A stretch of DNA of 52,293 bases. It comes from a virus (Duplodnaviria; Heunggongvirae; Uroviricota; Caudoviricetes; Ackermannviridae). Position 1 is the first letter of the stretch. Each line of letters begins with the position of its first letter. The position numbers and the translations under genes are program-made. Below the pieces are notes generated by a model. That model was not told the origin of the DNA. It worked only from the letters and a program-made list of their open reading frames with translations, and ran no database searches. This document shows, in pieces, positions 1-52,293 of the stretch. The stretch covers positions 104,721-157,013 of IMG/VR virus record IMGVR_UViG_2974499353_000001; one strand, given 5' to 3'.

Positions 1-228
1 GAAACGACGATCCCCTGGGAACGGAAGTTCACGACCACCCCAGGGCACCAGAATTTCGCCCAGCTGACCTGTTGGGGTGTTGGTGGTTACAGCCAGCAAG
101 GACACGTCACGAATTGTGTCGGAACCAGCAACAAAAGAAGGAAAGTTTACAGTCACACGCCAGCGGTGTTGGCGTTGTACGCCGCCCCCTCGTGACATGG
201 CTGCGCGAAACTCATTGACTGTCGCCAT
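1..228 (-). CDS. gp19: Tail tube protein, 5' part only (runs off window)
   Basis: Hand translation from ATG 228 (SD GGAG): MATVNEFRAAMSRGGGVQRQHRWRV...WGGRELPFPGDRRF, matching the T4 gp19 N-terminal pattern (..GDRTF); lies downstream of the sheath gene. Confidence 0.9.
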   Translation of the reverse strand, partial: MATVNEFRAAMSRGGGVQRQHRWRVTVNFPSFVAGSDTIRDVSLLAVTTNTPTGQLGEILVPWGGRELPFPGDRRF

Positions 229-258
229 TTTTATATCTCCAAATAAGAGTACACAATT

Positions 259-717
259 CTAATTAGTCGTCAATCTTTTAATCTTCATAGAAGAAAGATC
301 GAAACCATGATGAACATTACTTGAAACAGGTTCGATTTCACACAATTCCCAACGGGGATCTATGAGAGAAACAAGACCAATGTGTTCACCTGTGGATGTC
401 AATTTTGCTGCAGTTTTACCCAGCATATGACTTCCATCATTACCGCCTTTATTCATGTTGTAACCCATCTCATAAGAATTATATTGAGCGATGAGTTGCT
501 TCTCTAATTCCCATTTATGGACTTCATCGGTCTGAGCAATTACAACGAAAGTAAATCCAGATGTTCCATACTTACGCATGGCGTCATACAATTCACTTTG
601 GACTCCATGATGAAAGGCATTCGCAAAATGCTGATCATATCTTCGTTGTGGGTCATTGGTCACACCGATGTAGACCTTTCCATTACAAACCATTTCAATT
701 TTGTATGCGTATATCAT
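259..717 (-). CDS. GIY-YIG endonuclease, short (152 aa from ATG 717)
   Basis: YAYKI..GKVYIG.T..P.RR..QH, catalytic-type Glu (WELEK), GYN motif; ATGA overlap with upstream stop. Confidence 0.85.
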   Translation of the reverse strand: MIYAYKIEMVCNGKVYIGVTNDPQRRYDQHFANAFHHGVQSELYDAMRKYGTSGFTFVVIAQTDEVHKWELEKQLIAQYNSYEMGYNMNKGGNDGSHMLGKTAAKLTSTGEHIGLVSLIDPRWELCEIEPVSSNVHHGFDLSSMKIKRLTTN

Positions 718-1451
718 ATTCTTTCGAGTCTCCACCCAACAGTGTTCAAACGTTCTTGTGAAGCATTCTTCTGATGAAATATAGAAGGTGGCGGTACTGG
801 AATTCCCTTTTCAATATAATCATAAAGAGCTGAATATTTCAACCCAAGGCTTTCCACGTATTCTTTGCAGTTGCCGTGTATCTCATGTTCTTCGCCGGAT
901 GGAGAAATCAATTTGAATCTTTTGGCGTGACCGTTTTTCTTACCCTTCCTAATTCCAGTTTCAATACATTTTCTACTAAACGAGATTTTATCTTCTTCCT
1001 TCCATATGACACCGACACGGCAACTAATAATTTCACCAGTACTCCAACGAGGGTCTGAGCAATCAACTAAACCGATATGTTCACCAGTAGAAGTCAAAAC
1101 TGCTCCATGTTTGTTGGTAAACGTAGCTCCATCCCCGCCCAACGTCTTGTTATAACCCTTTTGAGTCGACATATGGGTTCCATGTTGCTCTATCAAGATA
1201 GCCTCTAATTCTTTGAGGTCTTCTATGGTGTTGGTCTGAGCGATTACTTGCACGGAGAAAGACTCTTCCCCATGTTTACGAATAGCCTGGTGGATAAAGT
1301 AATCAGAGCCGTTCCGAGCACTGTTACAATGTTCCCACCACCTGTCTATCGGGTCGCGTGTGGTGATCCCGATATAGGCTTTCTGGTTGGCGAGATTTGT
1401 GATTTTGTAGACACTTCCGATCATTTCGATGTTCTCTATCATAAAGATCAT
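714..1451 (-). CDS. Free-standing GIY-YIG (Seg-like) homing endonuclease
   Basis: VYKITN..N.KAYIG.T, RW.EH, LEAILI, GYN; C-terminal NUMOD/HTH-like region; start 1451 chosen from SD GGAGG. Confidence 0.85.
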   Translation of the reverse strand: MIFMIENIEMIGSVYKITNLANQKAYIGITTRDPIDRWWEHCNSARNGSDYFIHQAIRKHGEESFSVQVIAQTNTIEDLKELEAILIEQHGTHMSTQKGYNKTLGGDGATFTNKHGAVLTSTGEHIGLVDCSDPRWSTGEIISCRVGVIWKEEDKISFSRKCIETGIRKGKKNGHAKRFKLISPSGEEHEIHGNCKEYVESLGLKYSALYDYIEKGIPVPPPSIFHQKNASQERLNTVGWRLERI

Positions 1452-1455
1452 TGAA

Positions 1456-1492
1456 ATGCCCTCCGAAGAGGGCATGTGTCTTATATTTATTA
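1456..1492 (-). promoter_or_regulatory. Late-promoter-like TAATAAATA plus UUCG hairpin covering the SD of the endonuclease
   Basis: Minus strand TAATAAATA..ATGCCCTC-TTCG-GAGGGCAT-TTCA-ATG. Confidence 0.55.
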
Positions 1493-3385
1493 GGACGCCG
1501 CGACGATGCCGCCACCAGATTCGATTTCCGAGAATTCCATGTCCGGACGAACGGCAGCAAAGTCAAGATACACCCAATTAATGCTGTACTCAGGCTTCAA
1601 CCAAATGCCTGCAACCATGGTGTTGGCTGCGATGACGTCAGCAGTGTTGTTGTCTTCATCACATTTGACTTTACCATCGTAAATCGCACCCATATTTGCC
1701 AGTTGGCGAATATAAGGACGAACAGCGTTGCTGAACAGACTGCGAGTGAACGCATCATTGTTCTCACCAAGGTAATATTTGGCGATTGCAGCGATGTTCT
1801 GTTCTGCCATAATGAACAAGCCACGAACATTGATACGATCGAAAGCAGACGGACGAGTCAGGCCAGTTTTGTCACCATACAACACGATACCTTCATTGGA
1901 GAAGGTCACGATGCTGTTAATCTGGTTGCGGTACAACACGGCACGTTCATCGGAAGACGCAGACCACGCCATTCGATTGTAGTTGTTGTATTTGCCACGG
2001 TTGTGGAACGCAGGAGATTTGTAGATACCCGCGATTTCAATGCTTCGCGCCCAAACACCTGCGGTGCCACCACAAGCCGGAATCCAACGCATTTTGTCGT
2101 TGTACTTGTCGTACACATATGCCCAGTTATCATCCATGAAGAAATAAGAAGAGTCGCGAACAAGGCTTTCACGCCAAGCAACGACATCATCCATTTCACG
2201 ACCACGGTTGCCAACAACCGTATCACGGAGCGGGGATACGAAAGATACCGTATCTTTTCGCTCAGTAGATAAGTCGATCAATGCTTGTTGCTCAATCAGT
2301 TCTTCACAGTACGCAAATACTGGCTTCGCATCATATGCTTCAGCATTGTTCAAGACTTGGATAGCTGCCACGCGGTTGATGTTATAATCGTCTACGCCGC
2401 CTTCTAATTCAACAACACCTGCGGCCAGAGCGGTAGCGAAGGTGTACACCCAATTTGATGTATCATTGATGACATCTTTGAAGTACGCATTCGCGCCATC
2501 GGACTTTTTGGAACCCTGTGTGTTCTGCATGAGTTCGTATTTTTCGATAATAGAACCAGATGCGCCAACAGTGGTAATCACGGCGGTTGCAGTCAGCCCC
2601 TTATCATCTGGAACAATAGCAGTAACTGTCTGGGGACCAATAGCTTTATGGGTCACGATGACAGTGTTGGACTTCACGACAACAGAAGAATAAACACTTG
2701 TCAGGGAAGTTAGTGCTGTACCGATTTTGGTTGCCAAATCGGCTGGAGTATCAGTATCCAGATATGCGATATCTTCACCTGCCACACTGATGGTGCCAGC
2801 AGCAGTAGCCGTACCAGAAACGGAGATACGGTCAACCTGACCGACCGCGCCAGCAGAGTCGGTAATGCGACCAACTTTGTCTACGACAACTACATGGAAT
2901 TCACCAGACTGAGGTGCGTATGCAAAGTTATTACGGAATTCCCAAGTTGAGAATCCAGCAGCATCACAAACATTGATAGCAATATCATTACCCAGGGAAC
3001 CTGGATAACGACCAGTCCAAGTGATGGACGCCGAAGGACTTGCTGTTTCAAAATCCAGTTTGTTTTTGATCGCAATCGCTGTCTGACCTTTGGTAACAGA
3101 GTTCTTGGCCAGAGGACCAACAACACGGGTCACCCATGCCATAGAGCTGTAAGACAAAAAGTCCGCGATTACGAGAAAATCGGTCGCAGTACTGTCGTTG
3201 GGTTTGAAGAATTTCTTCACCAAACCTGTCTCACCACCAGTCACCAGCACTGGAAGTTCAACTTCACCCCATTGAAATTTGCCGACGGTCGCGCCCTGAA
3301 CAACAACGGACGGGGACGTCTGAAGCGTGGCATCACGCTCAGTCCACTGAACGGACGGCGCAACGCTGAAGCTTTGAGTTGCCAT
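1490..3385 (-). CDS. gp18: Tail sheath protein
   Basis: SVAPSVQWTERD, YPGSLGN, SPAFHNRG, FDRINVRGLF sheath motifs; start MATQSF with SD AAGGA. Confidence 0.95.
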   Translation of the reverse strand: MATQSFSVAPSVQWTERDATLQTSPSVVVQGATVGKFQWGEVELPVLVTGGETGLVKKFFKPNDSTATDFLVIADFLSYSSMAWVTRVVGPLAKNSVTKGQTAIAIKNKLDFETASPSASITWTGRYPGSLGNDIAINVCDAAGFSTWEFRNNFAYAPQSGEFHVVVVDKVGRITDSAGAVGQVDRISVSGTATAAGTISVAGEDIAYLDTDTPADLATKIGTALTSLTSVYSSVVVKSNTVIVTHKAIGPQTVTAIVPDDKGLTATAVITTVGASGSIIEKYELMQNTQGSKKSDGANAYFKDVINDTSNWVYTFATALAAGVVELEGGVDDYNINRVAAIQVLNNAEAYDAKPVFAYCEELIEQQALIDLSTERKDTVSFVSPLRDTVVGNRGREMDDVVAWRESLVRDSSYFFMDDNWAYVYDKYNDKMRWIPACGGTAGVWARSIEIAGIYKSPAFHNRGKYNNYNRMAWSASSDERAVLYRNQINSIVTFSNEGIVLYGDKTGLTRPSAFDRINVRGLFIMAEQNIAAIAKYYLGENNDAFTRSLFSNAVRPYIRQLANMGAIYDGKVKCDEDNNTADVIAANTMVAGIWLKPEYSINWVYLDFAAVRPDMEFSEIESGGGIVAAS

Positions 3386-3427
3386 AATATCATTCCTTCT
3401 CGGTAGAGTTTCGCTCAATTTGAAAGA

Positions 3428-3434
3428 TATTTAG
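3428..3434 (-). promoter_or_regulatory. Late promoter CTAAATA (gp18)
   Basis: Motif recurs upstream of most virion genes in this window. Confidence 0.7.
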
Positions 3435-3437
3435 TGA

Positions 3438-5648
3438 TCAATTCTTAAACCACTCATCCATGGTCATCCCTGACATTTCGTTGAAAACTTGAATACCCCC
3501 GAAACCAGGCAAATGCTCAGTTTCGGATGGGGTGTCTCCAACGACTAAACCGCCAAATGGGAATACCTGCTGGGATTCAGTTGAAGACATTCGGTTTCTC
3601 ATGTCCTGAGAAATACTTGTAGATGTCAAGTCACTGAACCATTCTTGTTTTACCGCCCATGAATATAAGACCAACGGCATGACACAGTCATCGTGACAAC
3701 CGTCATCGGCTTCATACCGAGCGCCTTTGAACACAAATGTACTGAGTTCATCTATCGTGTCCTGGTCTTCTATCACCAACATTTCTTTCTCAATGAGCGC
3801 TTTCAGGTTAGCACAACCGATAGATCGGACTTTTCTGTTGGTATTGATACCAGGTTCCGGTTTACGTCCACCAATCCGTTTCCCCGTCCCTTTGTTATCT
3901 GTTGATGTGAATATGATTTCTGGATATTCTATCTCTTGATAAAGAATTGTAATAACCTGACCGCCGACGTCGTTGTTTGTTTCAACAAGGACAGGGCATT
4001 CCCCGTATTCGGTGCACATATCAGCTATCGTGTATGCATACATCATAGGAGGTATCGTGTTATTCCTGTACTTGGCTGCTATAACATGCGGATATTCAGT
4101 TATATCCAGAATTGTTAAGACGGAATAATCTCCTTCCACCCCCTTCCCAGTGTCCGCAATCCCAAAGTAGAGACGTTGTGGGTCGTATTCCTTATAAATC
4201 TTGGTGAATTCATTAGGTTCCCGATACAACTTGGACGTCATTTTATCTAAGCATTTGGCCGGAATCAATGAACCCACGGAACCACGGAACTTAATGCCAA
4301 ATTCTTGATCGAAACGAGCATCCCCCAGACGGGCACGTTGTTTGGTTTCCCAATCTGGATCTTTGGTATATGCCGGAACCTTATACCATGGGACTTCAGT
4401 TAGGTGGAAGTCGTTGTATTGTGGATGGCGCGGATCTGCTTTGGTGACAATATCATAGAACAACCCTCGCTGGCCTTTCGGAGTACTTGTCAAAATACAG
4501 CGTGATGTATCGGCAGATGCAATGGCTGGGAAAGTTGATTCCCAAAATTCAAAGTCGTTTTCGATAAACGCGACTTCGTCAACGTACAAGAGCGATACAG
4601 AACGACCACGGATGGAGTCCGAAGACGTGGCATAAGCGTATATCTTAGAACCATTCTCAAACTCTATCAGGGTAGAACCAAACTTCTCACAACCCTGCTG
4701 AAGGAAGAATGGAAGGTCTTGGTATGCTTTTCTGATACGGTCAAGAATTTCTATCGCTTGTTTCTCTTTGTTTGCCAGTACTGCGATTTCCTTATCAGAA
4801 TGGAACATCGCATACCAAAGAAGAAACGCCGCCACCACGGTCGTGTTATGACTGAGAAAGCCATTCGTGTAATAACGTTGATCACTAGATTTGACCTGCA
4901 GATCGTACATATGGTGATATTCACCAGTCTGCCAAATCTCACGGATTTCTTCTGGACCTTCGGTCGTCATGATGTATGACCCAGCATTCAGGTCTTTGGC
5001 AAATATCTCCTTCATGTCCGGAGTGAAGAACATATGTTCATCAGCCACGTTAATTCGCCTTCCGGTAACGGTGACAATAACGAATTCCGCATATTTCTTC
5101 GTCTTATGCGCTGCGATAACCGGAACCCAGCCACTATCGGATTGTACAAAGTAACGTTTGCCGAAGCGGCTGTCCACGAACTTGTCATGGTTGCCAATGG
5201 TATTCAGCGGCACAGCGTGGTTGACGTCCTCGAAGCGGCTGTGAAGCTCCCCTATAGTCAGGAGCAACTCCTCTTGGCTGAGAGTATCGTAAACTGTGAC
5301 AAGCGTGTCGCCTTTTACACATTTTCCGGACTGACGAGCCTGGACGACCGCATTAAATCGATAGTCCTGAAAGTCGTGGAACAACTGCTTCTGATAATCA
5401 TGCATATCGAAAAGGATAAAGCCCTTATCGATCGTGGTTATCTTGTAATAGTTGGCGGCGAAGTAGTGTGCATCCATAGAACATTCAACGAATTCGTCTT
5501 CTTGTTCATCTGTCAGCATTAACTCGACTCGAGGAGCACGCACAGAAGGTTTGCGCATGAACGTTTGGTCCATACGCAATTTTACATCGTCTATTTTGAA
5601 CCCCGTTTTAATTGGGGCATATTCTATATCACGCTTCTGATACGCCAT
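3438..5648 (-). CDS. gp17: Terminase large subunit, intein-containing
   Basis: YQ adenine motif, Walker A ARQSGK|T, Walker B LLYVDE, C-motif TSTP, nuclease ADTGKG and HDD.VM. Confidence 0.95.
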   Translation of the reverse strand: MAYQKRDIEYAPIKTGFKIDDVKLRMDQTFMRKPSVRAPRVELMLTDEQEDEFVECSMDAHYFAANYYKITTIDKGFILFDMHDYQKQLFHDFQDYRFNAVVQARQSGKCVKGDTLVTVYDTLSQEELLLTIGELHSRFEDVNHAVPLNTIGNHDKFVDSRFGKRYFVQSDSGWVPVIAAHKTKKYAEFVIVTVTGRRINVADEHMFFTPDMKEIFAKDLNAGSYIMTTEGPEEIREIWQTGEYHHMYDLQVKSSDQRYYTNGFLSHNTTVVAAFLLWYAMFHSDKEIAVLANKEKQAIEILDRIRKAYQDLPFFLQQGCEKFGSTLIEFENGSKIYAYATSSDSIRGRSVSLLYVDEVAFIENDFEFWESTFPAIASADTSRCILTSTPKGQRGLFYDIVTKADPRHPQYNDFHLTEVPWYKVPAYTKDPDWETKQRARLGDARFDQEFGIKFRGSVGSLIPAKCLDKMTSKLYREPNEFTKIYKEYDPQRLYFGIADTGKGVEGDYSVLTILDITEYPHVIAAKYRNNTIPPMMYAYTIADMCTEYGECPVLVETNNDVGGQVITILYQEIEYPEIIFTSTDNKGTGKRIGGRKPEPGINTNRKVRSIGCANLKALIEKEMLVIEDQDTIDELSTFVFKGARYEADDGCHDDCVMPLVLYSWAVKQEWFSDLTSTSISQDMRNRMSSTESQQVFPFGGLVVGDTPSETEHLPGFGGIQVFNEMSGMTMDEWFKN
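4845..5321 (-). mobile_element. Mini-intein (159 aa, residues 110-268) in terminase Walker A
   Basis: Begins CVKGDT, block B VADEH, block F MYDLQV, ends SHN followed by Thr+1; excision restores GKT; no endonuclease domain. Confidence 0.9.
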
Positions 5649-6309
5649 CGTCTTCTTCCTTCACATCAACTGTTTCACCATCAATGATTTCATCTTCTGG
5701 TTGTTGTGCGGCCTTTGCTTGTGCTCTTTCTTCAGCGCGGCGGCGTGCATCTTCGATCGTCTTCAATAAATCGCGAGAAGATCGCGCCTTTTTCCCAACC
5801 GATACTGTTGTTGTTCCGTCTGGTGAAGTTGTAACATCCACTGTCGTGTCATCAACAGGTGGTTCTTTATCACCTGTTACTGCCTTGATGGTTTTCTGGT
5901 TTTCCATCAAGTCTTTATTCAGACCGCGCATGAGTTCACCCAATTCACGGAAAACAGAAAATGCTCGCGGAGCTTCTGTGGATGCAGCCAATTTAGCGGC
6001 TTGTCCCATCATGAACATTGTGGCTTCTTGCATGGCATATGTTGTGTCGCGTATCCGTTTGTAATCCGTTGTAGCATCAGTGTCCGCAAACTCAGGCACT
6101 TTGGATTCCTTGGAAGCAATATCCTCCAATGAAGGCGGTTCAGGAATCGGCTGATACCCTTCCGGACGTTCACCAAACCATTCACCTGTATTTTCATCGA
6201 AGTCAATACCTGGACGAGGGGCGACAGCCTCCATCGCCTCCTTCCCAACTTCGTCTCGGGCGGTCACCGCATCAAGCGTAGCGAGTAACCTTTCTGACAT
6301 ATTGCTCAT
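5629..6309 (-). CDS. gp16: Terminase small subunit
   Basis: Position before gp17; DYKRIR, PRAFSVF..LM T4 gp16-like motifs; SD GGAGG before ATG 6309. Confidence 0.8.
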   Translation of the reverse strand: MSNMSERLLATLDAVTARDEVGKEAMEAVAPRPGIDFDENTGEWFGERPEGYQPIPEPPSLEDIASKESKVPEFADTDATTDYKRIRDTTYAMQEATMFMMGQAAKLAASTEAPRAFSVFRELGELMRGLNKDLMENQKTIKAVTGDKEPPVDDTTVDVTTSPDGTTTVSVGKKARSSRDLLKTIEDARRRAEERAQAKAAQQPEDEIIDGETVDVKEEDDGVSEA

Positions 6310-6311
6310 GA

Positions 6312-7010
6312 TCAATCCTCCGGATGATGTATGCCGTCTTTATCAACTCGGAACCACTCAGGAAGTTCCGACCATGGCATGTTCAAATCATTAGACATTT
6401 CAATAATTATCTCTTTGATGACGTTTGGATCCCCACCGCCCGAACCATCATCAACCCAATAATCTTCTCCATAGATGTGACCATGTAATTGAAAATTGAA
6501 TGAACAATCTATGTGTGGTGATTCTGTTGCGTCCCCTTCCCAGTTGTCAGAAATCGTGTGATTTACCAACATTATCTTCACGTTCTGATCTTGAGATAAA
6601 GTATCGTTGTCCTTTATCTGACAGTCAACAGAAGGAGTGAACACAGAATAAATTTGTTCTAATACTTGCAACATTTCGACCAATTTTTTAGTTCTGATAT
6701 TGTATTCAAAATCTATAATGATCGGAATGCGTTGTTTGGACCGTGCCGTAGCGGTCGATATTTGGTTGTGGTATGACTTCGTCACCTGTTTATTGATTTC
6801 GAACTGACCAAAGGACATTGTTGCAAATGGTAGCATATTGGCTGGCACGTTCCTGTTGAGGTCATTACGGCGGCCAATGGCCATATGCAGCGGGATTTCC
6901 ATCAAGCCACGTTCGGTTTTGACTTTTAAATCCGACATGATAGCGTTGAACACATGTATGTATTTCAACAATGATTCATGATAGAAATATTTTTCAAATG
7001 GTCTGGCCAT
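6312..7010 (-). CDS. gp15: Tail sheath stabilizer/completion protein
   Basis: YFYHESLLKY..VF, LP, QI...F.P motifs; synteny 13-14-15-16-17. Confidence 0.85.
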   Translation of the reverse strand: MARPFEKYFYHESLLKYIHVFNAIMSDLKVKTERGLMEIPLHMAIGRRNDLNRNVPANMLPFATMSFGQFEINKQVTKSYHNQISTATARSKQRIPIIIDFEYNIRTKKLVEMLQVLEQIYSVFTPSVDCQIKDNDTLSQDQNVKIMLVNHTISDNWEGDATESPHIDCSFNFQLHGHIYGEDYWVDDGSGGGDPNVIKEIIIEMSNDLNMPWSELPEWFRVDKDGIHHPED

Positions 7011-7012
7011 GA

Positions 7013-7654
7013 TTATTCCCCGAAGTCTATCTTCATTTTATTGGGCGAAAGATCTTTCTCTATTTCGTCCGCAAATTGGTTATCTGTCTGTAGACTGGCA
7101 TCTTTATAGACACCATCGCCGTCTAGATCTTGTAAACGTTTATCGATGTCGTCAATTTCAGATACACCAGTATCGAAATCTTCATTACCATATTGGAACA
7201 ACGTGCACGGTAAGGAATATGTGTACCATTTACCGAATTGCATAAATTCTTCGTCGTTATTCGGGTTATTCACTTTGAATATCTTGTTCGCCATTGGGAG
7301 GTATATCAAATCACCTTCTTGAGGCATCTGCTCAAGTCCTGGCCCATTACCAATCACTTCCGAAAAACGGCGACGAGCAATAGTGAACGTCACTTCATCT
7401 TGTAATTGAATACCGCCAAACTTTTCCCACATCTGTGTGTTGAAGCCTTGATAATCCTGCATGTACACTTCGATGTCAAACGCTTGGTCGAATTTGTGTT
7501 CGGCCTCGTTTAAAATTGGGTATTTTTCAACAATAGAACGTGGAATATACTTGACGTCAATCCCACGCAATTGTATCATCTCGACCACCAAGTCATCAAT
7601 TAATTTTTGAGTCCCTTGGTGTGCAGTGTAATTGAAATATTTCGAAGTTGCCAT
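7013..7654 (-). CDS. gp14: Neck protein
   Basis: E.IQLRG.DV.YIPR, KFD.A..IE.Y, EGDLIY.PM motifs. Confidence 0.9.
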   Translation of the reverse strand: MATSKYFNYTAHQGTQKLIDDLVVEMIQLRGIDVKYIPRSIVEKYPILNEAEHKFDQAFDIEVYMQDYQGFNTQMWEKFGGIQLQDEVTFTIARRRFSEVIGNGPGLEQMPQEGDLIYLPMANKIFKVNNPNNDEEFMQFGKWYTYSLPCTLFQYGNEDFDTGVSEIDDIDKRLQDLDGDGVYKDASLQTDNQFADEIEKDLSPNKMKIDFGE

Positions 7655-7659
7655 GACTT

Positions 7660-7684
7660 TACCCTCAATTTTGAAGGTATTTAG
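7660..7684 (-). promoter_or_regulatory. Late promoter with anti-SD hairpin (gp14)
   Basis: CTAAATACCTTCA-AAAT-TGAGGGTA; TACCTTCA pairs with TGAGGGTA, which contains the SD. Confidence 0.65.
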
Positions 7685-7713
7685 TCAACCATTAATCTAT
7701 TGAGGAATTAACA

Positions 7714-7926
7714 ATGCAAATTGAAGATATCAAGGAAACTCGTGACGGAAGGCGTGTGAGAATTATCTGTGTAGACGCTAAAATCGCCGATGATTCATAT
7801 AACATTGTGGGTCTTATCAAAGGCGAAAAGGGAAATGATTTTATTGAATGGTGGGACGAAAAGAACGTGGTTGATGGTTATATTCTAGCAAATTCAGATC
7901 CTTCCGGACGCGACATCAAGTTATAA
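7714..7926 (+). CDS. Hypothetical protein (70 aa), opposite strand to the late operon
   Basis: SD GAGGA, own terminator, fills the gp14-gp13 gap. Confidence 0.7.
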   Translation: MQIEDIKETRDGRRVRIICVDAKIADDSYNIVGLIKGEKGNDFIEWWDEKNVVDGYILANSDPSGRDIKL

Positions 7927-7930
7927 AAGA

Positions 7931-7950
7931 AAGGCGGGTTATCCCGCCTT
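7931..7950. terminator. Bidirectional intrinsic terminator
   Basis: AAGGCGGG-TTAT-CCCGCCTT between convergent genes. Confidence 0.75.
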
Positions 7951-7953
7951 CTC

Positions 7954-8706
7954 TTATCCCATCATGAAATCAATGGGGTATTGCTGACCAGTACGCAATT
8001 CTTCCTCCAACCGCTCTATCTCGGTCTCGGCCTCACTGAACATACTATCACCATCCAGTTCGATACCACCAGGGAGACGGATGCCTCTTGCCTTCTTAAG
8101 CACCTCTGCCCAACGGCGCTTGACCAATGCAGTCGCATACGCTTTCAACCACATATCATTCCATGCTTCAGCGTTTTCTTCCGATTCGGGGTCGATATTT
8201 TGATAACAACGAAAAGCCAGAGTTTCATCAACAATGGCAGCAAACTGCGGGTAAAGGCGTCGCTGGAACTTCTTGTACACAAAATTACGGCGAACATTTA
8301 AGACGCTTGTGATATCCGACAGGCGTTGTTGCATGGAAACATAATCAATGAGACGAATAGAAACCAGCGCTGCTTTGGGGACAAGCATTGCTTGAGCCAT
8401 TTGCCATTGAGGAGTTGCCCAGTTTCCGATTGACTCAATAGGAGGTCCAGGGATAACTTCAATCACATCGTCAATATCATCGGGAAATTCTATATATCCC
8501 TTGTCGATATCTTCTTGTTTAACTTGGTACAGGAAGAACGCATCTTGGCTACCATCACGATGATATTCCCAAAATTTCTGCAGAGCATCATCGACTGCAT
8601 CTTCGACTTGTGAACTGTCAAGGTTAATTTGGATCACAGGAGCACCCAATTTACGCAAGACATAATTCATAAAAGATTTTTTGTCTCGAATCTTATTGAC
8701 GGCCAT
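7954..8706 (-). CDS. gp13: Neck protein
   Basis: LRKLGAPVIQINLD..QVED, YATALVK..W...L.K..G..LPGG..L.G; start MAVNK. Confidence 0.9.
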   Translation of the reverse strand: MAVNKIRDKKSFMNYVLRKLGAPVIQINLDSSQVEDAVDDALQKFWEYHRDGSQDAFFLYQVKQEDIDKGYIEFPDDIDDVIEVIPGPPIESIGNWATPQWQMAQAMLVPKAALVSIRLIDYVSMQQRLSDITSVLNVRRNFVYKKFQRRLYPQFAAIVDETLAFRCYQNIDPESEENAEAWNDMWLKAYATALVKRRWAEVLKKARGIRLPGGIELDGDSMFSEAETEIERLEEELRTGQQYPIDFMMG

Positions 8707-9034
8707 TGTTATTCCCCTTTTGCTGCAAATCAGATACAGTAATCCGCAGTGTGCGAACATCATCTGAAAGACTGCTGCTATTGAGTTTTAACTCAGCCAT
8801 GTTTTGTTTGACATATGCGAGGTCAGTATTCATGATCGCCATACGTTCACTCATGTCATTCACTTTCTGAAGAACTTGATCCATCTTGTTGGAATCTCGT
8901 TCCAATACATTCACGCGCGTTTCCATCCCGCCCATGAACCAAAGGAATGATGCCGCAGAGACCAATGCAGAAGCCACGACAGCGGTTAAGATACCACGGA
9001 TGTCAAGCCCCGTTCTTTCAGCTTGCGTCGCCAT
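8693..9034 (-). CDS. Membrane-anchored coiled-coil protein (113 aa)
   Basis: Hydrophobic segment GILTAVVASALVSAASFLWF followed by heptad-rich region. Confidence 0.7.
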   Translation of the reverse strand: MATQAERTGLDIRGILTAVVASALVSAASFLWFMGGMETRVNVLERDSNKMDQVLQKVNDMSERMAIMNTDLAYVKQNMAELKLNSSSLSDDVRTLRITVSDLQQKGNNNGRQ

Positions 9035-9266
9035 TCTGACCTCCTTCGGGGATTTCGATCCCCAACTTTTCGGCCATCATTTTGATTGTCGCCTCCAGAT
9101 TAGATATCTGGTTTGATTGTTCAACAATGGTGGCTTCACGAGTTTCATTGCGTTGACGGGCTTGCAATGCAGCCATGCCAGCGGCGTGATCGGTGCAAAT
9201 AATCGCGCCAGGGCAAGAACTGCTTCTCAACATGGATGCGTGCCCCTGTACTTTCACTCCACGCAT
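9018..9266 (-). CDS. Hypothetical late protein (82 aa)
   Basis: SD GAGGA before ATG 9266; packed between vrlC and next gene. Confidence 0.65.
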   Translation of the reverse strand: MRGVKVQGHASMLRSSSCPGAIICTDHAAGMAALQARQRNETREATIVEQSNQISNLEATIKMMAEKLGIEIPEGGQNGDAS

Positions 9267-9318
9267 ATCTTTATCCTCTATTGGTTTGGTGGGCTTTACG
9301 CCCACCTTTCAACATTAT

Positions 9319-12300
9319 TTATGCCAGAGCAATAAGACGGAAGTCTTTGAATGATGGAGGAGCAACGCGGTTCCCCCGTACAAGCGCTCGGACTTTCAGG
9401 CCAACAAACGGGTTATTGCTCGCCACAGTCTTGTCATACTCATATTCAAAGAATGTGGAACCGTCGTTAACCAGAGGCGAAGTTGGGGTGACGTCTTCCC
9501 AAGCCACACTATCCATCTCTTGCCCTGCTCGTAGAAGTTTCACCTGCACCTTCATCGAAGACTGAGATGGGAGCATTGCACCAAAGAACAACTTCACAGT
9601 AGAACACGGATTATCAAATCCGATGTCCTTTGTCACGTATTTGAAGACATCTTCAAATGGATCCACACCGTATGAGTTGAAGATTACGCTCAGGTCATCG
9701 CCATCAATCATTGGAGCAGTGTACACGTTGTTTTCACTACGCGTCATGGTGGCTCGGATTTGGAAATCCCCGACCTGACGATAGATACCTTCAGTCGGCA
9801 ATGCCACGTCAGTGTCAGTTTCAAACTCAGCCCAATCAGACATAGAATTTGAAGTGGCATCGCGATAACGGTATTCCAATTTCAGAATTGAACCTTCCAG
9901 AGCCGAATTGGTAACGCTGGCATAGAACATATCAACCAGATAATTGCCCAAGAAAGAAGCATTATCTCCACCGATTTGTCCATTGCTGTCTGCTGCCGTA
10001 CCGACGTCAATCTTGAATGAAGTATAGCTCGCATCTGTCACAGTAAACGTTTTGTTAAGTTGTTCAGGAGTAAAGCCACAACCGCCTGTCAATTCAGAAA
10101 GAGTGACATTGTTCCCAGCAACCAAACCATGACCAGGTGCAAACACAGTCACAACAGAAGATCCGCTCACGCAATTAAGGGTGTTCAGACCCAGAGGACG
10201 TTGTTTTGGCCCGAGCTTCGGATCAAATGTTACAACGTTCTGACCAGCCGCAAAGTTGCAACGATATATGCGGAATTTCATATCAGCCATTTGGTTCGGA
10301 GACCATGTAGAACCGTTTGAAGAAGTGAAGAACACCCCTGTATACGGTTGTTTGGCGATATATTCGTTGGACAGAAGGTTTTTCTTGCCCATTTCCGCGA
10401 TATACGCGTTGTAATCCTGAGTATTCGCCAACAAAACGATAGCAAACTCAGTCGATGCTTGCAGATACACCGGATAATCAAAGGTGAACTTCGTACCGCC
10501 GGAAGAGTCTGTAGAGATCGTCACTTCAGACGGGTTCAAAGTTTTACGAGTAATGACTGTATGAGAAGGTAAGCCATTCTCCATCTCGCGAATTTCCAGA
10601 GTGATCGGAACATCACGTGACTTGGTAGAGAAGAATACTTCCACGCCTTCAATATACTCGCCGCCATTCTTAGTCGCTACCATAAACGATTGGGCAATCG
10701 GATCACGCCATTGGTCGACCACAACTTCAGAAGTGCTGGTTTCGGTGCGAGTACTAGCAGTGTAACCCAGGACACGAGTGTTGACAAAGGTCTTTTGAAT
10801 ACCTTGTTTCTTACCGAAAGATTTATGAACAATTTCTGCATTGGTCAGTGTATCATCCGCAGATTTACTGTCAACAGGGCTATCCGTTAAGCGGAACACG
10901 TTATCGCCTGTGTTGAACTTGATTGTATCGTTCTGTGGAACGCGGAATATACCTTTAACAGCACCATTGGCATCAGTGGTGATTGGGTCACCGAAATTAC
11001 CACCATTCGGTTTGCAATACAGATTGACGTCACGACCAGAGAAGAACGCATACATACGAGTGAAAGGTCGCAGCCCAGATGCGTCGAAAGAAATATCGAT
11101 CTCGCGCATGTATGGGATAACTTGCGTCTCCACAATCTGTTCACCAGTCATGGTCGTGGTTGTTTTGTCCGTGTATGTATATGTGGTGACATCACGGGCA
11201 GAAACAGTCGTGCGGTAACGATATCCCCACCACACACCACCAGCGCCATGCGGTTCCCAAACACGATCAGAAACAGAAACAGTACGCCATGTTCCGTACA
11301 CTGAACCTTCTTGTACAGTACCACGGGTGTTGATCGTTTCATTGATAATACGCGGCGCAACATAATAGTTTTCGAACCAGTAGTCTGTGGTCGGGTTAAT
11401 CTTCAAGAAACCTTCCCAATTGAATACTGCATACGGGTTAACGTTGATCGTCGTCGTCGCATATTCTTGGTTCACTGAGATTTCAGGCGTGTAATTACAA
11501 ACCACCATCCCATCCATCACTTTGTTCCAGCCAACAGGAGTCATGTCAACAACGTTCTGTTGTACAAACGGGCGTAGACGTCCGTTTTCGGTATCGATAG
11601 AACCCATCCAATCTTCAGACAAGTCATCAATCAACCGGAAGTCTTTGAACGGATCAGCTGCAATACCATTTTTGAAACGGGGATTGCCCGTGATGGGGTC
11701 GAACACTTGCTGTGTCATCGCTGAAGATTCCAACTGTGACAGAGAGGTATAGTATTCAACATTGGAAATACGGGTTTCCAGTTTACCGATATCGCGCATC
11801 GTATAACGACGATTGTCAATAGTGCGAATTTGGATATCATCAATATTCGGCGTATACGGTGGGATCAACAATTCATACAAACGCATGGCGTTCGCTGGGA
11901 TTGCTGGAGAAGCCAGATTGTTCGAACTGATGCCACGAGCCACACCAAACACACCGTTATCTGCCAGATAAATCGCGTCAATACGCGGCAGATAATATTC
12001 TGTGTCCAGAATAACTGCAGTGTTTGGACGAACCATATCTGTGTCAGAAGTTCCGTTGGTGATTTTCGGACGGAAATCCAAACTATCTGCCAGGCCGTAC
12101 ACCGCGCCTGATGTAGAAGATGTATAATTCGGGATATCTTTATAATCCATCGAAGTATACGAATCAGCAGAGAAGAAATCACCGGAACTGTGGGCGAAGT
12201 ATTGATACACCACTGTATACGTCCCTGAGATTGCTCCAGCGCTGGATAACAAGTTAGACTTGTAATACCCTGCATCACGCTGTCCGCCATCTAGGACGAA

Positions 12301-14157
12301 GCTGGAGGTCACGTCTGCGCCAGTATCGTTTTTGACCGACACCAATTTCCAACCATCGTGATTCGCCAAAGGGCGGCTAGTCTGCGAGGTGAACGTCACT
12401 GTTTCAGTTGTTTCAGTGATGGTCTTCGTTTTGATTGTGGCCGTGGTACGAATCATCAGCGCCAGCAAATTGATTGACTGGTTAGCATTACCACTGCCCA
12501 GAGAAATCTGCAACGCCGAACCGACCGGAGAACCAGTCAAAGACAAAGAACCAGAGATATCGAACTGCGCTTCAGAACCATCAGATTTCGCTGCAGAGTA
12601 CAACGAAAATTCTGGGGAAAAACTATATCCCAATGGAGCAGAAATAGAACCCGCGCCGCTGTTGTCCAACGTCACTTTATACGTTCTGAGAACAGTGTAG
12701 TTGATATCCACGGAGCCAGTTGGTGCTAAAGTCTTGACACCGAATACCGGAAGAGAGAAGATCAGATCTATCATAGAACTCTGGTTAAACTGATTGGATT
12801 CCAGTTCAGCAGAGAACATGGTGATACCGCTTTCTTCGTAAGACACTTTGGTGATAGTGGATGCATCGCCAGTAACGACCAGGTCGCGCATATACAGACG
12901 AAATTCTGTTGAATTACGTTCAGCTGATATACAAAGTGCTGTAGCCTGGGTAACGCCTGAAGCATTCAGTAATTTGTATCGAACGGTGCAGGATATCACT
13001 GGCACACCTTTAGAATTCTTAGTGACCAGATAATTGCCTGTGGCCACCGCAACAGGGGTGTTGTTCAGGACATCGGTATCCCGCGCCTTATCAACGATCA
13101 CCAACTCTTCCCCGACGTTTTCGATACGGCGACCGCGAACATAGGAAATACCTGGTTTCATTACAGACACGAATTTACTTTCGTCGCCGCCATCAGCAGC
13201 ATTGAATACACCACCATTGTTATTGACTTTCAGGTGTTCGCGGATGTCGATCTGGTGCGTTGAAACGTTGTAATCGCCGTTGGTTTCATACGTCCGTTGG
13301 GCCAACGTGTCTTCCAGAATATTATAGGTGGACTGAGTCACCATAGACTGGATTTTACCATCACGAACTTTGGCCAGTTCAACAAAGTCTTCAACCACAG
13401 CATCATAATCAAATCGAGATAAGACCAGATCTATTCGAAGACGATGAGCGCCTGGGGCTTTGGAGTTAATCGTTCCCTGAGCATTTGAATAAAGGGATTC
13501 ATCTTCTGTTTCAGTGACAATGGTTTCGGTGACTTTAAATCCGATGCGGTGGGAAGTGATGTTAGAAGTTTTGTCAACGATAAGAGTTGCGTCATCAACG
13601 TCTAGGAACATCCCACGAATGAAGTAAACGCCTTTCGTCATACGAGCGACGATAGAACCAGTCACTGCAGCTGCGATACCATAACCAATACGAATGAAAT
13701 TATCATTCACGTCGTAAGTCTGGAAATACAGATTATCGTTAACATGGAATCCGTCAGCATTACCCGCTTCAGTCATCTCAAGGATAGCCAGCATCGTATC
13801 AGGAGCAGACAGATCACGTTCAAGAGACAACACACGCGCTTTGGCATTATTGTCCTTCCCCAAAACGTAGAGTTCAGAAATACCTTCCAGATCAGTGAAT
13901 TCAGTACCACCAGCCAAAGTGAATTTCAAAGAAACTGCGGCATTGGTGATCGTCAGACCGCCAGGGATAACCATAGAACCATCTTTGAACAAATGGTTGC
14001 CTAATTTTTCAATTTGATCCTGAAGAATAGTCTGCATCTGGTTCAGTTCGCGAGTCTGAACCTTGATAGGCATCGGACGAAAAAGAATCCGTGAAAAACG
14101 TTTCCCAGGATTCCAGTCATCCCAATACGGGCGACGGTTTAAATTTGTAGATTGCAT
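9319..14157 (-). CDS. vrlC: Large virion/baseplate protein, VrlC-like (1612 aa)
   Basis: N-terminal NLN..PYWDDW..K.F.RILF.P...Q.RELNQ.Q motif, RFKNG..AD.F, DP.AQSF; position next to tailspikes. Confidence 0.85.
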   Translation of the reverse strand: MQSTNLNRRPYWDDWNPGKRFSRILFRPMPIKVQTRELNQMQTILQDQIEKLGNHLFKDGSMVIPGGLTITNAAVSLKFTLAGGTEFTDLEGISELYVLGKDNNAKARVLSLERDLSAPDTMLAILEMTEAGNADGFHVNDNLYFQTYDVNDNFIRIGYGIAAAVTGSIVARMTKGVYFIRGMFLDVDDATLIVDKTSNITSHRIGFKVTETIVTETEDESLYSNAQGTINSKAPGAHRLRIDLVLSRFDYDAVVEDFVELAKVRDGKIQSMVTQSTYNILEDTLAQRTYETNGDYNVSTHQIDIREHLKVNNNGGVFNAADGGDESKFVSVMKPGISYVRGRRIENVGEELVIVDKARDTDVLNNTPVAVATGNYLVTKNSKGVPVISCTVRYKLLNASGVTQATALCISAERNSTEFRLYMRDLVVTGDASTITKVSYEESGITMFSAELESNQFNQSSMIDLIFSLPVFGVKTLAPTGSVDINYTVLRTYKVTLDNSGAGSISAPLGYSFSPEFSLYSAAKSDGSEAQFDISGSLSLTGSPVGSALQISLGSGNANQSINLLALMIRTTATIKTKTITETTETVTFTSQTSRPLANHDGWKLVSVKNDTGADVTSSFVLDGGQRDAGYYKSNLLSSAGAISGTYTVVYQYFAHSSGDFFSADSYTSMDYKDIPNYTSSTSGAVYGLADSLDFRPKITNGTSDTDMVRPNTAVILDTEYYLPRIDAIYLADNGVFGVARGISSNNLASPAIPANAMRLYELLIPPYTPNIDDIQIRTIDNRRYTMRDIGKLETRISNVEYYTSLSQLESSAMTQQVFDPITGNPRFKNGIAADPFKDFRLIDDLSEDWMGSIDTENGRLRPFVQQNVVDMTPVGWNKVMDGMVVCNYTPEISVNQEYATTTINVNPYAVFNWEGFLKINPTTDYWFENYYVAPRIINETINTRGTVQEGSVYGTWRTVSVSDRVWEPHGAGGVWWGYRYRTTVSARDVTTYTYTDKTTTTMTGEQIVETQVIPYMREIDISFDASGLRPFTRMYAFFSGRDVNLYCKPNGGNFGDPITTDANGAVKGIFRVPQNDTIKFNTGDNVFRLTDSPVDSKSADDTLTNAEIVHKSFGKKQGIQKTFVNTRVLGYTASTRTETSTSEVVVDQWRDPIAQSFMVATKNGGEYIEGVEVFFSTKSRDVPITLEIREMENGLPSHTVITRKTLNPSEVTISTDSSGGTKFTFDYPVYLQASTEFAIVLLANTQDYNAYIAEMGKKNLLSNEYIAKQPYTGVFFTSSNGSTWSPNQMADMKFRIYRCNFAAGQNVVTFDPKLGPKQRPLGLNTLNCVSGSSVVTVFAPGHGLVAGNNVTLSELTGGCGFTPEQLNKTFTVTDASYTSFKIDVGTAADSNGQIGGDNASFLGNYLVDMFYASVTNSALEGSILKLEYRYRDATSNSMSDWAEFETDTDVALPTEGIYRQVGDFQIRATMTRSENNVYTAPMIDGDDLSVIFNSYGVDPFEDVFKYVTKDIGFDNPCSTVKLFFGAMLPSQSSMKVQVKLLRAGQEMDSVAWEDVTPTSPLVNDGSTFFEYEYDKTVASNNPFVGLKVRALVRGNRVAPPSFKDFRLIALA

Positions 14158-14164
14158 TTTGATG

Positions 14165-14196
14165 CTCCATAGAGTGCCATTTATAGAGATATTTAG
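14165..14196 (-). promoter_or_regulatory. Late promoter with anti-SD hairpin (vrlC)
   Basis: CTAAATA then CTCTATA..TATGGAG pairing over SD GGAG. Confidence 0.6.
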
Positions 14197-14223
14197 TATA
14201 CAGCCAACAAACAGGATAGAAAT

Positions 14224-14250
14224 AAAACCCCCGCCGAAGCGGGGTTTTTA
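14224..14250 (-). terminator. Intrinsic terminator after TSP1
   Basis: CCCCGC-TTCG-GCGGGG followed by a T run. Confidence 0.8.
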
Positions 14251-16564
14251 CTATGATCCTATAATATTATAGGTTAGAGAAGTATTACCATCAACTGGAT
14301 CAGCATCTATTCCTGTCGGTCTTGACGCTGTCTTAACCATGACACCAGCGATAGTTTGTCCAGCTGTTGCACCTACATACTTAGAACAATTTACAGAATA
14401 GAATAATTGCCTGTATTCAATATTACCCTGAATCTCACTTAGTACAACATAGGCCGCACCAGAATCCACTGGGCAGTTAGTATGTATGTTTACTTTTTCC
14501 GTGGTGGAGACTCTAAACATATGGCCGCCATCTGTAGATATACCAGCAAGCCCAATTAATGATAATGTCCCACCGGTTTTGATAAGGAAGCTACTACCAG
14601 AATTTGCCTTCAAGCTACCAGTACCTTCAAAATTAACCATCGGCAACTCCGTGTTAGAGGTAATGGCTATCTCACCTGGGTTAAGATAAACTCTTTTGCA
14701 CTTGAATAGCTGGCATAACTTTGAAATATTAAGTAGCTCTCTTATAGGTTTGGTTCCGTTAAATCCCCAGTTGTAGTTATTACCATTTACAGGATCTATG
14801 TATAGAGTGTCTGCTTTTACACCAACAACATCTTTGATATAGAAAATGTCACCAACTTCCCCAAATTGGAATTGACTTCCCATATTTGTACAGTCGAGTA
14901 CCAATGTAGGGTAGTTACCAGTACCTCTAACGAGTTTTAAACCACCTACTGGCATTTGTCCTCTGACAACATTTCGAGCAGTTTCTGGGCAGTTTTTAAG
15001 GAAGTACATACTATCTAGATCAGGGTCTTGTCCGGAAAGACCTACCCCTGACAACGTAACATCTGAACTGGTATTGATCAGGTAGAAACTATGTTTTTTC
15101 TTCCCACCAGATGATTCAATGTGGGGTTTATCAACCATAAATAAACCGTAGGAATCAGTATCCCGGCCAGCGTGAACAAAGTCGAATGATGCTTGTTCGA
15201 TGATTGGGCTATTAAACTTAACCTCTGAACCTGCAAACTGAGTGATGGCAACATCACCTACCTCAGTAAACCCTGCTGGTTTATACACCGCTTGTTCTAG
15301 CTCACCATTGGTATTACCAAGGCGGGAAATGTAAGCATTGTTTACAGTAGCACCGCCATTAGAGTCAATGAACACTGCGCCCTGAGTTTTATACAGGATG
15401 CGTAGATTTTCATGAACAGAACCCCATGATGCTGACTGCAACAATCCTACTCTTGGCAGTCTTGCTGTTGTAATATCGCTCCCTGTATTCTCCCCAATAG
15501 ATAACCCTTTTGTAGTGCAACCTGCCCCACCTATCCATTTAACACCAACCTTTACACCTGGTGCTGTAATCAGGTTAAGGTTACTAATATCAATTTTTCT
15601 GGCACATGTTACAGCGTACCCATTATCAATATCTAACCCAGTAGGATAATAATCTACATCTTTATTGAGTTTGTATGAACCATCGGGTTGTTTACGGTAC
15701 ACCATTAAGCTGATTGCTGCTGTATTCTTATCTACTGGGTCATAAAACAATCCTTGCTTACACTCACGAGTAAAAAAGTTTGGTGCTGGCATTTCAATTG
15801 AAACACCTGGGGGTATGTATAGCGTCTCTGTGAAACGGTATAACTTGGTCAGGTTAATTTTTACTGCTACTTTCTCCATGTACGAGTTTACAGCCGCAGC
15901 ATCAGGAAGTGTTTCAGGAACGTTGTTTATGTCTGAAAGCATTTCTTTTAATTTTGAAGTATCGTCAGCTATTCCGTCGCCTACCGCATTGTACTGTTCA
16001 GGTGTGCGTACAGTTAATACATTATTTAGCGTCCCGTGCGGATGAACTCCAATCAACGAGCCATTGCCGTTTGCCAGTTGTGTTCTCAAAGAAGCATCAC
16101 CAACACTAACCCACGCGCCAAGACCAATACCACCAGTTGATGCAGGAGTTGAACCGGCAGGGACAGCTTTAGGTAATGCTCCATCCCAGCGATACTTACC
16201 ATCTGTATAAGTGAGTAATTCATTTTTAACGTTAAGCGTAGAACCAGAATCAAACGAACCAGGTAAGGTTACGTATTCTTCACGAGATACAGCTAATGCG
16301 CCTAAGTCTACAGAACCTGCTGAATGTACAAGTACAGCAGCAGTATTAAGACTGACGGCAGTAGTACCAGAAGCAATACCAGCAGGTAAGGAATAAGCTC
16401 TTTGCGTTTCCTTGTCATAGATAACTTTATACCCCCCCTAAATCTACACCAACCGAAAAGTAAACAATCTCAGATTGCTTAACCCCAAAGTGTCTAGCTA
16501 CTGCTTGTTTGTTGGTTAGGATTCCAGTTGAACCCTTACCACCTTGACTAAACATCTCGTTCAT
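14251..16564 (-). pseudogene. tsp1: Tailspike TSP1 (CBA120 TSP1-like), frameshifted by one extra G
   Basis: ATG 16564 MNEMFSQGGKG...VDLGG then stop TAA; G7 run at 16432-16438; removing one G gives an open 770-aa frame continuing YKVIYDKETQRAYSLP into ORF 14251-16089. Confidence 0.9.
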
Positions 16565-16615
16565 ACATACCTCTTTGTTTTTCTAGTAAGCCCCTCCTAA
16601 GAGGGGTGTATTTTT

Positions 16616-19381
16616 TTAAATAGAAGAATCCAATATACGGTAACTAATTAACTTAGTAGGGTCTACCGGATTAATCAGATTGTAGTATCGTGAGGCTACA
16701 TAATCGTTCTCGGAAGAGAACATACCAACATACACTTTAGCGCCCACCCCAGAACAAGCATCCCCACCAGCATTGCTATCTGAGAAGAACGTTAATGGGG
16801 AAGTTAATCCGAATATAGAATTAAATGGTACGGCTAAATAAGCGCCTCGGAATGACCGTCTGATTCTCTTACCCGTCTGAATATTAAGAATACTCCACCA
16901 GAAATATCCTGGTTTAGCACCAATAGCTATATGATATGGTACACCACTTTGTAGTTTAAGGTCGTTAGGTAAATCCCCAGATAAAATTTGGGTTGTACCA
17001 TCGCCCCCCAATAGCAAAGCAATTGTTTGTTTTCCAGAAGCGTCTATAACTAATTGAAGATGAAGACTGTTGGATGTATCACTAAACCCTGAACCAATGG
17101 CCATGAAGTTAAATACTTCAGCTCCAGATATGGTGGGTACTACAACAGCAGCCATGGTAATACCTTCTGGACCTGCTGTTCTTGAATACAGTAATTTATC
17201 TTTGTTGGCTTGTGATAGTCTCAGACCATTTACTTGCCCTACAGAAGATGGGACACTTACATAAACAGGTGTAGTGCTAACACCATCAAATGTAGGGGTC
17301 TCGTTCATGGTTTGCAAACCAGTCTTGGAATAATTAACCAATCCGTTAATGCTCAGGTCGGAATTGGTGGGGTTGATAATATTGTTATCACCAATAAAGT
17401 TAATGCCCATATAACCAGTCTCAACCACACCATTAATGGTGACACTACAATCATTAGACAGGAACTGAAAATTGCCTGCACTAGAGTTAGCACCTGAACC
17501 ACTATTCGCGGCATAATTGAGTCCTACGAATCCGTTGATAACTGCATCACTTTTGTTAAATACGATGTTGTAGAAAGTGTTGTTAGCATTGATGCCGTTA
17601 CGATTGGTGTTCAATCCGTTCATGGAAATTGAATATGAATCGCTAATCTCAATGCCATTCCCGCCACAATCTTGTACCTCAATACCATTAATAACCATAT
17701 TCTGGCTGTTATTAATAGTAATGCCTGGGAACTGTCCTACTGTACCATAAGGTTGCCAGTTAGCCCAAATGAATTTACCGCCAATAATACGACCATTACC
17801 ACAACCATCAAGAACCAGACATTGTTTACCGCAGGTATTAACCTGGATATTTGTCCAAGTCCAATCAGTAGTAGCACAACGGACACCCACCTGATTGATG
17901 TGGTTGACTAAAAGAGAATCTGTAGTAACACTAAAGTTACCACTATCAATATTTAACCCATATTCATCAAAACCTGCTATATGGACTTTAGAAATACACA
18001 AGTCGCGTCTTGGGTCTGCGGTAGTGTGGAACGGATAATCGGCTGAGAGACCTGAAGGAGTTTCTACATAGATACCTGTTGTGCCCGCAGTAAATGACGT
18101 GCCTTGTTGTGCACCTGTGCCATATACCCCAAAGGCGTCTAATACAATAAGGGAGCATGTATCTTTTATGGTAATACAATTCCCAGTAGCAGAAGGCAAC
18201 TGATGCAACCTTGAGTAATGTAATCCAGACCCATAAATAGACGACGTATTATATTTTAACTGGATATTGCTAACGTAATGTGCATCAGTTAATTGTGTGG
18301 CCTTACCACTATCCACACAAGATTGTACTGGAATAGTATCATCATTAGAACCACCCAAAGCACCAAACATGAATGGGTTAACTCTATCAGCATTAACACG
18401 TAACCATGCCGCGCCGCCAACAGTTTTGATCACAGTACCGTTATTATCAGTCTTTCCTGTACCATCAATTAACGCACGGAATACCCCTCCACCAAGAAGA
18501 GTACCCGCAGTGTGTTGCTTAAGAATAATGCGTTGTCCATCCATAGTGGGTTCAGTATTCCTGAGATCAGCAACAGAATGGCATTCTCCAATATACTTGG
18601 CACCATCATTGCGCCCCAGAGTGTTTATCACATTAATAAATGAATCTTCTAAAGGCAACAAATCAACCTGCACATCACCTGGGTTGTAATTCAATTTCCC
18701 AGCAGATACAGAAGAAATGACAGAACCATCAGGAATGGTTGGTAAACCATAACTGGTTTGCGTCGCTATATCATAAACAACTTTCTTCCCATCCAACAAA
18801 GATATGGTGTCCGTACTAACGATGACTTCAGAGTCTTTTACATTAGCAGAACGGGCGATTTCTTGAATACTTCGGTCAAACGCCGGACTGATATTCGGTT
18901 GTTTAACAGACATTTCAGCGACTACCCAAACGCCTGCAGTCAGTGCAGTTTGCAAAGATACTTTTCCTGTCGTGCTGTCATAGGAATATTCAATTTCGGG
19001 GGTTTTGTACTCGCCACCGATATAAAGAGATTGGACTCCATAAGATGTGAAATCAGGAGTGAACTCGGTTTCACCTCCTACGGCCTGAAATTTGTATATG
19101 CGGATACCTTTGGCTGTATCTTCTGGCGAAAGAATTTTATCGAATAAGCAATACACAACATCGCCTTTGGACAATGCGCGCCCGAGATTCAACGTATTTC
19201 CTTCGATTTCAAAGTTGTCTAAGGGAACTTGCATACCACCGTTGATTGTGACTACGCCAGTGACAGGATAGAACGGCAAGGAAAGGAAAGTTTCTCCACC
19301 GACATTTGATTTATACGTGAAAGGAATCTGGTGGGGAGCTGTGACTACGCCGCCGAATAATTCTTCTACATTTCTGGTCAT
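16616..19381 (-). CDS. tsp2: Tailspike TSP2 (921 aa), CBA120 TSP2-like (recalled O157 specificity)
   Basis: MTRNVEELFGG N-terminus, beta-helix body; sequence matches recalled CBA120 TSP2. Confidence 0.9.
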   Translation of the reverse strand: MTRNVEELFGGVVTAPHQIPFTYKSNVGGETFLSLPFYPVTGVVTINGGMQVPLDNFEIEGNTLNLGRALSKGDVVYCLFDKILSPEDTAKGIRIYKFQAVGGETEFTPDFTSYGVQSLYIGGEYKTPEIEYSYDSTTGKVSLQTALTAGVWVVAEMSVKQPNISPAFDRSIQEIARSANVKDSEVIVSTDTISLLDGKKVVYDIATQTSYGLPTIPDGSVISSVSAGKLNYNPGDVQVDLLPLEDSFINVINTLGRNDGAKYIGECHSVADLRNTEPTMDGQRIILKQHTAGTLLGGGVFRALIDGTGKTDNNGTVIKTVGGAAWLRVNADRVNPFMFGALGGSNDDTIPVQSCVDSGKATQLTDAHYVSNIQLKYNTSSIYGSGLHYSRLHQLPSATGNCITIKDTCSLIVLDAFGVYGTGAQQGTSFTAGTTGIYVETPSGLSADYPFHTTADPRRDLCISKVHIAGFDEYGLNIDSGNFSVTTDSLLVNHINQVGVRCATTDWTWTNIQVNTCGKQCLVLDGCGNGRIIGGKFIWANWQPYGTVGQFPGITINNSQNMVINGIEVQDCGGNGIEISDSYSISMNGLNTNRNGINANNTFYNIVFNKSDAVINGFVGLNYAANSGSGANSSAGNFQFLSNDCSVTINGVVETGYMGINFIGDNNIINPTNSDLSINGLVNYSKTGLQTMNETPTFDGVSTTPVYVSVPSSVGQVNGLRLSQANKDKLLYSRTAGPEGITMAAVVVPTISGAEVFNFMAIGSGFSDTSNSLHLQLVIDASGKQTIALLLGGDGTTQILSGDLPNDLKLQSGVPYHIAIGAKPGYFWWSILNIQTGKRIRRSFRGAYLAVPFNSIFGLTSPLTFFSDSNAGGDACSGVGAKVYVGMFSSENDYVASRYYNLINPVDPTKLISYRILDSSI

Positions 19382-19386
19382 TTGAA

Positions 19387-19423
19387 AATACCCCATAAGG
19401 ATTTGCCAATATGGGGTATTTAG
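19387..19423 (-). promoter_or_regulatory. Late promoter with 11-bp anti-SD hairpin (tsp2)
   Basis: CTAAATACCCCATA...TATGGGGTATT directly before the ATG. Confidence 0.75.
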
Positions 19424-19459
19424 TCTGAACTAATAAAATTTATGAACAAAGGTATAATA

Positions 19460-19484
19460 AGAACCCCGCCAAAGCGGGGTTTTT
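19460..19484 (-). terminator. Intrinsic terminator after TSP3
   Basis: ACCCCGC-TTTG-GCGGGGT followed by TCTTATT. Confidence 0.75.
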
Positions 19485-19496
19485 GCTCAAGATAAA

Positions 19497-21593
19497 TTAA
19501 AGTGTGTATGTTACATAACTTCCATCTGGTTTTTTAGCAAGCAACCTCAATGCTCCGTCACTTCCGAAGAAGAATCCTATAGATGAATTATGTTCCAGAG
19601 CGCTCTCTGGTAATTGTAAAGGGGCAGCAGGTATACTCATATGCTTAAAGCCTAAGCGGTTAAGCTGAAACTCACCTACACGTACACCCTCCTGAATTGC
19701 CGAAAGCTTGACAATACTTGCCTCACCCCCTGGTGTAGCAACCTGGCAATCTGCCGTCATAAGCAAAGATGGGTTTGTAGTACCACCCATAGCAGGTTGC
19801 ATTGCAAGTGTCATTTGGTTGGCACTATGCTGAACATTGATATTACCTCCCTGAATATCGCTTATATAGGTACATAGTAATTTCTTAGTACCGGAACCAG
19901 CACAGGAAACATTACTTACTTCTGAAGACGGAGCGTATATAGCGTAACCTTGTGTAGTATATGCATGGATGTTAATACCACGAAGTCTACTACCTCCCTC
20001 ACAGGTAAGCTGATTTAGGTTAGTTAAATCCTTATTCGCACCTACTACAGTAATGTTAGTAATATCATTGTTAGTACCCCTATCGAAGACGCCTTCCTTA
20101 TGGGCCTCATAAGTAACAACATTATCAATAATATTTTTCTGACCATCCCACCAAGCACCAATCCCCATACAATCACGAGTAATAATATTACGGATGATAT
20201 GTTGAGTAGGTAGGTGGAACCATGGATACTCTGCGAGTGAGTAGTCATCCACACGTTCAGTTGGCGACCCTGTGTCAGCATTAACATCAATACCATCATA
20301 GTAACACTGGATTGTAGTTATATTGTCGAACACTAAACGGTAGTTCCTGGCTGAACGACCTCCAATTTCGTTCTGATAGGTTTTAATACCTGATTCTCCA
20401 ACACGGTATGAGATTAAATCCCTTACTCCACCATCATGGTCTGTACCACCATCATTGCGAATGAACAGTACAGCGGAACCAGAGCCATATTTTATCTCAC
20501 CCCCAACAACCCAGTTGCCAGTACCCCATGCAGTTGTATGATGGTTCTCAAATGTAATGCCCGATTCCAAAGCAATAAAATTGCGTGGATTCTTAACAAG
20601 AATCCTATTACATAAAGTAAATAGATAACCACCAAATGTAGCTTCTGGGTTCTCTACGATGATATTATCGCCGCTCATTATTCGCAAAGTAGCACCAGCA
20701 ACCTGATTTTTTACATTATCAGGAAGGTCGTCCCAAATATCTAAATCGTTAATATTTGGCTTATATCCAACATCCAAACGCTGCTGAACAGATGCCAGAA
20801 CTTGTGTTGGGTCTGTAACCCAATTACCGTTTGCATCGAATCGGTAAACAGTATACGGCGTAGTTTTAGTATGCATGTGCGGTTTCTTAATTACTGAGCC
20901 CGCACCCAAACCATTCCAAACCAACATACCATCGCCAATGAATTTTCCTTTGCATTCAATGATTAAAACTTTACCGCTAAAATCTACATTCTCATCTGCA
21001 GTAAAAGTGTAGTCAACATCAATAAGCAATCCATCTACGGCTGCTGTCGCTGCATCCTGTAATGTAGAATAATCAGATAACTTTACTGAATATTTGAATT
21101 TCTTATTAGCTTCCTGCCTAAATGCAGCATCACCAACACTAACCCAAGCACCTAAACCAACGCCACCAGTTGATGCTGGAGTTGAACCAGCAGGAACAAC
21201 TTTAGGTAATGCACCATCCCATCGATATTTTTCATCATCGTGAACAAGAAGTTCATTTTTCACATTAATAGTATGGCCGAAATTAAAAGAACCAGGTAAA
21301 GTCACATATTCTTCGCGGCTTACTGCTAATTCCCCGAGATCAACAGAGCCAGAAGAATGAGTAAGGATGGCTTGTTCGTTCAGACTTATCGCAGTCGTTC
21401 CTGAAACAATACCTGAAGGAAGAGAATAAGCCCGTTGGGTAGACTCATCATAAATTACTTTAAATCCGCTGAGATCAATACCGACAGTGAAATAAATGAC
21501 TTCGTCTTCTTTGACACCGAAATTTCGAGCGATAGATTGTTTGTTAACTTCTATGGAAGTGGAGCCGCGTGGTTGATTGAATTGAGAAATCAT
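19497..21593 (-). CDS. tsp3: Tailspike TSP3 (698 aa), Det7/P22-type endorhamnosidase
   Basis: KKFKYSVKLSDY..LQDAATAAVDGLLID as in P22 TSP; RLGFKHM..P..P near C-terminus. Confidence 0.9.
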   Translation of the reverse strand: MISQFNQPRGSTSIEVNKQSIARNFGVKEDEVIYFTVGIDLSGFKVIYDESTQRAYSLPSGIVSGTTAISLNEQAILTHSSGSVDLGELAVSREEYVTLPGSFNFGHTINVKNELLVHDDEKYRWDGALPKVVPAGSTPASTGGVGLGAWVSVGDAAFRQEANKKFKYSVKLSDYSTLQDAATAAVDGLLIDVDYTFTADENVDFSGKVLIIECKGKFIGDGMLVWNGLGAGSVIKKPHMHTKTTPYTVYRFDANGNWVTDPTQVLASVQQRLDVGYKPNINDLDIWDDLPDNVKNQVAGATLRIMSGDNIIVENPEATFGGYLFTLCNRILVKNPRNFIALESGITFENHHTTAWGTGNWVVGGEIKYGSGSAVLFIRNDGGTDHDGGVRDLISYRVGESGIKTYQNEIGGRSARNYRLVFDNITTIQCYYDGIDVNADTGSPTERVDDYSLAEYPWFHLPTQHIIRNIITRDCMGIGAWWDGQKNIIDNVVTYEAHKEGVFDRGTNNDITNITVVGANKDLTNLNQLTCEGGSRLRGINIHAYTTQGYAIYAPSSEVSNVSCAGSGTKKLLCTYISDIQGGNINVQHSANQMTLAMQPAMGGTTNPSLLMTADCQVATPGGEASIVKLSAIQEGVRVGEFQLNRLGFKHMSIPAAPLQLPESALEHNSSIGFFFGSDGALRLLAKKPDGSYVTYTL

Positions 21594-21596
21594 GAT

Positions 21597-21695
21597 AATA
21601 CCCCATAAAGGATGACCAATATGGGGTATTTAGTCTGAATTAACAAAATTTTATAAACATGGATATAATAAGAACCCCGCCGAAGCGGGGTTTTT
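21597..21695. repeat. Intergenic cassette copy 2: tsp4 terminator plus tsp3 late promoter and hairpin
   Basis: CCCCGC-TTCG-GCGGGG terminator (21670-21695); CTAAATA 21627-21633; hairpin arms 21597-21607 and 21620-21630. Confidence 0.85.
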
Positions 21696-21696
21696 A

Positions 21697-24600
21697 CTAT
21701 GATGTAAATTTCATTGCATCCCATGTTGTACCATTATGTCGATACCCGAAAATATTTGATGCCCCAGCAATAACATCATATCTGTCACCAGACGCATTAC
21801 CAAAAGGCCTGTCAGGAACAGAAGTTGTGTCAGTTGCTAAAATGCCTTTAAACCACCATCCATTCTGGGTGTTTGGTTTGTATTTGTAAAATTGTTTAAC
21901 ATATGGTTGAGTTGGCGAGTCAACATTAATTTGCCCATGAATACCAGCGTATCCGTATAAAGGTTCACTGGTATTCACATCACTGTATACATCAATGTTG
22001 AAGTAGTAATCCTGTACGGATAGTGGAGCTATCCCAAGCGCTGGATGCATCCATCTATCTGTTTTAATATCAGCAGTGAATTGCACAACACCAACAGTCA
22101 CTCCTGCTGCTTGTTGCAATAAACCCAGGACACCACCAAACTGACATTTTGTCATATTCCATTTAATATGCATTTCATCAAGGTGAACAAGATAATCGTT
22201 GGCAAATTTATTGGTAAACCTTATGGCTGTGTTGTCTGATAATTGAGGTGAACCGTTGGTCCCGCAAGAGACAAAAGAGTCATTGCTGTTGAAAGTAGCA
22301 CCTGTTTTTTGTTTACCCAAGCGAACACACCCCCAAAAACCTGAGAAAGTGTTATTTTCACTAACAACTTCTTTGAAATAGTCCAGGTCATAAGCAACGT
22401 TTGCAGCTTTTTGTTCAGTTGTCCAATCTGCGGCTCTGTTTTTTTGCAATATGTTATTATTTGCAGAGTAAATAATTGCATTAATAGTGGTTGGGTCAGA
22501 TGACAAAACAGACGGCTGCTGTGTTGTGAATGCCGCAGTATTAGGATACCCGATAACTTGCTTTTCTGATCGTAGCGTTACAGTATTACCAATAAATCTG
22601 GCAACAGTTGTAACGTTAGGTACGGTATCCAGAACCAAAGCACTACCTGCGTCCTCACAGACGTTATTTGTGAAGGTGACTATAGATGTCGATGTAGCAC
22701 CGTCGTTAGCCTTCAGGAATGGGTAGCGAGCTTTTTTGGTGATGCATCCATCAACGATCCCATTACCATGACACTCAAATACCGTACACATGTCTGACAT
22801 GGTTGGCTGGATACATTTAACGTTATTTATAACGTAGCCATCGGAATGAATTCTTATTGATGAGTGGTCTATTAGGTTACTGTTTCCAGTCACAGCGTCA
22901 GCAACGCGATAGAAGTTGCAATTCTCTACACGCGTATTGTAGCTGTTGAACGCTGCCTGAGCTTCCTGGAATACCATTACGTTTGCACCAGGAGCATTCT
23001 TGACGTTAACTCCAGAAACAGTCACACCATTACTACCTTCGTAACAAGCTACTGCTGGACAATGAGCTTGTGCTCCAGACCAGTTCAATGGCGGGACAAG
23101 GTTATTGTCACCATTTTCATCAATTAGCATATCGTGGACATATGCGTTCTGAATTTCACGAATACCATCACCGAAAACTACAAAGCCTTTAGTGCCCCCG
23201 TTTTCCTTATTGCGCTCAACAACACCATCGGCAACATACAGTAACGTTGCGTCGCCATCGCCGATGAAAGTAACGTTGTTGCGAAGAAAAATCATAACTT
23301 CCTGATTACGATAAATAGTCAGACCATGCGCCGTGCCTTCCACAAGAGTCGTTTTATCCAACAGATAAGTGCCAGCAGGAACCATGACAACTTGCTGGGA
23401 TCCGAATAGTTCCGCACGTTTCTCCGCATGATAACCTGCGAGGTTTATAGCATCGACCGCGTCTACACCGATCTTATCTGCGATAGAATAGTTGTTATCA
23501 GCACCCCAGTTTGTAACAGACTGCCAATCATAATCTGTTAAATATCCAACACAGTAAAAATCGGGATAGTCTGGAACAGTTCCCGGCGCTACTGTATAAC
23601 CACCACTTTGTATAGCACCATATTTAACCCAGAAAAGACCACTTGAATCAACAAGAGCTTGCTCGTTGGTGGTTAAAACTGAACCTTGCAAGAAAGACCC
23701 AAACTTCTCGAATTTACTATTGATATAATTATTAGCTACCCACTGGCGGGCAGTGGCATCACCAACACTCAACCACGCTCCCGAACCTACACCACCAGTT
23801 GTCGCTGGTGTTGAGCCAGCAGCTACAGTTTTAGGAAGTGTACCATCCCAACGATACTTTCCATCAGTATGGGTGAGTAATTCATTTTTAGTATTGATGA
23901 CAGCACCAGAATCAAATGTCCCAGCCAAGGTAACATATTCTTCACGAGATACAGCTAATGCGCCCAGATCAACACTACCAGCAGAATGTACAAGCACAGC
24001 CGAAGAACTAAGGCTGACTGCCGTGGTTCCAGTCGGTAACTCTGGAATAAAATATGATCTCTGTGTTATTTTATCGTAGATAACTTTATACCCGCTTAAC
24101 ACAGCACCAACACTAAAATAAACGACCTCTGTATCTTTAACATTGGTTACACGAGCCACTTCCCGCAAAGTATAATCAATTTGATTATAGATGTTTGGCG
24201 TTCCATTGATAATTACAACAACTTCATCCTCTGCATCCAGTTCTTGCGCAAGAGTGATTTTACTGGTTAATGGATCGAATGTGAACCCCAGATTTTTATA
24301 CTGGCGACTTCCGTTTATATCAATGGCCGGAACATCATCAACAACGACGTCTAACGTGATTTCGGTTTCACCGCCAATCGCTGAACCCCCATTATAGACC
24401 CAAGTAATCGTAGAAGAACTAGAATCACCGCCATTACCCAATTGAATAGGAGTATATTCAATCACCTGAAGTTCTGTGCTGGCTGGCAAAGAAGGACTGA
24501 AAGTGATTACATTCCCATCTAGTGAATATTTGGATTCCGCAAGACGTTTTCCGTCAGCATACACGTCCACGATTGTTGGTGGAGTATTGAGAGTGACAGC

Positions 24601-25200
24601 ACTTGTTTCAGACGCCAAAATTTGTGTAAAGATTTCACGACTGTAGACACGGCCTTGGCCAAGACCGACGCCGGATGTGATAACCCAACCTTGTTCAGGT
24701 CCAGACCAAGTGAACGTTGCTGATACGTTATCAGTTGTTATAGCCATGTCTTCAGTGGAGCCATACAAATTATTTCCAGAAGGAGACACGGTCAATGGGT
24801 AAGTGGCAAATTTCCCATAAGCATCACAAATAGTAACGGAATCCCCAATACGCGTAGGGGGAGGGAGAACCACTGTAGATGCCCCTGTGGTATTATTAAT
24901 GAGATAGCCACGACCTTCTAACAAATTGCTAGAGGGAGCGTGAGGGAGCGTTTCCCAGCGTATTCCACCACCCCCCAAAGACAACCAACCACCGTTTTCG
25001 TAATAACCTTCAAATTCATCACTATCAGGATTGTAACGCACAGAAGATGGAAGACCTGTAACTTCAGTATCTTCAGGAAATGTCATTACGGCACCAGGGG
25101 AATGCTCAATAGTGCCGGAGTTGTTGAAGCCTTTTATGTTCGAAGACTCAGAAGTTTCTAAACCCAAAGGGAAAAGAGGCTGTGTTGGTTTGTTGGCCAT
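21697..25200 (-). CDS. tsp4: Tailspike TSP4 (1167 aa), baseplate-anchoring hub spike
   Basis: MANKPTQPLFPLGLE anchor, Gly linker, XD domains, shared TD domains, C-terminal beta-helix. Confidence 0.9.
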   Translation of the reverse strand: MANKPTQPLFPLGLETSESSNIKGFNNSGTIEHSPGAVMTFPEDTEVTGLPSSVRYNPDSDEFEGYYENGGWLSLGGGGIRWETLPHAPSSNLLEGRGYLINNTTGASTVVLPPPTRIGDSVTICDAYGKFATYPLTVSPSGNNLYGSTEDMAITTDNVSATFTWSGPEQGWVITSGVGLGQGRVYSREIFTQILASETSAVTLNTPPTIVDVYADGKRLAESKYSLDGNVITFSPSLPASTELQVIEYTPIQLGNGGDSSSSTITWVYNGGSAIGGETEITLDVVVDDVPAIDINGSRQYKNLGFTFDPLTSKITLAQELDAEDEVVVIINGTPNIYNQIDYTLREVARVTNVKDTEVVYFSVGAVLSGYKVIYDKITQRSYFIPELPTGTTAVSLSSSAVLVHSAGSVDLGALAVSREEYVTLAGTFDSGAVINTKNELLTHTDGKYRWDGTLPKTVAAGSTPATTGGVGSGAWLSVGDATARQWVANNYINSKFEKFGSFLQGSVLTTNEQALVDSSGLFWVKYGAIQSGGYTVAPGTVPDYPDFYCVGYLTDYDWQSVTNWGADNNYSIADKIGVDAVDAINLAGYHAEKRAELFGSQQVVMVPAGTYLLDKTTLVEGTAHGLTIYRNQEVMIFLRNNVTFIGDGDATLLYVADGVVERNKENGGTKGFVVFGDGIREIQNAYVHDMLIDENGDNNLVPPLNWSGAQAHCPAVACYEGSNGVTVSGVNVKNAPGANVMVFQEAQAAFNSYNTRVENCNFYRVADAVTGNSNLIDHSSIRIHSDGYVINNVKCIQPTMSDMCTVFECHGNGIVDGCITKKARYPFLKANDGATSTSIVTFTNNVCEDAGSALVLDTVPNVTTVARFIGNTVTLRSEKQVIGYPNTAAFTTQQPSVLSSDPTTINAIIYSANNNILQKNRAADWTTEQKAANVAYDLDYFKEVVSENNTFSGFWGCVRLGKQKTGATFNSNDSFVSCGTNGSPQLSDNTAIRFTNKFANDYLVHLDEMHIKWNMTKCQFGGVLGLLQQAAGVTVGVVQFTADIKTDRWMHPALGIAPLSVQDYYFNIDVYSDVNTSEPLYGYAGIHGQINVDSPTQPYVKQFYKYKPNTQNGWWFKGILATDTTSVPDRPFGNASGDRYDVIAGASNIFGYRHNGTTWDAMKFTS

Positions 25201-25204
25201 TTGT

Positions 25205-25244
25205 AATACCCCTAAATGTATTCATGTCATCTAGGGGTATTTAG
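25205..25244 (-). promoter_or_regulatory. Late promoter with anti-SD hairpin (tsp4)
   Basis: CTAAATACCCCTA...TAGGGGTATT-ACAA-ATG. Confidence 0.75.
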
Positions 25245-25246
25245 TT

Positions 25247-26437
25247 TTAGAAAGAAGCTGCAATAGAATAATCGACAGAACAAGCGGTTGTTGTATTCGC
25301 ATTAACAACGGAAATTCTCAATTTACCACCCACCACAGCCCCTGTGAACGTCACTGTACCACTCGTACTTTTCTGAACCAACAACTCTGATTTGATCGTT
25401 CCGTCACGAGTTATGGTTACTCGATATGTGTCAACAACGTTACCCGTCCCCCATTGCGCAGTTACCAGTATTTGACAAAGGTTCACCAAATCAAAATCTG
25501 GAAGAGCCGTCGTTCCAGAAGCCGAAACCGTGTATGACGACAAGTTTGTTTTTGTGCGATAAACTGCGTTCCCTAAACTGTTATCAATTGTGGTCATTTT
25601 GGCATTATACGTTGATACATCGACCTTACCAGTCGTGAGAGAACTGATACTGCCGTCCAAGGAAGTCATCTTCGTATTATATGTGCTGACCTCGACTTTA
25701 TTACCCAGAGACGTGTTGATATTGGAGATACTCAAATCCAACGACGCCATCTTAGTGTTGTAAGTCGAGGTGTTGACTTTCCCGTTCAACGACGTGTTGA
25801 TGTTATTAATTTGAGACTCTAAACTCAGCATATCTGCATCATACGCTGTCGTTGTCACATATCCATTAAATCGGTTATCTGCAAACAACGCATCAAAAAA
25901 TGCAGTCATTGCCCAATAACGCGCTCCAGAATCTGTTTGTACTGGAACTGAAGTCGGCAACGTTGGTCCGGTATACGCAGACAATCTGGTGAAATCCAAA
26001 TTGAATTTGTAATATCCGGATGTCAACAACTCCCCAGCCAAACCAGAACCAGGCGGGGTAGTGTCTTCACTGACGCCATGCTTTCTCAACATGCTCAGGT
26101 TAACACCATCTGTCGAGTTCGTTGGTTCATCTGTGATTGAAACGGATTTTCCAGCAGGGACTTGTATACCCCCATTGGTCACCAACAAAGCATTGAAAGT
26201 CTTTTTGCCATTGATTGTTTGTTCACCACTATCTGTCCGAATAACTTTGTTGGTCAGAGTATCATTGATTGTGTCAACAGATCTTTTCAACTCATAAGTC
26301 AGACGAGCAGAAGGCGGAAACAATGGGTCACTGACTTCAAAATCATCAATGACGTCGTTTTTACTTACTTTGTCGTCAACAGAACCCAATATCTGATCTA
26401 TCTGCTGACCTGTATATTGACTCAGGAAATCGGCCAT
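25247..26437 (-). CDS. Putative fibre/baseplate protein with internal coiled-coil repeats
   Basis: GEQTINGKKTF fibre motif; 24-27 aa repeats KV..STYN.KM..LD.SI. Confidence 0.7.
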   Translation of the reverse strand: MADFLSQYTGQQIDQILGSVDDKVSKNDVIDDFEVSDPLFPPSARLTYELKRSVDTINDTLTNKVIRTDSGEQTINGKKTFNALLVTNGGIQVPAGKSVSITDEPTNSTDGVNLSMLRKHGVSEDTTPPGSGLAGELLTSGYYKFNLDFTRLSAYTGPTLPTSVPVQTDSGARYWAMTAFFDALFADNRFNGYVTTTAYDADMLSLESQINNINTSLNGKVNTSTYNTKMASLDLSISNINTSLGNKVEVSTYNTKMTSLDGSISSLTTGKVDVSTYNAKMTTIDNSLGNAVYRTKTNLSSYTVSASGTTALPDFDLVNLCQILVTAQWGTGNVVDTYRVTITRDGTIKSELLVQKSTSGTVTFTGAVVGGKLRISVVNANTTTACSVDYSIAASF

Positions 26438-26439
26438 TT

Positions 26440-27294
26440 TTAGCTCCTTGTGCTTTCTAGGAATACAGTAAATCCAGCAGGATGGAAATGCTGACGGAAG
26501 ACGCGCTCAAATACGCCTTCAAAATCAGATACGTCGCCTGGGACTCCTATAACATAAGTGTATTCATCATAATAGTAATCATCACGCATCCCTGTCGTGC
26601 CGTCACATTCAAAATTTCCGTCCAGACCGCCTATGTCTTCTTTCGTAAAATAGACGCTGACTGGACAACCAAAATATATCCAAAAGAACAATTCAATCGC
26701 TTTCTTTGTTCCACGTATTTTATAGATGTGTTTCAACAATTTCAACCAACGCGGATGATCCAGAGTTCTCCGTTTCGTTCCTTCGATATAAACAGAGAAC
26801 GTATCGCCCGTGGCCGTCAATAAAGAATCCGAACCGACTGGGATAAAATGTCCAAATTCTTGAAATGATTTATCAACAGTTCGTTGGAAACCAAAATCAT
26901 TATACCAGTCATCTATCTGTTTGTTCTTATCTTCTATTGACAGTAGCGGCCTTCCGTCGGAATCTAAAAGTTCTTCGGCATCCAGAGCCATCATGTTCTC
27001 AAAGGTACGAACCAAGAATTTATCAGACAAATAATCCTTGGCCTCTGAGCCTGGGGTCTTGTCAGCCTTTAAATCAATCAGCTGCTTAACTGGAGAATCT
27101 TCACTCTCAGGATTCATCCAACTAGACGTATCTGCCAGATATGCCAAGATCTCTTCTTGAGTGAACCCCTGCTGTCTATACAGCCAATTGAAGAACGTGT
27201 CCATAAATTCTATGAACAGAGGGAAATCATTCTGGTAGAACAACGGGGTTTCATACTTAACCCCGTTGTGTCCATTATTAAGATCTTTGGACAT
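26440..27294 (-). CDS. Baseplate wedge subunit, gp7-like
   Basis: FPLFIEFM..FF.WL, KHIYKIRGT..AIELFF, HPAG motif; follows gp6. Confidence 0.75.
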   Translation of the reverse strand: MSKDLNNGHNGVKYETPLFYQNDFPLFIEFMDTFFNWLYRQQGFTQEEILAYLADTSSWMNPESEDSPVKQLIDLKADKTPGSEAKDYLSDKFLVRTFENMMALDAEELLDSDGRPLLSIEDKNKQIDDWYNDFGFQRTVDKSFQEFGHFIPVGSDSLLTATGDTFSVYIEGTKRRTLDHPRWLKLLKHIYKIRGTKKAIELFFWIYFGCPVSVYFTKEDIGGLDGNFECDGTTGMRDDYYYDEYTYVIGVPGDVSDFEGVFERVFRQHFHPAGFTVFLESTRS

Positions 27295-29059
27295 AGCGCA
27301 CCTCTGGCGTAACAACCACATCACCAATCTTGAATACTTGGTTTTGTGTAGCCTGTATGTTCTGGTTCAGTCCATCCGGTAACACGACTATGGTCACCCC
27401 TTCAGGGTTATAGTTAGAGACCGTGATCTGCTGAAGGTCCACAACCCCATTTGCATAATCCACAACCCCTGTTTTTTGAACTAAAAACTCTTTTGTCGTG
27501 TCATTGTTATTCACTTTATACATGTTCAGATCGCCATTATCGTCGCGCATGTAGTAAGTGAAATCCACCTCGGCAGGAAGCGGTTTGAACCCCGTTATTT
27601 TCACAGAACCAGGTTTGATACTTCGTCCATAACTGAATGTGAAACTGTCTAAGACTCCATAATCAGGTTTAAAATGGCGTTTATAACCAACTGAAGTAAT
27701 ATTCGAGTTGATAGAACGTTCCATTTTTGTAATTGCTTCCTGCAATATTTCTTTGTCAAACAATTGGTCAAATCCGCCGAGATTATTTTCACCCCATTTA
27801 ACGATACTGTTTCCAACAACAACTTTCATCTGTTCTTCAACGTAGACTGTAGAAGTAGGATCCCAAAATATAGTCGTTGAGACTTGGATATATGTGATCT
27901 CGGAGTCTACTACTTTGGGGGTAATAGATCCCACATTATACTTGTCCAGAGCAGCAACGATATCGGCCTTCTCAGCGTCCGAAAGTGTCTCACCAACAGA
28001 AGGTATAACAGCGATGTAAACATAGCCAGAATCAGGAGGAGACAGCGTGTCACCACCATATGATTTAGCTCGGGAGACGTTGGAGAATAACCTTTCAGTC
28101 AATACACCATAATCTGTTTCTGTAACCGCCGCACCATCAGCCTGATAAGCTAAAGGAGCCAACCGTTTAGTGTCCTCAATAGATTCTGGATCGTCTCCAC
28201 CTGCGCTACGTTCGGAAACCAATTCTACGTCGACCTGGTTAAACCCGCCTATGGATGACGCTGATGACAGGCTTGTAATATCATTCCCATCAGCACCAGA
28301 AGTTTCTAAGTATTGAAGGAATATGACGTTCCCATCTTCTACTCGACGCGAAAGATAACCATCTCCGAATTCAAACACATACAGACCATCAATACCCAAT
28401 TCTACGAAATACAGGTAGGCATATTGGCTCAGATCAAATGGACTGTTGTAACGTTGATATGTCGTCGAAACGTCGGAAGACTCTGATTCTTGTACTTGCA
28501 CGACCATATGATTGATATCGACATTCCCAGAAGGAATCGTATATGTTGAAATCGCGCTTCCTTCAACATCATATGTCTTGTACAACCAATTCCCCTGTAC
28601 CAACTTTACATTGTTGAACATGTAATAACCGTCTGCAGTCAACGTTGCCGACACTGGTTTCTCAACAGTAAAGTTGTAGGAACTGCCGTCTTTTGCCCCA
28701 ACGAACATTACGCGCCGATCCATGATGATCTCATTGGGGGCTGTGCTGGCGTCATAAGGCGTAACTTTGATGTTGACATACATGTATGCTGCCCGATAGT
28801 TGTCAGGCGTGTAGGAAAGAAATGCAGCAGATAAACCGACGTTTGAACGTTGATTTGCTGTCTTCAAATGGCCTTCACCATTAAGCATGTTTTGCATAAA
28901 GGCTATGGCGTTCGCGTCAGATGCCAACAAACGAATAATCGCACTAAGACCAGAACCTTCAAAGTCATAATCTTTAAAGGTGGGATCAGCTTTCATTCGC
29001 TGTTTAATAATGTATTCAAATGCTCTGACGTCGAGTGAAGGAACTGTTTGCGTGGCCAT
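27278..29059 (-). CDS. gp6: Baseplate wedge subunit
   Basis: FKDYDFEGSGLS, FGDG..S, GG.DPESIE..K.LAP, AVT..DY; start MATQTV. Confidence 0.92.
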   Translation of the reverse strand: MATQTVPSLDVRAFEYIIKQRMKADPTFKDYDFEGSGLSAIIRLLASDANAIAFMQNMLNGEGHLKTANQRSNVGLSAAFLSYTPDNYRAAYMYVNIKVTPYDASTAPNEIIMDRRVMFVGAKDGSSYNFTVEKPVSATLTADGYYMFNNVKLVQGNWLYKTYDVEGSAISTYTIPSGNVDINHMVVQVQESESSDVSTTYQRYNSPFDLSQYAYLYFVELGIDGLYVFEFGDGYLSRRVEDGNVIFLQYLETSGADGNDITSLSSASSIGGFNQVDVELVSERSAGGDDPESIEDTKRLAPLAYQADGAAVTETDYGVLTERLFSNVSRAKSYGGDTLSPPDSGYVYIAVIPSVGETLSDAEKADIVAALDKYNVGSITPKVVDSEITYIQVSTTIFWDPTSTVYVEEQMKVVVGNSIVKWGENNLGGFDQLFDKEILQEAITKMERSINSNITSVGYKRHFKPDYGVLDSFTFSYGRSIKPGSVKITGFKPLPAEVDFTYYMRDDNGDLNMYKVNNNDTTKEFLVQKTGVVDYANGVVDLQQITVSNYNPEGVTIVVLPDGLNQNIQATQNQVFKIGDVVVTPEVRYVQRS

Positions 29060-29063
29060 GATA

Positions 29064-29106
29064 ATCTCCATCACCTGAGTTTGAATATGGTGTTGAAGAT
29101 ATTTAG
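29064..29106 (-). promoter_or_regulatory. Late promoter with anti-SD hairpin (gp6)
   Basis: CTAAATATCTTCA.CACC...GGTG.TGGAGAT. Confidence 0.6.
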
Positions 29107-29350
29107 CCAACGGGAATCAAAACGCTCGCGCGCGTTTAATTTATTCGAATATACTCGCGAGGGGGCTGACGCCCTCGCTCGTAACACCGCCTTGACAGGC
29201 AGTCCCATTCCACAGCCATGGAGGCTGCTTCTCGTTGTTCGTTAACACTCACAACTCGAAGGGCACCGCGTTAAGATACAGTTTCTTGATGTTGTAGAAA
29301 AGTAGTTTTTACCTATTAATAAATCACGCTCCTATTTTGTTGGCCTTTAA

Positions 29351-29376
29351 TTCAATAACACTTGTACGAATATAAT
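29351..29376 (+). promoter_or_regulatory. TTCAAT-N14-TATAAT early/middle promoter
   Basis: Exact motif with 14-nt spacer; recalled as conserved in ViI-like phages. Confidence 0.75.
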
Positions 29377-29411
29377 AGTCTGGACAAACAACCGTTATCA
29401 AGGAACCTCTC

Positions 29412-29984
29412 ATGCATATCAACACTGCTGTATTAAAACATATCATCCCTTTGTTAGAAAAATATGAAGGGAAAGTAATGTCTGAAGTGCCATTTGAGAA
29501 AATTCGCACCGAAATAAAGCGTCTGACAAATAAAGATGTCAATTACCGTCGTGTACTTTCTTCTGGGGTAGAACTTGCAAAGTCTGACTTCAAAACATCT
29601 TCGACATTCTCTTTTAATATCGATGCCACTGCGACACTAATGGGTGAATTAATGCAGTCAACACAATCTCGCCGTGACCGCTTTCGTCATTTATGTGTTG
29701 CTAATGATTTACCGATCACCCGCGTTGGAATCAAATTGGAGGCAATCCGTTCTGACACTTGCTTCACGATAAATTATATTGTCGAGCCAGGCTCTCAACA
29801 CATTTATTTTGCCGCCGTGATCGGTTTCTACGGCACCTCCATCAATGGGTGGGCTGAGCGCGTTGAATTAAAAGAGACACTGAACAAACACAGCACTCCT
29901 TCCACTCATTATATGTCACAGGCCGCCGCCCGTGAATATGTGTATCTGATTGAGCGCGATGTGAAGTTAAAAGTGGTAAAATAA
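29412..29984 (+). CDS. Hypothetical protein (190 aa)
   Basis: Own promoter, SD AAGGA, long ORF. Confidence 0.75.
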   Translation: MHINTAVLKHIIPLLEKYEGKVMSEVPFEKIRTEIKRLTNKDVNYRRVLSSGVELAKSDFKTSSTFSFNIDATATLMGELMQSTQSRRDRFRHLCVANDLPITRVGIKLEAIRSDTCFTINYIVEPGSQHIYFAAVIGFYGTSINGWAERVELKETLNKHSTPSTHYMSQAAAREYVYLIERDVKLKVVK

Positions 29985-30041
29985 CGCTTTATTCAATAAA
30001 TAATTGTAGTAAAGTTAGTTGCATGGAAGGGAGGGAACACT

Positions 30042-35789: not shown

Positions 35790-37064
35790 ATGAACGAACC
35801 AATTGATCCAAAATCTTTTCCCAGCCAACCGCTTTCCCCCTATATCCCGATGCATCATATTGGGAAAGGTCCATACAAAACTATCTTTAATGTTCTTTCC
35901 CTTAACAGAGACCATATCCATTGGGAAGACTATCTCTATAAGCACACCCCATGCGAACTCGTTGCCAACCCTGAAACTAATCAGCAGGTCTGGTTCAAAC
36001 GTGAAGATTACTTCGCGCCGCTGTCTTGTTATATGAATGGTAAGCAGGGGATCAATGGTAGTAAATTGCGTCAGGCCATCTGGCTGATGGTTGAGCATTT
36101 AAAAGCCGGAGGCTCCCCAGACCTTATCCATGGTACAGTTGTTGGTAGTCCGCAGTCCCCTATGGCGACGGCAGTCTCTCGGCATTTCGGCGGCAAGACA
36201 ACTACAGTCCTGGGCGCGACCAAACCAACCACCTGTATGAACCACGATATGGTTAAGATGAGTGCATGGTTCGGCAGCGAATTCAACTTCGTCGGTTCGG
36301 GTTACAACAGCACTATCCAGCCGCGCTGCAAGAAATTGATTGAGCAGCAGAATCCAAAAGCATATTATCTAGAGTATGGGATCACTCTGGATCATACGTT
36401 GCATTCTCCGGAGAGGATTGCAGGATTTCATATGCTGGGCGGCGAGCAGGTTGCTAACATTCCGGACCATATCACAGATCTGATCATTCCTGCTGGTTCA
36501 TGTAATTCTTGTACCAGCATTTTGACAGGTCTGGCAATGCACCCGAAACCGAATCTGAAAAATGTATATCTGATCGGGATTGGTCCCAACCGTCTGGACT
36601 TTATTGAAAGCCGTTTGCGTATTATTGGAAAACAAGCTAATCTTCCGCACATAACGGATTTCACTCGTTGCTATCACGACAACCCAGATTATGTGTATGG
36701 TAAGAAGGATCTTCAGCATGCCTCTAAGAGCGTTTCGCTGGCTGGCCTCCTGATGGGTATCCGCGAGAAGGGAGAGCCGGAGATAACGCTCCCACGCTTT
36801 GCAGTACACCATTGGGATTTGCATACAACGAATTGGGTTCGCTATAATGACCTGATGGATTATCAGTGGGGTGGTATTGAGCTGCATCCTCGCTATGAAG
36901 GCAAGGTCATGACCTGGATCCAGCAGCATAAGCCAGAACTGCTCAACGAAAACGCTCTGTTCTGGATTGTTGGTAGCAAGCCGTATATTGAGCCAATGAA
37001 GGCAGCATGCCCCGAATTGTCTATGCCGGAACAAGTTCCTGTGAACGAGTTTACCCCTGATTGA
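35790..37064 (+). CDS. PLP-dependent (fold II) enzyme; putative decarboxylase of thymidine hypermodification (ViI gp226-like)
   Basis: KREDYF..INGSKLRQ Schiff-base Lys motif, PAGSCNS loop, YEGK; pathway assignment from recalled ViI 5-NeOmdU work. Confidence 0.75.
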   Translation: MNEPIDPKSFPSQPLSPYIPMHHIGKGPYKTIFNVLSLNRDHIHWEDYLYKHTPCELVANPETNQQVWFKREDYFAPLSCYMNGKQGINGSKLRQAIWLMVEHLKAGGSPDLIHGTVVGSPQSPMATAVSRHFGGKTTTVLGATKPTTCMNHDMVKMSAWFGSEFNFVGSGYNSTIQPRCKKLIEQQNPKAYYLEYGITLDHTLHSPERIAGFHMLGGEQVANIPDHITDLIIPAGSCNSCTSILTGLAMHPKPNLKNVYLIGIGPNRLDFIESRLRIIGKQANLPHITDFTRCYHDNPDYVYGKKDLQHASKSVSLAGLLMGIREKGEPEITLPRFAVHHWDLHTTNWVRYNDLMDYQWGGIELHPRYEGKVMTWIQQHKPELLNENALFWIVGSKPYIEPMKAACPELSMPEQVPVNEFTPD

Positions 37065-37070
37065 TCCCTC

Positions 37071-37101
37071 CTAAATACCCCATACAGCAAGTGTGGGGTA
37101 T
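37071..37101 (+). promoter_or_regulatory. Late promoter with anti-SD hairpin
   Basis: CTAAATACCCCATAC...GTGTGGGGTAT-CT-ATG. Confidence 0.75.
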
Positions 37102-37103
37102 CT

Positions 37104-37553
37104 ATGAAAACCTTCCTAGAATTCTATCGTGAATCAACATTGCCCGATTTTACGGATATTGTTTTATATCATGGGTCGAATGTTGAATTCGACGTCTTTT
37201 ATTTTGAAAAATTTGGCCAGACTGACTCTGGTACGATGGGTGCTGGATTTTACCTGACAGGGGATCCAGAAAAAGCGCAGATCTACGCGGAAAACGCCGC
37301 TCGCTATCGTCAATCTGGTGAACCTGTTGTCATGGCATTTCGTGTTAAGGCCAAGAAGACTCTGGTGATAGATTCTAATAACGTTTCTGTTTGGGAAAAC
37401 AAAATGCGTGAGTTGGGGATAGAACCTGGTAAGATTCACGATAATGTGAAGGAACTTATCAATAAAGGATTCGATTCCATAGCCTCTATGAGCGCTAATA
37501 ACGTTGAAGAAATGGTCGTGTTTAAACCAGGGCTGGCGAAGAGAGAAGCCTAA
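37104..37553 (+). CDS. Putative ADP-ribosyltransferase with capsid-targeting-like N-terminus
   Basis: LYHGS, GAGFYLT..P..A..YA, GFDSI...EEMVVF (H-Y-E pattern); N-terminus MKTFLEFYRE. Confidence 0.7.
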   Translation: MKTFLEFYRESTLPDFTDIVLYHGSNVEFDVFYFEKFGQTDSGTMGAGFYLTGDPEKAQIYAENAARYRQSGEPVVMAFRVKAKKTLVIDSNNVSVWENKMRELGIEPGKIHDNVKELINKGFDSIASMSANNVEEMVVFKPGLAKREA

Positions 37554-37588
37554 ATATCCCATAAGGTTTATCCATAGAGGAAACGAAC

Positions 37589-38047
37589 ATGCCAATTTCA
37601 AAATTATTTGAAGCCGATACACCAGCAGATATGCCTATCTGGACTGGGGTTCAAGACGGAACTACGATTGAATTCTTTGAGCGCGGGGAAACGGGTGCAG
37701 AAGAAATTTATGCATCGGTACAGGGCACGGATGTTGTCCGCGCTGCCGTAGCCCTTGCAACGTTCTTAGAAGACGCCCCAATTGACGGTATCCCGTTTGA
37801 AGCTCACGTGGATCCAGAAGATCCAACATCTATCATCATTACAGTTCAGGGTTCTGAATATACGTCTTATAGCATTGAACATGATGAAGAGACCGGAGCA
37901 CTGTTTATAGCAACGGATCTTCAATTGGAAGATGACGAGATTGAATATCTGAAACAGAATGGTCGCCTTCCAGAGTACTCTGACGAAGAATTGGATTCTG
38001 CGTTTGATGAAGTAGACGATGAAGACGACTTTTGGGATGGGAAATAA
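37589..38047 (+). CDS. Very acidic late protein (152 aa)
   Basis: CTAAATA at 37550-37556, SD GAGG; 41 D/E versus 6 K/R by hand count. Confidence 0.8.
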   Translation: MPISKLFEADTPADMPIWTGVQDGTTIEFFERGETGAEEIYASVQGTDVVRAAVALATFLEDAPIDGIPFEAHVDPEDPTSIIITVQGSEYTSYSIEHDEETGALFIATDLQLEDDEIEYLKQNGRLPEYSDEELDSAFDEVDDEDDFWDGK

Positions 38048-38049
38048 AC

Positions 38050-38070
38050 AAAGGGGCATTAAGCCCCTTT
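38050..38070. terminator. Bidirectional terminator
   Basis: AAAGGGGC-ATTAA-GCCCCTTT between convergent genes. Confidence 0.75.
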
Positions 38071-38083
38071 GTTGTTCTAAATT

Positions 38084-38629
38084 TTACTCCTTCACCTTCC
38101 TCGTTGGATATTGGTTAAAGAGTTTGCCCAACTTGGACATATTGATAATCGTCTGAGTCTTCCAGCGCTCGATCCCCTCTGGTGTAGTCACGGTCAGGAT
38201 TGAATACCCCCATACATGGGAACCATTCAGTACAGCCGCGCTGTGACCACCAATTTTGTTTTCCAGTTTACAAATGAAAGACTCATACTGCATCGCGGCG
38301 TTTCGACGTGCTTCCTTGACAAACAGAGCATGGCGCTCAGGATCAGCTTTGACAATATCCGGCTTCCCAGGTGTGTAAGAAGGATTCACTGCCTGGGTCA
38401 AAGAACGGTAGAGTGCGTGTTTTGATTTCATTCGTTGGTAATCTGGATCACCAAACTTGACGCCAACCGAAGACGGCCACGGAGCGCACTTCTCGACGTC
38501 CCAGTCGTTGGATGCCAGATCGTCCATTATGTTCTTGATGACTTTGTTCGCGTACTGCTCAGCAGCATTCTCAGCATCAACCAGCAGAGGCTCAACAGCG
38601 ATACGGACAGGAGTTTTTGGGGTGCTCAT
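38084..38629 (-). CDS. Hypothetical protein (181 aa)
   Basis: SD AAGGA before MSTPKT. Confidence 0.75.
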   Translation of the reverse strand: MSTPKTPVRIAVEPLLVDAENAAEQYANKVIKNIMDDLASNDWDVEKCAPWPSSVGVKFGDPDYQRMKSKHALYRSLTQAVNPSYTPGKPDIVKADPERHALFVKEARRNAAMQYESFICKLENKIGGHSAAVLNGSHVWGYSILTVTTPEGIERWKTQTIINMSKLGKLFNQYPTRKVKE

Positions 38630-38652
38630 GATATAGTCCTTCAGTTCAAAGT

Positions 38653-38670
38653 AAGCCCCCGAAGGGGCTT
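38653..38670 (-). terminator. UUCG hairpin terminator
   Basis: AAGCCCC-TTCG-GGGGCTT then ACTTT. Confidence 0.6.
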
Positions 38671-38677
38671 CAGTCAA

Positions 38678-39235
38678 TTAAATACGGGAATCCAGCCAGG
38701 CGTTCTTCTCGTTCTGCCATTCCCAAGCGGCCTGGCCGCCAGCCATCAGAACTTCTAAGGAAGGGGTGTTATCGTCTTCGCCGCCGTGGAGGTCAGGGTC
38801 GAATCCGTCGTCTTCCGGATCATCTTCACATTCGTTCTGATATGCGGAATATTCAATATAATGCGCTTCGGCTTCGCAATCCATGTCTCCCAGAGCAGTC
38901 TCAAGAGTCATTTTACCTTCGGCAATCAGCTCAGCCGTTGCGTCGTCCAGACCTGCGTCTTTCGCTTCAACAAAGAGTTCATGACGTTTCTGGAAGAGAA
39001 AGAATTGCATGGCGGCAGAACGTGAATCAAAGAATTCTTGACGAGGAGCGGTGATATCACGCCCATCAATTTTACTTACCATCACGACACGAGAACCGTA
39101 CTCAACCAGGAAGCGACCGCCTTTTACGGGGTTGCTGCCGTCAACTGTGCCCAAAGTGGTGATTACACGGCCTTCTTCGGTGCCGAACAATACAGTTTTG
39201 CCGGATTTAGATTGAGCGATAATTTCGATTGCCAT
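38678..39235 (-). CDS. Early hypothetical protein (185 aa) with acidic C-terminus
   Basis: SD AAGGA before MAIEII; promoter TTCAAT-N14-TCTAAT at 39279-39304. Confidence 0.75.
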   Translation of the reverse strand: MAIEIIAQSKSGKTVLFGTEEGRVITTLGTVDGSNPVKGGRFLVEYGSRVVMVSKIDGRDITAPRQEFFDSRSAAMQFFLFQKRHELFVEAKDAGLDDATAELIAEGKMTLETALGDMDCEAEAHYIEYSAYQNECEDDPEDDGFDPDLHGGEDDNTPSLEVLMAGGQAAWEWQNEKNAWLDSRI

Positions 39236-39330
39236 GATGTATTTCCTTCTCTTCAGATTGTTGTTTGTTCGTACTACAATTAGAAGTATACGCCAGTTAT
39301 TGAAGAAGTAAACTTTATTCAATAAATATT

Positions 39331-39543
39331 TTAATAAATTTTGAACTCTGCTCCTTTGTACACTGCTTTCCCTCGTTCTATGAGGCCGTCGGGGACAACC
39401 ACCTTTGTGGGCCATCCGCCGTCCGGTGCTTTGACAGTCAGGCGTGTCTTATGATCACCCAGCTGAATCTGTTCGTAAATCCTTCCTCTCACTATCGTCG
39501 CCCCGCCTTGGGTGACCAGCAATCTCTTGTTTACCACTTTCAT
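39331..39543 (-). CDS. Hypothetical protein (about 70 aa)
   Basis: Fills gap; SD AAGGA (start may be the GTG two codons later). Confidence 0.55.
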   Translation of the reverse strand: MKVVNKRLLVTQGGATIVRGRIYEQIQLGDHKTRLTVKAPDGGWPTKVVVPDGLIERGKAVYKGAEFKIY

Positions 39544-39561
39544 TCCTTAACACCAAAAGAA

Positions 39562-39579
39562 AGGGGAGTTTCCTCCCCT
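39562..39579 (-). terminator. Intrinsic terminator after holin candidate
   Basis: AGGGGAG-GAAA-CTCCCCT then TTCTTTT. Confidence 0.75.
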
Positions 39580-39584
39580 CTAAC

Positions 39585-40157
39585 TTATTTCTTCAGATCA
39601 GGCCACGCACCAGAGGTCGCAGTAGACCCAGCTGGGGGAGCAGACTCAAGATCGGGAGAACCCGACTGAGTAACAACAGTGGGATCTTTGTTAACCACTT
39701 TGACCCCAAACTGCTTGAGAGCATCCACAGCTTGCGCCTTCCGGCTGTTGCTTTTGTAATGGTTATACCCCTTGATACCGAATGATGCACTAATTGCTGT
39801 CAATAACGAATAGGTATACCATTCAGGTGCGGTATCGAGCGCCTGGAGGCCGTCGATTACTGCTTTGATGAAATCCCCTTTATGATACTCATCAGGGAAC
39901 AGAATTAGTTCCACAACCGGAGCAGTCATGACGAGGATAGCGGGAACAGCTAACACGATAGTCCAGAATTCGTCTTTCCAAGACCCGCCGACTTCGGTGA
40001 TCTTAGACAGCTCCCAATCTGAGGAGGACTTGATAGCCTCTAGCTTGACATCGTGTTTGGCCTGAACAACTTCCCGCTTGTATTGGATCAAATCAGTCCC
40101 GAGGTTCCAGAGTTGCTTGAGCGCCCCTGGGATCATACTCACAAAGGGGATTGCCAT
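39585..40157 (-). CDS. Putative holin (GTA 3TM-like family), 190 aa
   Basis: SWKDEFWTIVLAVP, G..AL..APEWY.Y.L...I.ASFG.K motifs; SD AAGGAG. Confidence 0.6.
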   Translation of the reverse strand: MAIPFVSMIPGALKQLWNLGTDLIQYKREVVQAKHDVKLEAIKSSSDWELSKITEVGGSWKDEFWTIVLAVPAILVMTAPVVELILFPDEYHKGDFIKAVIDGLQALDTAPEWYTYSLLTAISASFGIKGYNHYKSNSRKAQAVDALKQFGVKVVNKDPTVVTQSGSPDLESAPPAGSTATSGAWPDLKK

Positions 40158-40236
40158 AATAAACTCCTTGGTCATTGAACGTTCCTCGGCTAAATTACGG
40201 GGACGTGCTAACGGCACGGTTAACCGGAGACAAACA

Positions 40237-43233
40237 ATGACTGTTTTCTATACGAACGTTGCCCGACAGGGTAACGACCTTCTGATTCGTATTGCAGACG
40301 ACAACGGCAATCGCCGTATGTTGCGTAAGAAATTCGAACCCACCTTGTATTTACCCACAGCTGATTATTCCAAAGTTGAAAAGATTGGCCTCCTCAACGA
40401 ACCGTTGGTGTCTAAAAAGTTTGCATCAATGCGCGACGCTGACAACTATCTTGAGGAGTACAAGGAGGTCGAAGGCGCTGCGGTGTATGGACAAACGGAT
40501 TATGCATATCAATTCATCGCCCATAGTTTTCCTGGGATGATCACACCTGATTATTCAAATATCCACATCGCCAACGTGGATATCGAAGTGTTCTCGGCTG
40601 GTTGGCGTGACGGAGAAATGACTAAAGGTCCATTCCCACACGCAACGATTGAATCTCACACGTTTAAAGGCAGCGAGGCGCGGGTTCGTCGTTTCCATAA
40701 GCAAGTACTGGCCAACCATGATTTCGTTCGGGAGCATTTCCCTGGTTCCTTTATTTCCAACAACGTGACTGACCAATTCCCTATAATTGACAGTAACGGT
40801 AAAATCACGCAGAACATGAATGCGGCGTTCCCTATTACGCTGATACAGCTCCAAGATATGAATACCAATAAATTCTATGTCTGGGGCATGCCGTGTTCCA
40901 AGGATCGCGCGAAGTTCAGGTATGATGAGAACGATCCTGAAATCGGTGGGCTTCAGGTTGAGTATATGGAGTTCGTCACCGAGCAGGATCTGCTGCGTTC
41001 ATTCCTTAACTACTGGTCGCAGCGTCAATTTGATGGTTGGACTGGCTGGAACATCGAAACGTTTGATAGCCCGTACTTGGTTGAACGTATTACGCAGGTT
41101 CTTGGTGAATCCGAAGCCCAGCGTCTCAGTCCTTGGGGTAAACTGAAGAAACGTTTCATCAAAGACCGTAAAGGCGACGTGACTTCTTATCAATTCGTGG
41201 GTTGTCCTATGATGGACTACATGCAAGTTTACAAGAAACACACGTACACAACCCGCGAAAAATACTCACTGGATTGGATCGCTTATTGTGAACTCGGTGA
41301 GAAGAAGTTGGATTATAGTGAAAGCAAGTCATTGTATGATCTATATTTTAATGATTATTGCAAACACACCCGATATGGTATCAAAGACGTCAAACTCGTG
41401 TGGCGTTTAGAACAAAAGCTGCGTTTGATACAGCTGATGTTCGTATTGGCGTATCGCACCAAATCTAACTATGAAGACGGTCTGGGGACTGTAGCGCCAT
41501 GGCTGGCGATGTGTTACTATCGTCTTTATGAAAAAGGGATTGTCCCTAAAATACAGCGCGTATATGATGGTCCAACGGACTTTGAAGGCGCATATGTCAT
41601 GGAGGTTGCACCAGGGATATATTTCTGGGTATTCTCTGAGGACTTAAACTCCCTGTATCCCCACATCATACAGCAATACAACCTTGGTCCTGAGACTATC
41701 GTTTCTGACAAGCACACACGTCGCGATATCATTGAGTCCATGTGTGAAGAATTGACCAAAGCGATGAATGATATGACAACGCCAATGAACAAGCGCCGTC
41801 ATCTCAAAAATCTTCACGACAAGCTGCAGCGTGCTATTGATGAACGCATACAAGTTGTTGATGAATTGGTCGCGCTGGGTGAATTCCATTTTGAAACGTT
41901 ACGCCGTTATAACGTTTCTTTTACCCCGAACGTTCAGTTCTTCAGTAATGAGAAGATGTCTTTCCTTTCCGAAATTATGCGAGGCATATACGCTGACCGT
42001 AAAGGAGAGAAAGCAACTGGCCTGAAGTATGAGCAATGGGCTGGTTGGTGTAAGGAAATGTCTAAAGGTGATTTCCACCTTGAATCTGCCATGAAGTCTC
42101 GTTTCTACGATCCTGAATGGTATGAAGAACATAAGCATATCGACCTTGATCACCTGACTGAAGTCATGCACAAGTGGGAAGATTTGGGAGTTGCCCAAGA
42201 TACGTTACAACAAGGTCTGAAGATCTTGATGAACGCAGGATATGGCGCAATTTCTAACGTCTGGTTTAAAGAATACTTCAACATCAACATCGCTGAAGCA
42301 ATTACCACTTCCGGCCAGCTGATCAATAAATGGAACAAACGCCACACTGATGATTATCTGAACAAACTTTGTGGTACTACTGGTCAGGATTTTGTTATCG
42401 CAGGTGATACAGACTCCAATTATATTTGCATTGAACGCCTGGTCAAGCAATTGTGGCCTGAAGAAAAGGACCATCACAAACTCGTTGATAACATTGACCA
42501 ATGGATCAAAGAGAATTACCAGCCAAAAACCAGTGAATGGGCGCAGTTGTTGTGTAATACCATGAACGGGTTTGAGCAGCGCATGGTCTGGGAACGTGAG
42601 GTCATCGCATCGTCTGCTGTATGGCGAGCCAAGAAGATGTATTGCATGGCAGTATACGATAGCGAAGGCATCAAGTATGAGAAGCCAAAGATCAAATTCA
42701 AAGGTTTGGAAGCGCGTAAATCAACCACTCCTGAGTGGTGTCGTGAGCGTCTGGTTAAATGTTATGAGAAAGTCCTGCTCGGTACTGAGGCAGAGGTTCA
42801 GGAATTAATCGCTGGATACAAAAAGGAATATATGGAACTCACCGTGGATGATATCGCTCAGGCATCTGGTGTGAGCGATATTGAGAAGTGGTTAGACGCG
42901 AACGGGAATTACATCAGCGGTACGCACTTTGCTGCCAAGGCTTGTATTATGTACAACAAGCTGATCGATAAGCACGAAGATCTCGGTCTTCCCCCTATCG
43001 AATCTGGCGATAAGGTTAAAATCATCAACCTGAAACCTGGCAATCCTGTGGGGAATGATCGCATAGCCTTCCCTGACTTCCTTCCTCCAGAATTGGGATT
43101 GGATAAATGGGTGGATTACCACACCACGTTTGAAAAGACCTTTATAGAGCCAATTCAGTCTATCTTGGATGTGGTTGGTTGGTCTCATAAACGTCGAGTT
43201 AATCTGTTGTCCATGATGGGCAAGAAAGGTTGA
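40237..43233 (+). CDS. gp43: Family B DNA polymerase (998 aa)
   Basis: Exo DIE, GWNIETFD, YGIKD; Pol DLNSLYP, K...NAGYG, GDTDS; SD GGAG. Confidence 0.97.
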   Translation: MTVFYTNVARQGNDLLIRIADDNGNRRMLRKKFEPTLYLPTADYSKVEKIGLLNEPLVSKKFASMRDADNYLEEYKEVEGAAVYGQTDYAYQFIAHSFPGMITPDYSNIHIANVDIEVFSAGWRDGEMTKGPFPHATIESHTFKGSEARVRRFHKQVLANHDFVREHFPGSFISNNVTDQFPIIDSNGKITQNMNAAFPITLIQLQDMNTNKFYVWGMPCSKDRAKFRYDENDPEIGGLQVEYMEFVTEQDLLRSFLNYWSQRQFDGWTGWNIETFDSPYLVERITQVLGESEAQRLSPWGKLKKRFIKDRKGDVTSYQFVGCPMMDYMQVYKKHTYTTREKYSLDWIAYCELGEKKLDYSESKSLYDLYFNDYCKHTRYGIKDVKLVWRLEQKLRLIQLMFVLAYRTKSNYEDGLGTVAPWLAMCYYRLYEKGIVPKIQRVYDGPTDFEGAYVMEVAPGIYFWVFSEDLNSLYPHIIQQYNLGPETIVSDKHTRRDIIESMCEELTKAMNDMTTPMNKRRHLKNLHDKLQRAIDERIQVVDELVALGEFHFETLRRYNVSFTPNVQFFSNEKMSFLSEIMRGIYADRKGEKATGLKYEQWAGWCKEMSKGDFHLESAMKSRFYDPEWYEEHKHIDLDHLTEVMHKWEDLGVAQDTLQQGLKILMNAGYGAISNVWFKEYFNINIAEAITTSGQLINKWNKRHTDDYLNKLCGTTGQDFVIAGDTDSNYICIERLVKQLWPEEKDHHKLVDNIDQWIKENYQPKTSEWAQLLCNTMNGFEQRMVWEREVIASSAVWRAKKMYCMAVYDSEGIKYEKPKIKFKGLEARKSTTPEWCRERLVKCYEKVLLGTEAEVQELIAGYKKEYMELTVDDIAQASGVSDIEKWLDANGNYISGTHFAAKACIMYNKLIDKHEDLGLPPIESGDKVKIINLKPGNPVGNDRIAFPDFLPPELGLDKWVDYHTTFEKTFIEPIQSILDVVGWSHKRRVNLLSMMGKKG

Positions 43234-43266
43234 TTCAATAAACCAAAGGGGGATATAATTCCCCCT
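43234..43266 (+). promoter_or_regulatory. TTCAAT-N14-TATAAT promoter, -10 in hairpin loop
   Basis: AGGGGGA-TATAAT-TCCCCCT. Confidence 0.75.
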
Positions 43267-43293
43267 GTTATCCCTTTGACAACAGGTATTGTT

Positions 43294-43638
43294 ATGAAAC
43301 TCAATAAGATTCTTCTGGTGTGTGCTCTGGCTTTCTCTACCACTGCATGCTCTACCCTTCTGGACGTTGCGTCTACTGTTGACCTCGATGCGCCGACGTT
43401 CACCAATCAGCAAGCGGTGAATAAGATGGAAGACACCATCAAGGCACATGCTGCGTTGGATAACACCACTCCTGGTCCGTTGCAAACTGTTTGCAATTAT
43501 GATGATTCCATCCAGGAAGATGAAACCTATCACTGCACCACTTACGTGAAGGAATCTTCTGTGGTTCTGTATGCAGATTGCACAGAAGAGCAATGCACCG
43601 CAACTGGTTATGATCAAGTGGAGAAGTCTGATGAATAA
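43294..43638 (+). CDS. Lipoprotein (114 aa)
   Basis: MKLNK-hydrophobic-TTAC lipobox; additional Cys residues near the C-terminus. Confidence 0.75.
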   Translation: MKLNKILLVCALAFSTTACSTLLDVASTVDLDAPTFTNQQAVNKMEDTIKAHAALDNTTPGPLQTVCNYDDSIQEDETYHCTTYVKESSVVLYADCTEEQCTATGYDQVEKSDE

Positions 43639-44413
43639 TCATGTTGGTCTGTATGATGCCAATTCTAAAATCGGTGGAATGTATCGTATCCTGGTAGACG
43701 TAGACTTGACTTTGGTTGATAGCCTCTCCCCTTGGGTGGATTGGTTTAATATTTCCAATTCAAAAGCTGCTGCGGAAAACATGGGTTGTCATGATTATCC
43801 CAATGATTTCCAGCGTATCACCAAAGAGTGCTATATGGCTCATGCTGGTGATTTGGCGATCCTCATGCGGGAACGCGCTCACCCAGCATGGTTGACACGC
43901 CGTGTGTTTGTTGCTGGTCAATGGATGGATTCACCTACAGGACGTGATCCTATGGATTGGTGGCGCATGCCGGACCTGTATGCCAAGATGAACCCGCTTC
44001 CAGGCGCTTACGAGTTCCTGGTGAATCTGAAGAAGATCCTACTCGAAGACTTTGAAAATGTTGAATTGATCGCAGTATCTAAGTGTGAGCCAGAACACGA
44101 GCGCAGCAAGCGCCAGTTTGTCTATGACAAGTTCCCTGGCATCTTCAACGGGTTTGTCAGCACCGACGAAAAGCATCTTTTGGCAGGTGATGTTTTAATT
44201 GATGATAACCCGAAATACGTTGAACCCTGTGCGATGAACAATATTTTTGTCATCTTTGTTCCTCAGGGAAATTATGAAAAACTGGATCTTTCGAACTCGG
44301 AAGATATGCTTTATATTAAACCAGTAGAAGGCCAGAACCACTTCGACTTCCTGAACCGTAATATTGTCGAAGTGGTGAATCGCCTGATTGGCCATTATCA
44401 ATACGTCCGTTGA
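43631..44413 (+). CDS. HAD-family 5'(3')-deoxyribonucleotidase
   Basis: ILVDVDLTLVD, PLPGA.E, K..L.GDVLIDD motifs. Confidence 0.85.
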   Translation: MNNHVGLYDANSKIGGMYRILVDVDLTLVDSLSPWVDWFNISNSKAAAENMGCHDYPNDFQRITKECYMAHAGDLAILMRERAHPAWLTRRVFVAGQWMDSPTGRDPMDWWRMPDLYAKMNPLPGAYEFLVNLKKILLEDFENVELIAVSKCEPEHERSKRQFVYDKFPGIFNGFVSTDEKHLLAGDVLIDDNPKYVEPCAMNNIFVIFVPQGNYEKLDLSNSEDMLYIKPVEGQNHFDFLNRNIVEVVNRLIGHYQYVR

Positions 44414-44423
44414 GGAGGACATC

Positions 44424-44729
44424 GTGCAAGAACAATCTAAGTTTGGGGAAACCCCAGACAAGCGTTCCGGTGATAGCGATATGGATGGCGTTATTATCCA
44501 TGTGAACAACTTCATTCGTAAACAAACCACACCCACTTCCGTTGGTGCGGCGCTGGAGTTAAAGCGTGTTCTGATAGAAAACGGTATGGCACCAGATGAC
44601 GATGAAATTTTCTATAACTTCGACGACCAGTATAAAGTGAAGTTTGAAGAGAATGGCCGCCCACAGGTTGCTGTGTTCTGGGCACCATGGATGGGCGGTG
44701 TGAGCTGGCGTATTGAGGAAGATGCATAA
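44424..44729 (+). CDS. Hypothetical protein (101 aa)
   Basis: SD GAGGAGG before GTG 44424. Confidence 0.7.
   Translation: MQEQSKFGETPDKRSGDSDMDGVIIHVNNFIRKQTTPTSVGAALELKRVLIENGMAPDDDEIFYNFDDQYKVKFEENGRPQVAVFWAPWMGGVSWRIEEDA

Positions 44730-52293: not shown

Follow-up and report, generated by a model that had tools for sequence, protein, structure and literature searches.

The tailspike cluster and its interrupted gene

The stretch of DNA analysed here (the window, 52,293 nt) is the last third (104721-157013) of the 157,013-bp genome of a Kuttervirus (Ackermannviridae), a Salmonella/E. coli phage. Its closest public relatives are the Kuttervirus phages S8, GG32, STP07, Se_EM3 and CBA120. The minus strand carries four tailspike genes arranged head to tail (Table 1). 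ORF order and the annotation of S8, CBA120 and GG32 put the TSP1 slot last in a TSP4-TSP3-TSP2-TSP1 series, adjoining vriC, and a vriC-like gene is the next after TSP1 in the window. The GAGG Shine-Dalgarno (SD) sequence before the TSP1 ATG is conserved in all aligned relatives. A GC-rich hairpin between the TSP2 stop and this SD (16590-16607) is terminator-like on the plus (antisense) strand only, the coding strand having no T tail.

Table 1. Features of the tailspike cluster (window coordinates).
Feature	Position	Strand	Remarks
TSP4	25200-21697	-	
G6 run in TSP4	24971..24976	-	codons 75-77, TTG GGG GGT; in frame; control
TSP3	21593-19497	-	
TSP2	19396-16616	-	
G6 run in TSP2	17004..17009	-	codons 796-797, TTG GGG GGC; in frame in all relatives read; control
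Shine-Dalgarno GAGG	16570..16573	-	5 nt upstream of TSP1 ATG
TSP1	16564-14251	-	homologue of CBA120 orf210
TSP1 5' stub	16427..16564	-	45 codons + TAA; first 44 TD1 docking-domain residues, then Val-stop
G7 homopolymer (C7 on plus strand)	16432..16438	-	TSP1 codons 43-45; in-frame G6 of nearest relatives plus one G
TSP1 remainder, +1 frame	14251..16437	-	728 open codons + stop; rest of TD1, TD2, beta-helix, C-terminal domain
Terminator-like GC hairpin with T tail	14229..14244	-	directly past TSP1 stop

TSP1 is split between two frames at a run of seven G residues, where the coding strand reads ...GAT TTA GGGGGGG TAT AAA... Frame 0, from the ATG at 16564, yields 45 residues ending in VDLGGV before a TAA, and the frame entered at 16437 (GGYKVIY...) runs on through 728 codons before its stop at 14251-14253. 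The parts sum to 770 aa (42 + 728) with no further stop or indel. An earlier, sequence-only reading of this DNA had claimed just this, that G7 gives GGV-stop and G6 gives GGYKVIY and an otherwise intact 770-aa spike, and translation of both frames confirms it. Its identification of the gene as TSP1 with a single lesion is likewise borne out, by a match to the CBA120 structure and by the open remainder of the frame. The equivalent codons of two paralogues are free of a run, as it had said: TSP3 has LSGFK (CTC AGC GGA TTT AAA) and TSP4 has LSGYK (TTA AGC GGG TAT AAA).

Residues 1-44 are 100% identical to S8 TSP1, and the downstream frame shares 99.6% of its amino acids with S8 and lies one residue apart from an intact 770-aa protein (P0009) in a large protein collection. 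A phmmer search aligns residues 1-727 of this frame with residues 43-769 of CBA120 TSP1 (PDB 4OJ5; E = 0), and the frame contains Pfam PF18668, Tail_spike_N, the N-terminal TSP1/Gp66 head (TD) domain (E = 1e-25); identity of TSP1 to the protein P0018 is 93%. The beta-helix O:21 depolymerase domain is encoded beyond the break. In homology, head domain and gene position the gene conforms to subtype TSP1-1, but in place of an uninterrupted ORF of ~770 aa it has a stop after codon 45. As a normal SD precedes the ATG, the 45-residue stub is expected to be translated.

Spike modules in other phages

The spike genes of these phages vary in larger ways as well. The window's TSP4 (1167 aa) matches S8 TSP4 (1036 aa) over residues 1-486 only (97%) and differs in its receptor-binding part, apparently through a spike-module swap between otherwise close phages; Se_EM3 seems to carry the same long TSP4, across the origin of its record. 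The docking module, which takes up the first ~560 nt of TSP1, is 85-94% identical in nucleotides in phages of unrelated families: the 72-kb As2, FSL SP-076, SP154 and S5; UTK0001 (Schitoviridae); PD06, nieznany and tuntematon (Stephanstirmvirinae); and ZCKP1. This similarity indicates that the docking module has probably been exchanged recently between families. Products of the TSP1 slot can be short: that of SJ3 is annotated at ~185 aa (KJ174318.1 98607-99164) and that of PD06 at 102 aa (MH816848.1 67274-67582), both head-domain stubs with no receptor-binding part, and degeneration of this slot appears to be frequent among sequenced phages. On a 159,312-bp contig the same TSP1-1 gene seems to be represented only by a call of 345 aa from the C-terminal end (P0019), which suggests a different lesion.

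Origin and distribution of the G tract

The run site was aligned in 20 sequences, and blastn with a 200-nt query and span arithmetic was also used. The common state at Gly43-Gly44 is GGT GGG, seen in CBA120, EP75, SenALZ1, SJ3, STP55, Se-B and UTK0005 as well as in As2 and the Justusliebigvirus PD06; other orthologues spell the pair AGT GGG, GGT GGT or TCT GGG. GGG GGG is found in a single haplotype of the N-terminal module, that of S8, GG32, STP07, SeHz-1, SF02 and heyday, and an exact 40-mer search agrees. Comparison thus shows that the G6 tract is derived, having arisen by one synonymous GGT-to-GGG change in one haplotype, and that it is not conserved. The sequence-only reading, which had described the equivalent codons as free of a run, is right for paralogues and for most orthologues, but the nearest orthologues have G6.

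G7 is restricted to the GGGGGG haplotype and to two members of it, the window and Se_EM3. In the blastn comparison all of the best 60 rows except Se_EM3 were one base shorter than the window, and the 11 sampled relatives whose codons interrupt the run are all in frame. Both lengths therefore occur among near-identical genomes (G6 in S8, GG32 and STP07; G7 in the window and Se_EM3), so that the survey of run lengths proposed at the outset did recover the two alleles, though in a tract that most orthologues lack. No G5 or G8 allele was seen among the aligned relatives. A pattern scan for 4-10 nt of filler between the conserved flanks gave one match in IMG/VR (EP75, GGTGGG) and none in JGI metagenomes or GTDB genomes, and a search for other short N-terminal stubs returned contig-end fragments only, with no more GGV-stop alleles.

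A second occurrence in Se_EM3

Se_EM3 carries the same additional G on a different sub-haplotype, that of GG32 and STP07. Its TSP1 equals GG32 TSP1 at all other 2313 nt and lies in an 8.4-kb block of 99.7% identity to that phage, in the first ~8.1 kb of which the run is the sole indel; outside the block the two genomes are 95-98% identical. The window's allele is separated from S8 by three substitutions and the G. On these haplotype backgrounds the window and Se_EM3 appear to represent two independent single-step events. The predicted product in Se_EM3 is the same 45-residue stub, and its depositors annotated only the truncated CDS. In the literature searched no TSP frameshift is mentioned for Kuttervirus, and the Se_EM3 paper does not discuss its own.

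Se_EM3 was sequenced by Illumina MiSeq (2x150, 87x) and assembled with SPAdes (PMC9409062). With data of this kind a homopolymer error is unlikely to reach the consensus; at least one step from G6 to G7 is therefore very probably real. The propagation host was S. Typhimurium ATCC 14028S (PMC9409062), a strain that does not belong to O:21.

Homopolymers and frame-split genes across the genome

Across all 157,013 bp of the genome, the G7 run in TSP1 is the only G/C homopolymer to reach at least 7. Seven G/C runs reach 6 or more; the six of exactly 6 are ~4x fewer than base composition predicts by our own arithmetic. There are no A runs of 7 or more and two T7 runs, one of which (A7 in the coding sense) lies intact at TSP4 codon 919 (window 22439-22445). 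The genome-wide shortage of homopolymers is strong, and three of the seven G/C runs of at least 6 sit in the four tailspike genes. The hexamer GGGGGG spells one of 232 Gly-Gly pairs in long ORFs, that of TSP1, against ~6 expected from GGG usage.

Frame-split genes were sought by a census in which all 654 stop-to-stop S8 ORFs of at least 70 aa were compared with the genome by tblastn. This protein-level census took the place of a genome-wide list of indels against S8, a phage rejected as clonal reference since it is only ~97% identical outside the spike genes. Two of the 654 ORFs were split across adjacent frames. One is TSP1, exactly at the run; the other is a probably spurious, unannotated S8 ORF of 89 codons that falls in two frames at window 30561-30826, in a non-coding tRNA/small-RNA region. 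The assembly contains no other homopolymer-linked frame break, its remaining G6, T6 and T7 runs being in frame. Because the only G/C run of at least 7 is also the site of the only frame-split coding gene in the census, the break is not a matter of chance: the longest slippery run and the sole broken gene coincide.

Probable loss of a dispensable spike by slippage at the run

Could the extra G be an artefact, with the phage truly G6, its TSP1 intact, and the seventh base supplied by sequencing or assembly of the record? No other G/C run in the genome is as long, which makes this the likeliest place for a miscall, and a single base separates it from intact alleles. Miscalling has no other frame-split gene in 157 kb to show, however; the other six G/C runs of 6 and the T7 runs are in frame, and the same change is present in Illumina-sequenced Se_EM3. 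The exact 45-aa stub is found on three contigs (NCBI and a Logan read assembly), which may be re-depositions of one sequence; two NCBI contigs, of which the longer has 157,946 bp, carry a downstream ORF of 612 aa that shares the window's private N766, and a third contig, of 143,249 bp, carries a 563-aa call of the window's TSP1 allele. The control runs are those in TSP2 and TSP4, the spikes that form the scaffold of the branched complex (PMC8432352). Both read G6 in the window, S8, GG32 and Se_EM3, and an unchanged G6 in both G7 genomes is what mutation with selection predicts and blind miscalling does not. We therefore regard a miscall in this record as unlikely, though with a real chance of being right.

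An evolved contingency locus is a second alternative, and the one that the sequence-only reading had put in its title. The G tract would be kept because frequent switching between G6 and G7 turns TSP1 ON and OFF and so diversifies host range; lysates would then be a mix of three- and four-spike virions, the O:21 range would be traded against the cost of TSP1, and mutability itself would be useful. Several observations lean this way. In two lineages the ON and OFF lengths are found on alleles that do not otherwise differ, and the OFF alleles have no secondary lesions. The otherwise avoided GGGGGG persists in ~8 genomes with three different receptor-binding domains, and about two of the eight run-bearing genomes are OFF, implying high flux or selection. 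Against this, the tract is just 6-7 nt long and traces back to a single synonymous substitution. Most orthologues lack it, as do the paralogues TSP3 and TSP4; the aligned relatives show neither G5 nor G8, and the G6 runs conserved in TSP2 and in TSP4 are invariant. Upkeep of the tract across orthologues, a sign of selected mutability, was not found. An evolved switch of this kind is improbable, and the mixed-lysate economy that it entails is a doubtful account of this phage.

A third possibility, that the G7 allele yields useful full-length TSP1 by recoding, is very hard to credit: with six Gs the nearest relatives need no shift at all, every intact homologue is encoded in one frame with no conserved two-frame shift site, and the codon in the A site at the slip position, GUA, is a common one, neither a stop nor rare. 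Recoding would work by +1 slippage of tRNA-Gly on GGG_G, where the tRNA can re-pair perfectly one base forward in the run, or by RNA-polymerase slippage that drops one G; the stop codon stands two codons downstream. The frameshift site of prfB has an internal SD-like stimulator, and the run with its preceding A (AGGGGG...) resembles it, which we take as a lead only. For transcriptional slippage, long A/T runs are better sites than G/C runs of 7, which are poor ones. Recoding could give a trickle of full-length TSP1.

The explanation that fits best, to which we assign a rough probability of 0.55, is a real and recent slipped-strand insertion of one G into an accidental G6 tract, knocking out a dispensable distal spike. 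A synonymous GGT-to-GGG change would first have made Gly43-Gly44 GGG GGG in one haplotype, the step that comparison of relatives supports. The tract may then have slipped from G6 to G7, in Streisinger fashion, while the phage's own T4-type polymerase was copying it. With the seventh G, translation begun at the normal SD and ATG ends after 45 residues, and little or no TSP1 spike would be made or mounted. In the model of Plattner et al., as described in PMC8432352, TD1 (residues 1-96) docks TSP1 onto an XD3 domain of the branched complex; a break at residue 45 falls inside TD1. No ATG, GTG or TTG precedes codon 159 in the downstream frame, and candidate starts from there on have no SD, which is why little or no spike is expected. 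Internal restart was accordingly rejected as a source of functional spike, and its product would be devoid of both docking domains.

Such virions would keep TSP2, TSP3 and TSP4 and lose only O:21 Salmonella specificity, judging from data on CBA120 and S117 (PMC8432352). The O:21 specificity that the sequence-only reading had given for TSP1 is backed by the same source, where it is shown experimentally for the TSP1-1 spikes of these two phages (S. Minnesota/Ruiru). On O:4/O:9 Salmonella or O157 isolation hosts the loss may be neutral or mildly favoured and could thus fix in a stock. Two fixed events in ~8 run-bearing genomes are more than neutral drift would give at ordinary slip rates, so either selection or very frequent slippage has to be invoked. 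G7 could also slip back to G6 and produce rare ON revertants in any lysate, a reversibility that would be a by-product and not a designed switch.

Together, these results make the window's lesion most likely a knock-out of a dispensable spike that is recent, has recurred and may be able to revert. Three readings had been offered from the sequence alone: an ON/OFF slipped-strand switch, selection for loss during propagation, and a homopolymer sequencing error. They are partly supported. The recurrence in Se_EM3 speaks for real loss at a hot spot, and the evolved switch fits less well because the tract is short, stems from one synonymous T-to-G change in one haplotype and is not conserved.

The host range of Ackermannviridae is now predicted from tailspike subtypes read from genomes (PMC8432352), and a spike lost through one base makes such predictions wrong for the window phage and for Se_EM3. 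Growing a stock on a single host can cost it specificities for other hosts, a point of consequence for phage biocontrol and therapy cocktails. Were the reads to prove a mixture of G6 and G7, TSP1 would be the first spike under simple-repeat ON/OFF control in this well-studied phage group.

Comparison with known systems

A close counterpart of the gene itself is CBA120 TSP1 (orf210; PDB 4OJ5, TSP1-1, an O:21 depolymerase), which occupies the same slot with the same TD1/TD2 modules and beta-helix and is 93% identical in amino acids over residues 43-770. It differs in having GGT GGG at Gly43-Gly44 and so no run, whereas the window's ORF is interrupted at codon 45. The mutational step has its counterpart in phage T4, in which homonucleotide runs in rII and e are hot spots of Streisinger slipped-strand frameshifts. 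The likeness lies in a replicase of the T4 family producing indels at runs, since the polymerase of Kuttervirus is T4-like by annotation; the T4 hot spots represent a general mutational mechanism, not a functional system.

Campylobacter phages are reported to have hypermutable polyG tracts that give phase-variable receptor-binding proteins (Sorensen et al. 2021, Cell Rep 35:109214, as cited in PMC10579305 and PMC10877375). As in those phages, the window has a G tract in a host-recognition gene, the length of which decides whether the protein is made; the tract in TSP1, though, is short, derived and not conserved among orthologues.

The nearest parallel to the proposed loss comes from lambda, where 15 of 21 low-adsorption isolates obtained under plaque selection had stf frameshifts, which with one exception fell at short homonucleotide runs, one position being hit four times independently (PMC2762979). 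The selective setting differs, since stf loss lowers adsorption to the same host and is selected for, whereas TSP1 targets an O-antigen other than that of the propagation host, and its loss may or may not bring an advantage. What the window's TSP1 has in common with stf, the frameshift of laboratory lambda included, is its standing as an accessory receptor-binding protein, dispensable on the host at hand and lost, more than once at one and the same site, by single-base indels in a run.
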